Source: Tabrizicola sp. (GTDB lineage: Bacteria > Pseudomonadota > Alphaproteobacteria > Rhodobacterales > Rhodobacteraceae). Taken from it: a DNA stretch of 64,000 bases. Shown here in pieces: positions 1-64,000 of the stretch (its first letter is position 1; every line of letters begins with the position of its first letter). The notes under the pieces are model-generated. The model had not been told where the DNA came from. It saw only the letters and a program-made list of their open reading frames with translations, and did no database searches. The translations under genes were made by a program, and so were the position numbers. Location: assembly GCA_025458105.1 (NCBI GenBank), contig JALOTD010000007.1, positions 21,712-85,711 on the forward strand, written 5' to 3'.

Positions 1-399
1 GGGGCGATCCAGAAGGGCTTCCGGGTGCTGGCGGGTTACATCTTCGGCGGCAATGCCACGGGCGAAAAGATCTCGATGACGGTTCCTGTCGCGCAATCTC
101 CACAAGGCGAGACCTGGGTCGTCAGCTTCATGATGCCCGCCCGCTATACGACCGACACGCTTCCCGCGCCGAAGACCGACACCATCCGCTTTGTGCAGGC
201 CAGCCCGTCCCGGCAACTCGTCGAGCGGTTTTCGGGCATCCCTAGCACCGAAAACCTGGCCGCACGGGCAGTGGAATTGCGCGCCTGGGCCACCGCACAG
301 GGCTACGAAATCCTGGCGGGGCCACACTACTACTTCTACGATGCGCCGATGACTCTGCCCTGGAAGCGACGGAACGAGGTGGCGTTTACCATCAGATAG
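1..399 (+). CDS. SOUL/HEBP-family heme-binding protein (5' end outside window)
   Basis: Open in frame from nt 1. The translation ..GYIFGGNATGEKISMTVPV..YYFYDAPMTLPWKRRNEVAF fits the SOUL family pattern as I remember it. Confidence 0.7.
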   Translation, partial: GAIQKGFRVLAGYIFGGNATGEKISMTVPVAQSPQGETWVVSFMMPARYTTDTLPAPKTDTIRFVQASPSRQLVERFSGIPSTENLAARAVELRAWATAQGYEILAGPHYYFYDAPMTLPWKRRNEVAFTIR

Positions 400-490
400 T
401 CTGCGCAACCGGTGCGCCTTGTCCCGAAAAATGGTTACGTCGCCGCCGTTGTCGCCCTGATCCCCAGGCCTGGACCTGCTTTAACAGGAC

Positions 491-679
491 CTACCTTGAC
501 GGTGTGCCCGAATGCAGTGCGGCCCGTTTACAAGCCTCGGTCCAGCACTGCCCGAGAGCGAGTTCCTCAAGCCCCTTCGCCATGCAAAAGGTATTGCTGC
601 CACAGGCAATCGCAGATGATGCCAGGACAGAGGTAAACACCATCAGCAAAGCAAGACCTTTTCGCACCACACCCTCCAT
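491..679 (-). CDS. small cysteine-rich secreted or lipoprotein candidate (about 60 aa)
   Basis: Signal-like N-terminus LALLMVFTSVLASSAIAC and four Cys. GGAGG lies just upstream of in-frame GTG codons. No family recognised. Confidence 0.35.
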   Translation of the reverse strand: MEGVVRKGLALLMVFTSVLASSAIACGSNTFCMAKGLEELALGQCWTEACKRAALHSGTPSR

Positions 680-813
680 TCCTTAAATCGCCCGGCATCA
701 ATATCCTCGGCGTGTGGAACGGAAACGGCTATCCGGGTAAGCTACGGATTTGGCTCAGTGAAAATACGGACACACTTACGTGGAACACAGCCAGATGTGC
801 ACCCGGACATGGT

Positions 814-1044
814 CTACTGCGTGCCAGCCGCGACAGCCTCGAGAATATCGCCAGGCTGGCAGTCCAGCGCTGCACAGATCGCGGCCAGCGTCTCAAATCG
901 GATGCCCTTCACCTTACCAGATTTCAGGAGGCTTAAGTTCTGTTCGGTAATCCCGATCCGCTCGGCAAGCTCGCGTGAGCGCATCTTGCGACGGGCAAGC
1001 ATCACGTCAAGGCGAACGACAATTTCCAGCTTGGGCACCTCCAT
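814..1044 (-). CDS. YozG-like Cro/C1 (XRE) helix-turn-helix transcriptional regulator
   Basis: 76 aa. LDVMLARRKM..ELAERIGITEQNLSLLKSGKVKGIRFETLAAICAALDCQPGDIL is the YozG-type HTH pattern. Its start overlaps the stop of the upstream membrane-protein gene. Confidence 0.85.
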   Translation of the reverse strand: MEVPKLEIVVRLDVMLARRKMRSRELAERIGITEQNLSLLKSGKVKGIRFETLAAICAALDCQPGDILEAVAAGTQ

Positions 1045-1568
1045 CAGACGAATCCCTCGTTCTCGGCCTTGATCCGCGCGGCTTCGCCCATAGCCCAGCC
1101 GATCACGGTCAGGAGGCCAGCTGCCAGCGCAAATCCCAAGGTGCCGCCGTCAAGTCCGATGGACAGCATGCGCTGCGGACCGTTCCAACTGAGGATCAGG
1201 GTCTGCAACGTGGGCGTCAGCACGGTAAAGAAGGCAACCAGAAGCAACGCGCGACCGATGGTCAGAATGCTGCCGGCGTTGGCGTCCGACAGGATATCGC
1301 CAGCACGATAGCTATCGAAAAGCCGAGCCATCGCTCGGAGTGCAGCCAGCATTGGCAGCACCGAGATCAGCGCGATGGCCGCGACAAGCGCCGCCTGGCT
1401 GCGGGTGACCGTCATATCGGGGGGCAAGCCCGGCACGCGGGACAGAAGCGAGGCAGGGTCGCTGACCGCCTTGCCCGCGTAGAGGAGGACGAGAACTGGC
1501 AGGACGACCGAAAGGGCCAGGGCCGTCCAGTACAGCGTCTGCGAAAGCCGGGTGAAGCGTTCTTTCAT
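1044..1568 (-). CDS. DUF2975-like multi-pass membrane protein
   Basis: 174 aa with several hydrophobic helices. It sits directly upstream of and overlaps the YozG-like HTH gene, which is the usual DUF2975 arrangement. The family call is from memory. Confidence 0.6.
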   Translation of the reverse strand: MKERFTRLSQTLYWTALALSVVLPVLVLLYAGKAVSDPASLLSRVPGLPPDMTVTRSQAALVAAIALISVLPMLAALRAMARLFDSYRAGDILSDANAGSILTIGRALLLVAFFTVLTPTLQTLILSWNGPQRMLSIGLDGGTLGFALAAGLLTVIGWAMGEAARIKAENEGFV

Positions 1569-1587
1569 CAGAATATCCCTTTGTGCG

Positions 1588-1602
1588 ACGATAATTTATC
1601 GT
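1588..1602. promoter_or_regulatory. candidate operator palindrome ACGATAA-T-TTATCGT
   Basis: Perfect 7+7 inverted repeat in the 70-bp AT-rich divergent spacer upstream of the DUF2975/HTH operon. A second palindrome, TTGAC-T-GTCAA, lies at 1615-1625. Confidence 0.3.
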
Positions 1603-1638
1603 ATAACAATAAAACTTGACTGTCAAAGGAGATTCTCA

Positions 1639-2193
1639 ATGCGCCTGCCATCCCTCTTTGCTTGCCTGGCCTTATCGGCCTGCGCTTCGGTCGTACCGTC
1701 GACGGCTGCGCGGCTTGCCGCAACCGACCCGTTGACTGCCGATCCCGGCGCGATTGCGCTGGTCGTGGTCCTGCCGCCGGGCCTGTCAGTCACGCCCGGA
1801 AGCGCCGTGCTGGAGTTCGGCGCGACGCGGGGCACGAAAAGCCGGAAGGGCCGCTATGTGCTGGCGGAGGAACCTGTGCCAGTTGGTGTTGTCGTTCAAC
1901 GGGATGGATCGGCACAGGGCTACACGCTGACCGATGCCGATGCGGAAAGCATGCGTGCGCTGCAGGCCGAGATTGCCGGCTGGAAGCGCGAGGGGGCGGC
2001 GCAGGGCAGCCTCAGCCTGGGGATCGGCGGCTGCGCGGTGGGGGACGGGCCAGCCCCGGATGCGGTGGGATCGGTCCTGATCCGGATGGCCGAAGACGGT
2101 CCGTTTCTGCCACTGATCCGCGAGGGCAAGCTGGCCGATCTTCTGGGGGCCGAGGTCCTGGCCGCGATCGAGCCTTGCAAAGGCGCGGAATAA
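1639..2193 (+). CDS. hypothetical lipoprotein
   Basis: ATG at 1639 is preceded by AAGGAG. The N-terminus MRLPSLFACLALSAC carries a lipobox. Confidence 0.6.
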   Translation: MRLPSLFACLALSACASVVPSTAARLAATDPLTADPGAIALVVVLPPGLSVTPGSAVLEFGATRGTKSRKGRYVLAEEPVPVGVVVQRDGSAQGYTLTDADAESMRALQAEIAGWKREGAAQGSLSLGIGGCAVGDGPAPDAVGSVLIRMAEDGPFLPLIREGKLADLLGAEVLAAIEPCKGAE

Positions 2194-2234
2194 GGCGTAG
2201 GCGCCCGGGCTTTGGTTGAGATTGGCCTCTTCGG

Positions 2235-2711
2235 GTGTTAGTCTTGGCCATGGCCCGGTGCGGGGGCCACTTGTCCGCGCGTGTCTTGGAGGACCCTGTC
2301 CTGTCGCATTCCGATCCCGCCACCGGCCTGCCGGTCGGTCCGCGTCCCGCCCTTTCCGAGGGTCCGACCTCGGATGCCGTGCTGGCCCTTGTCCTGAAAT
2401 CTGTCGATGACGACAAGGCCGAGGATATCGTGCAGATTGACCTGCGCGGTCGGTCCGACGTGGCAGACCACATGGTGATCTGCAGTGGTCGGTCGTCGCG
2501 CCAGGTGGCCGCAATCTCGGAAAAGCTTGCCGATCGCCTGAAACAGGAGATGCGGATCTCGGTCCGCATGGAAGGCAAGGAGACCGGCGACTGGGTGCTG
2601 ATCGACGCTGGCGATGTGATCGTGCATGTCTTCCGTCCAGAAGTGCGTGAGTTCTATCAGCTTGAAAAGATGTGGCTTCCGGCGGGAGTGACCCGCGCGG
2701 CGCAGGTCTGA
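2235..2711 (+). CDS. rsfS: ribosome silencing factor RsfS (iojap family)
   Basis: VLKSVDDDKAEDIVQIDLRGRSDVADHMVICSGRSSRQVAAISEKL..WVLIDAGDVIVHVFRPEVREFYQLEKMW. The start is uncertain: the track start is a GTG and the N-terminal 40-50 aa look like an extension. Confidence 0.85.
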   Translation: MLVLAMARCGGHLSARVLEDPVLSHSDPATGLPVGPRPALSEGPTSDAVLALVLKSVDDDKAEDIVQIDLRGRSDVADHMVICSGRSSRQVAAISEKLADRLKQEMRISVRMEGKETGDWVLIDAGDVIVHVFRPEVREFYQLEKMWLPAGVTRAAQV

Positions 2712-3181
2712 TGCGTCTGCACCTTTGCGCAGTGGGCCGCCTGCGGGCGGGGCCGGAACGCGCACTGGTTGATGATTACCTGCAAAGACTTGAGCGGACA
2801 GGGCGGCCCCTTGGCCTGGGTCCCGTGACGGAACACGAAGTCGAGGACAAGCGCGGCGGAGGAATGGCATCGGAGGGCGCGCTGCTTGCCCGCGCGATCC
2901 CCGAGGGCGCGGCGCTTTGCATCCTGGATGAGCGCGGCAAGGTCTTGTCTTCACCCGAGTTCGCACAAGCGCTGGCCCAGTTTCGCGATGGCGGGAGGCA
3001 GGATGCAGCCTTTGTCATCGGTGGAGCGGATGGTATCGACCCTTCCCTGCGGGGAAGGTCGGATCTGGTGATCAGCCTGGGACGGATGGTCTGGCCGCAC
3101 ATGCTGGTGCGGGTGATGCTGGCCGAACAGTTGTACCGCGCCGCGACGATACTGGCTGGGTCACCTTATCATCGGGTGTGA
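2711..3181 (+). CDS. rlmH: 23S rRNA (pseudouridine1915-N3)-methyltransferase RlmH
   Basis: ATG at 2711 overlaps the rsfS stop (TGATG). Motifs ILDERGK..SSPEFA..FVIGGADG..SLGRMVWPHMLVRVMLAEQLYRA are present, and the rsfS-rlmH synteny is conserved. Confidence 0.9.
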   Translation: MRLHLCAVGRLRAGPERALVDDYLQRLERTGRPLGLGPVTEHEVEDKRGGGMASEGALLARAIPEGAALCILDERGKVLSSPEFAQALAQFRDGGRQDAAFVIGGADGIDPSLRGRSDLVISLGRMVWPHMLVRVMLAEQLYRAATILAGSPYHRV

Positions 3182-3242
3182 CCGAGGGTCCTAATTTCCG
3201 CCGTTCTCTGCATTAAATCAGACCGTTAGCAGAGTTTTCGGC

Positions 3243-3275
3243 GTCTGGCTTGAGTCTGGCATCTGTCTGGAATCC
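3243..3275. repeat. three direct GTCTGG repeats with exact 11-bp phasing
   Basis: GTCTGGCTTGA GTCTGGCATCT GTCTGGAATCC. It lies in the convergent spacer between rlmH and the DMT transporter gene. Confidence 0.6.
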
Positions 3276-3326
3276 GTATAGACGTGCGCCATGGCTGCGG
3301 GGCGTTAACCATCGTCAGCGAATCAG

Positions 3327-4178
3327 CTAGCGCTGGGTCAGCGCAAAGATCCCCGACCCCACGACCAAAGCCGCGCCGATCCAGGTGGCAAGGTCGGGCC
3401 GTTCACCGAAAAGCGCCATCGCCAGTGCCAGAGCAAAGACCAGCCGCGTGTAACGGAAGGGCGTGACGGCGGAGACATCTCCGGTTCGCATGGCGTAGGT
3501 TAGGGCGTGATAGCCAAGCATGCCGAACACCGTTCCCCCGGCCAAATGCGCCATGGCCACTGGCGACGGCAGATGCGCCCCACCGGTGACCGCCAGAAGC
3601 ACCGCCCCGGCAGCGGCGAGCATGGCAAAGCCAAGCGCGCCGAGCTGGCGGTTCGACAGGCCCTTGGGCGCGGCGCGGGTGGCAAGGTCGCGGCCTGCGA
3701 ACCCAAGAAGGCCGATGACGGCGAGGAGCGACAAGGCCGAAAAGTCCGACCCCGGGCGCAGGATCACCAGGACGCCCGCAAAGCCCACCAGCACGGCCAG
3801 CCAGCGCTGCAGGCTGACCCTTTCGCCAAAGACCAGCGCCGCGCCCGCGACGACAACCAGAGGCGTGGCCTGCAGGATGGCCGAGGTGGTGGAGAGCGCG
3901 GTCAGGGTGATGGCGAGGCCGTAGAAGAGCCGCCCAGTGATCTCGAACCCGCAGCGGATCAGCATCGGGCGCGACAGGAAGGCTGGGGGGAGGAGCGCCT
4001 CGCCAGCCCGTGCGGCCATGGCGGCGAAGACCAGCATGCCCGCCAGCCCGATGGTCAGGAGGACCTGTCCCAAGGGCAGAGTCTGGGCGGCGGCCTTGAC
4101 GAAGACGTCCTCGACCGCGAAGCCCGCCATCGAGGCGGTCATGTAAAGCGCGCCGCGCTGGTTGTCGGTCAGGGGCAT
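3327..4178 (-). CDS. DMT-superfamily (EamA-type) transporter
   Basis: About 10 hydrophobic helices in two EamA-like halves. ATG at 4178 chosen (MPLTDNQRGALYM..), but the ORF is open up to 4205. Confidence 0.8.
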   Translation of the reverse strand: MPLTDNQRGALYMTASMAGFAVEDVFVKAAAQTLPLGQVLLTIGLAGMLVFAAMAARAGEALLPPAFLSRPMLIRCGFEITGRLFYGLAITLTALSTTSAILQATPLVVVAGAALVFGERVSLQRWLAVLVGFAGVLVILRPGSDFSALSLLAVIGLLGFAGRDLATRAAPKGLSNRQLGALGFAMLAAAGAVLLAVTGGAHLPSPVAMAHLAGGTVFGMLGYHALTYAMRTGDVSAVTPFRYTRLVFALALAMALFGERPDLATWIGAALVVGSGIFALTQR

Positions 4179-4287
4179 GGGTTGTCTTTCCAGGGGCTGG
4201 CGCAAAACCCCCTCCCCTGCCCTTCCCCTTGCAGGGAGAGGGGGCGCGGGAAGGTTGGCGCGTCGCCCGGAAAGGCCGGGGGAAGGC

Positions 4288-5316
4288 TCACCGCGCGCCC
4301 CAGGTGTCAGACAGCCGGTACCCCTGCGGCCAGGGATCGGCGGGGTCCAGCATGTGCTGGTGCGTGCCCGTTATCCAGGCGCGGCCCGAGATTTCGGGAA
4401 GGATGGCGGGCAGATCGCCGACCTTCGCCGCCCCGACGATCCGTCCCTCGAACTGCCCGCCGATCAGCGAGCGTGCCCGCAGGACCTCCCCAGGGGCGAT
4501 CTGGTCTTTGGCGGCCATCAGCGCGAGGCGGGCGGAGACGGCGGTGCCGGTCGGCGAGCGGTCGATCTTGCCGGGGCGGATCGAGACGGCGTGGTGCGTC
4601 TCCCACCCGTCGGCCACCTTAGTGAGCGGCCCGGCGAAAAGGCAGAAGGAGAAGTGCCGCCAGTCGGGATTTTCGGGGTGATGGAAGCCCAGCTGTTCGT
4701 CGGCGGCCTTGGTGATCTGAACGCCGAGTTTCGCCATGGCATGGGCATCGTCGGGTGCGTGGCTGAAGCCCAGCGCCTGGGCGTCGACCACGACGAAACT
4801 GTCGCCGCCATAGGCGGTATCAACGGAAATCCGGCCAAGGCCGGGGACGTCCAGCGGCACGGCAATCTTGTCGGCGAAGGAGGGGAGGTTCCGGACATGG
4901 ATGCATTCGGTCTTGCCGTCCTTGCAGTCGGCGCGGACCTTCACCAGGCCGCCGGGGGCTTCGAGGGTCAGTTTCGTTACCGGCTCAGTCATCGGGATGA
5001 TCCCGCTGTCCAGAAGCACGGTCGCCACGCAGATGGAGTTGGAGCCGGACATGGGCGGGTTGTCCTCGGGCTCCATGATGATGAAGCCCATCTGCGCGCG
5101 GGGGTCCTTGGGGGGAACCAGCAGGTTCACGTGCCGGAACACGCCACCGCGCGGTTCGTTCAAAAGGAAATTGCGCAGGGTCTGGTCGCGCCAGAGCGCC
5201 TCGCGCATCTCCCACAGGGTGCTGCCTGCGGGCGGGGCTACGCCGCCGACGATGACGTCACCGACCTCGCCCTCGGCATGGGCGGAGATCACGTGGATGG
5301 TCTTGGTGCTGCGCAT
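4288..5316 (-). CDS. proline racemase superfamily protein with an atypical catalytic pair
   Basis: [19 protein letters not shown].., NEPRGG.., [15 protein letters not shown] and [14 protein letters not shown] are present. Start taken at MRSTKT (5316). Confidence 0.8.
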
Positions 5317-5367
5317 GGGGGCCTCTGCCCGGAAGGTGGCCGGGCAGAGGCGGAATGACAAGGGGCC

Positions 5368-6399
5368 TCAGACCAGGCTGAAGGCAAGCCCGGCCAGGAA
5401 GGCGCCGGTCAAGGAGAGGCCAAGGTAAAGCGCGAAGACGCGGGGGCGGACCAGCGCCCAGACGGCCATGGCGGCGGGGATCGAGGTGACGCCGCCTGCG
5501 ATGAGGAAGGCCAACGCGGCGCCGGGCTGCAGGCCCTGCTCCATCAACCCGCTGACCAGGGGCAGGGCGGCATAGCCGTTCAGGTAAGCGGGGACGCCAA
5601 CCAGCGTGGCCAGGACGATCGGGCCAAGACCGGTGCCGCCAAGGTGGGTCGCGATGGTTTCAGCCGGGATGAAGGCGAGCATCAGGCTTTCCAGGAGGAA
5701 GGCGAGCACCAGCCACTGGACGAGGAAACGTGCGGTGCGGAACAGTTCTGTGCCAAAGGTCTGGCGGCGGGTTGGGTCCTGCCAGACGGCCCAGGCGATG
5801 GGCTTTGTCCCGCGCGCCTTGGCTTTGGCCGAGCAGGAGCAGGACGTGGCCCCGTCGCGCAAAGTCTGCGCGCCGAGCCAGCCGCCAAGCGCCTGCGTGA
5901 CGGTGCCGCCCAAGAGGCCAAGGCCAATGGCGGCGGCCGTCTTGGCAAGCGCGAAGTCAAGGCCGAGGATGCCCCAGGTCAGGACGAACATCTCGGGGTC
6001 CATGATCGGCGAGGCGAGCCAGAAGGCCATGACGGGGGCGAGGGGCACACCCATGGCCAGGAGGGCTGCAATGATCGGGATGACGCCGCAAGAGCAGAAG
6101 GGAGAGAGCGCGCCGATCAGGGCGGCGAGCACGATCATGCGGGCCGGGCTGCCGGTGAAGGCGCGGGCGATCACTGCATCGGCACCCGAGGCGATTGCAT
6201 AGGCGGCCAGTGCGGCAGAGGCGAGGAGGAACGGCAGGACGCCGACCAGGGCGTCAACGGTGAAGCGGGCAGTTTCGACCCCTTGGGCCGGCGACACCAG
6301 GGCGACAAGCGCGAGGAGGGCCAGGCTGGCAAGACCGACGCGCCAAGGCTTGAGACGCAGAGTCAGCGGGGATGGGGCAGGAGGAGCGAGAGTGTTCAT
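5368..6399 (-). CDS. permease of the ArsP_1 / predicted-permease family with Cys-x-Cys motifs
   Basis: 343 aa polytopic membrane protein with LSPFCSCGVIP and SCSCSAKAKA motifs. It lies immediately downstream of an ArsR-family regulator. Confidence 0.65.
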   Translation of the reverse strand: MNTLAPPAPSPLTLRLKPWRVGLASLALLALVALVSPAQGVETARFTVDALVGVLPFLLASAALAAYAIASGADAVIARAFTGSPARMIVLAALIGALSPFCSCGVIPIIAALLAMGVPLAPVMAFWLASPIMDPEMFVLTWGILGLDFALAKTAAAIGLGLLGGTVTQALGGWLGAQTLRDGATSCSCSAKAKARGTKPIAWAVWQDPTRRQTFGTELFRTARFLVQWLVLAFLLESLMLAFIPAETIATHLGGTGLGPIVLATLVGVPAYLNGYAALPLVSGLMEQGLQPGAALAFLIAGGVTSIPAAMAVWALVRPRVFALYLGLSLTGAFLAGLAFSLV

Positions 6400-6451
6400 T
6401 TTCTATATCCTTAGTTTTATAGTTTCTTTTGGCCGAGAAAAGGCCGGGCGT

Positions 6452-6772
6452 TCAGCCGGTGGCCTCCTCCGGGGTCAGGGCGGGCAGGCCTGCGCAGCAT
6501 TCCGCGACAAGGAAGCTGGAAAGGCGACGGATGGCGGTGAATTCGGCGTGGTTCACCACCTCGCGGCCGATCTTTTCTTGCGAGACAAGACCGGCGTCGA
6601 CGAGGGTGCCCAGATGATGGGCAAGGGTCGAGGGCGCAATGCCAAGATGCGCGCCGATCTGACCGACGTTCAGACCACCGTCCCCGGCCTTGATCAGAAG
6701 GCGGAAGATCGACAGCCGGGCATCATGGCCAAGGGCTGCAAGGGCGCGGGCTTCTGGGGTCATCGTGGTCAT
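6452..6772 (-). CDS. ArsR/SmtB-family metalloregulator
   Basis: LAALGHDARLSIFRLLIKAGDGGLNVGQIGAHLGIAPSTLAHHLGTLVDAGLV is a winged HTH. A C-terminal ECCAG cysteine pair is present. Confidence 0.85.
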   Translation of the reverse strand: MTTMTPEARALAALGHDARLSIFRLLIKAGDGGLNVGQIGAHLGIAPSTLAHHLGTLVDAGLVSQEKIGREVVNHAEFTAIRRLSSFLVAECCAGLPALTPEEATG

Positions 6773-6820
6773 AGGGTCTATATAACTACGAATCTAGTTT
6801 TGTAAAGCGAATACGAAGAC

Positions 6821-6848
6821 GCCGCTGGCCAGGGCTGTGGCCAGCGGC
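6821..6848. terminator. GC-rich hairpin downstream of dapA
   Basis: GCCGCTGGCCA-GGGCTG-TGGCCAGCGGC, a perfect 11-bp stem. There is no clear U-tract. Confidence 0.4.
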
Positions 6849-6884
6849 GACAATTCCAGGGTCGCACTGCGCGACCAAAGGGCC

Positions 6885-7757
6885 TCAGATCAGCCCGGCG
6901 TGCTTCATGGCGGCCTTGATCTTGGCCTTGGTCCCGTCGGTCAGGCCGACCAGCGGCAGGCGGACTTCCTCGGAGCAGAGGCCGAGAAGCGAGAGGCCGT
7001 ACTTGGCACCGACGAGACCCGGTTCGATGAAGATCGCCTCATGCAGGGGCATCAGACGGTCCTGGTATTCCAACGCCTTGGCGTAGTCGCCGCGGAGCGT
7101 CGCCTCCTGGAACTCGGCGCAGAGGCGCGGGGCGACGTTCGCGGTGACCGAGATGCAGCCGACCCCGCCATGGGCGTTGAAGCCCAGCGCGGTCGCGTCT
7201 TCACCCGAAAGCTGGATGAAGTCGGCACCGCAAGAGGCGCGCTGCATCGAGACGCGCTCGATCTTGCCCGTCGCGTCCTTGACCCCGATGATCCGGGGCA
7301 GCTTGGCCAGCGTTCCCATCGTCTCGGGCGACATGTCGATCACCGACCGGCCGGGGATGTTGTAGATCACGATCGGCAGCTGGCAGCAGTCGTGCAGCGC
7401 GGTGTAATGCGCGATCAGGCCAGCCTGCGTGGGCTTGTTATAGTAGGGCGTCACGACCAGCGCCGCCGTGGCCCCCACCTTTTCGGCATGACGCATCAGG
7501 CTGATGCCTTCGACGGTGTTGTTGGACCCCGCCCCGGCGATGACAGGTACGCGGCCCGCAACGATGGCGACGACTTCTTCGATCACCCGCTGGTGCTCGG
7601 CATGGCTGAGCGTCGGGCTTTCCCCGGTCGTGCCAACCGGAACGATCCCGTGCGAGCCTTCGGCAATGTGCCAGTCCACAAGTTTCTTCAGCGTCACCAG
7701 ATCCAGCTCGCCGTTCTTGAACGGCGTCACCAGGGCAGGAAGGGACCCTCTGATCAT
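6885..7757 (-). CDS. dapA: 4-hydroxy-tetrahydrodipicolinate synthase
   Basis: [53 protein letters not shown]. Start taken at MIRGS. Confidence 0.92.
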
Positions 7758-7853
7758 GACGCTTCTCGCTGTTGGGCGGTGCAAAGCCAAGTCTTTGCCC
7801 ACTGACGGAACTGTGGGTTGTGGAGGAGAGTCCGGTCAGGCAGATTCAGTCCC

Positions 7854-9788
7854 ATGACAGGCAAGAGACATATTGGCGTAGCGCTGCTTGCGCTGGCGCT
7901 CTTGAGTGCTTCGGCACAGGCGGATACTGCGCAGGCGATGCGCACCGCGTTGGAACTGACGTCGGGCAAGGATTGGGACGGCGCGCTTGCGGTCGCACCG
8001 GCAGGTGTGGGGCGCGACGTTGTGGAATGGCAGCGGCTGCGGGCGGGCGAGGGGCGGCTGGGGGAGTACGAGGACTTCCTGAAGCGCCGTCCTGATTGGC
8101 CGGGACTGCAGCTTTTGCGCGAGAAGGGCGAAGAAGCAGTGGCGCGGTCGGATGATCCGGCGCGGGTGATCGCCTGGTTCGCGGGCGGGCTGCCGGAAAC
8201 GGGCGAAGGGGCCGTGGCCTATGTGCGCGCGTTGCAGATGGCGGGCCGGATGGCCGAAGCCGAGACCGAGGCGATGCGCGCCTGGGCCGAGCTGTCCTTC
8301 ACGCCCGAAGAAGAAGAAGCGCTGATTGCGCTGGCCCCAGAGGCCGTGGGCTTTGTCCATGAACTGCGGCTTGAGACACTTTTGTGGGGAGGCAAGACGC
8401 GTGAGGCAAGCCGGATGCTGGCCCGCGTGCCCGAGGACGTTCGGGCCGTCGGGCGGGCGCGGATTGCGCTGCAGAACGAGGAAAAGGGCGTGACAGCCCT
8501 GATCGATGCCGTGCCGAAGTCGGAGGCGGGCGATGCTGGTCTGGCCTTTGACCGGTTCATCTGGCGGATGAAGCGCGACCTTTATGACGACGCGCTGCCG
8601 CTGATCCTGGAACGCTCGGCCAGTGCCGAGACGCTGGGCCGCCCCGAAGCCTGGGCCGAGCGCCGCGCAATCCTGACGCGCTGGCTGATGCGGCAGGGCC
8701 GCCCGGCCGAGGCGTATCGTGTGGCTTCCTCCCATTGGTTGCCCGAAGGCGCCGGGGCCTCGTCCTATGCCGATCTGGAATTCCTGGCGGGCTTCATCGC
8801 CTTGCGGCGGTTGGACGACCCTGCGACAGCGCTGAAGCATTTCCAGCACCTGAAGGCGGGTGTGAAGACCCCGATCAGCCTGGCCCGCGCCGATTACTGG
8901 ATCGGTCGCGCCGAGGAGGCAGCGGGGAAGGATGCCACGGCCAGCTACAGGTCGGCGGCGGTGCATCAGACGGCCTATTACGGGCTTCTGGCGGCCGAAC
9001 GGCTGGGCCTCAGTCTTGACGCGGGTCTTTTGTCCGACAGCCGCGCGCCAGACTGGCGAGAGGCGGGCTTTCGGCAGTCTTCGGTGATGCAGGCGGCAGA
9101 GCTCCTGCGCACGGCGGGCGACTTGAACCTGTCGAAGCGGTTCCTGTTGCATCTGGCAGAAAGCCAGGACGCGACCGGACTGGCGCAGATGGCGGACATG
9201 GTCACCGCCTGGGGGGACCCGCATCTGGCCGTGCTGATCGGCAAGGCCGCGGCTGAACGCGGGCTGATCCTGCCACATGTCTACTATCCGGTGCCGGACT
9301 TCGTTCCGGACGGGTTGTCCGTCAGCCGGGCGCTGGCGCTGGCCATTGCACGGCGGGAAAGCGAGTTCGATCCGCTGGCACGCTCGACCGCCGATGCGCG
9401 CGGGTTGATGCAGGTGCTGCCAGGCACGGCAAAGCTGGTGGCAGGCAAGCTTGGGCTTGAGCACATGGACGCCAAGCTGACCAGCGACCCGGCCTATAAC
9501 GTGACGATTGGCGCGGCCTATCTGGCCGAGATGATCGAGGAATTCGGCCCCTCGATCGCGCTGATCGCGTCGGGCTATAACGCTGGCCCCGGCCGCCCGC
9601 GCCGCTGGATTGGCGAATTCGGTGACCCAAGGCAGGCGGATGTGGATGTGGTGGACTGGGTGGAGTCGATCCCCTTCAGCGAGACGCGGACCTATGTGAT
9701 GCGGGTTGCCGAGGGTGTGGTGATCTACCGCGCCAAGCTGAAAGGTGCAGTTGGTCCGGTGCGCATCAGCGATGAGTTGAAAGGCTAG
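7854..9788 (+). CDS. slt: soluble lytic murein transglycosylase (Slt70-like)
   Basis: Signal peptide MTGKRHIGVALLALALLSASAQA, a long helical superhelix region, and the C-terminal catalytic motif RRESEFDPLARSTADARGLMQVLPGTA..YNAGPG. Confidence 0.85.
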   Translation: MTGKRHIGVALLALALLSASAQADTAQAMRTALELTSGKDWDGALAVAPAGVGRDVVEWQRLRAGEGRLGEYEDFLKRRPDWPGLQLLREKGEEAVARSDDPARVIAWFAGGLPETGEGAVAYVRALQMAGRMAEAETEAMRAWAELSFTPEEEEALIALAPEAVGFVHELRLETLLWGGKTREASRMLARVPEDVRAVGRARIALQNEEKGVTALIDAVPKSEAGDAGLAFDRFIWRMKRDLYDDALPLILERSASAETLGRPEAWAERRAILTRWLMRQGRPAEAYRVASSHWLPEGAGASSYADLEFLAGFIALRRLDDPATALKHFQHLKAGVKTPISLARADYWIGRAEEAAGKDATASYRSAAVHQTAYYGLLAAERLGLSLDAGLLSDSRAPDWREAGFRQSSVMQAAELLRTAGDLNLSKRFLLHLAESQDATGLAQMADMVTAWGDPHLAVLIGKAAAERGLILPHVYYPVPDFVPDGLSVSRALALAIARRESEFDPLARSTADARGLMQVLPGTAKLVAGKLGLEHMDAKLTSDPAYNVTIGAAYLAEMIEEFGPSIALIASGYNAGPGRPRRWIGEFGDPRQADVDVVDWVESIPFSETRTYVMRVAEGVVIYRAKLKGAVGPVRISDELKG

Positions 9789-9896
9789 ATCCAGGTCCTT
9801 GCCCGAGACCCGCAAAGGCTTGTGGCAAGGGTGACAAATGCCGTCACCCGAATTGCAGGACTTGCGGGGTGGGGCGGCGCGGCTATCCTGCCCGGC

Positions 9897-11858
9897 ATGA
9901 TCGCGCGCGTGCTTGGCCTTTCCCTGACCATGCTTGCGGCCGCCCCGGCCATGGCCGAAGTGCGGGCCGTCGTGGTCGGCGTTTCGGACTACCAGGTGCT
10001 GGACGTCGATCTGCAAGGCCCAGTGCATGACGCGCGGCTGATGGCAGAAGTTCTGGTGGCGCGGGGTGTTGCACCAGAGGCGATCACCGTTCTGTCGACC
10101 GATCCGACTGGTCTGCCGGCGGGCGTGGCCAGCGGCCCGGCCGACCGAGCCTCGATCCTTGCGGCGCTGCAGGCGGCCTCTGCGGCCTCCGGGCAAGGAG
10201 ACACGCTGATCTTCTATTTCTCGGGCCACGGCGCGCAGGCCCCGGACCTCTCTGGCGACGAGGGCGGAGGGTACGACGAAATCCTTCTGCCCGCCGATGC
10301 AGCGGGCTGGAAGGGCGCGACCCAGGCGGTCGAGAATGCAATCCTGGACGACGAGTTGCTGACCTGGGCGCAGGCCGCGCTAGACCGGGGGGTCAAGGTC
10401 GTGGGACTGATCGATGCCTGCCATTCCGCAACCGGCTTTCGTGCAGTCGGCGGGACGGGCGTCGCCCGGGTCGTGGATGAAGCGGTTCTGAATATCCCAT
10501 CAGACGTGGTGCCGGTCCTGGGCGAACCGGGGCCGTCTCTGAGCGGCGAGTTCGTCTTTCTCTATTCCTCGCAATCCGATCAGCGGTCGTTCGAATATCC
10601 CCTGGCCGATGGCAGCGCCTGGCATGGCGAGTTCACCCTGCGACTGGCACAGACCTTGCGGGATGTGCCGGATGCCAGTTGGGCCCAGGTCCTGGCCGCG
10701 ACACGCGAGGCGATGGTGCAGGGACCGGCGCGGCAAATGCCCGAGGGCGAAGGGCCGTTGCTGGACGCAGCGGTCTTTGGCGAAGGTCGCGGGGCTGCGC
10801 GCTGGCCAATTGTCGGGGGCCGGCTGGAAGCTGGGCTTCTGGACGGGTTGGCGGAAGGCGCGGAAGTCGCCCTCTACGCGGCTGCCGCAGGGGGCGAAGC
10901 GATGGCCGTGCTGCCGCTTGGCACGGTCGATGCGCGTTCAGCGACACTGCGGGGCGATCTGCCGGAGGGTGCCGTTTGGGCAGAACTGGTCAGCGCGCCG
11001 CCGCCTGCAACCCTGACCCTGGCCGCACCAGTGCGGTCCGATGCGGCGGATGGGTTCGACTATTCCCCCTGGCTTGCCGCCCTGCCCGCGCCGGGGGCCA
11101 AGCCCGACCTCGTTCCGATCCTGACCCAAGGCGTCGTGGCGCTGGCGGGGGCAGACGGAGTATTGGACCCGGCAGGGCCAATGTCATCACCGCGTATCCT
11201 GCCTCTGCCCGAAGAGACTCCCGAAGATGCAGTGGCGCGGGTGTTGGACCAGGCCGCGCACGGCCTGCGCCTGCGGGCAGTTCTGGCTGGAGCCTCGGGG
11301 CGCAGCCTGACAGGTGCAAAGGCCATCGACATGGCCATCGACCGGCGCGCGGCAGAGGGCGCGTGTGACCGCGTGGCCGAACCCTTGCCTCATGACCCGG
11401 CAAAAGGCGTCGCCCCGTGCGATCAGTTGTGGCTGACACTGACAAACATTGGCGGTAAGGCCCAGGACATCAGTGTGCTGTATTTCGCGGCGGATTTCTC
11501 GGTCGCGCCGATTTGGCCGGTCCAGAACCTGGCGAACCGGCTGGCCCCGGGCGAAAGCGTCCGGGTCGGCTTGCAGATCAAGGCCGACAGCATTGCCGGG
11601 CTGGAGGAGATCTGGGTTCTGGCAGTGCCGGTCGACCCCGATGCCCCGCGCGTGGACCTGACCCGTCTTGCCACACCCGAAATGACCCGCGCCTTTGCAG
11701 GCACATCTTCGGACATGGCGCTATGGCTGGAAGGCCGCATGGACCCCGACAGCCGCAGTCGTGGCTTTACCCTGAAACCTGCCCCGCTGACGCTGATCCG
11801 TCAGCCGGTGCGCCTTACACCTGGGGCAACCACCCCCGGCTTTTCCCTGGAGCATTGA
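9897..11858 (+). CDS. exported caspase-fold (peptidase C14) protease with long C-terminal extension
   Basis: Signal peptide MIARVLGLSLTMLAAAPAMA. The caspase His/Cys dyad context is LIFYFSGHGAQ and GLIDACHSATGF. The C-terminal region resembles DUF4384 (from memory). Confidence 0.8.
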   Translation: MIARVLGLSLTMLAAAPAMAEVRAVVVGVSDYQVLDVDLQGPVHDARLMAEVLVARGVAPEAITVLSTDPTGLPAGVASGPADRASILAALQAASAASGQGDTLIFYFSGHGAQAPDLSGDEGGGYDEILLPADAAGWKGATQAVENAILDDELLTWAQAALDRGVKVVGLIDACHSATGFRAVGGTGVARVVDEAVLNIPSDVVPVLGEPGPSLSGEFVFLYSSQSDQRSFEYPLADGSAWHGEFTLRLAQTLRDVPDASWAQVLAATREAMVQGPARQMPEGEGPLLDAAVFGEGRGAARWPIVGGRLEAGLLDGLAEGAEVALYAAAAGGEAMAVLPLGTVDARSATLRGDLPEGAVWAELVSAPPPATLTLAAPVRSDAADGFDYSPWLAALPAPGAKPDLVPILTQGVVALAGADGVLDPAGPMSSPRILPLPEETPEDAVARVLDQAAHGLRLRAVLAGASGRSLTGAKAIDMAIDRRAAEGACDRVAEPLPHDPAKGVAPCDQLWLTLTNIGGKAQDISVLYFAADFSVAPIWPVQNLANRLAPGESVRVGLQIKADSIAGLEEIWVLAVPVDPDAPRVDLTRLATPEMTRAFAGTSSDMALWLEGRMDPDSRSRGFTLKPAPLTLIRQPVRLTPGATTPGFSLEH

Positions 11859-11859
11859 T

Positions 11860-12924
11860 ATGAAGAGACACGTCCTGCCTGCCTTGTCCCTTGGCCTGTT
11901 CTGCGCCGCCATACCAGCCCTTGCAGAGGACGCCGCCGGGATTGCACCCAAGGCGGATCCCGCAGCATCCTCGCCGTTCGGCTATGCCAAATCCGGGGCG
12001 AAGGCGGCTCGGTCCTCGACTGCCGAGGCCGAGGCCGCAGGGGCAAAGGTGATCGGCGGAGACGTGGCCGCACCCGGGGCCTGGCCTTGGCAGGTGGCAC
12101 TTCTGGTCTCTGGCGCGCCGGTCAGCCCGGACAGCCAGTTCTGTGGCGGGTCCATGGTGCTGGACCGCTGGGTCCTGACGGCGGCGCATTGCGTGGTGAT
12201 GGAGGACGAGACGGGCGGGTTCTTCGACCTGTGGCCGCAGGATGTGGCAATCCTTGTCGGGGCGAACAATCTGCGGCCTGGCGAGGGCGACCTGATCCCG
12301 GTCGAAGCCATTTTCAAGTATCCCAGCTACACCCGCGACCAGTTCGACAATGACATCGCCCTGATCAAGCTGGCGCGCGCCCCGCAAGCGCCTTACCAGA
12401 CCATCGAGGTTCCGGATGCCGAATATGGCGATCTGTTGAACCAGCAGGGCGTGACGACCATCGTGACCGGCTGGGGCCTGCAGGAAGGCGCGCGGCGCTC
12501 GGTTGAGTTGCGGCAAGCGCAGATCCAGATGCTGGATCGCAACCTTTGCAACAGCGCGCTGATGGAGGTCCGGGCCGAAGATGCGGCGGGCGGGTTCACC
12601 TATGCCGCGCAAGCCCTGGGCGTGGCCGAGGAAGACGCGTTTGCCGTGTGGGACCAGCTGGTGGCCCGTGCGCCAGAACCGCTGAGCGAGAACATGATCT
12701 GCTCGGGCACGTTCGAAGGCGGCAAGACCAGCTGCAATGGCGATTCCGGCGGCCCCCTGGTCGTGCCGCTGGACGATGGTCGGTATATCCAGGCCGGTGT
12801 GGTCAGCTGGGGCCTGTCCGGCATGCAGGGCCAGGGATGCGAGGAAACGGCGCTGTTCTCGATCTACACCGATGTATCGAACTTCGTCCCCTGGCTGAAC
12901 CAGGTGATCGAGGCGAACCCCTGA
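11860..12924 (+). CDS. exported chymotrypsin-fold (S1) serine protease zymogen
   Basis: Signal peptide, then a roughly 40-aa propeptide, then K|VIGGDVAAPGAWPWQ. The triad is TAAHC, NDIALIKL and CNGDSGGP. The ATG is 1 nt after the caspase gene stop. Confidence 0.9.
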   Translation: MKRHVLPALSLGLFCAAIPALAEDAAGIAPKADPAASSPFGYAKSGAKAARSSTAEAEAAGAKVIGGDVAAPGAWPWQVALLVSGAPVSPDSQFCGGSMVLDRWVLTAAHCVVMEDETGGFFDLWPQDVAILVGANNLRPGEGDLIPVEAIFKYPSYTRDQFDNDIALIKLARAPQAPYQTIEVPDAEYGDLLNQQGVTTIVTGWGLQEGARRSVELRQAQIQMLDRNLCNSALMEVRAEDAAGGFTYAAQALGVAEEDAFAVWDQLVARAPEPLSENMICSGTFEGGKTSCNGDSGGPLVVPLDDGRYIQAGVVSWGLSGMQGQGCEETALFSIYTDVSNFVPWLNQVIEANP

Positions 12925-12990
12925 GCCGGGGAACCGGCGCCCAAAGGTTCGGGGTGTGTCTTCCGGACCCTCTGATTGACGGCAAAAGAC

Positions 12991-13019
12991 AAGGCCCGCA
13001 GGGTATGCCTGCGGGCCTT
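12991..13019. terminator. bidirectional hairpin between convergent genes
   Basis: AAGGCCCGCAGG-GTATG-CCTGCGGGCCTT, a perfect 12-bp stem. It is flanked by A-rich sequence upstream and T-rich sequence downstream. Confidence 0.7.
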
Positions 13020-13038
13020 CTGCAACTTTTGGCCGGGC

Positions 13039-13860
13039 CTAGTTCGTCAGCAGGTAATAGCTGTTGCGCACGCCACCCACGTTCTCGACCGTGACGTAGA
13101 AATAGCCGTCCCAGGCCGGGGTGAAGTCGCAATACAAGCTGTCCGACCAGCTGACGTCATAGCAGAAGACGTTGCCATTCTCGTCGGTCACGACCACATC
13201 AAGGTTCGCGTCGCCGTCGCCGACCACGGCAATCTCGGCGTAGGAGTTGCCATAGAACGGGATCTCCCAGACATCGGTCTGACCTGCGGGCAAGCGCGAG
13301 ATCCACTGCACGGCGCCGCCGATCCGCCCGCGCCCGGTTTCTGCCATTGCGTCGTCGATCACGCCCAGAAGCGCCTCGTCATCTGCGGCAAGTTCCTTGG
13401 CCTTGGCGAACATCGCATCTGCTGTGACCGGAGCATCGGCTGCACCTTCCTCGTCGGAGGTCGCACTGAAGAAGCTGGCCTTGGCAGCCGTGCGCGGGGT
13501 GCCGTCATTCATCATCGGCGCAGGAGCGGCCGGGGCAGCCGCAGCAGCCTTCTTACGGAACGTTGTCGCCTCGCCTTCACCAAATGACACCTTCGCTGGG
13601 TCAAGCGCGGCCGGCTCGGCGCTGGCAATATCGACCGAGGCAGCCATCTTCGCCGCCGCAAGGACGGTCACGGCATCGTCCTGGGCCACACCAAGCGCAT
13701 AAAGTTCTTGTGCAAGGCCCATGGTCGAGGCCCCGCCAGGCGCAGCACCTTCAGGTGTAGGGCCGACGTTCTGGCCCGACTTGTCCTGCGCCAGGGCAGG
13801 CAGGGTCAATGCGACCAGCGCGGTCGTGGCAAGCACACGGGAAACGGATTTCAGCGTCAT
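13039..13860 (-). CDS. secreted hypothetical protein with PPC-like C-terminal domain (paralog 1)
   Basis: Start at MTLKSVSRVLATTALVALTLPALAQ (signal peptide). The C-terminus is DVWEIPFYGNSYAEIAVVGDGDANLDVVVTDENGNVFC..YCDFTPAWDGYFYVTVENVGG..YYLLTN. Confidence 0.7.
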   Translation of the reverse strand: MTLKSVSRVLATTALVALTLPALAQDKSGQNVGPTPEGAAPGGASTMGLAQELYALGVAQDDAVTVLAAAKMAASVDIASAEPAALDPAKVSFGEGEATTFRKKAAAAAPAAPAPMMNDGTPRTAAKASFFSATSDEEGAADAPVTADAMFAKAKELAADDEALLGVIDDAMAETGRGRIGGAVQWISRLPAGQTDVWEIPFYGNSYAEIAVVGDGDANLDVVVTDENGNVFCYDVSWSDSLYCDFTPAWDGYFYVTVENVGGVRNSYYLLTN

Positions 13861-13971
13861 CTTCGGAATCCTATTCTTTGGCCGCCCCGGAATAGGGCGG
13901 TATAGCGATATCTTTGCAGGCCAGCTGCGGTTTGAGAAGTCAGGTTGGCATGACAAATTCCGTCACCGGCA

Positions 13972-14640
13972 TCAGTTCCCGACCAGCCGGTAGCCCGCAT
14001 CGCGGGAACCGGTGTTCCGGACCGTCACGATGAAAAAGCCGTTGCGCGCCGGGGTGACGCGGCACAGCACCGGCTCTGCCGAAGCCGGGCGCGAGCAGAC
14101 CGGTTCTCCTGTCTCGTCCTGGATCGTCAGCTGCAGAGGATCGGCCCCTGCCCCGATCAGGCCGATCTCGGCCGTGACTTCCCCGAAGAGCGGCACCCGC
14201 CAGTCGTCTGCCTGCCCAGCGCCAAGTTGTCCCCGAACCTCGATTGCGGCTTTCGACGGACCGCCGGGAAGCTGGGCGTCAAGGTCCCAGATCAGGTCCT
14301 GCAGGTCGGGATCATCGCCGGCCAGGTTGCGCGCAATCGTCAGGGCGGTCTCGCTTGCCGGATCGGGGGTCTTTGACGCGGCTGAGGCATCCGGCGGGGC
14401 GACCTCTCCCATCCGTTGCCAGCCGGGCGCGGGGTACAGCGTCACGGCCCGGGCCAGACGAATCGCGGCCACGATCAGCACCACATCGCCCGAAGCCAGT
14501 CCTTGGGCATAGGTCCGTTGCGCCAGAACAAGCTGCGATGCGCTGCCCATAGCACCCTTGGCCATGGCCGAGAGGTTCGGGCCTTCGGCTTGCGCTGGAA
14601 GTGCCATGAGAAGGATCGACAGAGAAAGGCCACGCCACAT
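13972..14640 (-). CDS. secreted hypothetical protein with PPC-like C-terminal domain (paralog 2)
   Basis: Signal peptide MWRGLSLSILLMALPAQA. It aligns by eye to paralog 1 over both the N-terminal helical segment and the C-terminal domain (DDWRVPLFGEVTAEIGLIGAG..LQLTIQDETGEPVC..LCRVTPARNGFFIVTVRNTG..YRLVGN). Confidence 0.7.
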   Translation of the reverse strand: MWRGLSLSILLMALPAQAEGPNLSAMAKGAMGSASQLVLAQRTYAQGLASGDVVLIVAAIRLARAVTLYPAPGWQRMGEVAPPDASAASKTPDPASETALTIARNLAGDDPDLQDLIWDLDAQLPGGPSKAAIEVRGQLGAGQADDWRVPLFGEVTAEIGLIGAGADPLQLTIQDETGEPVCSRPASAEPVLCRVTPARNGFFIVTVRNTGSRDAGYRLVGN

Positions 14641-14736
14641 GCGGCGACTGTCGCAAAGCGGGCGCGCGGCGGCAAGACGGGAAACCTTTCCGATCTTGCG
14701 CTTTCACGCTAGCAGGGAAGAAAGTGGAGAGATGGC

Positions 14737-15885
14737 ATGCGCGAGATCCTGGAACGGCTGATTGCCTTCGACACGGTAAGTTCCAAGCCCAACATCGCGC
14801 TGATGGGTTATGTGAAGGACCTTCTGGAAAGCGCCGGGATCGCGGTCACGCTGGTGCCGGATGCCACAGGCGGGAAGGCGAACCTTTATGCGACCGTCGG
14901 GCCCGAGGGAGCGGGCGGAGTGATGCTCTCGGGTCATACCGACGTGGTGCCGGTGGACGGCCAGGCCTGGAGCCGCCCGCCCTTTCATCTGACCGAGGGG
15001 GATGGGCGGCTTTTCGGGCGGGGGACAGCGGACATGAAGGGGTTCGTTGCCTGCGCCATCGACGCGATGCTTCTGGCCGCGCGCCGCCCGCTGACCGTAC
15101 CGCTGCACATGGCGCTGTCCTATGACGAGGAAGTTGGTTGCATGGGCGTGCGCAGCCTGATCGACGTGCTGGCGGCGGCCCCGGTCAAGCCGCGGTTCTG
15201 CATCGTGGGCGAACCCACGGGGATGCAGGTCGCCACGGGGCACAAGGGCAAGGTCGCGCTTCGGGCCACCTGCACGGGGCGCGAGGGGCATTCAGCCCTT
15301 GCCCCGCTGGCCCTGAATGCCTTGCATCTGGCGGCGGATTTCCTGGGGGCGGTGCGCCGCCTGCAGGCCGAGGTGGCGGCAACCGGCCTGCGGGATGGGG
15401 ACTATGACGTGCCCTACACGACGCTACATGTGGGCAAGTTGGCGGGCGGTGTGCAGGTCAACATCGTGCCCAACCACGCGGTGCTGGATTTCGAGATCCG
15501 GTCGCTGGCAGGCGATGATGTGGGCGCCCTGATCGCCCGGCTGGAGACCGAGGCCGAGGCGATCGTCGCACCCTTGCGGGCCGAGTTTCCCGAGGCCGCG
15601 ATCCGGGTTGAGCGGCTGTGGGACTATCCGGGGCTGGGCACGCCGTCGGATGCAGGGGTGGTGAACTTCGTCAAGGGGCTGACCGGGGCCAACGGGACGA
15701 TCAAGGTGGCCTTCGGGACGGAAGGGGGCCTCTTCGATCAACGGCTGGCCATCCCCACGGTGATCTGCGGGCCGGGGTCGATGGCACAGGGCCACAAGCC
15801 GGATGAGTATGTGTCGGTCGAACAACTGGAGCGCTGCCAGGCGATGCTAAGGGCGCTGGTCAACCGGCTGGAATCCGGGTTCTGA
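14737..15885 (+). CDS. argE: acetylornithine deacetylase (M20 family)
   Basis: MREILERLIAFDTVS..LSGHTDVVPV..W..PF.L....GRLFGRGTADMKGF..YDEEVGC, 382 aa. Confidence 0.8.
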   Translation: MREILERLIAFDTVSSKPNIALMGYVKDLLESAGIAVTLVPDATGGKANLYATVGPEGAGGVMLSGHTDVVPVDGQAWSRPPFHLTEGDGRLFGRGTADMKGFVACAIDAMLLAARRPLTVPLHMALSYDEEVGCMGVRSLIDVLAAAPVKPRFCIVGEPTGMQVATGHKGKVALRATCTGREGHSALAPLALNALHLAADFLGAVRRLQAEVAATGLRDGDYDVPYTTLHVGKLAGGVQVNIVPNHAVLDFEIRSLAGDDVGALIARLETEAEAIVAPLRAEFPEAAIRVERLWDYPGLGTPSDAGVVNFVKGLTGANGTIKVAFGTEGGLFDQRLAIPTVICGPGSMAQGHKPDEYVSVEQLERCQAMLRALVNRLESGF

Positions 15886-15912
15886 CTTCTCTTCCGCGCA
15901 GGACGCAACGTA

Positions 15913-15934
15913 GGGTGGGCAATACTACCCACCC
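15913..15934. terminator. hairpin between convergent argE and kinase genes
   Basis: GGGTGGG-CAATACTA-CCCACCC. Confidence 0.4.
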
Positions 15935-15949
15935 AACGTGAAGCTGCGC

Positions 15950-16933
15950 CTAGATCAGGCCTTCCTTGCGGAAAAGCTCTTTCAGATCGGCCTCGGGCCG
16001 TGCACCGAAATGAGTGATGACTTCGGTTGCGGCAATGCAGCCCATCCGGCCAGCAGTGGCCAGCGACTGGCCGGTGGCATAGCCGTAAAGGAACCCGGCA
16101 GCAAAAAGGTCACCCGCACCCGTGGCGTCGACCGGCACGACCCGGCGCACCGGAGCCAGGGCGGTTTCCTCACCGCGCACGATGATCACATCCTCACCTG
16201 ACCGCGTGCAGACCACCAGACCGGCATCCGCCGCAGCCTGTTCCAGAGCGGCGGACAGGTCGGTCTGATACAGCGAGCACCATTCGTGCTCGTTGCCGAT
16301 CACATAGTCCAGCGACTTGACCAGACGGCGGAAGTCGGCGCGGTGGCGGTCGACGCAGAACGGGTCGGACAGCGAAATGCCCGCCTTTCCGCCTGCCTTG
16401 TGGCAAAGCTCCACCGCGCGCTCAAAGGCCTGTTTGCCCTTCGGCTTGTCGTAAAGATAGCCTTCCAGGAACAGGATCTCGGCGCGGCCCGCCACGCTTT
16501 CCGATACGTCTTCAGGCCCGAGTTCCGAGGAAATCCCGAGATAGGTGTTCATCGACCGCTCGCCATCCGGGCTGACGAAAATCATCGAGCGCGAGGTTGG
16601 CAGCTCTCCACCCGGCACTGGCGGGTTGACGAATTCGGTCCCCTCATCGGCCATGCTGCGGGCATAGAACCGGCCAAGCGCGTCATCATGCACCCGCCCG
16701 ATGAAGGCGGTGGCCAGGCCAAGGCTGCCCAGACCGGCCAGCGTGTTCGCCACCGACCCGCCGGGCGCCTGCTGGCGGTTCGTCATTGCGCCGTACAGGA
16801 GTTCACCCCGCTCCCGCTCTACCAGCTGCATGATGCCTTTCTGGATGCCCATCAGGTCGAGAAAGCTGTCGTCAGCGGTGGAGAACACATCGACGATGGC
16901 ATTGCCGATGCCGACGACCTGGTAGGACTTCAT
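15950..16933 (-). CDS. adenosine kinase (PfkB family)
   Basis: MKSYQVVGIGNAIVDVF.., GGSVANT, and the C-terminal DATGAGDLFAAGFLYG. The ATG at 16933 overlaps the original nth stop (ATGA). Confidence 0.85.
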   Translation of the reverse strand: MKSYQVVGIGNAIVDVFSTADDSFLDLMGIQKGIMQLVERERGELLYGAMTNRQQAPGGSVANTLAGLGSLGLATAFIGRVHDDALGRFYARSMADEGTEFVNPPVPGGELPTSRSMIFVSPDGERSMNTYLGISSELGPEDVSESVAGRAEILFLEGYLYDKPKGKQAFERAVELCHKAGGKAGISLSDPFCVDRHRADFRRLVKSLDYVIGNEHEWCSLYQTDLSAALEQAAADAGLVVCTRSGEDVIIVRGEETALAPVRRVVPVDATGAGDLFAAGFLYGYATGQSLATAGRMGCIAATEVITHFGARPEADLKELFRKEGLI

Positions 16934-17497
16934 GCGGTCTTCTCCGGGTAAAGGCACCAGTCCCGGATCGGGCAGATGCCGCATTTGGGTTTGCGCGCGA
17001 CGCAGATATACCGGCCATGCAGGATTGCCTGGGCAGATGCCGGTCCGGTTGCCGACGCGGAAGATGTGGGTGTCGACGGCCTGGGCCGGGTGGTGGAACC
17101 ACATCGAAAGGACCACGTTCGCAGTCTTCCTTCCCACGCCGGGGAGTGTCACGAGAGCGGCGCGGGAGCTTGGGACCTCGCCCCCGAAATTCTCGATCAG
17201 CAGGCGGGACAGCTTGATGACGTTCTTCGCCTTGTTGCGGAACAGGCCGATGGTCTTGATATGCTCGATCAGGCCCTCTTCGCCCAAGGCCAGCATCTTC
17301 TCCGGCGTGTCGGCGATCTGGAACAGCTTTCGCGTCGCCTTGTTCACGCCCACGTCGGTCGCCTGCGCCGACAGCGCCACGGCGACCAGAAGGGTGAAGG
17401 CGTTCACATGCTCTAGTTCGCCCTTGGGTTCAGGCTCGATCTCGGCAAAGCGCGCAAAGATCTGTTTCAGTATGGCATAGGGAAGTTGCGGGGTCAT
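16930..17497 (-). pseudogene. nth: endonuclease III (nth) with internal deletion and frameshift
   Basis: The N-terminal 146 aa are typical Nth (LLVAVALSAQATD, LPGVGRKTANVVL, VDTHIFRVGNRTG). The [4Fe-4S] tail [31 protein letters not shown]-stop is present but in another frame. About 25-28 conserved residues between them are missing. Confidence 0.7.
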
Positions 17498-17545
17498 GCC
17501 GCCCTTTTGCCAGCGCAGGGCCAGCCGCGCAACGGGACTTGACGG

Positions 17546-17926
17546 TCAGGGCGGCGGCAAGTCCGGATCCTGTTCGCAACGCGCCAACGGAATCTCGATC
17601 AGGCTCTTGATCGACAGAACGTTGTCATACTGACCACCGTTTACGTCGAACTCGCCTTCTGCGCAGGCGCAACTGTAGCCGTACCGCTGAGTCGGCTGTC
17701 CGGCATAGTCAATGCGAAGACGGTCGTCAAAGGCCTGGGTATAGGCGTCCTCGAACCCCGGCACAGGGGGACCGCCTTGCATGGAAATCCACCACTGGCC
17801 ATCGGCATCCTCAAGGATGACATTGGCGGGTGTGGGGTTGTGATACCAGCCGCAGCGGGTTTCGGTCTTGGCGGCAGCCGGCACGGCAGCGACCAAACTT
17901 ACGGCGACAAGCGTAAAGCGAAGCAT
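17546..17926 (-). CDS. DUF4087-like small secreted protein
   Basis: Only the last 126 aa of the 427-aa track ORF look real: signal peptide MLRFTLVAVSLVAAVPAAA, then CGWYHNPTPANVILEDADGQWWIS. Confidence 0.65.
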   Translation of the reverse strand: MLRFTLVAVSLVAAVPAAAKTETRCGWYHNPTPANVILEDADGQWWISMQGGPPVPGFEDAYTQAFDDRLRIDYAGQPTQRYGYSCACAEGEFDVNGGQYDNVLSIKSLIEIPLARCEQDPDLPPP

Positions 17927-18058
17927 CGGAACCTCTTCGATCTCGTGTTCGCAAAAGATCATGGGCCAGTCCATAGACCAAGGTCGGAAAACCGGATGCG
18001 CAGGAAGCGGGTCGCGAGCCCCTTTGACGGTCGCTATGGTTCGGGCAAGGAGTGACCC

Positions 18059-18889
18059 ATGACCGACCAATCCCCCGCCTACCACTATCAGGTGATCGCC
18101 CGCGCCCTGCAGGTGATCGACGCCGAAGGTCCGACGCTGACCCTGGAAGCCCTGGCGCAGCGCATGAACATGAGTCCGGCGCATTTCCAGCGGGTCTTCA
18201 GCCAATGGGTTGGCGTCAGCCCCAAGCGGTATCAGCAGTATCTGACGCTGGGCCATGCGCGGCGGCTGTTGGCCGAGCGGCACACAATGCTGGGGACCGC
18301 GCTTGAGACCGGGCTGTCCGGTACAGGCCGCCTGCATGACCTGTTCCTGACCTGGGAGGCGATGTCGCCCGGCGACTTTGCACGTGGCGGCGCGGGGCTG
18401 GAGATCCGCTGGGGCTGGTTCGAAAGCCCCTTCGGTCCGGCCCTGGTGATGGCGACTGACCGGGGCATCTGCGGCATGGGCTTTGCCGACGAGGTGGGGG
18501 CCGAGGCCGCGCTGGAGGACCTGACACGCCGCTGGCCCAAGGCAGCTTACGTCGAGGACCCCATGGCGATCAGGCCCTTGGTGGACGCAGCTTTCGGCGG
18601 GCAGGCGACCAGCCTGCACCTGATTGGCGCGCCGTTCCAGATCAAGGTCTGGGAGGCGCTGCTCGCCATCCCCTCGGGCCATGTCACGACCTATGCCGAT
18701 ATCGCGGGCGCCATCGGCCACCCCCAGGCCCATCGCGCTGTGGGCACGGCCGTGGGACGCAATCCGATCAGTTTCCTGATCCCCTGCCACCGGGCACTGC
18801 GCCGCGACGGGGGCCTCGGCGGCTATCACTGGGGTTTGTCCCGCAAACGCGCGATGCTGGCCTGGGAGGCCGCACGCACAGACATGTGA
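18059..18889 (+). CDS. AraC-HTH / methylated-DNA-protein-cysteine methyltransferase fusion (Ada-like)
   Basis: The N-terminus has an AraC-type HTH (LEALAQRMNMSPAHFQRVFSQWVGVSPKRY). The C-terminus is an MGMT domain with the active-site IPCHRA. Confidence 0.85.
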   Translation: MTDQSPAYHYQVIARALQVIDAEGPTLTLEALAQRMNMSPAHFQRVFSQWVGVSPKRYQQYLTLGHARRLLAERHTMLGTALETGLSGTGRLHDLFLTWEAMSPGDFARGGAGLEIRWGWFESPFGPALVMATDRGICGMGFADEVGAEAALEDLTRRWPKAAYVEDPMAIRPLVDAAFGGQATSLHLIGAPFQIKVWEALLAIPSGHVTTYADIAGAIGHPQAHRAVGTAVGRNPISFLIPCHRALRRDGGLGGYHWGLSRKRAMLAWEAARTDM

Positions 18890-19003
18890 TGCGCGGAACC
18901 CTGCCGACGATGCAGGGAACCGGCTGCCTCGACGCCGCGTTGATATAGTGTGGCGAGCGCAACCAACGTGCCCGAACGGGCAAACCTACGAGGCGAGAGC
19001 GAC

Positions 19004-19660
19004 ATGATGATGAAGACCCCGATGATCCTGGCCGTGGCCAGCACCATGGCCCTGACGGCCTGTGTGGACCCCAACGCCTATCCGGATGACCCGAATGCCC
19101 GTCAGCGCCAAGGCGCTATCATTGGCGGCCTGGTTGGTGCCGTGACAGGCGCGGCCGTTTCGGGCGACGGGGACGAGCTGAAGGGCGCCATCGTTGGCGG
19201 AGCCGTGGGTGCGGGCGCGGGTGCGCTGATCGGCGCGGACCTTGACCGTCAGGCAGCAGAACTGCGGGGATCGCTGAATTCCAACATCTCGGTGACCAAC
19301 ACCGGGGACTTCCTGATCGTGAACATGCCGCAAGACCTGTTGTTTGCCACCGACAGCGCTGCGGTCCGCCCGGACCTGCGCCGCGACCTGAACGCGGTCG
19401 CCGCGAGCCTGTTGAAATATCCCAACAGCCGGATCGAGGTGATTGGCCATACCGACAATACCGGGTCGGCGGCCTATAACCAGGACCTGTCGCAGCGCCG
19501 CGCCGTTTCGGTCGCTTCGGTCCTGCGCGAAAGCGGCGTGCCATCAGGCCGGATCGCAGCCTTCGGGCGCGGCGAAGACCAGCCCATCGCGTCGAACCTG
19601 ACCCCCGAAGGCCGCGCGCAGAACCGTCGGGTCGAGATCATCATCCGTCCGACCCGCTGA
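19004..19660 (+). CDS. OmpA-family lipoprotein with glycine-zipper segment
   Basis: MMMKTPMILAVASTMALTAC lipobox, a GxxxG-rich stretch, and the OmpA_C motif VIGHTDNTGSAAYNQDLSQRRA..NRRVEI. Confidence 0.85.
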   Translation: MMMKTPMILAVASTMALTACVDPNAYPDDPNARQRQGAIIGGLVGAVTGAAVSGDGDELKGAIVGGAVGAGAGALIGADLDRQAAELRGSLNSNISVTNTGDFLIVNMPQDLLFATDSAAVRPDLRRDLNAVAASLLKYPNSRIEVIGHTDNTGSAAYNQDLSQRRAVSVASVLRESGVPSGRIAAFGRGEDQPIASNLTPEGRAQNRRVEIIIRPTR

Positions 19661-19680
19661 GAGGTCGCGGCATTTGCGAA

Positions 19681-19707
19681 GGGCCGGGCAACCCCCGGCC
19701 CTTTTTT
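19681..19707 (+). terminator. rho-independent terminator after the OmpA-family gene
   Basis: GGGCCGGG-CAACC-CCCGGCCC followed by TTTTTT. Confidence 0.8.
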
Positions 19708-19761
19708 CATTGTGAATTCCGCGAACCGGTCATAATTTCCGACCAATCATCGGGATTCATC

Positions 19762-20529
19762 ATGCCCTTCCTCAAGGTTACTCCGGAAAAGCTGTCTCAG
19801 TCCGTGGTTCGCCAGATCGAACAGCTGATCCTGCGCGGGATCCTGCGTCCGGGAGAGCGGTTGCCGTCGGAACGCGACATGGCCGACAAGCTGGGGGTCT
19901 CGCGCCCCTCGCTGCGCGACGCGATCGGCGAACTGGCCGAGCGCGGGCTGCTGATCAGCCGGGCGGGCTCGGGCGTCTTTGTGGCCGATGTTCTGGGGTC
20001 GGCCTTCTCGCCCGCCTTGACGCAACTTTTTGCCACGCATGAAGAAGCGGTCTTCGACTACATCGCCTTTCGGCGCGACATGGAGGGGCTGGCGGCCGAG
20101 CGCGCGGCACGATTCGGGTCGGAAACCGACCTGCGCGTGGTGGACACGATCTTTCGCAAGATGGAGGCCGCGCACCAGAAACGCGACCCCACGGACGAAG
20201 CGCAGCTGGACGCCGAGTTTCACATGGCGATCATCGAAGCCAGCCACAACGTGATCATGCTGCACATGCTGCGGTCGATGTTCGACCTTCTGCGGCAGGG
20301 CGTGTTCTACAACCGGCAGGTCATGTTCCGGAACCGGATGACGCGTGACCATCTCCTGGACCAGCATCGCGCGATGAACGAGGCCGTCCAGGCGCGCGAC
20401 CCCGTGGCGGCGCGGGCGGCAGTAGAGGCACATCTGACCTTTGTTGAACAGGCCTTCATCGACCAGATGCGCGCGGAAAAGAACGAGACCATCGCCCGCC
20501 AGCGGCTAGAGCACGAAGCAAGCCGGTAG
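19762..20529 (+). CDS. GntR/FadR-subfamily transcriptional regulator (PdhR/LldR-like)
   Basis: VVRQIEQLILRGILRPGERLPSERDMADKLGVSRPSLRDAIGELAERGLL, followed by an FCD-type helical C-terminal domain. Confidence 0.85.
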   Translation: MPFLKVTPEKLSQSVVRQIEQLILRGILRPGERLPSERDMADKLGVSRPSLRDAIGELAERGLLISRAGSGVFVADVLGSAFSPALTQLFATHEEAVFDYIAFRRDMEGLAAERAARFGSETDLRVVDTIFRKMEAAHQKRDPTDEAQLDAEFHMAIIEASHNVIMLHMLRSMFDLLRQGVFYNRQVMFRNRMTRDHLLDQHRAMNEAVQARDPVAARAAVEAHLTFVEQAFIDQMRAEKNETIARQRLEHEASR

Positions 20530-20530
20530 G

Positions 20531-20598
20531 GCGGAGTTTTCGAAAACTCCGCATCGGAGCCTTCAAAGGCTCCGGTCCGATTTCTTTGAAGAAATCGG
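20531..20598. repeat. three tandem perfect or near-perfect palindromes
   Basis: GCGGAGTTTTCGAAAACTCCGC (20531-20552), CGGAGCCTTCAAAGGCTCCG (20555-20574) and CCGATTTCTTTGAAGAAATCGG (20577-20598). Together they fill the spacer between the convergent gntR-like and trxB genes. Confidence 0.8.
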
Positions 20599-20605
20599 CG
20601 CTTCT

Positions 20606-21670
<1,065 letters not shown>

Positions 21671-21722
21671 TTATTGCGCAATCCAGCCACGCCGCGTAAG
21701 TAAGTCAGCGAACGGAGGACCT

Positions 21723-22223
21723 ATGGCCGGACACAAGCTCGACCCGATTGACCGACAGATTCTGGCTGAACTGCAGGCCGATGGCCGCATGACCAATGTA
21801 GAGCTGGCCAGCCGGGTCGGCATCTCGGCGCCACCCTGCCTGCGCCGGGTGCGTGGCCTGGAAGAGGCCGGATATATCCGTGGCTATCACGCCGACATCG
21901 ACGCCCGCGAACTGGGGTTCGAGGTGCAGGTCTTCGCGATGGTGCGGCTGAACAGTCAGGCCGAGGCGGACCTGTCGGCGTTTGAGGCCCGCTGCAAGGC
22001 CTGGCCGCTCGTGCGCGAATGTCACATGCTGAACGGTGAGATCGACTTCATCCTGAAGTGCGTCGCGCCGGACCTGTCAAGTTTCCAGAGTTTTCTGACC
22101 GAGCAACTGCTCAAGGCCGATCATGTGGCAAATGTGAAGACCAGTCTGGTCATTCGCTGCACCAAGGACGAACCGGGCCTGCCGTTCGACGTGCTGGAGG
22201 CCCGGCTGGCGAAGCAGGCTTAG
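21723..22223 (+). CDS. lrp: Lrp/AsnC-family transcriptional regulator
   Basis: LDPIDRQILAELQADGRMTNVELASRVGISAPPCLRRVRGLEEAGYIRGY, followed by the C-terminal AsnC ligand domain. Confidence 0.9.
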   Translation: MAGHKLDPIDRQILAELQADGRMTNVELASRVGISAPPCLRRVRGLEEAGYIRGYHADIDARELGFEVQVFAMVRLNSQAEADLSAFEARCKAWPLVRECHMLNGEIDFILKCVAPDLSSFQSFLTEQLLKADHVANVKTSLVIRCTKDEPGLPFDVLEARLAKQA

Positions 22224-22432
22224 CGGGCGGCGTCGGCCAGTGGGCGGGTTGCTGCCTTGAGACGCATTGCGAAACCCTTCTGGCCCGGGTTCAGCTTCCG
22301 AACCGAGTGCTGGCGAACGGTGACACGCGCGGCGACGCGGGCATCAGGACCTTCGGCCACAGCTTCCAGCACCGACACGATCCAGCGGCGCTTGGTTTTC
22401 ATCTCGATCATCATGGCAAACCCCATTTGCAT
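22220..22432 (-). CDS. hypothetical small basic protein (70 aa)
   Basis: The only frame here with coding-like codon usage. No family recognised. Its stop overlaps the lrp stop. Confidence 0.3.
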   Translation of the reverse strand: MQMGFAMMIEMKTKRRWIVSVLEAVAEGPDARVAARVTVRQHSVRKLNPGQKGFAMRLKAATRPLADAAR

Positions 22433-22527
22433 GCCTTCGCTGAGTGTAAGGAATGTCTGGGGAATACGGCGCGCGTTGGGAAAAGTTGCGCTGCAAACGG
22501 TGCATTTTCATGCCCCTTCTCGCCGCA

Positions 22528-23286
22528 TTACAGCCTTATTGCGGAAATGAGGCGGCCGTAGTCGGCCTCTCCGGCATGGGTCGTGCGGCGGAAGGAATAG
22601 AAGCGGCTGGCATCGCGGTAGGTGCAGTGGCCCGTCCATTCGGCCTGCGCCACGCCCGCCATCCGCAACCGGTGCAGGCCATATCCCGGCAGATCGAACA
22701 GCAGGCGATCCCCGGTTCCATTCACGAAAAATCGCGTACTTTCCGGGTCTTCATCCCTGAAGCGGTCAAAGAACTCGGGGCCGACCTCATAAGCGGCCTG
22801 GCTGATCGTCGGGCCGATGGCGGCATGGATGTTTCGGCGCGATGCACCCAACGCCTCCATCGCATCGAGGGTTGCTTCCAGCACGCCATCCACCGACCCG
22901 CGCCATCCGGCATGGGCAGCCCCGATAACACCTGCGGCGGAATCGTGAAACAGGACTGGCTGGCAGTCGGCGGTCAGCACCGCAAGCAGGATTCCAGGCG
23001 CGGCCGTCACCAGGCCATCTGCCTGGGGCCGGTCGGTCAACGGACCGGTCACGGGAATCACCCGCGCCGAATGGACCTGATGGATCGTGACCAGCGCCTC
23101 GGGTCCGACGTCCATCGCGTTGGCCACGCGCGCGCGGTTGATCGCCACGATCTCGGCCTGGTCCGAGGACCCCGTGCCGCAGTTCAGCCCGGCGAAGATG
23201 CCCGATGAGGCCCCGCCCTTGCGGGTGAAGAAGCCGTGCCGCGCGGCAAGCGCGTCAGATGTGATGATTTCCAGCGTCGAGGGCAT
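22528..23286 (-). CDS. pgeF: peptidoglycan editing factor PgeF (YfiH / laccase-domain family)
   Basis: HGFFTRKGG.S.G.....N.., IHQVHS, LTADCQPVL, GAAHAGWRG and FYSFRR. Confidence 0.88.
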   Translation of the reverse strand: MPSTLEIITSDALAARHGFFTRKGGASSGIFAGLNCGTGSSDQAEIVAINRARVANAMDVGPEALVTIHQVHSARVIPVTGPLTDRPQADGLVTAAPGILLAVLTADCQPVLFHDSAAGVIGAAHAGWRGSVDGVLEATLDAMEALGASRRNIHAAIGPTISQAAYEVGPEFFDRFRDEDPESTRFFVNGTGDRLLFDLPGYGLHRLRMAGVAQAEWTGHCTYRDASRFYSFRRTTHAGEADYGRLISAIRL

Positions 23287-24341
23287 CAGGGGGCAAATCC
23301 CGGCGGCAAGGGCGCACCGGCGCGGGTCAGCGCCAGCATCTTGAACAACGAACCCATTTCCTGCGGCCCGGTCAAGCGGCCAAGCGCGGCCAGGTGATTG
23401 TCCAGCGCCGGGCTGGCCAGTCCACGCGCCAGCCGGTCTGCCCGCGCTTCGATTCCCAGCCGCCGCAGGACCGCGCCTTGCGTGTCATAGGCCTGTGCCG
23501 GGGCGAGCGCGGCCAGGGGTTCGAAATCGACATGGGCTGTCAGGTCGGCCTGTCCCGGGTGCGCCAGCGGGTCGTCGAAAGCATGCTGACACAGGGCTTG
23601 CAGTGTATCGCCCCGCGACCGCCAGCCTCCGTAATCGATGAACAAGGCAAGCCCCCCAAACCGCAGGATCGGGACAAGTGCGGCGGCAACGGCGGATTGT
23701 GCAGGGGCGGAATGTTCCACCAGATCGCCGGGCCGGGCGGTCCGAAATGCCGGAGTGTCCGGCACCTGTGGCAAAGGTGCAGAGAGACCAAAAGCCAAGG
23801 CCCCATCGGCCAGACCGACCAGCCTTTCACGCCAGCCTTCGGGCGACAGCAGGAACTGCCGGATCGGCAGCGCGTCTAGGAATTCGTTCGCGACAAGGAA
23901 GGTCGGACAGTCGGGCAGATCCTCGACCCCGTCCAGCCATAGGGGCTGGTGCGGCGCAAGGGTCCGGGCCTGCACATCGCGCAGGCGGGGCGAGGCTTCG
24001 ACCAGCACCACTTGCGCGGCAGCATGAAAGCCCGGCACAGCACGGGTCGCGCGCAGGGCATCGGCCATCAGCGTGCCACGACCCGGGCCAAGCTCGGCCA
24101 GAGTGAAGGGGGACGGCGCGCCCTGGTCCAGCCAGGCCTGCGCGAGGGCCAAGCCCAGAAGCTCGCCGAACATCTGGCTGATCTCCGGCGCTGTGGTGAA
24201 GTCGCCCGCAGCGCCAAAGGGCTCACGCGTGGTGTAATAGCCGTGGACGGGGTGCAACAGGCATTCGGCCATGTAGTCGGCGACTGTGATCGGCCCGTCT
24301 TCGCGGATACGCTCGCAGAGCAACTGCGCCAGCGGCGTCAT
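23286..24341 (-). CDS. class I SAM-dependent methyltransferase, DUF185 / NDUFAF7 (MidA) family
   Basis: Start at MTPLAQ (ATGA overlap with the lgt stop). [54 protein letters not shown]. Confidence 0.85.
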
Positions 24342-25207
24342 GCGCGCCTTGCGTGGATCAGGAACCACAGGCCTGCGGCGATCATCGGCAGCGACAGAAG
24401 CTGGCCCATGGTCAGCCCGTAGTTGCCCAACTGTACCGCCCAACCGACCGGATTGCCGGAAGAGACGAATTGCGCGTCGGGCTGGCGGACGAATTCGACC
24501 AAAAAGCGGGCAATACCATATCCGGCCAGAAACAGCCCCATCAGCGCGCCCGGCCGCTGGAACCAGCCACGCCGGAAGGCAAGCCAGGTCAGCACGACGG
24601 CCAAAAGCAACCCCTCCAGTGCGGCCTGATACAACTGGCTGGGATGGCGCGCGCAAGCCTCGGTCGCCGTGGCGCAGGCCTGTGCGGCCGCGCCGGGGAA
24701 GATCACGCCCCAGGGCAGGTCAGTCGGGCGACCCCAAAGCTCGGCATTCACAAAGTTCGACAGGCGGCCTAGGCCAAGGCCAACCGGGACCGCGATGGCC
24801 AAAAGGTCACCCATGGACAGCATCGCGATCTTCTCGCGCCGGCAAAACCAGATCGCCGCCACGACCACCCCGGCAAAGCCACCGTGAAAGGCCATGCCGC
24901 CTTCGTTGATCAGCGGAATGCGCCAGGGTTCGGCCAGGTAGACACCGGGCTCGTAGAAGATCACATAGCCCAGCCGCCCGCCGATGATGATGCCGACAAC
25001 CGCCCAGGTGAAAAAGCGTTCGACCTGTTCGGCCGTCAGCGGCGGGTCTCCGGCCCAAAGCCTGGGCGTCCGGATGGCGCGCAGGATGATCCACCAGCCG
25101 AAGAGGATGCCGACGATATAGGCTAGGGCATACCAGCGCAGACCATACTCGGTGCCGTTGATTTCGACCGAAAACAGAAAGGGCGAGATGTCGGGAAAGG
25201 GGATCAT
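24338..25207 (-). CDS. lgt: prolipoprotein diacylglyceryl transferase
   Basis: [18 protein letters not shown].., GGRLGYV and HGGFAG, in a polytopic protein of 289 aa. Confidence 0.92.
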
Positions 25208-25325
25208 GCGGGCCTCCTGCCGCGCTTGTCGCGGGGTGGGCGGGCGAAGTCAACCGGCGGCGCTTCGTCGCCTTGCCCTGAGGACCCGGCGGGGCCATAT
25301 AGGGCAGAAGCGCAGGAGGGGACAC

Positions 25326-25580
25326 ATGCAGACCCGCAACAAGTTCTTCGACGACATGAGCCAGCTCATGACCAATGCAATGGGCGTGGCCCAGGGCGCC
25401 AAGACCGAGGCCGAGACGGCGATGCGCAGCTTCATCGACCGCTGGATGGCCGACCGCGATTTCGTGACGCGTGAAGAGTTCGATGCCGCCCGGGCGATGG
25501 CGCAGAAAGCACGTGAGGAGAACGCGGCACTTGAGGCCCGCATCGCGGCGCTTGAGGCCGCGCTGGCGAAGAAAAAGTGA
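25326..25580 (+). CDS. ubiK: UbiK/YqiC-family accessory factor
   Basis: MQTRNKFFDDMSQLMTNAMGVAQGAKTEAE.., followed by a C-terminal coiled coil REEFDAARAMAQKAREENAALEARIAALE. Confidence 0.85.
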   Translation: MQTRNKFFDDMSQLMTNAMGVAQGAKTEAETAMRSFIDRWMADRDFVTREEFDAARAMAQKAREENAALEARIAALEAALAKKK

Positions 25581-25589
25581 TCTGACGCG

Positions 25590-25651
25590 TCGCTCGTCGA
25601 TGACTTCGTCAGTCCTCCCCGGCGACGAGACGACGAAGTCGTACGAGGAGC
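25590..25651. repeat. hairpin-forming intergenic repeat, copy A (second copy at 53779-53838)
   Basis: It shares CGCTCGTCGA[T/A]GACTTCGTCA and GACGAGACGACGAAGTC with copy B. GACTTCGTC and GACGAAGTC are inverted repeats. It lies between convergent genes. Confidence 0.75.
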
Positions 25652-25657
25652 GGCCCC

Positions 25658-26419
25658 TCAGGTACGGACCAGCCGGAACGCAGCCGAGGCCCCCCAGCCT
25701 GCCAATGCAGCCATGACCAGGGACAGAAGGCCGTAGATCAGCGGCTGTTCCTGCGCAAGATTGAAGATCCAGCGCTCCAGACCCTCTTTCCGGACGCCGA
25801 TCACCCGTTCCTGGCTGGCAATGACCCGTTTGTCACGCAGAAGGAAGAGGCGCACTTTGTACTCCCCTTCGGTCAGGTTCGCGGGCAGGATCACATCGGT
25901 CCGGAACAGGGTTTCCTCGGTCAGTTCGACCTTGCCCTGCAGTACACGGTAGCGGCCCTCGTTCGTGCGGACGCGAAGGAGGCCCAGCAGGAACTCGCCC
26001 GCCTGGTCAGCCTCATCCGTGATGCCCACGGCGCGGATCACACGTTCAATGGTGATGCCGTAGCGCAGGTTATCGGTGTCCGACAGGATGTGGTTCAGGG
26101 GACCGGTGGTCGCGACGGCGTAGAAGCTTGGCGCGCTGTCCACCGTGACCGAGGCGTTGTTGATCCAGATCCCCGCGACGCGCCCCTTGCGGCGGACGGT
26201 GACAGGGGTGGACGGCCCTTCGACCGTGACGATCACTTCAAGAGGCCCCTGCCCCTCCGGCGGCGGGGTGTCGCGCTTGACCGCGCCATAGATGAGGATC
26301 TCTGACCCGTCGAAATCGGCGGTGATCGAGACACGGTTCTGGCTCATCCCCGCAACGATCTGTTCCTGGGCCAGGCCCGGCCCGGACCAGAGCAGCAAAA
26401 GGGCAAGCGCGCGGATCAT
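25658..26419 (-). CDS. TIGR02186-family membrane-anchored protein
   Basis: Signal peptide, SITADFDGSEILIYGAV.., and a C-terminal TM helix. Its start overlaps the stop of the upstream TauE-family gene. The family call is from memory. Confidence 0.7.
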   Translation of the reverse strand: MIRALALLLLWSGPGLAQEQIVAGMSQNRVSITADFDGSEILIYGAVKRDTPPPEGQGPLEVIVTVEGPSTPVTVRRKGRVAGIWINNASVTVDSAPSFYAVATTGPLNHILSDTDNLRYGITIERVIRAVGITDEADQAGEFLLGLLRVRTNEGRYRVLQGKVELTEETLFRTDVILPANLTEGEYKVRLFLLRDKRVIASQERVIGVRKEGLERWIFNLAQEQPLIYGLLSLVMAALAGWGASAAFRLVRT

Positions 26420-27336
26420 GGCAAGACCCCCGGCGCGACCGAGTAAAGTTCGCCCGGTGTGACCAACAGGTCGACGGCAATGCGGATCGAGACAGCAAGG
26501 ACCAGAAGCGACAGAAGGATGCGCAGCTGTTCGGCCTTTAGCCGCACGCCAACCCGCGTGCCGATCTGCGCGCCGACCACGCCGCCCAAGATCAGGAGAA
26601 GCGCCAGAAGCATGTCGACGGTCTGGCTCGTGACCGCATGCATGACCGTGGTGAAGGCGGTGACGAAGATGATCTGGAAGAGCGAGGTGCCGATCACGAC
26701 CTTTGTGGGCATCCCCAGAAGATAGATCATCGCGGGCACCATGATGAACCCGCCGCCCACGCCCATGATCGCGGCCAGAAAGCCCACGGCCGCCCCGATC
26801 ATCAGGGGCGGGATCACGCTGATGTACAGGCCGCTTGCCCGAAACTTCATCTTGAAGGGCAGGCCATGGACCCAGGAATGCACATGGCTGCGCCGGACCG
26901 GCGCACCGGGCTTGCGGGCGCGCAGAAGGCTCCGCAGGCTTTCCTGGAACATCATGGCGCCGATGAGTCCAAGAAAAACGACATAGGACAACTGCACGAA
27001 GAGGTCGATCTGACCCAGCGCCGTCATCAGCCGGAAGACCCAGACGCCGATCGCAGACCCGATCAGACCGCCGCCCAAGAGGACCCAGCCCATGGTGAAA
27101 TCCACGCCCTTGCGCTTAAGCTGCGCCAGAACGCCCGAGATCGACGAAGCCACCACCTGGTTCGCGCCGGTTGCCACGGCCACGGCAGGCGGGACGCCGA
27201 TGAAGAACAGAAGCGGCGTGATCAGGAAGCCGCCACCCACCCCGAACATGCCGGACAGGAACCCTACGATCCCGCCCAAGCCCAACAGCAGGAAGGCATT
27301 GACCGAGACCTCGGCGATGGGGAGGTAAAGCTGCAT
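26416..27336 (-). CDS. TauE/SafE-family anion exporter (DUF81)
   Basis: GFLSGMFGVGGGFLITPLL in the first half, repeated as GFLAAIMGVGGGFIMVPAM in the second half. 306 aa, polytopic. Confidence 0.85.
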   Translation of the reverse strand: MQLYLPIAEVSVNAFLLLGLGGIVGFLSGMFGVGGGFLITPLLFFIGVPPAVAVATGANQVVASSISGVLAQLKRKGVDFTMGWVLLGGGLIGSAIGVWVFRLMTALGQIDLFVQLSYVVFLGLIGAMMFQESLRSLLRARKPGAPVRRSHVHSWVHGLPFKMKFRASGLYISVIPPLMIGAAVGFLAAIMGVGGGFIMVPAMIYLLGMPTKVVIGTSLFQIIFVTAFTTVMHAVTSQTVDMLLALLLILGGVVGAQIGTRVGVRLKAEQLRILLSLLVLAVSIRIAVDLLVTPGELYSVAPGVLP

Positions 27337-27416
27337 GGCGGCCCAATCGGGGCAAAAGCGGCGGGGTGTTCAAAGGCTTGCGCGCCTTTGACCGGGATGT
27401 CAAATCCGGTTTTCCC

Positions 27417-28185
27417 CTATCGGAGGGAAGCCAGGAATTCCCTGAGAATGCGTTCCAGTTTTGCCGCACCCAGGGGGGCCATGGCCTTGGTATGCTCATG
27501 CCCGATCTTCTCGTCCGAGAGCCCCGCGCCCATGTTGGTGATGGTCGAGATGGCGGCAACCCTCAGACCCAGGAAGCGGGCCAGGATGACCTCGGGCACC
27601 GTCGACATGCCGACCGCATCGCCGCCCAGAAGCTTGAGCATGCGGATTTCGGCGGGCGTTTCGAAGCTGGGGCCGGAATACCAGCAGTAGACGCCTTCCA
27701 GGAGGTCCAGCCCCTCCCGCGCGGCGGCAGCCTTTAGCGCGGCCCGAAGTCCGGGATCATGCGCATCGGTCATCGGCACAATTGTAGTTGATGTGGTCCG
27801 ACAGAAGCATGACGTTGCCCGGCGGGATGTCTGCGCGCAGCGACCCTGCGGCATTGGTCAGGATCAGGTCGGTCGCGCCCAGGTCCTTCAGCACCTGCAA
27901 CGGCAGCAGCATCGCCCGCGGATTGCCGGATTCGTAGTAATGCTCGCGCGCGCCAAAGACTGCGACGCGGACGCCCTCCAGATCACCGATGTGCAGATTC
28001 GGATTGTGACCCGACACGCCGACATGCGGAAAGCCCGGCAGATCAGCGTAAGGGATCGCCACGCCTTGGACCTGATGCGCGATATGGCCAAGGCCCGAGC
28101 CGAGGATCAGCCCCAGCCGCACCGGGGCGTCGCCCGCGCGGCCGCGGATCAGACTGGCAAGGGTCGCGGCATCGGACATCGGCAT
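27417..28185 (-). pseudogene. purine nucleoside phosphorylase (PunA/XapA type) with internal deletion and frameshift
   Basis: The 5' ORF (27757-28185) has LILGSGLG..GFP...VSGH..TNAAGSL..LLSDHINYN and then a premature stop. The 3' ORF (27417-27854) is in a different frame and resumes at VPMTDAHDPGL..SGPSFETPAE..VGMSTVPEV. About 15 conserved residues between them are missing. Confidence 0.75.
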
Positions 28186-28279
28186 CGCCTCTGGCTGGCA
28201 GAGGACCGGGGGGTTTCACACCCCCCGGACCCCCCGTGGGATATTTGGGCAAAGATGGAACACAATTTGAATCGAAGTG

Positions 28280-29254
28280 TCAGCGTTCCTTGACGTAGGG
28301 CTCGCCCCCCGCGCGGGGTGGGATCGCCTTGCCGATGAAGCCTGCCAGCACGATGACGGTCAGAATGTACGGCAGGGCGTCCAGAAGCGGGACGGGGACC
28401 TTTACCTGCACCACGGCCTCGACAACATCAGGTCGCAGCGCCAGCGCCTGGAAGAAGCCGAACAGCAGGCAGGCCCAAAGTGCGGCCACTGGACGCCATT
28501 TGGCGAAGATCAGGGCGGCGAGCGCGATATAGCCGCGCCCCGCCGTCATCTCTCGCCCGAAGCCCGCTTGCAGGGCCGTCGCCATATAGGCCCCAGCCAG
28601 CCCGCAGAGGACGCCTGTGATGGCGACAGCAGCGAAGCGAAGGCCTACGACCGAGACGCCGGCCGTGTCCACCGCCGCAGGGTTTTCCCCCACGGCGCGC
28701 AGGCGCAACCCGAACCGCGTGCGGTTCAGAACCCACCAGGACAGGGGCACCATGGCCAGCGCGACGTAGACGAGGAGCGAGTGACCCGAGATGACCTCGT
28801 AATACAGCGGGCCAAGCACGGGCACGCCACGAAGCGCCTCGGCAAAGGGCAGAGTCAACTCGCCGAAGCGCGTTCCCTCCTCGACCGAGAGGGGCGGTGT
28901 GCGACCGCCTTGGGCGAAGAGCGCGGTCGCGATCAGCACCGTAATCCCCGAGGCAAGGAAGTTCAGAGCCACGCCCGAAATCAGCTGGTTCCCCCGGAAG
29001 GTGATCGAGGCAATCCCGTGGATGGCCGCAAAGATCAGCGAGGCACCGATGCCAGCCAGAAGCCCAACCCAGACCGAACCGGTCAGGAAAGCCACCGAGG
29101 CCGAAGCCATGGCAGCGGCGAGCATCTTGCCTTCAAGCCCGATGTCGAAAATGCCGGAGCGTTCGGAGAAAAGTCCCGCGAGGCAGGCCAGAAGCAGCGG
29201 CGTCGACAGTCGGAGCGTCGTGTCAAGGATCTGCAGAAGTGTTCCGTAATCCAT
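28280..29254 (-). CDS. ABC transporter permease (nucleoside/BMP-type, second subunit)
   Basis: Start at MDYGTLLQIL (ATGA overlap with the upstream permease). FSERSGIFDIGLEGKML is typical of this permease family. Confidence 0.85.
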   Translation of the reverse strand: MDYGTLLQILDTTLRLSTPLLLACLAGLFSERSGIFDIGLEGKMLAAAMASASVAFLTGSVWVGLLAGIGASLIFAAIHGIASITFRGNQLISGVALNFLASGITVLIATALFAQGGRTPPLSVEEGTRFGELTLPFAEALRGVPVLGPLYYEVISGHSLLVYVALAMVPLSWWVLNRTRFGLRLRAVGENPAAVDTAGVSVVGLRFAAVAITGVLCGLAGAYMATALQAGFGREMTAGRGYIALAALIFAKWRPVAALWACLLFGFFQALALRPDVVEAVVQVKVPVPLLDALPYILTVIVLAGFIGKAIPPRAGGEPYVKER

Positions 29255-30411
29255 CACGCGGCCCCCAATCTCTGGCTGCGGAACAGGCCGAAGATCCGGG
29301 TCAGGATCATTCGCACCATCATGTCCAAGGCGCCGGTGAACAGGATCACCAGTCCCTGCACGACGATCCGCATTTCCGGCGGGATCTGCAGGATCAGGCC
29401 AAGCTCGGCGCCCCCCTGATACAGAAACCCAAAGAGGAGCGCCGCCAGCACCACACCCAGCGGATGGTTCCGCCCCATCAGCGCCACCGCGATGCCGATG
29501 AAGCCCGCCCCTTCCGAGGAGTTCTGAAGAAGGCGCCCGGCTTCGCCCATCACGTTGTTGACGCTCATCATGCCCGCCAGCGCGCCGGAAATCAGCATGG
29601 CCACCATGATGATCCAGACCGGGTTGATCCCGGCATAGCGGGCGGCGGGTTCGGACTTGCCGAAAGCGCGGATCTGGTAGCCCAGCCGCGTGCGCCACAT
29701 CAGCGCCCAGACCACGACCGCCATGGCCAGCGCGAGGAACAGGGTCACGTTCGCGGGCACCCCGGTGAACATCAACTCACCCTTGGAGTTCACACGCTGC
29801 ACGCCCTCGGCGTCCAGGACGGCGTAGAACTGCTGGATGACCGGGATCTGGTTCAGCGTCGGCAAGGCGGTGCCTTCCGGGAACCGGGCCGAGGCCGGGT
29901 CCATCTGGCCATCGGGGCGCAGGACGTCGACCAGAAGATAGACCAGAAGCGCCGCCGCGATGTAGTTGAACATGATCGTGGTAATGACGATATGGCTGCC
30001 GCGCTTGGCTTGCAAATAGGCCGGGATCGCCGCCCAGGCCGCGCCGAACACGGCCGCGCCCGTGGCTGCCGCCGCCAGCGCCAGCGTCCAGTGCGGCCAA
30101 TCGATCGAAAGGCAGACCAGCGCCACGCCGAGGGCACCCAGCTGCGCCTGCCCCTCGCCGCCGATGTTGAAGAGGCCCGCGTGGAAGGCCACGGTCACGG
30201 CGAGCCCGGTGAAGATGAAGCTGGTGGTATAGTAGAGCGTGTAGCCCCAGCCATAGGCCGACCCCAAGGCACCCTCGACCATGACGTTAAACGCCTCGAC
30301 CGGACTTTGGCCGATGGATAGAAGCACGAGGGCCGAGATGATCGCGGCCAGCGTCAGCGACACCAGAGGAACAAGGACCACATCGGCCCAGCGCGGCAAG
30401 CGGTCCATCAC
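29254..30411 (-). CDS. ABC transporter permease (nucleoside/BMP-type, first subunit)
   Basis: 385 aa, polytopic, with GLFNIGGEGQ. It overlaps the ATPase gene stop. Confidence 0.85.
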   Translation of the reverse strand: MMDRLPRWADVVLVPLVSLTLAAIISALVLLSIGQSPVEAFNVMVEGALGSAYGWGYTLYYTTSFIFTGLAVTVAFHAGLFNIGGEGQAQLGALGVALVCLSIDWPHWTLALAAAATGAAVFGAAWAAIPAYLQAKRGSHIVITTIMFNYIAAALLVYLLVDVLRPDGQMDPASARFPEGTALPTLNQIPVIQQFYAVLDAEGVQRVNSKGELMFTGVPANVTLFLALAMAVVVWALMWRTRLGYQIRAFGKSEPAARYAGINPVWIIMVAMLISGALAGMMSVNNVMGEAGRLLQNSSEGAGFIGIAVALMGRNHPLGVVLAALLFGFLYQGGAELGLILQIPPEMRIVVQGLVILFTGALDMMVRMILTRIFGLFRSQRLGAA

Positions 30412-31952
30412 GCAGCCTCCCCTTTGCCCGCCATCCCGGCCATCATCATCCCAAGCTCGCGTTCGTCAGTCTTTTCCGGGTCTCGGAAGCCCATCAGGCG
30501 GCCGTCGAACATCACGGCGATGCGGTCGGACAGCGACATGATCTCGTCCAGCTCCACGCTGACCAGAAGCACGGCCTTGCCCGCATCGCGCAGGGCGACG
30601 ATCTGCTTGTGGATGAACTCGATCGCGCCGATGTCGACGCCTCGGGTTGGCTGGCCGATCAGCAGGAGGTCAGGGTTCTGCTCGATCTCGCGCGCCACGA
30701 CGATCTTCTGCTGGTTGCCGCCGGAGAAGCTTTTTGCGGGCAAGGTCGGGATCGGTGGGCGGACGTCGAATTTCTCCATCTTGCGGGCGGTGTCGGCCCG
30801 CAGGGCGTCGTTGTCCATGAAAAGCGCGTTCTTCTGATATTCGGGTTCGTTGAAATAACCGAAGGCCACGTTTTCCCAGGCGGTGAAATCCAAGATCAGG
30901 CCATAGTGGTGCCGGTCCTCGGGCACATGGGCTATCCCTGCGCGGCGGCGGCTTTGCCCGTCTGAGCCCTTACCTGACAGGGGCAGGTCCGCGCCCTTCA
31001 GCGTGACTTTGCCCGTGGCCCGCATCATGCCCCCCAGGGCAGCGAGCAGTTCCGACTGGCCATTGCCCGCCACGCCCGCGATCCCCAGGATTTCCCCCGC
31101 GCGGATGTCAAAGCTGACGCCTTTCAGCCGTTCCACCTTGTGTTCGTCGCGCACCCGCAGGTCCTCGACCTTCAGGATCACCTCACCCGGGGTGGCGGGC
31201 TTCTTTTCCACCTCAAGCAGGACCTTGCGGCCGACCATCAGTTCGGCCAGCTGTTCGGGGCTGGTCTCGTCGGTCTTCACCGTGGCCACCATCGTCCCGC
31301 GCCGCATGACGCTGACGTTGTCGGTGGCCTCCATGATCTCGCGCAGCTTGTGCGTGATCAGGATGATCGTCTTGCCCTGCTCTTTCAGCCCTTTCAGGAT
31401 GCGGAACAGATGGTCGGCCTCCGCCGGGGTAAGAACGCCCGTGGGTTCGTCGAGAATCAGGATGTCGGCCTGACGATACAGCGCCTTCAGGATCTCGACC
31501 CGCTGCTGGTGCCCCACCGAAAGGTCCTCGATCAGCGCATCGGGGTCCACGTCCAGTTCATAGTCGCGGGACAGCCCCTCCAATACCTTGCGCGCCTTGG
31601 CGAGGCTGGTGTTGAGCAATTGCCCCTCCTCGGCCCCCAGGATCACGTTCTCCAGCACGGTAAAGTTCTGCACCAGCTTGAAATGCTGGAAGACCATGCC
31701 GATCCCGGCGCGGATCGCGCTTTGGCTGTCGGGGATTGCGGTCAGTTTGCCGCCCACGAAGATCTGTCCGGCGTCGGCCTTGTAGAAGCCGTAGAGGATC
31801 GACATCAGCGTGGACTTGCCCGCGCCGTTTTCACCGATGATCCCGTGGATCGTGCCGCGCGGAACCGCGATGTTGATGTCCTTGTTCGCCTGGACCGGGC
31901 CGAAGGCCTTGGAAATGCCCTTCAGCTCGATGGCGAGTGCACTGTCCGCCAT
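30408..31952 (-). CDS. ABC transporter ATP-binding protein with duplicated nucleotide-binding domains
   Basis: Walker A GENGAGKST, signature LSVGHQQR, Walker B ILILDEP, and a second signature FSGGNQQK. 514 aa. Confidence 0.9.
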   Translation of the reverse strand: MADSALAIELKGISKAFGPVQANKDINIAVPRGTIHGIIGENGAGKSTLMSILYGFYKADAGQIFVGGKLTAIPDSQSAIRAGIGMVFQHFKLVQNFTVLENVILGAEEGQLLNTSLAKARKVLEGLSRDYELDVDPDALIEDLSVGHQQRVEILKALYRQADILILDEPTGVLTPAEADHLFRILKGLKEQGKTIILITHKLREIMEATDNVSVMRRGTMVATVKTDETSPEQLAELMVGRKVLLEVEKKPATPGEVILKVEDLRVRDEHKVERLKGVSFDIRAGEILGIAGVAGNGQSELLAALGGMMRATGKVTLKGADLPLSGKGSDGQSRRRAGIAHVPEDRHHYGLILDFTAWENVAFGYFNEPEYQKNALFMDNDALRADTARKMEKFDVRPPIPTLPAKSFSGGNQQKIVVAREIEQNPDLLLIGQPTRGVDIGAIEFIHKQIVALRDAGKAVLLVSVELDEIMSLSDRIAVMFDGRLMGFRDPEKTDERELGMMMAGMAGKGEAA

Positions 31953-32074
31953 GTACCACCCCCCTTGTCCCCCTGTTTGTCAGGGCGACCGCCGCTCATC
32001 CCCGCGGCCTTTTCGTTTAGCAAAAGTGCCGCGCCAGAGACCCGGCGCGGCACTGTCATTTGGTCCTTAGCGGA

Positions 32075-33067
32075 TCAGAACGTGGCCGCCGGGCAGGTGT
32101 TGTCCGACATGTAGTCGTGCACGACCAGTTCGCCCGACTTGATCTTCTCGGCCGCGGCATCGACAGCCGCCTGCATTTCCGGGGTCACGAGGGCGGCGTT
32201 GTTCTCGTCCATCGCATAGCCCACGCCTTCGGACTTGAGGTCGAGGACGTTGATGCCCGGTGCCAGGTCGACGCCTTCCTTGAAGGCGTTGTAGACGGCG
32301 ACGTCCACGCGCTTCAGCATCGAGGTCAGGACCTTGCCGGGGTGCATGCCGTTCTGGTTGCTGTCCACGCCGATCGACAGGATGCCTTCATCCGCCGCCG
32401 CCTGCAGGACGCCCACGCCCGTGCCGCCCGCCGCCGCATAGATCACGTCGGCTCCTTGCGCCTTCTGGCCCTTGGCCAGTTCCGCGCCCTTGACCGGGTC
32501 GTTCCAGGCCGCCGGGGTGGTGCCGGTCATGTTCAGCACGACCTTGGCATCCGGGTTCGCGGCCAGAACGCCCTGGGCATAGCCGCAGCCAAAGCGGCGG
32601 ATCAGCGGAATGTCCATGCCGCCGATGAAGCCGACGGTGCCGGTCTTGGACGCAAGGCCCGCCATCATGCCGACAAGGTACGACCCTTCATGCTCGGTGA
32701 AGACGACCGACTTCACGTTCGGCTGGTCGACGACCATGTCGATGATCGCGAACTTGGTGTCGGGGAAATCGGGGGCGACGGTGTTCAGCACGTCACCAAA
32801 GGCAAAGCCGGTCATGACGACCGGGTTCGCGCCCGATTCCGCCAGACGGCGCAGGGCCTGCTCGCGCTGGGCTTCCGACTGCATCTCCAGTTCCTTGTAG
32901 GTGCCGCCGGTTTCCTTGGCCCACCGCTCGGCGCCGTTGAAGGCGGCTTCGTTGAAGGATTTGTCGAACTTGCCGCCAAGGTCGAAGATGATCGCAGGTT
33001 CCGCCAGCGCGGCCCCGGCGGTCAGGGCGATGGCAGAGGCGCCCAGCAGGGATTTCATGAAGGTCAT
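32075..33067 (-). CDS. BMP-family (basic membrane protein) nucleoside-binding periplasmic protein
   Basis: Start MTFMKSLLGASAIALTAGAALA, preceded by GGGAG. FDLGGKFDKSFNEAA..VGFIGGMDIPLIRRF..GYAQG. Confidence 0.85.
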   Translation of the reverse strand: MTFMKSLLGASAIALTAGAALAEPAIIFDLGGKFDKSFNEAAFNGAERWAKETGGTYKELEMQSEAQREQALRRLAESGANPVVMTGFAFGDVLNTVAPDFPDTKFAIIDMVVDQPNVKSVVFTEHEGSYLVGMMAGLASKTGTVGFIGGMDIPLIRRFGCGYAQGVLAANPDAKVVLNMTGTTPAAWNDPVKGAELAKGQKAQGADVIYAAAGGTGVGVLQAAADEGILSIGVDSNQNGMHPGKVLTSMLKRVDVAVYNAFKEGVDLAPGINVLDLKSEGVGYAMDENNAALVTPEMQAAVDAAAEKIKSGELVVHDYMSDNTCPAATF

Positions 33068-33230
33068 CGGATGCTCCCGGTCGTTGTTGTTGTCGCTCAT
33101 GCCTGCCTGCAACCAATCTGCCCCGCAGAAGGGGGGAGTCGCACGCGGCACTTGGCAAGAGGTTGCGGTCAGTCGCTTCACCCGGTCAAGGGCAATTCGC
33201 TGTGTCCAATCCGGAATTTTGACCGTCCGG

Positions 33231-33671
33231 TCAGGTTGACGCCGGGTCCGCCTGTTCGGCAAGCACCCGGCGCAGGACCAGCGCATCCACCGCCCGCCCT
33301 TCCGGCCCCTGATAATAGCCAAGCCGCCGCCCGGCCTCGGCAAATCCTGCCCGGGCATAAAGCGCCCGCGCGGGGGCGTTGTCTTCGGCCACTTCCAGAA
33401 AGGCACTGTCAGCGTTCCGCAGCCGCGCCTGATACAGGAACCGGCCGACAAGCTTGCGCCCCAGCCCGCGCCGTCGCGCTTCGGGGGCGACGGCGATGGT
33501 CAGAAGCTCCGCTTCGCCCGCCACGGCCCGGCCCAGCAGAAACCCGGCATCGCCTTCGATCAGCAGAAAAGCCAGGGGATCGGTCAGAAAGCCGGCAAAC
33601 TCGGCCTCGGTCCAGGGGCGCGGAGCGGTAAAGCAGCGTGCATGCAGTGCGGCAAGCCCGGCGGGGGTCAT
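33231..33671 (-). CDS. rimI: ribosomal-protein-alanine N-acetyltransferase
   Basis: GNAT core LLTIAVAPEARRRGLGRKL..LEVAEDNAPARALYARAGF. It overlaps the tsaB stop, and tsaB-rimI synteny is conserved. Confidence 0.8.
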   Translation of the reverse strand: MTPAGLAALHARCFTAPRPWTEAEFAGFLTDPLAFLLIEGDAGFLLGRAVAGEAELLTIAVAPEARRRGLGRKLVGRFLYQARLRNADSAFLEVAEDNAPARALYARAGFAEAGRRLGYYQGPEGRAVDALVLRRVLAEQADPAST

Positions 33672-34342
33672 GGCAGGATCACCGGCGGAGGATCAGACGG
33701 CGGCGCGGCATCGGCCCCCCGCAGGTAGAAGGGCGCGGGGCGGGGCCGGGGCGTTGCCGCCCGAACCGCCCCAATCCGCGCAATCGCCTCGACCAGCGGC
33801 ATCGCCGGGGGCAATGCGCCCTCACCCGCTGCCGATCCGGTCGCGGGTCCAACGGGCATCACACGGTCAGCCAGATGCGCAACCCCCGCGCCCTCCGGGG
33901 TGAAGGGCTGCACATAGACCTGGCCGCGCCTGGCGTCCTCGATCACCATGACAGGGAGCGGCTGACCGTAGGCAAGCGCCTCCAGCCGCGTCACACCGAC
34001 CGCCGGAATTCCCAGACCAAGGGCAAGCCCGCGCGCGGCGGCGACAGCGATGCGCACGCCGGTAAAGTTCCCAGGCCCCGTGCCCACGGCCAGCGCCTTC
34101 AGATCGCGCCAGCCGATCCCGCCCTCGGCCAGCACCTCTTCCAGAAGCGGGACCAGACGTTCGGCCTGTCCCTTCTCCATCGGCTCGTCCCTCAGGATCA
34201 CCCGTTCGCCCAGCATCAAAGCGACCGCGCAGTGCGCGGCCGAGGTGTCGAAGGCCAGTAGGGGAAGCTCCTCGTGCGCCTTCGGCTTCTCGTCGCGGTC
34301 CGTATCGCGAAGAGCGACCGAAGGGAAGCGATGAGCCGCCAC
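33668..34342 (-). CDS. tsaB: tRNA t6A37 threonylcarbamoyl transfer protein TsaB
   Basis: LLAFDTSAAHCAVAL.., AVGTGPGNFTGVRIAVAAARGLA. The start is uncertain: it is a GTG at 34342 and the conserved core begins about 28 codons later. Confidence 0.8.
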   Translation of the reverse strand: MAAHRFPSVALRDTDRDEKPKAHEELPLLAFDTSAAHCAVALMLGERVILRDEPMEKGQAERLVPLLEEVLAEGGIGWRDLKALAVGTGPGNFTGVRIAVAAARGLALGLGIPAVGVTRLEALAYGQPLPVMVIEDARRGQVYVQPFTPEGAGVAHLADRVMPVGPATGSAAGEGALPPAMPLVEAIARIGAVRAATPRPRPAPFYLRGADAAPPSDPPPVILP

Positions 34343-34348
34343 GAAGGG

Positions 34349-34909
34349 TCAGGCCGCCACCGGGCGCACTTCCAGCACTTCCGGGATGTAGTGCCGCAAA
34401 AGGTTCTCGATCCCCATCTTCAGCGTCAGCGTGCTGGAGGGGCAGCCCGCGCATGCTCCCTGCATGTGCAGATAGACCACGCCCCGGTCAAAGCCGTGGA
34501 AGGTGATGTCGCCGCCATCCTGCGCCACGGCGGGACGGACGCGCGTGTCCAGAAGCTCCTTGATCTGGCGAACGATGTCGCCATCTTCTCCCGTATGTTC
34601 CGCATGGCCGCCCGCCGCGCCCTCACCCTCGATTACTGGGGCGCCGGACTGGAAATGCTCCATGATCGCACCCAGGATCTGCGGCTTGATATGCGCCCAG
34701 TCCATACTTTCGGCCTTGGTCACGGTGACGAAATCGGTGCCGAAGAACACGCCCGTCACGCCGCCCGCCGCAAAGATGCGCTTGGCCAAGGGCGATTTTG
34801 CCGCTGCATCGGCGGATGGAAAATCGGCGGTGCCCAGCTCCAGCACGGTCTGGCCGGGCAGGAACTTCAGCGTCGCGGGGTTCGGCGTGGATTCGGTCTG
34901 GATGAACAT
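34349..34909 (-). CDS. NifU-family Fe-S cluster scaffold/carrier (Nfu-type)
   Basis: Start MFIQTESTPNPATLKFLPG, and the C-terminal GACAGCPSS motif. Only the last 186 aa of the 355-aa track ORF are used. Confidence 0.88.
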   Translation of the reverse strand: MFIQTESTPNPATLKFLPGQTVLELGTADFPSADAAAKSPLAKRIFAAGGVTGVFFGTDFVTVTKAESMDWAHIKPQILGAIMEHFQSGAPVIEGEGAAGGHAEHTGEDGDIVRQIKELLDTRVRPAVAQDGGDITFHGFDRGVVYLHMQGACAGCPSSTLTLKMGIENLLRHYIPEVLEVRPVAA

Positions 34910-35007
34910 CTGCGGTCTCCGACTGTTCCACTCGGATATGCGCCCTGCACCCCCGACTGTCAAGTTTGGAACCGTTCTAAATCTGCGACAAGGGCGGGAC
35001 GACGGCG

Positions 35008-35379
35008 CTACCAGATCAGCACGACCCCGGCATAGATCAGGACAAGGCCGATCGTGCAGGCCACCGCCAGCGAGCCCAGGTCCTTGGCATCCTTGGCAAA
35101 GGCCGACCAGCCGGGCGACAGGTGATCGACCAGCACCTCCAGCGCGGTATTCAGCGCCTCGACCGCAACCAAAAGCAGCCCCAGCGCCAGAAGACCCAAG
35201 ACTTCCGGCACGCTTGCCCCAAGTACCACGAACAGGACCAGAAGCCCCGCGATCAGCGCCGCCTCCTGCCGGAAGGCGCTTTCCCGCCCCAACCGCCGCA
35301 GACCAGCCGCGGAATAGCCTGCCGCCGCGAAGAAATGCGCCAAACCCGTCTTGCGCGCGGGCTTTTCCTGCAGGCTCAT
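35008..35379 (-). CDS. dgkA: diacylglycerol kinase
   Basis: 123 aa with three TM helices. AFRQEAAL.., VEALNTALEVLVD. It overlaps the eptA stop. Confidence 0.88.
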   Translation of the reverse strand: MSLQEKPARKTGLAHFFAAAGYSAAGLRRLGRESAFRQEAALIAGLLVLFVVLGASVPEVLGLLALGLLLVAVEALNTALEVLVDHLSPGWSAFAKDAKDLGSLAVACTIGLVLIYAGVVLIW

Positions 35380-37016
35380 CCCGTCGCCCCCTTGCGACAG
35401 GCTCCGGCCAGGTCAAGCGCGGGGTCGCGCGCCACCGTGGTCACGTCCACCATCCCGAGGAGGGTCGAGAACATGTTGTCGTGGCTCACCGCACCCCCCG
35501 AAGCTGCCGCCATGCAGGCCTGATCCAATGCCAGCGTGTCACGAAACCGCTGTGACATCCAGATCAGCATCGGCACATGGGTCTGTTCCGGCGGCGCCAT
35601 GAAGTCCGGCGCGCCATGCAGGTACAGCCCGTTCTCGCCCAGCGACTCGCCATGGTCCGAGGCATAGAACAGCGCCGGGACCACGCGGTCCTGCGCATCC
35701 AGCCGGTCGATCAGCGTGGCAAGCATGTGATCGGTGAACGCAATCGTGTTGTCATAGGCATTCACGATCTCTTCGTCCGAACAGTCACCCAGCTGCGGCG
35801 TCTGGCAGGCGGGGGAAAAGACTTCACGATCTGCCGGATAGCGCAGCCAGTAGCTGGGCCCGTGGCTGCCGATCTGGTGCAGCACAATCACCGTGTTCTG
35901 CGTGATCGTCGCGGCCTTTTCCTCCAGATGCTTCAGGAACACCTCGTCCGTGCATTCCGGATCGCAGAACTCTGGCCCATCGGCAGCCGTCATCTTGCGA
36001 GAGAACAACCGCGTGGCGATATCCTTGTCGCCGGTGTTGTTGTCCCACCATTCCACGTGGAACCCCACCCGGGCCAGCACGTCCAGCAGGTTCTCGTTCG
36101 AAAGCCCGCCCTCATAGGAATAGTCGGCCCTGGTCAGCGGCGAAAACATGCAGGGCAGCGAGGTCGCCGTGGCCGTGCCGCAGCTTGTGGCCTGCGGATA
36201 GTAGACGATGTCGCGCTTGGCCAGTTCGGGGTTCGTCTCGCGACCATAGCCGCCCAGCGACCAGTTGGCCGCCCGGGCGGTTTCTCCGGCGACGATCACC
36301 AAAAGCACGGGCTTGTCCGCCCGGGCCAGGAATGGCCCCGGTTGGGCATCGGTCCCGGTCGGCTGCAGGACGATCTGCGTCGATTTCAGCATCATCCGCG
36401 CATAGCGCACCGCCCCCGCGATCGGCGCCAGCGGCTGTACCGAGGCCAGCAGTTCCTTCTGCTCGCGGAAAACGGGCATGAAGGTCTGCAGGTCGATGTA
36501 AAGAAGGCCTACGATCAGCCCCGCCGCAGCCCCGACCGACAGGATCCAGGTGCCCAGGCCGCGCAGGATCGACCCGCGCCGCAGCCGGACCAGCAGGACA
36601 AGGACCGAGGGCAGGACACCGTACAGGCCGACATGCAGCAGAAAACCGGTGGTGATCAGGTGGCGCGATTCCGCGAAGGTGGTGGTCATCGCGTTCTGGA
36701 TCATCTCGCGGTCGACGATCACGCCCAGTTTGTCCGCATAGTACGAACTGACGGCGGCGATCATGATAAGGGCGATCAGCACCGGCCTTTGCGCCCGGCG
36801 GACTGCCAGCAGCGACACGACCAGGAACATCAGCGACCACATTGCGCCAGCGAAGATGGCCCCAAGCAGCAAGCGCCCGTCGAAGATGCGCAGAAGGTGC
36901 CCCCAGAAGGTGCCATTGCACAGGGCAAGAAGATAGGTCGTGACGATCAGGTTCAGCGCAAGCGGTGTCAGGACGGGGCGGCGATCAGGCCGAAGGGCCT
37001 GCAAATCGGTGGTCAT
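35376..37016 (-). CDS. eptA: phosphoethanolamine--lipid A transferase (EptA/MCR family)
   Basis: Five N-terminal TM helices and a periplasmic sulfatase-fold domain (LLVIVAGETARA.., CGTATATSLPCMFS, HQIGSHGP.Y, YASDHGESLGENGLYLHG). Confidence 0.88.
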   Translation of the reverse strand: MTTDLQALRPDRRPVLTPLALNLIVTTYLLALCNGTFWGHLLRIFDGRLLLGAIFAGAMWSLMFLVVSLLAVRRAQRPVLIALIMIAAVSSYYADKLGVIVDREMIQNAMTTTFAESRHLITTGFLLHVGLYGVLPSVLVLLVRLRRGSILRGLGTWILSVGAAAGLIVGLLYIDLQTFMPVFREQKELLASVQPLAPIAGAVRYARMMLKSTQIVLQPTGTDAQPGPFLARADKPVLLVIVAGETARAANWSLGGYGRETNPELAKRDIVYYPQATSCGTATATSLPCMFSPLTRADYSYEGGLSNENLLDVLARVGFHVEWWDNNTGDKDIATRLFSRKMTAADGPEFCDPECTDEVFLKHLEEKAATITQNTVIVLHQIGSHGPSYWLRYPADREVFSPACQTPQLGDCSDEEIVNAYDNTIAFTDHMLATLIDRLDAQDRVVPALFYASDHGESLGENGLYLHGAPDFMAPPEQTHVPMLIWMSQRFRDTLALDQACMAAASGGAVSHDNMFSTLLGMVDVTTVARDPALDLAGACRKGATG

Positions 37017-37128
37017 GTCGGGATCCGGGTGACGCCGGGCAGGACCACCCGGCCCACCCCGTCTACGCGTCTTGATCCGGCTTGGCTGTAAGCAGCCGCT
37101 TAATGCAGGGCCGCTCAGCCCCGGCGTG

Positions 37129-37584
37129 TCAGGTGATGCTTTCCAGCCGTTCCTTCGACATGTCGCCCGGCACGATGGTGATGGGGATCGGCAGGTTGCC
37201 CGAAGTCCGGCTCATCGCCGTGACCAGCGGGCCGGGGCCGGACTTGTCGGTTCCCGCGCCCAGGACCAGGACACCGATCTGCGGATCCTCCTTCACCAGG
37301 GCTAGGATTTCGCTCACCGGGTCGCCTTCACGGATCACCAGCTCGGGGTTCACGCCCTGCTTGTCGCGCATCCATTTGGCGAAGACCTCGAAATGCGCCT
37401 CGATCCGTTCGCGCGCTTCGGCCCTCATCAGGTCGGCCACGCCCACCCAGGTCTGGAACTCGTCCGGCGGCACGATCGACAGGATCGTGACCCCGCCCCC
37501 GGTATGCGCCGCCCGCAGCGCGGCAAAGCGCATCGCGTTCAGGCATTCGCGGCTGTCGTCCAGCACGACCAGAAATTTCCGCAT
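37129..37584 (-). CDS. universal stress protein (UspA family)
   Basis: MRKFLVVLDDSRECLNAMRFA.., LVLGAGTDKSGPGPL.., IPITIVPG. Confidence 0.8.
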   Translation of the reverse strand: MRKFLVVLDDSRECLNAMRFAALRAAHTGGGVTILSIVPPDEFQTWVGVADLMRAEARERIEAHFEVFAKWMRDKQGVNPELVIREGDPVSEILALVKEDPQIGVLVLGAGTDKSGPGPLVTAMSRTSGNLPIPITIVPGDMSKERLESIT

Positions 37585-37653
37585 GATGCTCCCCTTTGCG
37601 CCCGCGATATTGGCCCGGGCGGCCGGGGGAAGGCAAGGGTCACGCGCGAAGCA

Positions 37654-38139
37654 TCAGTCCTTCTGCGCGTCGTGGCATTGGCGGACCAGACCCAGCACGC
37701 CGCCCAAGCCAGGGACTTCGAACGCCTCGTCATGCCCGACCCCCATGATCCGCAGCCAACGGCCTTGCGAAAGGAAGACATGGGTGTCGGCAATAGGTGC
37801 CATGCTGAAGACGACATGCTTGTCATCCAGCGCAAGCGCCTTGCCCAGGGTGGGAGAGCCCGATTCCATCATCAGGCTGGCATCGATCTCTTGCCCCGGT
37901 TTGAAGGTCACACCGGGAAAGGCGAAGACTACTTCCATCTTTTCGTCGCGTGTGACGTTCACCCAAAGCTGCTCGCCCTGGGTGTAGGACAGGGTTGCGT
38001 AGCAATGGCTGTAGGCCCCTGTCGCATCCGGCGCCGCTCCCCCGCTCCAAAGCCCGAAGGTGAAAGATGATCCGGGCAGGTCATCGGCCAGGACGGGGGC
38101 CGGGGCCAAAAGGGCCAGACAGATCAACCATTGGCGCAT
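37654..38139 (-). CDS. hypothetical secreted protein
   Basis: Signal peptide MRQWLICLALLAPAPVLA and coding-like composition. No family recognised. Confidence 0.55.
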   Translation of the reverse strand: MRQWLICLALLAPAPVLADDLPGSSFTFGLWSGGAAPDATGAYSHCYATLSYTQGEQLWVNVTRDEKMEVVFAFPGVTFKPGQEIDASLMMESGSPTLGKALALDDKHVVFSMAPIADTHVFLSQGRWLRIMGVGHDEAFEVPGLGGVLGLVRQCHDAQKD

Positions 38140-38209
38140 GTTGGGTTCCTTTCAGTAGGTACGGCGGCAAGGTGCGCGGATTGGATGGTGCCGCAAAGGT
38201 GCGGTTTCC

Positions 38210-39514
38210 TTACCCCTGCGCCAGCCGTGCGACCTTGGGGCTGTTCCGGTGCATCAAGACACTCCGCACCGCGAAGAGGACCATCATCGCCGCCCAAAGC
38301 CCGTGATTGCCGAAGGGCCAGAAGACACCCAGCGCCACGACATAGGCTGCGGCGGCAATCAGCATCAGGCGGCGCATCTCCTGCGTCAGCAGCGCGCCGA
38401 TGTAGATGCCGTCATAGGCCCAGGCCAAGGCACCAAACACGGGTGCGGCCAGGATCCAGGGCAAGTAATGCCGCGCCTCGGCCCGGACCTCGGGCGCGGT
38501 CGCCATCAGGTCGATGAGCCACGGCCCCGCCAGCCAGAATGCCAGACCAAGGACCACCCCGCCCCAGAACGTCCACATCAGCGCCAACCGGATCGCCTGC
38601 CGCACCTCTCGCGCGGCCTTTGCGCCGATCGCCTGGCCTACCAGCGTCTCGGCCGCAAAGGCGAAACCGTCCAGCGCATAGGACAGGATGCCCAGGAACT
38701 GCAGCAGCACCTGGTTCGCAGCCAGCGTCACATCCCCGTGCCGCGCGCCCAGGAAGACAAAGGCGGTAAAGCACAGTTGCAAGGCGACGGACCGGATCAT
38801 GATGTCCCGGTTCACCGCGAACATGGTCAACAGCGCGGCGCGGTCCCCCAGCCGCCCCCAGGCCGCCGCCAGCACCGGCCCGAACGCGTCACGGCAGAAC
38901 CACAGCCCCAGCGCCAGCCCGGTCCACTCGGCAATCAGCGTCGCCGCCGCCACCCCCGGCACGCCCCAGCCGAGGCCCAGGACGAACCACAAGTCCAGAC
39001 AGATGTTCACCCCGTTGATCCACAGCTGCAACAGGAACACCGCCCGTGTCCTTTCGACCCCGATCAGCCAGCCGGTCGCCGCATAAAGGGCAATCGTCGC
39101 TGGCGCCCCCCAGATCCGGATCGCCAGATACTGCCGGGTCAGCGCCTCAACCTCCGCACTCGCCGGGGCCAGCGAAAAGGCCCCCGCGACCAGCGCCAGC
39201 TGCAGGACGATCAGCGCCAGCCCGGCCCCCAGCCCAACGATCAGCGCGCGGAGGAGCACCGCTGCCCGCTCGGCCCCGTCGCCTGCGCCTTGCGCCTGCG
39301 CGGCCAGCCCGCTCGTCCCCATCCGCAGGAAGCCGAACACCCAGTAGACCGTCGCCAGGATCACCGCGCCAAGGCCTACTGCCCCGATGGGTGCCGCCTC
39401 ACCCAACTGTCCCACGACACCCGTATCGACCGCACCCAGCAAGGGCACCGTCGCATTCGACAAAACAATCGGCCCGGCGATCCGCCACATCCGGGCGTGG
39501 GTGACCTCGGTCAT
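38210..39514 (-). CDS. MATE-family efflux transporter (DinF-like)
   Basis: 434 aa with 12 predicted helices. The N-terminus is RIAGPIVLSNATVPLLGAVDTGVVGQLG. Confidence 0.85.
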   Translation of the reverse strand: MTEVTHARMWRIAGPIVLSNATVPLLGAVDTGVVGQLGEAAPIGAVGLGAVILATVYWVFGFLRMGTSGLAAQAQGAGDGAERAAVLLRALIVGLGAGLALIVLQLALVAGAFSLAPASAEVEALTRQYLAIRIWGAPATIALYAATGWLIGVERTRAVFLLQLWINGVNICLDLWFVLGLGWGVPGVAAATLIAEWTGLALGLWFCRDAFGPVLAAAWGRLGDRAALLTMFAVNRDIMIRSVALQLCFTAFVFLGARHGDVTLAANQVLLQFLGILSYALDGFAFAAETLVGQAIGAKAAREVRQAIRLALMWTFWGGVVLGLAFWLAGPWLIDLMATAPEVRAEARHYLPWILAAPVFGALAWAYDGIYIGALLTQEMRRLMLIAAAAYVVALGVFWPFGNHGLWAAMMVLFAVRSVLMHRNSPKVARLAQG

Positions 39515-40002
39515 TCCGCCTTGATCGGCGGCATCAGGAAATGCCCCGTCCCCTGCGCGAAGAGCCGCGCCCGGTTGTCCTGCCAGGCCTCGACATGGAC
39601 GCTGGCATAGCGCCGCCCCGACCGGTTGACCCGCGCCCGCGCATAGGCATCGCGGGGAAGCCCCGCGCGCAGGTAATCCACCGTGAAATCAATTGTCTTC
39701 GGCAATCGCAGCGGGCCTTCGGGCAACGACCCTTCCGCCTCGACCCCGTCCCAAAGCGTGCTCCAGGCCAGCTCGATCATCGCCGCCACTTCCAGAAACC
39801 CCGCCGTGGCACCCCCATGCAGCGCAGGCAGGGCCGGGTTGCCGATCAGATCGTCGCGATAGGGCAGGACGGCGGTCAGCTCATCGCCCCGCCGGTCGAA
39901 CTCGATTCCCATGAAGCCGATGTAAGGCACCGCATCGACCAGCGCCCGCAACAGCCCCTCGCGGCGCTGCTTGATGATGTGAACAGGCTCGGGCCGCTTC
40001 AT
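39511..40002 (-). CDS. PaaI-family (hotdog-fold) thioesterase
   Basis: GNPALPALHGGATAGFLEVAA motif. It overlaps the preceding paralog. Confidence 0.75.
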   Translation of the reverse strand: MKRPEPVHIIKQRREGLLRALVDAVPYIGFMGIEFDRRGDELTAVLPYRDDLIGNPALPALHGGATAGFLEVAAMIELAWSTLWDGVEAEGSLPEGPLRLPKTIDFTVDYLRAGLPRDAYARARVNRSGRRYASVHVEAWQDNRARLFAQGTGHFLMPPIKAE

Positions 40003-40424
40003 TTTGCCCCCCGCTCGACCGTGAAGGCCCCCGTCGCAGTGGCCACCGGGCGGCTTTCGTCGTCATCGGTCGCCACCACCCGGACAAAGGCCACGGTCCG
40101 CGTGACATGGTGGCATTCCGCCCGGGCCCGGATGGTCTGGCCCGGGGTTGCGGGGCGCATGTAGTCGATCCGCAAATCCAGCGTGGCCGTCGAGAACCCG
40201 GCTTGCGGATGGCTCATGACAGCAGTGCCCGACGCCGTATCCATCAGCGCGCTGACCGCCCCGCCATGGATGACCCCGGTCATGGGATCCCCCACCAGCC
40301 GCGCGTCATAGGGCATGGACATGACCGCGACCCCTTCCCCGATCGACTCCAGCACCATGCCCAGCGCGCGGGAATGCGGCAGGGCCTCGATGAACTGACG
40401 GGCGATGGTGATGGTGTCGGACAT
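39999..40424 (-). CDS. PaaI-family (hotdog-fold) thioesterase
   Basis: LGMVLESIGEGVAVMSMP...GVIHGGAVSALMDTASG. Confidence 0.8.
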   Translation of the reverse strand: MSDTITIARQFIEALPHSRALGMVLESIGEGVAVMSMPYDARLVGDPMTGVIHGGAVSALMDTASGTAVMSHPQAGFSTATLDLRIDYMRPATPGQTIRARAECHHVTRTVAFVRVVATDDDESRPVATATGAFTVERGAK

Positions 40425-40528
40425 GATCTGCCCCCATCAAACCCCCCCGCCCCGGGGAACGCAAGGCCCGCCGAAGCCGTTGCACCAGACAAGGTGTCAG
40501 CCTAGGCTAGCTGTTGGGAGGACCGCAC

Positions 40529-40906
40529 ATGACCGAGACCCGTCTCAGCTTCAAGGAGATGTGCGCCAAGTTCGACGTCACGCCGCGCACCTTGCGATAC
40601 TACGAATACATCGAGCTTCTGGCGCCCGAGAAAGAGGGCCGCGCCCGATTCTATGGCCCCCGCGAAGTGGCACGGATGAAGCTGATCCTGCGGGGCCGCC
40701 GCTTTGGCTTCAGCCTGGAAGAAATCCGCCAGTGGCTCTTGATCTACGGCAAAAAGGGCGAGCGTCCGCAGCTTGAGGCCTGGCTGCAGCTTGCCGACCG
40801 TCAGCTCTTGGAACTTGACCGCCAGCGGGCCGAGCTTGATGCCTCGATTGCCGACCTGCGCGCGCTCCGCGAGACGGCAGTCCTGGAACTGGACAAGCTG
40901 CCGTAA
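40529..40906 (+). CDS. MerR-family transcriptional regulator
   Basis: ATG at 40529 lies 6 nt after GGAGGA. FKEMCAKFDVTPRTLRYYEYIELLAP..GFSLEEIRQWL, followed by a coiled-coil tail. It is divergent from the thioesterase pair. Confidence 0.85.
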   Translation: MTETRLSFKEMCAKFDVTPRTLRYYEYIELLAPEKEGRARFYGPREVARMKLILRGRRFGFSLEEIRQWLLIYGKKGERPQLEAWLQLADRQLLELDRQRAELDASIADLRALRETAVLELDKLP

Positions 40907-40951
40907 GCACCAACCCCCGAATTTTCGCAGAAAATTCTTAACACCCTTGGC

Positions 40952-41305
40952 CTAACTGGCCCAGACCGAAGCCAGCATGTCTCGCAAGGCCGCCTTTGTG
41001 GCGTCACCATCCTCGCAGTCCGGCCCAATCCTGACCGCAACGCTTGTTGCCCAACCGAAGGTCGCAGCACGCTCCGGGCGCAGGGTGATCTCGATCCCCT
41101 TCGGCCCCTCCGTCACCACGGCAATCGCATCTTCCGCGCCGAACGTTTCGTCGTTCACCTCGAACCAGACCGGGCCGCCACCTACGGCCTGCCGGAACAG
41201 GACATAGCCCTCGGCCTCGTCCTCGCCCGCCGCGAAGCCCACGAAAAGCTGCCCCTCATCCTCGACGACCGAGCCATAGGCCGCCTTCAGTGTCACATCC
41301 GCCAT
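40952..41305 (-). CDS. hypothetical protein, possibly Imm10-like immunity-protein fold
   Basis: Start MADVTLK after GAGGG. 117 aa, acidic. The pattern LFVGFA..DEAEGYVLFRQ....VWFEVNDETFG..AI..V resembles my memory of the Imm10 family, but the call is weak. Confidence 0.4.
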   Translation of the reverse strand: MADVTLKAAYGSVVEDEGQLFVGFAAGEDEAEGYVLFRQAVGGGPVWFEVNDETFGAEDAIAVVTEGPKGIEITLRPERAATFGWATSVAVRIGPDCEDGDATKAALRDMLASVWAS

Positions 41306-41309
41306 CGCC

Positions 41310-41924
41310 CTACCCTCGCACGTACAGCCACACCGCCACCGCCAACAGCGACAGGGCCTGAAACCGGTGCATCCTGACCGAAACCGCAGGATCGGCAACC
41401 CAGCCCCGCGCCGCACCGGCCGCCACCGCGATGCCGGCATGGATCAGGGTGGCAACAAGGACATAAACCGCCGACAGCGCCAGCGTCGCCGTAACACCGT
41501 CGCCTGGCCGCAGAAAGCCGGGCAAGAGCGATACGAAAACCACAAGCGACTTCGGGTTCAAGAGGTTTCCGACCAGCCCCCTGCGAAAGCCGTCGGTCGC
41601 GCTTTCCCCGCCGCCCGGCAGATGGTGCGCCGGAATGCCCGCATCGCGCCAGCTTTCCCAGGCCAGCCACAGGAGATAGCCGACCCCCGCAAGGTGCAGC
41701 GCGCCGTAAAGCCCCGGCCAAAGCGCCACCGCCGCCGCAACGCCCACAGCCGCCAGGACGGCCTGCACCGCCAGCCCCAGCGTAATCCCTGCCGTCGCAG
41801 CAAACCCCGCGCCGCGGCCCGTCGTCGCTGCCAAAAGCGCCAGCCACGCCATGTTCGGGCCGGGCGTCAGTTCCAGGACCAGCGCGGTCAGCAAAAACGA
41901 GGACAGAACCTCGATCTCGGGCAC
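41310..41924 (-). CDS. LysE/RhtB-family amino-acid exporter
   Basis: FLLTALVLELTPGPNMAWL.. N-terminal signature. 204 aa, about 6 TM helices. Confidence 0.85.
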   Translation of the reverse strand: MPEIEVLSSFLLTALVLELTPGPNMAWLALLAATTGRGAGFAATAGITLGLAVQAVLAAVGVAAAVALWPGLYGALHLAGVGYLLWLAWESWRDAGIPAHHLPGGGESATDGFRRGLVGNLLNPKSLVVFVSLLPGFLRPGDGVTATLALSAVYVLVATLIHAGIAVAAGAARGWVADPAVSVRMHRFQALSLLAVAVWLYVRG

Positions 41925-41931
41925 TCTGCCC

Positions 41932-42798
41932 TCAGTACCACTTGGCCACGGGTGGCAGGCTCATCAAGACGGCGTTGGCGTCATGCCCGGTTTCCAGCCC
42001 GAACTTGGTGCCCCGGTCGTAGACCAGGTTGTATTCCGCATACAGGCCCCGGTGGCGCAGCTGGGTCTCGCGGTCGTCCTCCGAAAAGGGCGTGCCTGCG
42101 CGCTTTTCGGCCAGCGGCAGGAAGGCGGGCAGGAAGGCCTCGCCCACGGCTTGGGTAAAGGCGAAGTCCGCCTCCCAGTCGCCCGTCGACAGGTCATCAT
42201 AGAAGATGCCCCCCACACCCCGCGCCCGGCCCCGATGCGGCACGAAGAAGTACTCGTCGGCCCAGGCCTTGAAACGGGTGTAATAATCGGGCGAATGCGC
42301 ATCACAGGCCCGCTGCATTTCGCCATGAAAATGCGCGGTGTCATCGGCATATTCAATTGCCGGGTTCAGGTCGGACCCGCCGCCGAACCAGGCGGCCCCC
42401 GGCGTCCAGAACATCCGGGTGTTCATGTGGACAGCAGGCGCATGCGGGTTCTGCATATGGGCTACCAGACTGATGCCGCTGGCCCAGAACCGGGGGTCCT
42501 TCTCCATCCCCGGCACGCCCCGCGCCGCCATCGCCTTTTGCGCGCGTTCGCCCAAGACCCCGTGCACCTCGGACCAGTTGACGCCCACTTTCTCGAACGC
42601 CCGCCCGCCGCGCATCACGCTCATGATCCCGCCGCCGCCGCCCTCGGCCCGCGTCGTCGGCGTCACTTCGAACCGGCCCGGCGCCGCATCGCCCGCCACC
42701 CGATCCTCCAGCGCCTCGAAGGCCGCCACGATCCGGTCGCGCAAGGTATGGAACCACTCCGCCGCGCGCGCCTTGCGACTGTCAAAGGGATCGGTCAT
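41932..42798 (-). CDS. hemF: oxygen-dependent coproporphyrinogen III oxidase
   Basis: FEKVGVNWSEVHG.., SGISLVAHMQNPHAPAVHMNTR.., WFGGGSDLNP, HRGRARGVGGIFYDD and RGTKFGL. Confidence 0.92.
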   Translation of the reverse strand: MTDPFDSRKARAAEWFHTLRDRIVAAFEALEDRVAGDAAPGRFEVTPTTRAEGGGGGIMSVMRGGRAFEKVGVNWSEVHGVLGERAQKAMAARGVPGMEKDPRFWASGISLVAHMQNPHAPAVHMNTRMFWTPGAAWFGGGSDLNPAIEYADDTAHFHGEMQRACDAHSPDYYTRFKAWADEYFFVPHRGRARGVGGIFYDDLSTGDWEADFAFTQAVGEAFLPAFLPLAEKRAGTPFSEDDRETQLRHRGLYAEYNLVYDRGTKFGLETGHDANAVLMSLPPVAKWY

Positions 42799-42876
42799 CC
42801 TGTTGTCTCCATATTCTTACAGCGCCATGCTTAACACCCCGGCGCGGCGCTTTCCACCCGGACCGGAGGTTGCCCC

Positions 42877-43269
42877 GTGAAACGCCTCGCCCTGATCCCC
42901 CTTGCCCTTCTGGCCGCCTGCGGCACGCCCCAGGAACAATGCATCAACCGCAACACCCGCGACCTGCGCACGGTCGAACGGCTGATCGTCGAGACAGAAG
43001 GAAACCTTGACCGCGGCTATGCCATCGAAGAGATCACAGTCAGCGAGGACTACTGGGCCACCTGCTTTGACCCGGTGGTGGTCGAGGGGGAAACCGTCTA
43101 CCAGCCCCGCATGTGCCTGAAGGACCGCAGCTACACAGTAGAACGTGCCAAGGCCATCGACCTGAACGCCGAGGCGGCAAAGCTGTCCAGCCTGAAGACC
43201 AAGCGTGCCGACCTTGCCCGCGCGGCCGAGCCTGTCATCGCCCAGTGCAAGGCCGAATATCCGGAATGA
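42877..43269 (+). CDS. hypothetical lipoprotein
   Basis: MKRLALIPLALLAACG lipobox and five further Cys. Confidence 0.6.
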   Translation: MKRLALIPLALLAACGTPQEQCINRNTRDLRTVERLIVETEGNLDRGYAIEEITVSEDYWATCFDPVVVEGETVYQPRMCLKDRSYTVERAKAIDLNAEAAKLSSLKTKRADLARAAEPVIAQCKAEYPE

Positions 43270-43270
43270 C

Positions 43271-44083
43271 CTAATGCGCCGGGGCGGCGACGGCATCCAA
43301 GAGACTGCGCCCGCCGTCGACCGCGAGCACCTGCCCGGTCACGAATCGTGCCGCGTCCGAGGCCAGGAACTGCACCGCTTCCGCAACCTCATCCGCCGAC
43401 GCGACACGCTGCAGCGGCGTTCCCGCCGAAATACTGTCTCGATAGGCGGGATGCTCTTTCAGCGTGCTTTGCAGGCTGGCGCTCATCACGCTGCCGAAAG
43501 CGACCGCATTCACCCTGATCCCTTTCGGGGCAAGCGCAACAGCCAGGGATCGGGTCATCTGATCCATCGCCGCCGCAGCCATGGAATAGGCCAGAAGCTC
43601 GGGCCGCGTCACCTGCGCCGTGATCGACGAGATATTGACGATCGCCCCCAGCGCCGTGCCGGCCTCGGCTTCGGTGCGCTCGCCGTGCTGGATCATGCGC
43701 TTGGCCGTCATCTGCGACATGCGCAGCGCCGTCATGACGTTCTGGCGCATCAGTTCGTCGACCGCGTCCTCCTCGGGGTTCAGCGCGTTTGAGACAGCCA
43801 TCTTCCGGTTTGCATTCACCAGGATGTCCACCCGGTCGAAGGCGTCGATGGTGGCCGACAAGAGGTTGGCGATGGTCAGCTTCTCACACAGGTTGCCCGC
43901 GAACATGCGGATCGGCCCCTCGGCGCGCGCCTCTTCGCCCACCTCGGCCTCCAGCCGGGCCTCGTCGATGTCGGCAAACATCACGTTCGCGCCCTTGTCG
44001 ACCAGATGCCGCGCAATGGCGAGGCCCAGGCCAGCCGCTGCGCCGGTCACGATGGCAGTCTTGCCGGAAACGGAAAATGACAT
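43271..44083 (-). CDS. SDR-family protein with atypical active-site motif
   Basis: TGAAAGLG Rossmann motif and NISS. The YxxxK position reads YSMAA, so Lys is absent. Confidence 0.75.
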   Translation of the reverse strand: MSFSVSGKTAIVTGAAAGLGLAIARHLVDKGANVMFADIDEARLEAEVGEEARAEGPIRMFAGNLCEKLTIANLLSATIDAFDRVDILVNANRKMAVSNALNPEEDAVDELMRQNVMTALRMSQMTAKRMIQHGERTEAEAGTALGAIVNISSITAQVTRPELLAYSMAAAAMDQMTRSLAVALAPKGIRVNAVAFGSVMSASLQSTLKEHPAYRDSISAGTPLQRVASADEVAEAVQFLASDAARFVTGQVLAVDGGRSLLDAVAAPAH

Positions 44084-44092
44084 GGGTGGCCT

Positions 44093-45073
44093 CTAGCTTT
44101 TCGCCCGCCGGGGCTTGGTGGCATGGATCACGCGGAAGGCGCCGTCACCGGCAACCTCTTCCTGCGCCAGGAAAGCTTCGGACAGGACGGCATCATAGGG
44201 CAGGTGACGGTTCGCAACCATCCACAGACTGCCGTTCGGTGCCAGCATCCGCCGCGCCCCCCGGATGAAGGCCGCGCCAAGGCCCGGGTCTGCGTCGCGC
44301 CCAGTGTGAAACGGCGGGTTCATCACCACCGCATCCAGCAGCGTCTCGGGCCGCCAGCTTGTCGCATCTGCCCAATGGAACCGCGCGCGGGGGTCGGTCA
44401 CGTTCACCTTCGCGCAGGCCAGTGCATCGGCCTCCGCCTCGACCAGATCCAGCCGCTTGACGCCGGGCCGCTTCAGAATCTCCGCCGCCAGATAGCCCCA
44501 GCCCGCGCCCAGATCGGCCACTTTGCCCGACAGTTTCGCGGGCAACGCAGCCGCCAGCAGCACAGACCCCCGGTCCGGCCCATCGGATGAAAAGACCCCC
44601 GGCAGGGTCTGGAACCCATCAACCGTCGAGGGCTTAGCCTGCCAGTCCGACAGATCGACCCCCGCCGCAAAGCTCGCCAGCTTGCCATGCGCCTTCGACA
44701 GGCTTTCCGACAGCTCTGCCCGCGCGCGCAGATCCTTCAGCGCCGTGTCGATCCCGTCGGTCTTCTGCCCGTCCACCGCGACCCATCCACCCGGGGCGAC
44801 CTCGGCCGCAGCCTGCGCGATCAGCGCCCGCGCGGCCTCACGGCTGCGGGGCAAGCAGACGATGGCGGCGGCATAGGGCTCCCCCGGCGTCACCGAGAAG
44901 CGGTGCGCAAAATGGTCATGGTCCGGCTTGAACCCGGTCAGGACGACAACGCGGTCCTGCGGCAAGGCGGACAGGTCATCCCCCGCCCTAGGCCCATAGA
45001 CCGCAATCTTCCCCTGGGCGGGAAGCTCAAGCGCGCCGGTCTCCAGCGCCTGGTCAAGTCGGGCGGATCGCAT
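44093..45073 (-). CDS. class I SAM-dependent rRNA guanine-N2 methyltransferase (RsmC/RlmG-like)
   Basis: C-terminal MTS domain with VADLGAGWGYL and VVMNPPFHTGR. Confidence 0.75.
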   Translation of the reverse strand: MRSARLDQALETGALELPAQGKIAVYGPRAGDDLSALPQDRVVVLTGFKPDHDHFAHRFSVTPGEPYAAAIVCLPRSREAARALIAQAAAEVAPGGWVAVDGQKTDGIDTALKDLRARAELSESLSKAHGKLASFAAGVDLSDWQAKPSTVDGFQTLPGVFSSDGPDRGSVLLAAALPAKLSGKVADLGAGWGYLAAEILKRPGVKRLDLVEAEADALACAKVNVTDPRARFHWADATSWRPETLLDAVVMNPPFHTGRDADPGLGAAFIRGARRMLAPNGSLWMVANRHLPYDAVLSEAFLAQEEVAGDGAFRVIHATKPRRAKS

Positions 45074-45118
45074 GAGCGGGGGCTTACGCCCCCCGGCCCC
45101 TTCTGTGAAGCCGCGCGC

Positions 45119-45493
45119 TCATTCCTTTTCCATCGTGCATTGCAGCGGATGCTGGTGGCGGCGCGCGAAATCCATCACCTGTGCCACCTTGGTTTCCGCC
45201 ACCTCGAAGGAAAACACGCCCACCACCGCCAGGCCCTTCTTGTGGACCGTCAGCATGATGTCGAAGGCCTGCGCGTGATTCAGCCCGAAGAACCGCTCCA
45301 GCACATGCACGACGAACTCCATCGGCGTGTAGTCGTCGTTCAAGAGCAGCACCTTGTACAGGGGTGGGCGCTGGGTCTTGGCTTTCGGCTTGGTCAGAAG
45401 CGAGGTGTCGGGCCCGTTTCCATCCGTCTTGTCGGACAGTGTTGGGGGACGCATCGACACGGTGGGCTGCTCCTGGGGATTCGGGGGTTGCAT
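45119..45493 (-). CDS. clpS: ATP-dependent Clp protease adaptor ClpS
   Basis: [25 protein letters not shown]...[28 protein letters not shown]. The N-terminal start is uncertain. Confidence 0.9.
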
Positions 45494-45566
45494 CTACCTG
45501 CGGAAATATAGCCTTTTTTGCCATGGCGAAAAGGGGCGGCGTTCGCACTCCCCAAAGCGAGGCACC

Positions 45567-46274
45567 ATGCTGACCACAATCGGGTTCGACGCCGACGATA
45601 CGCTCTGGCAGAACGAGGCGTTCTTTCGCCTGACACAAGACCGTTTCACAGCACTTCTGGCCGACCACGCCGAACCCGGCCACCTTGCCGAACGGCTGGA
45701 GGCCGCGGAACGCCGCAACCTTGGTCACTACGGCTTTGGCGTAAAGGGCTTCACCCTGTCGATGATCGAAACCGCGATCGAGGTGACCGAGGGCCGCGTC
45801 CCCGCCCGCGTGATCGGCGAGCTGATCGCTGCCGGCCGCGAGATGCTGGAACACCCGATCGAGCTTTTGCCCCACGCTCGCGCCACGGTTACCAGGCTCG
45901 CCGCCGATTACCGCGTGATCCTGATCACCAAGGGCGACCTCTTGGACCAGGAACGAAAGCTGGCACAATCCGGCCTTGGCGATCTTTTCCAGGCGGTCGA
46001 GATCGTCAGCAACAAGACCGAAGCCAGCTACCGCGCCATTTTCGCCCGCCACGGCACTGGGGCCGATCAGGCGATGATGGTCGGCAACTCGTTGAAATCC
46101 GACGTGATCCCGGCGCTTGCCGCCGGGGCCTGGGGGGTTCATGTGCCCCATGGCCTGACCTGGGCGCTGGAAGCCGCCGATCCCCCGGCGGACCATCGCC
46201 GTTTCCATGTTCTTCCGGACCTTGGCGCGCTTCCCCCGTTGGTCGACAACCTGCGCCCTCTGCGCAAGGGATAG
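45567..46274 (+). CDS. HAD-superfamily hydrolase
   Basis: MLTTIGFDADDTLW (DxDxT), ILITKGDL and MVGNSLKSDV. Confidence 0.8.
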   Translation: MLTTIGFDADDTLWQNEAFFRLTQDRFTALLADHAEPGHLAERLEAAERRNLGHYGFGVKGFTLSMIETAIEVTEGRVPARVIGELIAAGREMLEHPIELLPHARATVTRLAADYRVILITKGDLLDQERKLAQSGLGDLFQAVEIVSNKTEASYRAIFARHGTGADQAMMVGNSLKSDVIPALAAGAWGVHVPHGLTWALEAADPPADHRRFHVLPDLGALPPLVDNLRPLRKG

Positions 46275-46459
46275 CGGGCGCAGGGGGCATGTCCCTCAAG
46301 ATATGGCCAGACCGGGGGCCTGGTGCAGCATCCCGGCAACTGCATGAACTATGGCCTGAAACCCATTGGTATTTTTGGGTTTTCGGATTCACTTCCCTGT
46401 GCTAGCGTAGCACCCGAGGCAGAACAACGGCACCGGAAAACCGGGCCAACAGGCAAAGG

Positions 46460-48442
46460 GTGGGCGACGTGGCATCGCTTCTCGGGCGTATTTTGCGCGC
46501 AGGTTTCATGGCATTCGTGGTCCTCGCCGTCTTGGTGACGACCCCAATTCAGGCAGCTCCTTTCGCGGCGATCGTGATGGACGCGCGGACGGGCGAGATT
46601 CTTTATGAAAAGAACGCGCGCACCCGGCTGCATCCGGCGTCGCTGACCAAGATGATGACGCTTTACATCGTGTTTCAGGAACTGCAGGCCGGGCGCCTGA
46701 CGCTGGACACTAAGGTCACCGTCTCGAAATATGCCGCCTCGCAGCCCCCGTCACGTCTGGGCTTGAAGCAAGGCCAGAAGATTGCCGTCCGCTATCTGAT
46801 CCGTGCCGCTGCGGTGAAGTCGGCCAACGACGCTGCCGCCGCTCTGGGTGACCATATCTCGGGCGACCATGTGGCCTTTGCCAAACGGATGACCCGCACC
46901 GCCCGCCAGCTTGGCATGCACGACACCACCTTCAAGAACGCCCATGGCCTGACGGCGGAGGGTCATTTGTCCACCGCCTATGACATGAATGTGCTGGGGC
47001 GGCATCTCTTCTACGACTTCCCGCAGTACTACAACATCTTCTCGCGCCGCACCGCCGACGCCGGGATCGCCACGGTGACCAACACCAACTCGCGCTTTCT
47101 GGATAACTATGAGGGCGCCGACGGCATCAAGACCGGCTACACCAGCCCGGCAGGCTTCAACCTGACCGCATCGGCCAAGCGCGGGAACAAGCGCATCATC
47201 GCCACGGTCTTCGGCGGCACGTCGACTGCGAACCGCAACGCCAAGATGATGGAACTGATGGACCTCGGCTTTGGCGCGGCCAGGAACCGGGTCAAGGAAC
47301 AGCCCCCCGTGGCCCCGCATCCCGACGAGGCGTTGATCGCCTCTGCCGAGCCGCAGATCGACGAAATCGACGCTGAAGGCGGTGCGGGCAAGACCATTCG
47401 CATCTCGGGCGCGGTGACGACCTCGCCCCGGCCCAAAGCGCGCCCCGAAGTGCCTACGGTGCCGGATGCCGTTGCTGTTGCCATGGCTGCCGGAATCGAA
47501 GGGGCACTGGCCGAGGCGACCGCCGAACCCGCACCCGCAGGGACGCTCGACTTCCAGGCCGAAGCCATTGCCGCAGGCGAACCGCCCGTTCCAGAAGCCG
47601 TGGCAGAAGCCCCTGTCGACGTCGCCGCCGCCGAGGAGGCAGCCGATCCGGTTGCCGACACCCTCATAGCCGAAGCCGCCCAAGCGGAACCTGGCACACT
47701 GGACGCACAGGCCAGCGCTTTGGCCGCTGGAACCGCGCCCGTTGACACCGTTGTGGCCGAGCTTGCGCCTGATCCCGCCCTCGCCGAGATCAAGCCGATG
47801 CCCCGACCCGACACGATAGCCGCTAAAGCGCCTGTTGAACCTGCGCCCTCCGAGCCGGCCCCGGTCGCTGTGGCCGAAACCACCGAGACACCGGCAGCGC
47901 CGGCGGCCGAGGAGGTTCAGCTTGCTGCAGTCGAGCCCGCCCCCGAACTGCCCGCCGCCGAACTGCCCGCCCCTGAACTGGTAGTGACCGATCCCGGCCT
48001 GGTTGATGCTCCTCCAGCTGAACTGACGGTCGCTGAAACCGCGATGCCGGAAGTGACTGCCGTGGAAACCGTCGCTGCCGCTGCGACCGTGACCCCAGTT
48101 GAACCAGCCCCGGCTCGCCGCGCGCCGATCTTTGATGCGGTCGAGGTCGCCGAGGCCGAGGAACCGGCCCCCACCGAAGAAGTCGTGGTCGTCATGTCCA
48201 CTTCAGGCGGGCGGCACTTCGGGGTGAACGTAGGCGAGTATGGCTCGCGCTATGATGCCGAACGGGCGCTTCTGAAAACCGCGCTGGCCGAAAGCGCCAC
48301 GTTGAACGAAGGCTTGCGCAAGACCACTCAGACTGGCGGGGCCTGGCGGGCAAGCTTCATGGGCCTGACGGAAGAACAGGCAGAGCTGGCCTGCCGCCGC
48401 CTGCGCGCCCGCGCCGTGCCCTGTGAAACGGTGGGGGGCTAA
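46460..48442 (+). CDS. D-alanyl-D-alanine carboxypeptidase (S11) with Pro/Ala/Glu-rich linker and C-terminal SPOR domain
   Basis: SLTK, SAND and KTGYT motifs. A roughly 290-aa low-complexity region follows, then an SPOR-like tail (HFGVNVGEYGSRYDAERAL..WRASFMGLTEEQAELACRRL). An alternative ATG start is at 46508. Confidence 0.85.
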   Translation: MGDVASLLGRILRAGFMAFVVLAVLVTTPIQAAPFAAIVMDARTGEILYEKNARTRLHPASLTKMMTLYIVFQELQAGRLTLDTKVTVSKYAASQPPSRLGLKQGQKIAVRYLIRAAAVKSANDAAAALGDHISGDHVAFAKRMTRTARQLGMHDTTFKNAHGLTAEGHLSTAYDMNVLGRHLFYDFPQYYNIFSRRTADAGIATVTNTNSRFLDNYEGADGIKTGYTSPAGFNLTASAKRGNKRIIATVFGGTSTANRNAKMMELMDLGFGAARNRVKEQPPVAPHPDEALIASAEPQIDEIDAEGGAGKTIRISGAVTTSPRPKARPEVPTVPDAVAVAMAAGIEGALAEATAEPAPAGTLDFQAEAIAAGEPPVPEAVAEAPVDVAAAEEAADPVADTLIAEAAQAEPGTLDAQASALAAGTAPVDTVVAELAPDPALAEIKPMPRPDTIAAKAPVEPAPSEPAPVAVAETTETPAAPAAEEVQLAAVEPAPELPAAELPAPELVVTDPGLVDAPPAELTVAETAMPEVTAVETVAAAATVTPVEPAPARRAPIFDAVEVAEAEEPAPTEEVVVVMSTSGGRHFGVNVGEYGSRYDAERALLKTALAESATLNEGLRKTTQTGGAWRASFMGLTEEQAELACRRLRARAVPCETVGG

Positions 48443-48446
48443 GGCC

Positions 48447-49121
48447 ATGGTTGCGCTCGTATTCCCCGCTCTTCCTACCGTCACCCTCGCTGTGACCGGA
48501 CGCACTGAACGCTTCCCGGTTCGCCGCATCTTCTGCGTGGGCCGGAACTATGCCGAGCACGCGCGCGAGATGGGGGCTGATGACAAGGAGCCACCCTTCT
48601 TCTTCACCAAACCCGCCGACGCCGTGGTGGAAACCGGAAGTCGCATCCCCTATCCGCCAGCCACGGCAAACTTGCATCACGAAGGCGAGCTTGTCGTCGC
48701 CATCGGCAAGTCCGGCGCCATGGTGGCGGAAGAGGACGCGCCGAACCTGATCTGGGGTCACGCGGCCGGGAACGACCTGACCCGCCGCGATCTGCAGGCC
48801 GAAGCCAAGGCCTCGCGCCGTCCCTGGGATATGGCCAAGGGATTTGACAAGTCTGCGGTGGTAGGTCCGATCCGGCCCGGGCAGTTGCCCGACGCGGCGC
48901 TGCGCTGTTCGGTCAACGGTGCAATCCGCCAAGAGGCGCGGACCTCGGACATGATCTGGACGCCAGCGGCAATCATTGCTGCCCTGTCGCGGATGGTCAG
49001 CCTTTCGCCCGGCGACCTGATCTTCACCGGCACGCCCGCAGGCGTTGGCCCGCTGGGACGCGGCGACACCTGCAAGGTCGAGATCGACGGCCTGCAGTCG
49101 GCCACTGTCACCGTCGCCTGA
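48447..49121 (+). CDS. fumarylacetoacetate hydrolase (FAH) family protein
   Basis: RIFCVGRNYAEHAREMG..PFFFTKP..HEGELVVAIGK..GFD.S..VGP..GDLIFTGTPAGVG. Confidence 0.85.
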   Translation: MVALVFPALPTVTLAVTGRTERFPVRRIFCVGRNYAEHAREMGADDKEPPFFFTKPADAVVETGSRIPYPPATANLHHEGELVVAIGKSGAMVAEEDAPNLIWGHAAGNDLTRRDLQAEAKASRRPWDMAKGFDKSAVVGPIRPGQLPDAALRCSVNGAIRQEARTSDMIWTPAAIIAALSRMVSLSPGDLIFTGTPAGVGPLGRGDTCKVEIDGLQSATVTVA

Positions 49122-49881
49122 GGCAGCCGCACGCGCCGCGAAAGGCCGGGCCGCGCAGGGTACACGCTCGACCCCTCGCAGTCAGCGCGGTTCAGTTTCC
49201 GCCTCTTGCCCGGTCAAGATGCGGCGGCCTCTGATCTTCTGTGCGTCAGACTGTGAATCGGATCGGCCCGCTTCGGGTGCAGACGGATCGGTAGCCTTGC
49301 GCCCGCCCGCATCGGCTGTGCGCAAGGCTGCCGTGCTGCGATGGCTGGTCGGGTTCAACGATCCGGGACCTTTCGCCCGGGTTTGCAACCCCCTGGCAGG
49401 GGACCCGGTCGGTCGGATGGCTTGTCCACGGACGTCCAGGAGGGGGGCGATGCGACAACCCTCTGCAATCGCGTCGACCGCAGGACCAGCGCCGACGTAC
49501 CAGTTCAGGTCTTTGCGATGCCAGCCGAAAGTCCCCGATCGCAGGCAAGACATCGACGCCTCGTGCCGTCCGGCAGGCTGCGGCCTGCAGAGAGGGGGCA
49601 GAGCACGGCATCTGCTGCTGACCCGGCGGACCAAGAGCCAGATCAACCCGATGCCGAACCGTTGCGGCCTGTCAGTTGCAAACAAACTCTCGCAGGGGCA
49701 GGCCGCTGACCAGTCGGCAGGGGCCGACGATCCCGACCGTCGCCAGCGACGCACCCTACTGCACGGCAATTTCAATCCTTCGCGGCACTTCGGAAGAATC
49801 GCCTTACGCCGAGGGACGCCATCCTTGCCGTCATCCACCGGGTCCAAAGCGGGCCTGCGCCATTCATGGCAGGCCCGCGTC

Positions 49882-51153
49882 CTAGCCATTCTCGCGCAGC
49901 ACCGTCCCGGCCAGATAGAGCGAGCCGCAGATCAGCACGCGTGCTTCGGGTGATCCCGCCGCGATGGCCGTCAGCGCCTCGGCCACCGAACCGGCGGTCA
50001 CGGCTCTGATCCCCGCCGCCAGCGCGGCGTCGCGGGTCACCTCGGCGGGCAGCGTGTTCTTTTCGCCGGGGATCGAGACCGCGTGCAGCCGCGTGACCTG
50101 AGGCGCAAGGGGCCGCATGTAACCTGCCACGTCCTTGGTGTTCAACATCCCGCAGATCAGATGCGTCTCGCGCGCAGGCATCCGCGCCAGCGTCGCCGCC
50201 ACCGCCTCGCCCCCCGCCGGGTTGTGCCCACCGTCCAGCCAAAGCTCCACCTTGGGGGCCAGATCCACCAGCGGCCCGTGCCGCAGCCGTTGCATCCGCG
50301 CGGGCCAATACGCCCGCGTCACCGCCGCCTGGCACGCCGCCTCATCCCGCCCCAGAAGCCGCAGCGCTGCAATCGCCGCGCCTGCGTTCTGCACCTGATG
50401 CGGCCCCGGCAGGTTTGGCAGGGGCAGGTCCAGAAGCCCGTTCTCGTCCTGATAGACCAGCCGCCCGCGCTCTTCCCACACGTTCCACTGCTGCCCGAAG
50501 GCCCAGAGCGGCGCGCCCAGCGCCGCCGCCTTCGCCTCGATCACCGCCAGACCATCCGGAGCTTGTGGCCCAACGATCACCGGCACCCCGCGCTTGATGA
50601 TCCCGGCCTTCTCGCCCGCAATCTTCGCGATGGTGTCGCCCAGGAACGCCTCATGGTCCATCGACACAGGCGTGATGATCGTCAGCCGGGGCCGGTCCAC
50701 CACGTTCGTCGCGTCCAGCCGCCCGCCAAGCCCCACCTCCAAGAGCGTCCAGTCCGCAGGCACCCGCTGAAACCCAAGGAACGCCGCACAGGTGGTGATC
50801 TCGAAAAACGTGATCTCCTCCCCTCCGTTCGCGCCGACGCATTCGTCCAGAAGCGCGGTCAGCAGCTCTTCGGAAATCAGCTCTCCCGACAGCCGGATCC
50901 GTTCATGAAACCGCGCCAGATGCGGCGAGGTATAGGCGTGCACCCGGTCCCCGCCCGCCTCCAGACCCGCCCGGATCATGGCCTGAGTGCTGCCCTTGCC
51001 GTTCGTCCCGGCGATATGCACCACGGGCGGAATGGACCGCTCTGGGTTCCCCAGCGCCGCCAGCAACCGTTCGACGCGGCCCAGGGTCAGGTCAATGACC
51101 TTCGGGTGCAGCGTCATCATCCGCTCAAGGATGACGTCGGACGTTGCGCTCAC
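49882..51153 (-). CDS. folC: bifunctional folylpolyglutamate synthase / dihydrofolate synthase
   Basis: [25 protein letters not shown] and [13 protein letters not shown]. It lies downstream of accD, as is typical. Confidence 0.9.
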
Positions 51154-52070
51154 GCCTTGGCTTCCGCAGGTTCCGGGGCCTTTTCGACCGGCGGAGGCGC
51201 CAGGTCACCCTTGATCGCAGGCGGCATCCCCATCAGCATCCGGATCAGCGTGACCAGCTCGTCCTTCATCGCCTTCCTGTGCACCACGCGGTCCAGCATC
51301 CCGTGATCCAGCAGATACTCGGCCCGCTGGAACCCTTCCGGCAGCTTCTCGCGGATCGTCTGTTCGATCACCCGCGCACCTGCAAACCCGATCTGAGCGT
51401 TCGGCTCCGCAATCTGCACATCGCCCAGCATAGCATAGCTGGCCGTCACGCCCCCGGTCGTCGGATGCGTCAGCACCACGATGTACGGAAGCCCCGCCTC
51501 TTTCAGCATCTGCACTGCGACCGTTGTGCGCGGCATCTGCATCAGGCTCAGCATGCCTTCCTGCATCCGCGCCCCTCCGCTGGCCGAGAACAGCACCAGC
51601 GGCCGCTTCAGCTTTACCGCCCGTTCGGCCGCCGCAATGATTGCGTTGCCGACATACATGCCCATGGACCCCGCCATGAACGAAAAATCCTGCGCCGCAG
51701 CGACAACAGGCGTCCGCAGCATCTCGCCCTCGGCCACCAGCATCGCATCCTTCTCGCCGGATGCCTTCTGCGCCGCCTTCACCCGCTCGGGATATTTCTT
51801 CTGGTCGCGGAACTGCAGCGGATCGGCCACGGGTTCGGGCACCTTCACCTCGGTGAAAATGCCGCCGTCGAACAGCGACGCAAAGCGCTCACGCGGGCTG
51901 ATCGCCATGTGGTGTTCGCAGTTGGAACAGACATTCAGGTTGGCCGACAATTCCCGGTGAAACAGCATCGTCCCGCATTCCGGGCACTTCGTCCAAAGAT
52001 TCTCCGGCACTTCGCGGCGCGAAAACAGCGAGTTGATCTTCGGTCGGACGTAGTTGGAAATCCAGTTCAT
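51150..52070 (-). CDS. accD: acetyl-CoA carboxylase carboxyltransferase beta subunit
   Basis: Start [12 protein letters not shown]. Zinc ribbon [16 protein letters not shown], and FSFMAGSMG. Confidence 0.92.
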
Positions 52071-52211
52071 GCGGCTTTGACCCTGCCCCTTGGCGACGCC
52101 TTCCCAGATATGCCGCCGGGCCTTGAAATGCAATCAGACAAGGCCCGCCGCCCCCGGTGAAACTTTTGCGCAAGCGATCCGTTGCTGAAGGCAGGACCGA
52201 AAGGATGTGCC

Positions 52212-53015
52212 ATGCCGACAGGACCGCTTGTGTACCGCCAACGCCTGCTGACCCGGATCACCCACTGGGTCTGGGCCGTCAGCCTGTTCTTCCTGATGCT
52301 GACGGGCCTGCAAATCTTCAACGCCTTTCCCAGCCTGCATATCGGGATGGAATCGGGCTTCGACTACGACAACGCAATACTGCAGATCGGCGCGCGGGAA
52401 ACGCCGGACGGTCTGCGAGGCGTGACCCGCGTCCTGGGGGCCGAATTCGACACGACCGGCATTCTTGGCGTCTCTGACGGCGAAGTGCGGGCCTTTCCGG
52501 CAGCCCTGACGATCCCGTCAAAGATCAGCCTCGCCACTGGCCGGGTGATCCATTTCTTCTTCGCCTGGGTGCTGGTGATCACTTTGGCCGTCTGGCTGGT
52601 CGCCTCGGCCGTGAACGGGCATCTGCGCCAACTGATCCCGACATGGGCAGACCTGAAGGCCCTGCCGCGCGACATTGCCGACCATGCCCGCCTGCGGTTT
52701 CACCACGGGGCAGAGTATGGCGTGCTGCAGAAGCTTGCCTATGCCTCGGTCCTGTTCGTGGCGCTGCCGCTGATGATCCTGACCGGGCTGTCCATGTCCC
52801 CCGGCTTCAACGCTGCCGCACCCTGGCTTCTGGATCTGTTCGGCGGCCGCCAGACCGCGCGGACGATCCACTTTCTGACCATGCTCGCGCTTCTGGGCTT
52901 CTTCGCCGTCCACATGGCGATGATCCTGCTGGCCGGGCCCCTGAACGAGATGCGGTCGATCCTGACCGGCTGGTATCGCACGGATGGAGACAAGGATGCC
53001 CGTTCCGATGATTGA
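52212..53015 (+). CDS. cytochrome b561/b-type membrane subunit (PhsC/YedZ-like partner)
   Basis: ATG at 52212 after AAGGA. RITHWVWAVSLFFLMLTGLQIF.., four or more TM helices with conserved His. It overlaps the downstream molybdoenzyme gene. Confidence 0.75.
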   Translation: MPTGPLVYRQRLLTRITHWVWAVSLFFLMLTGLQIFNAFPSLHIGMESGFDYDNAILQIGARETPDGLRGVTRVLGAEFDTTGILGVSDGEVRAFPAALTIPSKISLATGRVIHFFFAWVLVITLAVWLVASAVNGHLRQLIPTWADLKALPRDIADHARLRFHHGAEYGVLQKLAYASVLFVALPLMILTGLSMSPGFNAAAPWLLDLFGGRQTARTIHFLTMLALLGFFAVHMAMILLAGPLNEMRSILTGWYRTDGDKDARSDD

Positions 53016-53772
53016 CCGTCGCAAACTCCTTTTGGGCAGCGCAGCCCTGGCCCTGTCCGGCTGCAAGGTGTTCGACAGCGCCACCGATCGCGACAGTGCG
53101 CTCCGCCGCCTGTTCGCCAGCCACGAAGGCCTGACCCAGACCGCCCAGCGCGCGCTGATCGGCGACCGCCTCGCGCCCGAGTTCACCGAGGCCGACATCC
53201 GCCAGGGCCAGCGCCCGAACGGCTCCGTCGATCCCTCAGGGGCCGACTATCGCCAGATGGCCGAAACCGGCTTTGCCGACTATCGCCTGACTGTCTCCGG
53301 GTTGGTCGATACGCCCCTCTCCCTGTCGCTTGCCGATCTGACCGCTATGCCCTCGCGCACCCAGATCACCCGGCACGACTGCGTGGAAGGGTGGAGTTGC
53401 ATCGCCAAATGGCAGGGCGTTCCCCTTGGGACGGTCCTGACACTCGCCAAACCGAAACTGACCGCGCGCTATGCGGTCTTCCACTGCTATGACGCCATCG
53501 AGCGCAGCCTGTCGGGCGAGGTCTTCTACTACGAAAGCATCGACCTGCTGGACGCCTACCACGCTCAGACGATCCTGGCCTATGCGATGAACGGCGCGCC
53601 CCTGCCGGTGGCGAACGGCGCGCCCTTGCGGCTGCGGGTCGAACGGCAGCTGGGTTACAAGATGGCGAAGTACGTCCATACCATCGAGCTGGTGGACAGT
53701 TTCGCAGGCCTCGGTTTCGGCAAGGGCAGCTACTGGGCCGACCGGGGCTATGAATGGTACGCAGGGATCTGA
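52996..53772 (+). CDS. molybdopterin-dependent oxidoreductase (sulfite-oxidase fold), Tat/lipobox N-terminus
   Basis: DRRKLLLGSAALALSGC, followed by HDCVEGWSCIAKWQGVPL..NGAPLPV.NGAPLRL.V..QLGYKMAKYV. The start is 52996 (after GGAGA) or 53008. Confidence 0.8.
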   Translation: MPVPMIDRRKLLLGSAALALSGCKVFDSATDRDSALRRLFASHEGLTQTAQRALIGDRLAPEFTEADIRQGQRPNGSVDPSGADYRQMAETGFADYRLTVSGLVDTPLSLSLADLTAMPSRTQITRHDCVEGWSCIAKWQGVPLGTVLTLAKPKLTARYAVFHCYDAIERSLSGEVFYYESIDLLDAYHAQTILAYAMNGAPLPVANGAPLRLRVERQLGYKMAKYVHTIELVDSFAGLGFGKGSYWADRGYEWYAGI

Positions 53773-53778
53773 AGGACC

Positions 53779-53838
53779 CGCTCGTCGAAGACTTCGTCAC
53801 GCCTCGCTGACCTCCGACGAGACGACGAAGTCACGACG
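53779..53838. repeat. hairpin-forming intergenic repeat, copy B (copy A at 25590-25651)
   Basis: It has the same two cores as copy A, CGCTCGTCGAAGACTTCGTCA and GACGAGACGACGAAGTC. It again lies just after a plus-strand stop codon in a convergent spacer. Confidence 0.75.
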
Positions 53839-53903
53839 CATCAGGCGTTGCCTTAACTCCGCACCGGGCAAGCTCTGAAGCCGCCTGACCCATAGCGCAA
53901 GGA

Positions 53904-53977
53904 GTTAACGAACCGTGAATGTCCACAATCAAGCCATTGAAATCATTTAATTGTGGCGCACTGTCCACGCGTGGACA
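53904..53977 (-). repeat. 74-nt TGTCCAC-heptamer element, copy 1 (copy 2 at 63151-63223)
   Basis: Minus-strand reading: TGTCCACGCGTGGACA, then a 35-nt AT-rich spacer, then GTGGACATTCACGGTTCGTTAAC. It starts 3 nt after the recR stop. Confidence 0.8.
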
Positions 53978-53979
53978 CG

Positions 53980-54576
53980 TCATATCTTCCGCCGTGCCCG
54001 CAAGGCCGCCCCGATCGTCCCGTCGTCCAGATAGTCCAGTTCCCCCCCGATCGGCACCCCCTGCGCCAGGGTGGTGATCTGGGCCCCGGTCCCCGCCAGG
54101 GCATCGGCGATGTAATGGGCCGTCGTCTGCCCGTCGACCGTCGCGTTCAGGGCCAGGATGACCTCTGTCACCCCTTCGTCTGCCACCCGGGCCACCAGTC
54201 TGGGAATCCCCAGCTCCTCCGGCCCGACCGCGTCCAACGCGGACAGGGTGCCCCCCAGGACGTGATACCGCCCCTTGAAGACCTGCCCCCGCTCCATCGC
54301 CCAGAGGTCGGCCACATCCTCGACCACGCAGATCTCGCCCGTCGCGCGGGCGGGGTCAGAACAGATCCCGCAGACCTCCGTCGTCGAGATATTCCCGCAG
54401 ACCCGGCAATCCTTGGCCGCCAGCGCGACCTCGGCCAGGGATTGGGCGAGCGGAGCCATCAGCTGCGCCCGCTTCTTCAGCAGAACCAGCACCGCCCGCC
54501 GGGCCGACCTGGGGCCAAGGCCGGGCAGCCGGGCCATCAGCTCGATCAGCGCCTCGATGCCGGTTTCGTCCGCCAC
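53980..54576 (-). CDS. recR: recombination protein RecR
   Basis: [18 protein letters not shown], the zinc finger [16 protein letters not shown], and a Toprim region [13 protein letters not shown]. Confidence 0.93.
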
Positions 54577-54577
54577 G

Positions 54578-54922
54578 TCAGAACGGCAGCTTCATGCCCG
54601 GCGGCACACCCATCGCCTCGGCAAGCTTGGTCATCTCGGCCTCGGTCCGGGCCTTGGCCTTTTCCTGTGCGTCATGAATGGCCGCAAGGATCAGGTCCTC
54701 GACCACCTCTTTCTCCGAGGCGACCAGGATCGACGGGTCGATGTCCAGCCCCGTCACCTCGCCCTTGGCCGTGGCGCGAGCCTTGACCAACCCGGCGCCC
54801 GCCTCGCCCACCACGACGATCCTGGCAAGTTCGCCTTGCAGTTCGGTGTACTTCATCTGCATTTCTGTAGCGGCCTTCATCATCTTGGCCATGTCGCCAA
54901 GCCCGCCCAAACCCTTCAGCAT
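54578..54922 (-). CDS. ybaB: nucleoid-associated protein YbaB/EbfC
   Basis: [32 protein letters not shown].., 114 aa, directly upstream of recR. Confidence 0.92.
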
Positions 54923-54976
54923 GTCGTTCTCCGTCCGTTTCCCCTGAAATACGGGCGCGCAAGGCCCGGCGCAAGG

Positions 54977-55438
54977 TCAGGGCGTGGTGCGGAAGAGCAT
55001 TCGGCGCGGCTGAAAGCCGGCTGCGCGGAAAAAGGCGTGTGCCTCGTGGTTCGCCTCCCAGGTGTCGAGGAGAATTTCGTCAGCCAGTTGGTCGCGGGCA
55101 AGTTGGCGCGCGGCTTCCAGCAAGGCCCGGCCATGGCCCTTTCGCCGAGCCTCGGGCGCCACCGCGATATGGTCGACCATGAGGCGACGCACGCCCGGCG
55201 AGAAGAGCGAGGGTTCGCGGAACTGCAGCGTGCAGGCAGCATATCCAACCGCCGGATCACCTGACAGGAAGATCGTGCAGATCGGGTCAGCAAGCCGGTC
55301 TTCGAAATAGGCCCGCACTGCGGCCGGATCAGGCCGAGCGTGGAAGACGTCCGGATAGTGCTGGGCGTGCCAGCCCTGCACATAGGCGTTCAGGCAGGCT
55401 AGCACCGCCGCGTCAGCCGCTGTCGCGCGGCGGATCAT
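54977..55438 (-). CDS. GNAT-family N-acetyltransferase
   Basis: MVDHIAVAPEARRKGHGRALLEAA..EANHEAHAFFRAAGF. Its start overlaps the dnaX stop. Confidence 0.8.
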   Translation of the reverse strand: MIRRATAADAAVLACLNAYVQGWHAQHYPDVFHARPDPAAVRAYFEDRLADPICTIFLSGDPAVGYAACTLQFREPSLFSPGVRRLMVDHIAVAPEARRKGHGRALLEAARQLARDQLADEILLDTWEANHEAHAFFRAAGFQPRRMLFRTTP

Positions 55439-57186
55439 TCTTCGAACGGGTCCCAGTCGTCGTCAAGCTCCGGCTCGGCCTGGGGCAGGGCTGCTTCGGT
55501 CGCCTGTGCAGTCAGACTTTCAGGTGAACGAACCTCAGAAATCCTTGCGCCAGGAAAGGTGGAGAGGATCGCCTGGACCAAGGGGTTCGTCGCCGCTTCG
55601 GCCCGGACCAACGCCAGTTCGCTGGACTTCACCTCGGCGATAGTGGGCTGGCCACCGGAGGAGACCACCGAGACACCCCAGCGCGCGCCGGTCCAGCCCT
55701 GCAGGCGCTGGCCGAGACGGGCGGCGAGATCGGGCCTGGCACCGGGGGCGGGTTCGAATTCAATCCGGCCGGGTGCGTATCGGGCGAGACGCAGGCCGGT
55801 CTCGACCTCGTTCAGAAGCAGCATGTCGCGCTTTGAGCGGATCAATTCGACCACAGAGTCGAAGGTCGCATAGACCTGAAGCTGCCCTTCGGCCAGCGCT
55901 GGGGCGGCGGCGGTCATGGTCGGGCCACGGCTGGGGGCCGAGTGGACCGGGGCCATGCGCGGAGCGTGGACGGTGCCACCCCCCGCCGGTGTGCCACCCG
56001 CAACGCCGCCAGAAGGCGGGCGGGGCGCATCCTGCAGCTTCTTCACGAGGGTTTCCGGGTCCGGCAGGTCGGCGACATGGGTCAGGCGGATTACGGCCAT
56101 CTCGGCCGCCATCATGGCGTTCGGGGCAAGGGCCACCTCTTCGATGGCCTTGAGCAGCATCTGCCACATTCGGGTCAACGCGCGCATAGGCAGGCGGGCG
56201 GCCATGTCCTGACCGCGCGTCTGTTCGTCGGGGGGCGTTGTCGGGTCCTCGGCGGCGGAGGGGTTGATCTTGATGACGGAAATCCAGTGCGTGATATCAG
56301 CCAGGTCGCGCAGAACGGCCATCGGGTCAGCCCCGTCGGCATATTGCGCGGACAGTTCCGCCAGAGCCTTTGCCGCGTCACCCTTCATGATGAGATCGAA
56401 CAGATCGAGCGTGCGGCCCCGGTCGGCAAGTCCCAGCATGGCGCGGACCTGGTCCCCCGTGGTTTCCCCGGCACCGTGGGCGATGGCCTGGTCCATCAGG
56501 CTCATCGCGTCGCGGACCGAACCTTCGGCGGCCCGCGTGATCAAGGCAAGCGCGTCGGCAGCGAGTTTCGCGCCTTCGAGATCGGCCACTTTGGACAGAT
56601 GGGTCATCATTACCTCGGGCTCGATCCGCTTGAGGTCGAAGCGCTGACAACGGGACAGGACCGTAACGGGGACCTTGCGGATTTCGGTGGTGGCAAAGAT
56701 GAACTTTACATGCGCCGGAGGTTCCTCGAGCGTCTTCAACAGCGCGTTGAAAGCCGCCGTCGACAGCATGTGCACTTCGTCGATGATGTAGACCTTGAAG
56801 CGGGCACTTGCGGCTCGGTAGTGGACGCTGTCAATGATCTCGCGGATGTCGCCCACGCCCGTGCGCGAGGCCGCGTCCATCTCTAGAACGTCGACGTGGC
56901 GGCCTTCAGCGATGGCCCGGCAGGGTTCGCACTGGCCGCAGGGTTCCGTCGTCGGACCCCCCTGGCCGTCAGGGCCGATGCAGTTCAGTCCCTTTGCGAT
57001 GATCCTTGCGGTCGTGGTTTTCCCCACACCACGCACACCGGTCATCACGAAGGCATGCGCGATCCGGTCTGCCGCGAAGGCGTTTTTCAGGGTGCGCACC
57101 ATTGCCTCTTGCCCGATCAGGTCGGCAAAGGTCTGGGGGCGGTATTTGCGGGCAAGGACCTGGTAGGCGGAGGAAGCATCGCTCAT
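55435..57186 (-). CDS. dnaX: DNA polymerase III subunit gamma/tau
   Basis: YQVLARKYRPQTFADLIGQE.., GVRGVGKTTTARI, the Zn module CGQCEPC, IIDEVHMLS and SRCQRF. Confidence 0.95.
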   Translation of the reverse strand: MSDASSAYQVLARKYRPQTFADLIGQEAMVRTLKNAFAADRIAHAFVMTGVRGVGKTTTARIIAKGLNCIGPDGQGGPTTEPCGQCEPCRAIAEGRHVDVLEMDAASRTGVGDIREIIDSVHYRAASARFKVYIIDEVHMLSTAAFNALLKTLEEPPAHVKFIFATTEIRKVPVTVLSRCQRFDLKRIEPEVMMTHLSKVADLEGAKLAADALALITRAAEGSVRDAMSLMDQAIAHGAGETTGDQVRAMLGLADRGRTLDLFDLIMKGDAAKALAELSAQYADGADPMAVLRDLADITHWISVIKINPSAAEDPTTPPDEQTRGQDMAARLPMRALTRMWQMLLKAIEEVALAPNAMMAAEMAVIRLTHVADLPDPETLVKKLQDAPRPPSGGVAGGTPAGGGTVHAPRMAPVHSAPSRGPTMTAAAPALAEGQLQVYATFDSVVELIRSKRDMLLLNEVETGLRLARYAPGRIEFEPAPGARPDLAARLGQRLQGWTGARWGVSVVSSGGQPTIAEVKSSELALVRAEAATNPLVQAILSTFPGARISEVRSPESLTAQATEAALPQAEPELDDDWDPFEE

Positions 57187-57408
57187 GCCGGACAGCTTAG
57201 CCTTCCGCCCGCACCCGGCGCAAGCGCCGCTGCCAAAGGCCGCATGAAACCCTTGAACATCGCGGAAAGCCGCAAAGCCGCCTTGAAATCGTCATGAGAG
57301 GACGCCCTTTGTTGATAAATAGCGAGTTAACGCTCGCCGGAGGAATTCGGCTGCGCACTGTCTGGGTTTCGCCTCATGCGTGAGGTGGTCAATGAGTGGG
57401 AGTGGAAT

Positions 57409-58587
57409 ATGGATAGCGGTGATAGCGCTTGGCTAATGGCGTCAACGGCGCTGGTTTTGTTCATGACTCTGCCGGGACTTGCCTTGTTTTATGGCGGTCT
57501 GGTTCGGGCTTCGAATGTGTTGTCGATCTTCCTGCAGTGCTTTGCAATTACCTTCGTTGTGTCGCTGTTGTGGTTCGCTTTGGGATACTCGATCGCCTTC
57601 GGCGACGGGTCTGCTGTCTGGGGTGGCCTTGGAAACGCGTTTCTGGCTGGTGTCGGGCAAGACACCTTGCGCGGCACGATCCCGGAAAACCTGTTCTTCC
57701 TGTTCCAAATGACCTTTGCGATCATCACTCCTGCCCTGATCATCGGTGCTTTTGCCGAACGGGTGCGCTTTACGTTCGTCATCGCCTTTTCCTGCTTCTG
57801 GATGCTGCTGGTCTTTTGCCCCATCGCCTACTGGGTCTGGGGCGGCGGCTTCCTGGGCGACAACGGTATCTGGGGTGAAACCGGAGTTCGCGATTTTGCC
57901 GGAGGTATCGTGGTGCACGTGACGGCAGGTGTCGCGGGTCTGGTCCTGGCCATCATGATCGGGCGTCGAATTGACACCAGCCAGGTCCCGCACAACCCAG
58001 GCTATGCGTTGATTGGTGCGGGGATGCTTTGGGTTGGATGGTTCGGGTTCAATGGCGGTTCGGCTTTGGCAGCCAATGGCACAGCGGCCTCTGCTCTGGC
58101 CGTCACCCATGTGGCCGCAGTGGCCGGAGCAGTTTCCTGGTGCCTTTGGGAGGCACTGCGAACCGGGAAGATCACGCTTGTCGGTGCCATCACTGGCACA
58201 ATCGCCGGCCTTGCCACCGCTACGCCGACTGCCGGATACATCCACCCGGTTGCCGGGATGATCAGCGGCGGGATCGCAGGCATCGTTTGCCAGGAAGTGC
58301 AGATGCTGTTGCGGGCCCGCCTGAAAATCGACGATTCGCTCGATGTCTTTGCCGTCCACGGCATCGGCGGATCGCTGGGTATTCTTCTGTTGGCCGCGTT
58401 GGGAATAGCTCCGGCCCTGGCGCAGGTCGGATCCCTGGTCATCTGCATCGTCTGGACCGTTGTCATGACCTATGCCATTGCGCAGCTCTTGCGCGGCCTG
58501 ATGCCGATGCGGGTCACGCCGGAAGAGGAAGTCCAGGGTCTGGATATCGCAGTCCATGGCGAGCGGGCCTATCTGTTGGACAGCTAG
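57409..58587 (+). CDS. amt: ammonium transporter (Amt family)
   Basis: ATG after GGGAG. DSGDSAWLMASTALVLFMTLPGLALFYGGLVR.., DFAGGIVVHVTAG, GWFGFNGGSA and FAVHGIGG. Confidence 0.9.
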   Translation: MDSGDSAWLMASTALVLFMTLPGLALFYGGLVRASNVLSIFLQCFAITFVVSLLWFALGYSIAFGDGSAVWGGLGNAFLAGVGQDTLRGTIPENLFFLFQMTFAIITPALIIGAFAERVRFTFVIAFSCFWMLLVFCPIAYWVWGGGFLGDNGIWGETGVRDFAGGIVVHVTAGVAGLVLAIMIGRRIDTSQVPHNPGYALIGAGMLWVGWFGFNGGSALAANGTAASALAVTHVAAVAGAVSWCLWEALRTGKITLVGAITGTIAGLATATPTAGYIHPVAGMISGGIAGIVCQEVQMLLRARLKIDDSLDVFAVHGIGGSLGILLLAALGIAPALAQVGSLVICIVWTVVMTYAIAQLLRGLMPMRVTPEEEVQGLDIAVHGERAYLLDS

Positions 58588-58876
58588 ATCACTCCATTTC
58601 TGCACGATCGGGGCCGGGCAGCGCGAAGGTGTTGTCTGGTCCCGGTCGAGCAGTTTCGGGCCACGTCACGCCAGGACCAAAACTCTTTTCAACTCTGAGA
58701 TGTATTTTGTTGTGACAAGATCGACCCAATGGGGAAACTTCGCATTTCCGCCATGATTGCCGATCCTTTCGCATGGGAACGGTCAAATTGAGAACAATTT
58801 GTCCAGTTTAGTGGTCATCGTAGTGGGCGAGCGAAAACACTTGGCCGCTCAAGTGCCGCGAGTTTGGGGTTGCGTT

Positions 58877-60766
58877 ATGAAGTCGAGTGCCGAGAACAAC
58901 CAGATCCAGGGCAGTCAGGGGGAAATGGGCGACGAACTGCCGTCGGGAACCCAGCTGTCGAATGGCAACTACACGATCCAGCGGCATCTGAAGACCGGCG
59001 GTTTCGGCATAACCTATCTGGCCCACGACACGCTTGGCCGACCAGTGGTGATCAAGGAATGCTTCCCAGGCACCCTCTGCTCTCGCGCGTCAAAACAAGT
59101 GCAACTGCGCTCTCGCGCGCATTCGACCTCGGTGGAAAGTCTGGTCCAGCGTTTTGTAGTCGAGGCGCACAGCCAAGCCAAGCTTGACCACCCGAACGTC
59201 GTGAAGGTCCACCAGGTCTTCAAGGAAAACAACACGGCCTACATGGCGATGGATTATGTTCAAGGTCACGATCTGCTGGAAACGATCCGGCAGCCTGATC
59301 TGACCTTGACGCCCACCGAGGTCCGCTCCTCTCTGCTGAAGCTTCTGGACGCGGTTGCCGCCGTGCACGACCAGAACCTTTTGCATCGGGACATCTCGCC
59401 CGACAACATCCTCATCGATGGCAAGCGGCGACCGATCCTGATCGATTTTGGTGCTGCAAAGGACGAGGCGGCGCGCATCGACAGTGTGGCCTCGACACTG
59501 CATGTGGTGAAGGACGGCTATTCCCCGCAAGAGCTTTATCTGAGTGGCGGCGGAAATCAGGGGCCGTGGAGCGATCTCTATGCGCTGGCCGCGACCTACT
59601 ATCATGTCATCAGCGGCTCTGCCCCGCCGAACAGTCAGGTCCGCCTGGCGGCAATGGCGGCAAACACGGCCGATCCTTGCGTCCCTCTGAGCGGTCGGTT
59701 TGACGCCTACGAACCGCGCTTTCTGGCAGCCCTGGACAAGACCATGGCAGTCCTACCGAAAGAGCGCTTTCAGTCCGCGCGACAGTGGATCAATGCCATA
59801 AACGGAAGCGAAGACGGGAATGTCAGGATATTCCCGGTCAGCGAAGTTGTCCGGCAGGTCACGCCCATGACGCGGGTCACACGGGCCGAAGCGCAGGCCG
59901 CGCGAAAGAAAATCGGGCCGATTGCGTTGCTGGGCGGTGTTGGCGTCGTGGCGCTGGTTGGTCTGGGCATTTTCTTGGCTCTGCCCAGCGGTGACGACGT
60001 GCAGACCGGAACAGCCTCAAACGTTGGCAAAGCCCTGGCGGCCGGGTCTGCAACGGTCGAAGCCGAGCCCGCCGTCGCCCCAGAACCGACACCTGTCGCG
60101 GATCCCGCGCCGCCTTCGGAGCCTGCATCGGCCGAGCCGGTGGCGGAAGCGGTGGCCCCCCCGCCTGTCGTCGAGGCAACAGCCGCAGACCCCGGCGTGA
60201 CCGAAGTCAGCGCACTTACATCCAACTGGACCGTGGAACTGCCGTTCTCGGCGGGCGGGAACGAGCCAACGCGTGTTCAGCAGACCACAGGGGCATCGCC
60301 TGATTGGCTGGTTCCGGGGCTGCTCATCACGGCCGTCAACGGCACCCCTGTGACCCGGATCAACGACATCCCCGGCATCCTGCGCGAATCTGTCTCGCCG
60401 GGGGATCAGCCGACCATCTCGGTCACCCTGACAACGCTCCCGGAAGGTTCAACCGATCCGGTGGATCAGACGCTTGACCTGCCGGTCATGCACCGGATCA
60501 TGTTGCGCTCGGGCGCGCAGTTTCTGGTGGAATGGCAGGAGTCGGCCTGGCGGACAGAGGTCTTCGCGCTGCCCGACGGATACAGCGGCGAGGTCAAGGT
60601 TGGCGACATCGTCGTTGCCCACGTCAATTCCGGAGTGCGTGTGGACCGCCCGAACGCGCTGTCCGAGGCGCTGTTGAACGATATCCTGTCGAAGGCTGGC
60701 AGCACCCGGCTTGCGATCGAACAGAACGGGCAGATCTGGATCGTTTCCTTCCCGCTGCCCCGGTAA
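58877..60766 (+). CDS. Hanks-type Ser/Thr protein kinase with one TM helix and two PDZ-like extracytoplasmic segments
   Basis: GGFGITYLA, VVIKE, HRDISPDNIL, IDFGAA and GYSPQE. TM helix IALLGGVGVVALVGLGIFLAL. A Pro/Ala linker follows. The C-terminal segments LLITAVNGTPVTRINDIPGIL and VGDIVVAHVNSGVRVDRPNAL look PDZ-like. Confidence 0.85.
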   Translation: MKSSAENNQIQGSQGEMGDELPSGTQLSNGNYTIQRHLKTGGFGITYLAHDTLGRPVVIKECFPGTLCSRASKQVQLRSRAHSTSVESLVQRFVVEAHSQAKLDHPNVVKVHQVFKENNTAYMAMDYVQGHDLLETIRQPDLTLTPTEVRSSLLKLLDAVAAVHDQNLLHRDISPDNILIDGKRRPILIDFGAAKDEAARIDSVASTLHVVKDGYSPQELYLSGGGNQGPWSDLYALAATYYHVISGSAPPNSQVRLAAMAANTADPCVPLSGRFDAYEPRFLAALDKTMAVLPKERFQSARQWINAINGSEDGNVRIFPVSEVVRQVTPMTRVTRAEAQAARKKIGPIALLGGVGVVALVGLGIFLALPSGDDVQTGTASNVGKALAAGSATVEAEPAVAPEPTPVADPAPPSEPASAEPVAEAVAPPPVVEATAADPGVTEVSALTSNWTVELPFSAGGNEPTRVQQTTGASPDWLVPGLLITAVNGTPVTRINDIPGILRESVSPGDQPTISVTLTTLPEGSTDPVDQTLDLPVMHRIMLRSGAQFLVEWQESAWRTEVFALPDGYSGEVKVGDIVVAHVNSGVRVDRPNALSEALLNDILSKAGSTRLAIEQNGQIWIVSFPLPR

Positions 60767-60889
60767 CCGCCCGTCAGCCAGATCGGCGGCGCCGGGAAGC
60801 ACCGGGCGGGTTCAAGACACCAAAGGCCCCTAAAGTCCTACGGGCATTTTTCGGATCCCGTCAGCGGTTCGCCAAATGGGGGCAACGGT

Positions 60890-61108
60890 CTAGCTGCCTC
60901 GGAACGCGATCAGAAAGGTCTCGGCCAGGTCTTGCGCCACGTCCTCTGGCGTGTCTACGGCAATTGCATGCCGCTTGATGCCATGGATCATGCGTTCCAA
61001 AACTGCGGCCGCGATTGTGCGGACCTGTTTGTGGTCAGGTCCGTTGAACAGCAGGCCGGAAATCGGACGGGCACCAGCATTGTCGAGAACCTCGAACAGT
61101 TTCGCTGT
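60890..61108 (-). pseudogene. C-terminal remnant of an unidentified gene
   Basis: 72 codons are open between in-frame stops and there is no start codon. The translation ..KLFEVLDNAGARPISGLLFNGPDHKQVRTIAAAVLERMIHGIKRHAIAVDTPEDVAQDLAETFLIAFRGS looks protein-like, perhaps a regulator C-terminal domain. Confidence 0.3.
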
Positions 61109-61591
61109 TTACTGGCAGAACGTGGTCGCCGCGAGCCAGCAGTCAGCGGCCTTCCCGGAAACGCCGCTTTGGGGTCAGAGGCATTCTATTGGCGGCCTTC
61201 GGCTGGGATGGCACGAGGCCATGGGCCGAGTTGAAAGATCGATTATCCTGGACGCGGGCCTGACGCATGTCAGCGATCACCCGACGCAGTCTCGTCGGCA
61301 AGCGCGGCTGTTCTGGTCGCCCCCGGTGCGCGGATTGGCGCAGGTGACGGGCGACCTTCCCGGGCGTCTTCTGGGGCTGGGCGCGGATCTGCCGCTGGGG
61401 GGTCTGTCGCGACTGGCGGCGCTGGTACCTGCTACCGGGCTGGTATCTGTCGGACGTCGGGCGCAGCCTGCCCCTGCCGGACCCCGCAGCGGGTGCAGAG
61501 CTAAACGCGCATGATCGCTGTCGCTTACGACGCGCCACGAAACCAACTGCTGCGCGCCGTTTGAGCCGCACTAGGCAATTCATGAGGGCGA

Positions 61592-61691
61592 GGTGAGAGG
61601 CTGGACAACGACCCAAGCGGGGCTCGTTACGGCTGCTTCCTTCCGGACCTGACCGGGTTGGCGAGGTGCCTGCCCGCGCCAACCTCTCACC
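61592..61691 (-). ncRNA. ffs: signal recognition particle RNA, small bacterial type (4.5S)
   Basis: The minus strand reads GGUGAGAGG..CCAACCCGGUCAGGUCCGGAAGGAAGCAGCCGUAACGAG..CCUCUCACC. This is the exact conserved domain IV (GGAA tetraloop, AGCAGCC) closed by a 9-bp terminal helix. It is 100 nt long. Confidence 0.9.
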
Positions 61692-61778
61692 ATCGGATAT
61701 AGGTGATAGATCGGCGGGGCGCAAGCCGGTGGCCTGCCGAAGGCTATGCGCCTAAACTCGCCATCGAAGGGGGACGTC

Positions 61779-63146
61779 ATGACCCGACTCATCCGTATTG
61801 AGTGGCCAGACAACGGCACGCCTGATTTGCCACCGGCGGTTACACTCTTCGAGTACGAATCGCGCCTTCGGGCTTTGCGCCGGGCAGCGGAGGCGGCAGA
61901 GTATGACGCAATCGTGGTCTATGGCGACCGTGAGCATGCTGCCAACCTGCACTGGTTGACGGGCTTCGATCCGCGCTTTGAAGAGGCGGTGCTTATCGTC
62001 ACGCCAGGGGATGCGCTGCTGCTGGCAGGAAACGAATGTCTGGCCTACACCGACGTTTCGCCGCTGGTCGCAGGCGGGCTCGTGCGGACGGGTCATTGCG
62101 CCAGTCTGTCACTGCCGAGCCAGCCCCGTGACGGTCGGCGACTGGCGGACTGGCTTGCAGACATGCTCGCAACGGATGACCGGGTTGGAGTGATCGGTTG
62201 GAAGTGGTTCGGCCCAGATGAGGTTGATGACCCGGTGACGGCACTGGAGGTGCCAGCGTTCCTGGCTGACCCGCTTCGCGTGATGACAGCACGGGTAGAG
62301 GCAGCCACGAAGCTGATGATGCATCCCGGCCATGGACTTCGAGCCCGCGTGGACGCTGCCGATATCGCGCGTCTGGAGTTTGCCAACCATATGGCCGCCG
62401 CTGCGTTGAAGCGGATGGTCTTCGCCCTGCATCCTGGCATGACCGATTTTCAGGCGATCGAGGCTGCGCGGGTGGGCGGTCTGCCCCTGGGTTGTCATAC
62501 GACCTTTGCGGTGGGCTCTGCCCCGGGGCTCTGCGGTCCCTCGGGCGTTCGCCTACAGCCAGGTGCAAGCGCAAGTTTCAACATCTGTCATTGGGGCGCG
62601 AATATCTGTCGGGCGGGCTGGCTGGCGCAGTCCGCGGCAGACCTGCCCGCCGTCGCGCGCGACTATGTCGAGGTCTTCGTCGAACCCTACGTCAGGGCAA
62701 TGTCGGACTGGTGCGGGATGATGCGGCCGGGGGTCTCGGGCGGCTATGTCTGGAGCCACATGATGGCGGCGCTGCCGGTCGAGACCTTTGGTGTCACACT
62801 GAACCCGGGCCATCTGATCGGCCTTGACGAATGGATCTCATCTCCGATCCGCGCGGGGTCGGCCGATGCCTTGGCCAGCGGCATGCCGATGCAAATGGAT
62901 GTGATCCCGACCCATCCGGTCTATGGATCGACGCGGATGGAAGATGGCTATGTCATCGCCGGTATGGAGCTGCGGGACGAGCTGGCGGCGCGTTTCCCGA
63001 ACGTCGCCCGCCGCTGCGAGGCCCGCGCCAGGTTCATGCGGGAAGTCATCGGCATGGAGGTGCCGGACAGCCTTCTGCCTCTGGCCGACACCTGTGGTGT
63101 CGTGGCGCCCTACCTGTTTGACCCGGCCCAGATTGTGGTCTGCTAG
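61779..63146 (+). CDS. creatinase/prolidase-fold (M24-like) protein with creatinase-type N-terminal domain
   Basis: ATG at 61779 after GAAGGGGGA. The N-terminal pattern YESRLRALRRAAEAAEYDAIVVYGDREHAANLHWLTGFDP fits, and the length (455 aa) and layout fit the pita-bread fold. Metal ligands not verified. Confidence 0.5.
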   Translation: MTRLIRIEWPDNGTPDLPPAVTLFEYESRLRALRRAAEAAEYDAIVVYGDREHAANLHWLTGFDPRFEEAVLIVTPGDALLLAGNECLAYTDVSPLVAGGLVRTGHCASLSLPSQPRDGRRLADWLADMLATDDRVGVIGWKWFGPDEVDDPVTALEVPAFLADPLRVMTARVEAATKLMMHPGHGLRARVDAADIARLEFANHMAAAALKRMVFALHPGMTDFQAIEAARVGGLPLGCHTTFAVGSAPGLCGPSGVRLQPGASASFNICHWGANICRAGWLAQSAADLPAVARDYVEVFVEPYVRAMSDWCGMMRPGVSGGYVWSHMMAALPVETFGVTLNPGHLIGLDEWISSPIRAGSADALASGMPMQMDVIPTHPVYGSTRMEDGYVIAGMELRDELAARFPNVARRCEARARFMREVIGMEVPDSLLPLADTCGVVAPYLFDPAQIVVC

Positions 63147-63150
63147 ACCT

Positions 63151-63223
63151 TGTCCACGCGTGGTCAATTCTTATTCTATCACGTAATCAATTACTTGAGC
63201 GTGGACATTCAGAGTTTGTCAAC
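63151..63223 (+). repeat. 73-nt TGTCCAC-heptamer element, copy 2 (copy 1 at 53904-53977)
   Basis: TGTCCACGCGTGGTCA, then a 34-nt AT-rich spacer, then GTGGACATTCAGAGTTTGTCAAC. It starts 5 nt after the stop of the M24-like gene. Confidence 0.8.
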
Positions 63224-63247
63224 CATCATGCGAAAGCCCGTCGCCGC

Positions 63248-63874
63248 CTAGATCACGCCCGCCATGCGGGCACCGGTCAGCAGGTCTGGGGCCAAGTGAT
63301 GCGCCCAGCGCCCGTCGCTGGGGACGACATCGGGCACCTGAACCACGACACAACCCGCGCGGTGCGCGGCTTCGGCTCCAGTCTCGCTGTCTTCAAACAC
63401 GAGGCAGCGTTCCGGTCGAACCCCAAACAGGTCTGCTGCCAGCAGGTAAGGGTCCGGCGCCGGTTTTGGCGCAGTGACGTCATCCAGCGTTACGACATGA
63501 GTGAAAGCTTGTGCGATTCCGGCAAGTCCAAGCTTGTGATGCGCGCCTGCCCGACCGGTCGAGGTGACAACGGCCATCGGGTGTTGCAGCAATCCCAGAA
63601 GCTCCGCAACACCAGGCTTGAGGGTCAGGCCCGAGTTGACGCCAGACGCAAAGCCATCGGCCCAATGCCGGTTGACGCTGTCCAGGTCAGCGGCTGGCCA
63701 GGCTGCGCGGATGATCTGCGATGCGGTTGGACCGTCCTTGCCAACCAACTGGTGCATGAAGGCTTCGTCCACCTTGTACCCGTGCGCGGCAAACGCGGCG
63801 ATGCCCGTGGCTAGGGCAATGCTTTCGGTATCGATCAGCGTGCCGTCCAGATCGAAAAGCAGTGCGTCGTACAT
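63248..63874 (-). CDS. HAD-superfamily hydrolase (beta-phosphoglucomutase-like subfamily)
   Basis: MYDALLFDLDGTLIDTE, VVTST, KPAPDPY and VFEDSETGAEAA. GGAGG lies upstream of the ATG. Confidence 0.82.
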   Translation of the reverse strand: MYDALLFDLDGTLIDTESIALATGIAAFAAHGYKVDEAFMHQLVGKDGPTASQIIRAAWPAADLDSVNRHWADGFASGVNSGLTLKPGVAELLGLLQHPMAVVTSTGRAGAHHKLGLAGIAQAFTHVVTLDDVTAPKPAPDPYLLAADLFGVRPERCLVFEDSETGAEAAHRAGCVVVQVPDVVPSDGRWAHHLAPDLLTGARMAGVI

Positions 63875-63907
63875 CGGAACCTCCGGTCTTGCCGGGCCTA
63901 TAGCCGA

Positions 63908-64000
63908 TCAGAGATACAGCCGATAGTGCTCGAACCCGTTGCTGTCGGTTCCAAGATGTTCAGGCCGGAAAGAGGCAAGATCGTCAAGGTGTGCCTGCGA
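63908..64000 (-). CDS. 3' end of an unidentified gene (continues beyond window)
   Basis: The minus frame is open to the window edge and ends ..LGTDSNGFEHYRLYL-stop at 63908-63910. Confidence 0.4.
   Translation of the reverse strand, partial: SQAHLDDLASFRPEHLGTDSNGFEHYRLYL

Follow-up and report, generated by a model that had tools for sequence, protein, structure and literature searches.

A possible exported protease cascade formed by a metacaspase-like and a chymotrypsin-fold protease beside two paralogous exported proteins in Tabrizicola

Prokaryotic metacaspases, or orthocaspases, have a caspase fold, a His-Cys dyad and Asp residues at the positions of a pocket for basic P1 residues, and many of the bacterial ones have been reported to carry an N-terminal hydrophobic segment, interpreted as a signal peptide. 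A count in PMC3501461 gave 23 operons that combine a metacaspase with other domains of proteolysis, and PMC6426788 names basic residues as the P1 cleaved by prokaryotic caspase homologs. Caspase-fold and trypsin-fold domains are also paired in the caspase/CHAT plus trypsin conflict effectors, gasdermin-associated ones included (Kaur, Burroughs, Aravind 2020/2021), which have been described as cytoplasmic and as tied to NTPases, effector-associated domains (EADs) or gasdermin. The C14 protease described here resembles metacaspases in its fold, dyad, putative pocket residues and N-terminal segment, but differs from the known ones in having a conserved, tightly coupled partner that is an S1 zymogen, a 370-aa C-terminal region without a relative, and an apparently dedicated family of exported partners, none of which we found described in the literature that we searched.

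The window, by which we mean the whole 64-kb stretch of DNA analysed, comes from a freshwater Tabrizicola bacterium. A sequence-only reading of it had picked out four genes for exported proteins, and the four open reading frames were found at exactly the coordinates and on the strands that it gave (Table 1). We refer to the two minus-strand genes as parC and parD, and to their family as par; these are working names coined for this analysis. The TGA stop of the C14 gene is separated by one base from the ATG of the S1 gene, a spacing of 1 nt that bears out the tight coupling proposed for this pair, and from this arrangement co-transcription and translational coupling of the two genes are almost certain. 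The parC and parD genes are convergent with this operon and are not co-transcribed with the proteases. The hairpin that had been predicted between the two gene pairs is present, with a stem of 12 pairs, of which 9 are G-C, followed on the minus strand by a T-run; it is likely a terminator for parC, and possibly terminates in both directions.

Table 1. Positions of the features of the protease locus in the window.
Feature	Coordinates	Strand	Evidence
Exported C14 metacaspase-like protease, 653 aa	9897..11858	+	Pfam PF00656, catalytic residues, manual signal-peptide criteria
Exported S1 (chymotrypsin-fold) protease, zymogen, 354 aa	11860..12924	+	Pfam PF00089, triad, activation site
G+C-rich hairpin	12991..13019	.	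Between convergent trypsin and parC genes
parC, exported 273-aa protein	13039..13860	-	AF2 model, Foldseek, family search
parD, exported 222-aa parC paralog, shorter inter-helix loop	13972..14640	-	Identity to parC, HMM

The region had been thought native in composition, and its GC content (0.63-0.68) is indeed similar to that of the remaining window; GC3 is slightly low in the C14 gene, parC and parD (0.74-0.75, vs 0.79-0.85 in neighbouring genes). Within some 7 kb to the left and right, the flanking genes scanned with Pfam have ordinary housekeeping roles; a few open reading frames were judged by eye only (e.g. an ArsR-like one at 6452-6772 and a small protein near 17546). No Pfam match to gasdermin, STAND, CBASS or CRISPR genes was found among those scanned, and PADLOC reported a generic caspase only, in line with the earlier statement that cytoplasmic defence partners are absent. 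These observations bear on the explanation that the locus is a known cytoplasmic anti-phage caspase/trypsin module (gasdermin, EACC1-caspase, or the CHAT proteins of CBASS/CRISPR), for which the PADLOC hit and a weak NCBIfam match to caspase_w_EACC1 could be cited. However, the EACC1 model (NF047832) scored 33.4 bits, far below its cut-off of 140, the window holds neither an NTPase nor a gasdermin, and the caspase-fold proteins and par proteins of this system, like every other component, have signal peptides or lipoboxes. Because of these export signals the anti-phage explanation is already contradicted, and we regard it as extremely improbable.

Signal peptides were scored manually by their charged n-region, hydrophobic core and A-x-A site, and Sec-type features were seen in all four proteins, whose hydrophobic cores had 10-aa Kyte-Doolittle means of 2.1-2.6, compared with 1.3-1.5 for dapA and argE, two cytoplasmic proteins encoded close by. 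Putative cleavage would fall between AMA and EV in the C14 protein (signal peptide residues 1-20), ALA and ED in the S1 protein (residues 1-22), ALA and QD in parC, and AQA and EG in parD. Among blastp matches covering at least 80% of the query, a hydrophobic N-terminus was retained in most homologs (35/43 for C14, 36/40 for S1, 112/123 for parC and 121/129 for parD, the last two sets overlapping largely because parC and parD match each other). The claim that all four proteins are exported is strengthened by these results, and the combination of a signal peptide or lipobox with a conserved Cys pair in par proteins fits periplasmic proteins.

The identification of the first protease as a C14 peptidase was confirmed by a match to Pfam Peptidase_C14 over residues 23-283 (E=3.3e-19, 69.9 bits vs a cut-off of 21.4) and by the conserved catalytic residues His111 (FSGHG, 10227-10229) and Cys175 (IDACHS, 10419-10421), and a PDB sequence search gave metacaspases as its nearest solved relatives (metacaspase-1 at 5e-12). 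Across 42 orthologs, conservation is 98% or higher at S109/G110/H111/G112, D173, C175 and D45. Asp45 (GPVHD) and Asp173 (D-A-C) stand at what we take to be the motif positions of the acidic S1-pocket residues of metacaspases, and by this analogy the protease would be specific for Arg/Lys at P1. Its C-terminal part (about 370 aa, residues ~300-653) matched no Pfam family and no PDB sequence; DUF4384, which had been suggested for this extension, gave no Pfam match at E<=1 in the window protein or in the C-terminal regions of four homologs.

The second protease matched Pfam Trypsin (161 bits, E=4.4e-47) and has the triad His110, Asp165 and Ser296, with TAAHC, NDIAL and GDSGGP conserved in 40 orthologs, as expected from its assignment to the S1 family. 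It is a zymogen that needs a cut after Lys63 to free a VIGG N-terminus: the propeptide spans residues 23-63, the activation site lies between GAK63 and V64-IGG, and the 40 orthologs do not vary at the counterpart of Asp194. In the activation site, G-[AS]-K followed by VIGG, the P1 residue is Lys in 39 orthologs and Arg in one. The equivalent of chymotrypsin residue 189 is Thr290, kept in 38/40 orthologs; the S1 pocket is thus not trypsin-like, and the conserved Lys-VIGG site would suit an Arg/Lys-specific metacaspase.

These features led us to a model, to which we assign a probability of roughly 0.42, of an envelope protease cascade in which the par proteins serve as dedicated inhibitor or latency partners. 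According to this model, the locus represents a reduced form of a conserved protease module acting outside the cytoplasm, in which the C14 protease would cut the S1 propeptide after Lys63, so that the cascade would have two steps and run either in the periplasm or at the cell surface. We propose the C14 protease as the activator because Asp45 and Asp173 are at what we take to be the pocket positions to which metacaspases owe their Arg/Lys specificity, and because the S1 pocket, with Thr at position 189, is not itself trypsin-like. The model further holds that parC and parD would act as dedicated partners of caspase-fold proteases, most likely as stoichiometric inhibitor, latency or self-protection factors that silence the proteases in the producer's own envelope, so that loss or degradation of par would release protease activity.

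The minus-strand genes had been described as paralogs with a helical N-terminal part and a PPC-like, beta-rich C-terminal domain, and both parts of this description stood. The proteins encoded by parC and parD are 30% identical (E=3e-26), and parD is matched by the par-family C-terminal HMM at 2e-39. The AF2 model of parC (pLDDT 85.6, pTM 0.80) has a four-helix bundle (43-74 and 147-174, divided by a variable loop, 85-140) followed by a PPC/GOLD-like beta-sandwich (182-272), in which Cys233 and Cys244 are conserved, with a terminal TN and an acidic GDGDxDLDL...DENGN motif of a kind typical of PPC-like domains. This C-terminal domain superposes on PPC, collagenase CBD, subtilase jelly-roll and GOLD domains; its Foldseek matches in the PDB, which are generic beta-sandwiches, were a PPC domain (5sv5; TMt 0.68, rmsd 2.5), the CBDs 3jqw (TMt 0.66) and 1nqd (ColH/ColG), Tk-SP (3afg) and a GOLD domain (7rrm), with target-normalised TM values of 0.62-0.81 against such small domains. 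Full-length parC, bundle plus sandwich, had no match in the PDB. A Pfam match to PPC (PF04151) was not obtained for parC or parD at E<=1; it was found in 7 of 41 relatives, atypical long ones included, and was marginal in typical relatives (4/11, best E=0.016). We rejected parC and parD as PPC appendages, as they are separate genes with their own signal peptides and not the C-termini of secreted peptidase precursors; unlike PPC-type domains, par is a stand-alone protein with its sandwich fused to a four-helix bundle. The family comprises 1827 clusters at 50% identity, and no curated model in Pfam or NCBIfam matched parC or parD.

It is conceivable that the par proteins are instead dedicated substrates or pro-effectors that are cut in the variable loop or linker, or adaptors, anchors or foldases; in these last three roles, their PPC-like sandwich would place the proteases on the envelope or stabilise them there, as P-domains and PPC domains do in subtilases and collagenases. 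The PPC, CBD and Tk-SP C-terminal domains matched by parC are substrate-binding or protease-stabilising, the 55-residue loop of parC is exposed, of low model confidence and moderately conserved among parC orthologs, an R-G at the junction of helical part and sandwich is conserved in many par members, and same-strand operons of the form par-trypsin-C14-CHAT occur. However, parD has neither the long loop nor the R-G motif, and parC and parD are intact and highly conserved (68-83% identity) even in genomes that lack the adjacent proteases or keep them only as pseudogenes, which one would not expect of proteins serving purely as substrate, anchor or chaperone. We consider this explanation doubtful. 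In some genomes parC and parD have persisted where the proteases were lost or have decayed, as would be expected of a protective factor, which speaks for the inhibitor or latency role.

Among known cognate inhibitors, AprI/Inh of the serralysins, the staphostatins and ecotin are small beta-rich proteins that restrain a protease encoded next to them and protect the producing cell, AprI/Inh and ecotin being exported; we know of no inhibitor family for bacterial clan-CD proteases. The persistence of par without a protease resembles ecotin or orphan immunity genes, but par has no detected sequence or fold similarity to these inhibitors, as I38 AprI/Inh, staphostatin and ecotin were absent from the PDB sequence matches of par and from its best 50 Foldseek matches. 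This lack of similarity counts against the inhibitor role, as does the transcription of parC and parD apart from the protease operon.

The four genes had been expected to co-occur, and this proved true of each pair but not of the whole. The C14 and S1 genes were always found together across 79 species-level loci, and parC and parD travel as a pair, parD adjoining parC in most Tabrizicola-like loci (L001-L055), but the two pairs adjoin each other in only about half of the 79 related genomes. In about half, parC and parD lie beside argE with no protease within 10 kb, which could mean that par has a function of its own. Some relatives hold a larger cluster in which the convergent arrangement seen here is preceded by further genes: DegP, a response regulator and histidine kinase of OmpR/HAMP type, a patatin phospholipase lipoprotein, C14 and trypsin form one same-strand block, facing parC and parD on one side, and on the other side lie a third par gene (par3) and a second C14 gene (C14#2), read in the opposite direction with their stop and start overlapping by a base. 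Genes of the par family are in the cluster in four of four caspase-centred neighbourhoods. DegP, the two-component system and patatin are absent from our 64-kb window, which is a cut-down version of this larger conserved cluster (DegP, two-component system, patatin, par3, C14#2). The divergence of par3, a gene for a small periplasmic helical protein, from a degP-RR-HK operon recalls the CpxP-CpxRA-DegP circuits, although par3 has no CpxP homology and neither the two-component system nor DegP belongs to the window. In these relatives, the presence of DegP/HtrA, the two-component system and patatin suggests envelope-stress control, and the same genes suggest a lytic or antagonistic output.

The association extends to distant lineages. 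Of 43 diverse, de-duplicated metagenomic par loci, 33 have a C14/CHAT caspase-fold gene, an S1 gene or both no further than 5 kb away, in most cases on the strand of the par gene, and in some loci par is translationally coupled to the caspase. Exported or lipoprotein C14/CHAT plus trypsin lie beside par in seven loci (L082, L083, L084, L105, L126, L138 and L142), with C14 and trypsin fused in one 1138-aa protein in L084. This pattern strongly reinforces the earlier proposal that the paralogs are functionally tied to proteases; a point against our model is the distant par gene of L080, whose sole neighbour is an M20 peptidase. Further neighbours of distant par genes encode TPR-CHAT, TIR-TPR, protein kinases, an ECF sigma factor, CHASE2 and WD40 proteins, much as conflict systems (PMC8195603) have TPR-CHAT, TIR, kinase, ECF sigma factor and WD40 neighbours.

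Two further explanations were weighed against this evidence. It is unlikely that the C14 and S1 proteins are secreted simply as degradative enzymes that serve feeding or the turnover of matrix, outside any regulated cascade or conflict, with par as only a periplasmic safeguard or nothing of the kind: their Sec signal peptides, the housekeeping neighbours without defence genes nearby, and a patchy distribution with losses, as is usual for accessory exoenzymes, would agree with it, but it does not sit well with the relatives' same-strand block of DegP, sensor kinase, regulator and patatin lipoprotein, with distant neighbours (TPR-CHAT, TIR-TPR, kinases, CHASE2, WD40) typical of regulated conflict systems, or with the finding that no outer-membrane-crossing secretion system is encoded near the protease locus. 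Coincidental adjacency, in which the protease pair happened to land next to parC and parD, themselves core periplasmic proteins with a link to argE, would account for the parD-parC-argE order, which is independent of the proteases in essentially all Tabrizicola-like loci and kept in the 32%-identical relative L080, and for the block's inverted orientation with respect to the proteases in two loci, L016 and L026. Against it are the 33 protease-associated metagenomic loci, given that the background reported in PMC3501461 does not exceed about 0.7 metacaspases in 1000 proteins, the occurrence of par beside C14-S1 without argE in Shimia, Pseudogemmobacter, Paracoccus and Mesobacterium, and the base overlap of par3 and C14#2, and we judge such a coincidence very unlikely. 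The envelope cascade with par as inhibitor or latency partners is the reading that we prefer. Since relatives of par adjoin caspase-type proteases in bacteria far removed from Tabrizicola, we seem to be dealing with a protease system of the cell envelope that is widespread but unstudied.

Translation recovered the four open reading frames proposed by the sequence-only reading (see the table), and the tight spacing it described between the caspase-fold protease gene (C14) and the trypsin-fold protease gene (S1) was confirmed, with one base separating the C14 stop codon from the S1 start codon (CAT TGA T ATG) and a GGAG a few bases upstream of that start. We refer to the two exported paralogs as parC and parD, and to their family as par. 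Scored by manual criteria, all four N-termini combine a short, charged n-region with a hydrophobic core and an A-x-A site, features that the cytoplasmic neighbours dapA and argE lack, and a hydrophobic N-terminus is retained in most orthologs of all four, in agreement with the proposal that every component carries a signal peptide. The C14 protein is 100% identical to one from a Tabrizicola sp. MAG, which identifies the source.

Features of the protease and par locus in the window
Feature	Coordinates	Strand	Remarks
C14 protease	9897-11858	+	Pfam Peptidase_C14, residues 23-283, E=3.3e-19
S1 protease	11860-12924	+	Pfam Trypsin, E=4.4e-47
Hairpin	12991-13019		12 bp, G+C-rich, separating S1 from parC, which are convergent
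parC	13039-13860	-	paralog of parD
parD	13972-14640	-	paralog of parC

No known cytoplasmic defence partner had been noticed nearby, and this held. The neighbours scanned with Pfam, out to roughly 7 kb in each direction (EamA transporter, proline racemase, ArsP permease, SLT transglycosylase, M20/ArgE, PfkB kinase, Ada-like methyltransferase, OmpA, GntR and an oxidoreductase) are all housekeeping genes, dapA was identified from its translation, and neither these neighbours nor PADLOC indicated a known defence system, apart from a generic caspase model. When its membership was tested, the locus fell outside the EACC1-caspase family, the gasdermin-type operons and Pfam PPC. The GC3 of C14, parC and parD was 0.74-0.75, versus 0.79-0.85 in the flanking housekeeping genes, and that of S1 was 0.81. 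We also observed a single 515-aa open reading frame at 15950-17497 (-), in which an HhH-GPD segment resembling endonuclease III (residues 38-158), without the C-terminal part normally present, is in frame with a PfkB kinase (237-501); the two parts match separately in the related locus L037, and the joint frame may have arisen by frameshift or as an assembly artefact, or it may contain a truncated nth gene.

The closest solved relatives of C14 in a PDB sequence search were the metacaspases of yeast, plant and trypanosome. In an alignment of 42 orthologs from species-level genomes, residues S109-G110-H111-G112, D173, C175 and D45 were at least 98% conserved, and we take the conserved D45 (GPVHD) and D173 (D-A-C) to be the acidic S1-pocket positions of metacaspase structures. 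The C-terminal extension (370 aa), which had been guessed to be a DUF4384 domain, gave no support to that assignment: residues ~300-653 matched no Pfam family in the window protein or in four homologs, and a profile built from nine diverse C-terminal regions found no PDB match. Prokaryotic caspase homologs are reported to cut their substrates after basic residues (PMC6426788).

The catalytic triad of S1 (His110, Asp165, Ser296) is kept among aligned orthologs, and the motif G-[AS]-K↓V-I-G-G forms a canonical site for zymogen activation, its P1 being Lys in 39 of 40 orthologs and Arg in the other. All 40 share the same residue at the position corresponding to Asp194, and in 38 of them the specificity-pocket residue (chymotrypsin 189) is Thr rather than Asp. 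Judged by eye, S1 appears to have an insertion of ~50 residues relative to canonical trypsins before the MICSG segment (NSALMEVRAEDAAGGFTYAAQALGVAEEDAFAVWDQLVARAPEPLSE; approximately window 12490-12640, residues ~211-260), which is conserved only in part among orthologs.

ParC and parD share 30% identity (E=3e-26), and neither matched any Pfam or NCBIfam model; a JGI 'FeoA' label on some parC homologs was set aside, since it had no Pfam support. An AF2 model of parC built from a 130-sequence alignment was confident (mean pLDDT 85.6, pTM 0.80) and replaced an untrusted earlier model from a 6-sequence alignment (pLDDT 51). Behind the signal peptide it predicts a four-helix bundle made of two helical hairpins (43-74 and 147-174), with a low-confidence loop between them (85-140; parD has a much shorter one), and then an eight-stranded beta-sandwich (182-272). 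Only the sandwich was matched by Foldseek against the PDB, where no solved structure covers the whole protein; its matches were GOLD, the C-terminal jelly roll of the Tk-SP subtilase, collagenase collagen-binding domains and the PPC domain 5sv5, with target-normalised TM-scores against these small domains of 0.62-0.81 and rmsd of 1.8-2.8 A. The earlier description of these proteins as PPC-like thus stands at the level of the predicted fold, but not as membership of Pfam PPC, which left parC and parD unmatched and their typical relatives marginal. Conservation is strongest in an acidic motif (GDGDxDLDL...DENGNxIC), at cysteines 233 and 244 and at the C-terminus (Y-x-L-x-T-N); the parC linker is only moderately conserved and has no clear reactive-site motif.

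An exhaustive profile search placed 1827 clusters (50% identity level) in the par family at E<=1e-3, and 866 at E<=1e-10. The members listed are mostly of 200-250 residues and were matched over the C-terminal domain, and the complete build of signal peptide, helical bundle and sandwich was confirmed in 24 to 130 aligned members. Named members come from Tabrizicola, other Rhodobacterales, Alistipes, other Bacteroidales and Cyclobacterium, and every one is annotated as a 'hypothetical protein'; the names of cluster members carried next to no taxonomic information. Against PDB sequences the family profile, whose alignment was distorted by two atypical long members, found only designed helical repeats and weak filamin matches.

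Scanning a single genome from each species gave 79 related loci, which were then examined by tblastn with the window proteins and by an HMM scan for par domains. The expectation that the four genes would occur together was borne out within each pair: C14 and S1 were never found apart, and the order parD-parC-argE was kept in essentially all Tabrizicola-like loci. It failed in part between the pairs, which are adjacent in roughly half of the 79 loci, usually in an arrangement larger than that of the window. We reconstructed this canonical cluster from Pfam annotation of a Shimia-like locus (L069), tblastn across all loci and four caspase-centred loci. It consists, from left to right, of a second C14 gene (C14-2) and a third par gene (par3), both transcribed leftward; DegP/HtrA, an OmpR-type regulator, a HAMP histidine kinase, a patatin carrying a lipobox, C14-1 and S1, all transcribed rightward; parC and parD, again leftward; and M20. 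In L166-L168 the par3 stop and the C14-2 start have one base in common, implying that the two are translationally coupled. The association with par is retained in Shimia, Pseudogemmobacter, Paracoccus and Mesobacterium, which do not have argE next to it. In the 64-kb window, tblastn and the par-domain HMM scan detected neither DegP nor the regulator, kinase, patatin and third par gene, and C14-S1 follows dapA-slt there, as in L016, L026, L031 and L037. The window locus is a reduced, rearranged derivative of the larger module. In L016 and L026 parC-parD-argE is inverted relative to dapA-slt-C14-S1, giving the order slt, C14, S1, argE, parD, parC.

The protease block is dispensable. In L037 (isolate Rhodobacter sp. 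YIM 73028; 10865-13636) C14 is broken over three frames and S1 over two, and in L038 (10856-16005) the whole block from DegP through regulator, kinase and patatin to C14 and S1, together with par3, is left as fragments only; parC, parD and argE are intact in both despite the decayed proteases. Tandem par copies were observed as well, with three par C-domains in a row in L045 (8409-10813), and a weaker third copy lies between parD and argE in L037 (8732-9184).

More distant par relatives (~30-36% identity) were also examined in their gene contexts, and signal peptides or lipoboxes were present on their C14 and par proteins. In L082 an exported 747-aa C14 is convergent with par, and in L083 a single strand carries par, trypsin, C14 and TPR-CHAT genes in that order, CHASE2 and OmpA-CHAT proteins being encoded close by. 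L084 has the order kinase-C14 protein, ECF sigma factor, kinase, C14, C14-trypsin fusion and par, the exported 1138-aa fusion (6442-9858, +) joining Peptidase_C14 (36-315) to Trypsin_2 (744-949) directly upstream of par. In L080 an M20 peptidase is the sole gene adjoining par. Two loci, L078 and L079 (8382-10615; Micropepsaceae and another alphaproteobacterial MAG), have a 28%-identical par homolog directly after a patatin-like gene, and no C14 or S1 was detected within 10 kb of it.

A metagenome scan added 80 loci, of which 43 were counted, being non-identical and flanked by 4 kb or more of sequence. Up to 5 kb from par, C14 and CHAT HMMs detected a caspase-fold gene in 28 of the 43 and an S1 HMM detected an S1-fold gene in 15; one or the other was present in 33, mostly on the same strand as par, a count that needs the CHAT HMM, as the C14 and S1 HMMs alone missed CHAT proteins and gave 18. 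In the loci missed by these first HMMs, Pfam identified TPR-CHAT, CHAT, trypsin and TIR-TPR neighbours, and several CHAT neighbours of metagenomic par genes bear signal peptides. Caspase-fold density was in modest excess near par (11.1 per 100 kb within 5 kb, vs 8.6 at 5-10 kb), a weak internal control because the 5-10 kb flanks are also caspase-rich, multi-gene islands. Enrichment over background rests instead on published genome-wide frequencies, in which metacaspases average 0.01-0.66 per 1000 proteins across the well-sampled bacterial groups listed, up to 1.11 in Nitrospirae and ~4 in single genomes (PMC3501461). A recurring same-strand cassette was also seen in low-GC bacteria (L105, 9893-16926; also L124 and L094), beginning with par and continuing with a ~484-aa protein that has no Pfam match, a ~456-aa trypsin, a ~400-aa kinase-like protein and a ~800-aa TPR-CHAT protein with a signal peptide.

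Gene order and protein sequence together suggest how these components may act. C14 would be the activator of the S1 zymogen, cutting it after Lys63; the two are co-translated, and in L084 C14 is fused to an S1 domain. The par proteins would be cognate partners of the caspase-fold proteases, for which the sequence-only reading had offered substrates, inhibitors or anchors. A substrate, anchor or chaperone is less expected, as such a protein should decay along with its protease, and persistence after protease loss is the behaviour of orphan immunity and inhibitor genes. An inhibitor or latency factor shielding the producer's envelope is the most likely role, which is also suggested by export to the proteases' compartment, by the frequent position of par as first operon gene or translationally coupled to C14, and by the presence of several paralogs where several hydrolases occur. 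The DegP-regulator-kinase genes that lie upstream in relatives, together with the patatin lipoprotein encoded there, suggest that envelope stress would induce the module and that its output would be lytic or antagonistic.

Caspase homologs abound in bacteria; to our knowledge, functional work on them has almost all concerned cytoplasmic defence (gasdermin activation, Craspase, CHAT effectors), and we know of exported homologs being noticed only as a curiosity of domain architecture. The locus might best be likened, as a working comparison, to AprA-AprI, a protease with a co-encoded periplasmic inhibitor, and may also resemble separase-securin, where a removable partner restrains a clan-CD protease. 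In cytoplasmic conflict systems, pairings of caspase with trypsin are well documented, and exported bacterial metacaspases and metacaspase operons with other proteases were noted generically in 2012 (PMC3501461). In the literature searched, with incomplete coverage, neither the family of exported PPC-like partners nor a cluster combining DegP, two-component system, patatin, C14 and S1 was described. C14 and S1 are new members of known families; the novelty lies in the envelope location and in the conserved family of exported partners. The earlier interpretation of an envelope or extracellular proteolytic cascade is partly supported and considerably extended, with its function inferred and the window holding a reduced module only.

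Our broadest reading, to which we give a probability of only about 30%, is that par is an unrecognised, phylum-spanning family of extracytoplasmic regulators of caspase-fold proteases (inhibitors or 'securin-like' latency factors). The family would mark envelope modules of caspase/CHAT and trypsin, sometimes with phospholipase, which in Rhodobacterales would lie behind an envelope-stress sensor with DegP. Upon envelope damage, phage attack or an encounter with competitors, the modules would run a regulated programme, lytic or antagonistic, that acts beyond the cytoplasmic membrane. The conserved pairing of C14 with an S1 zymogen that has a specific predicted cleavage site (Lys63↓Val64) is a handle open to in vitro work, and the par family is a second, being unannotated and tracking exported caspase-fold proteases in Alphaproteobacteria and Bacteroidota, including gut Alistipes; the cross-phylum association and the specific cleavage site make the system worth following up. 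Should par proteins turn out to be cognate inhibitors or latency factors, no dedicated regulator of bacterial clan-CD proteases is known to us before them, and they would be a useful genomic marker for such protease systems. If the modules do run an envelope programme of this kind, they would represent, outside the cell membrane, the equivalent of the cytoplasmic caspase death systems of bacteria.
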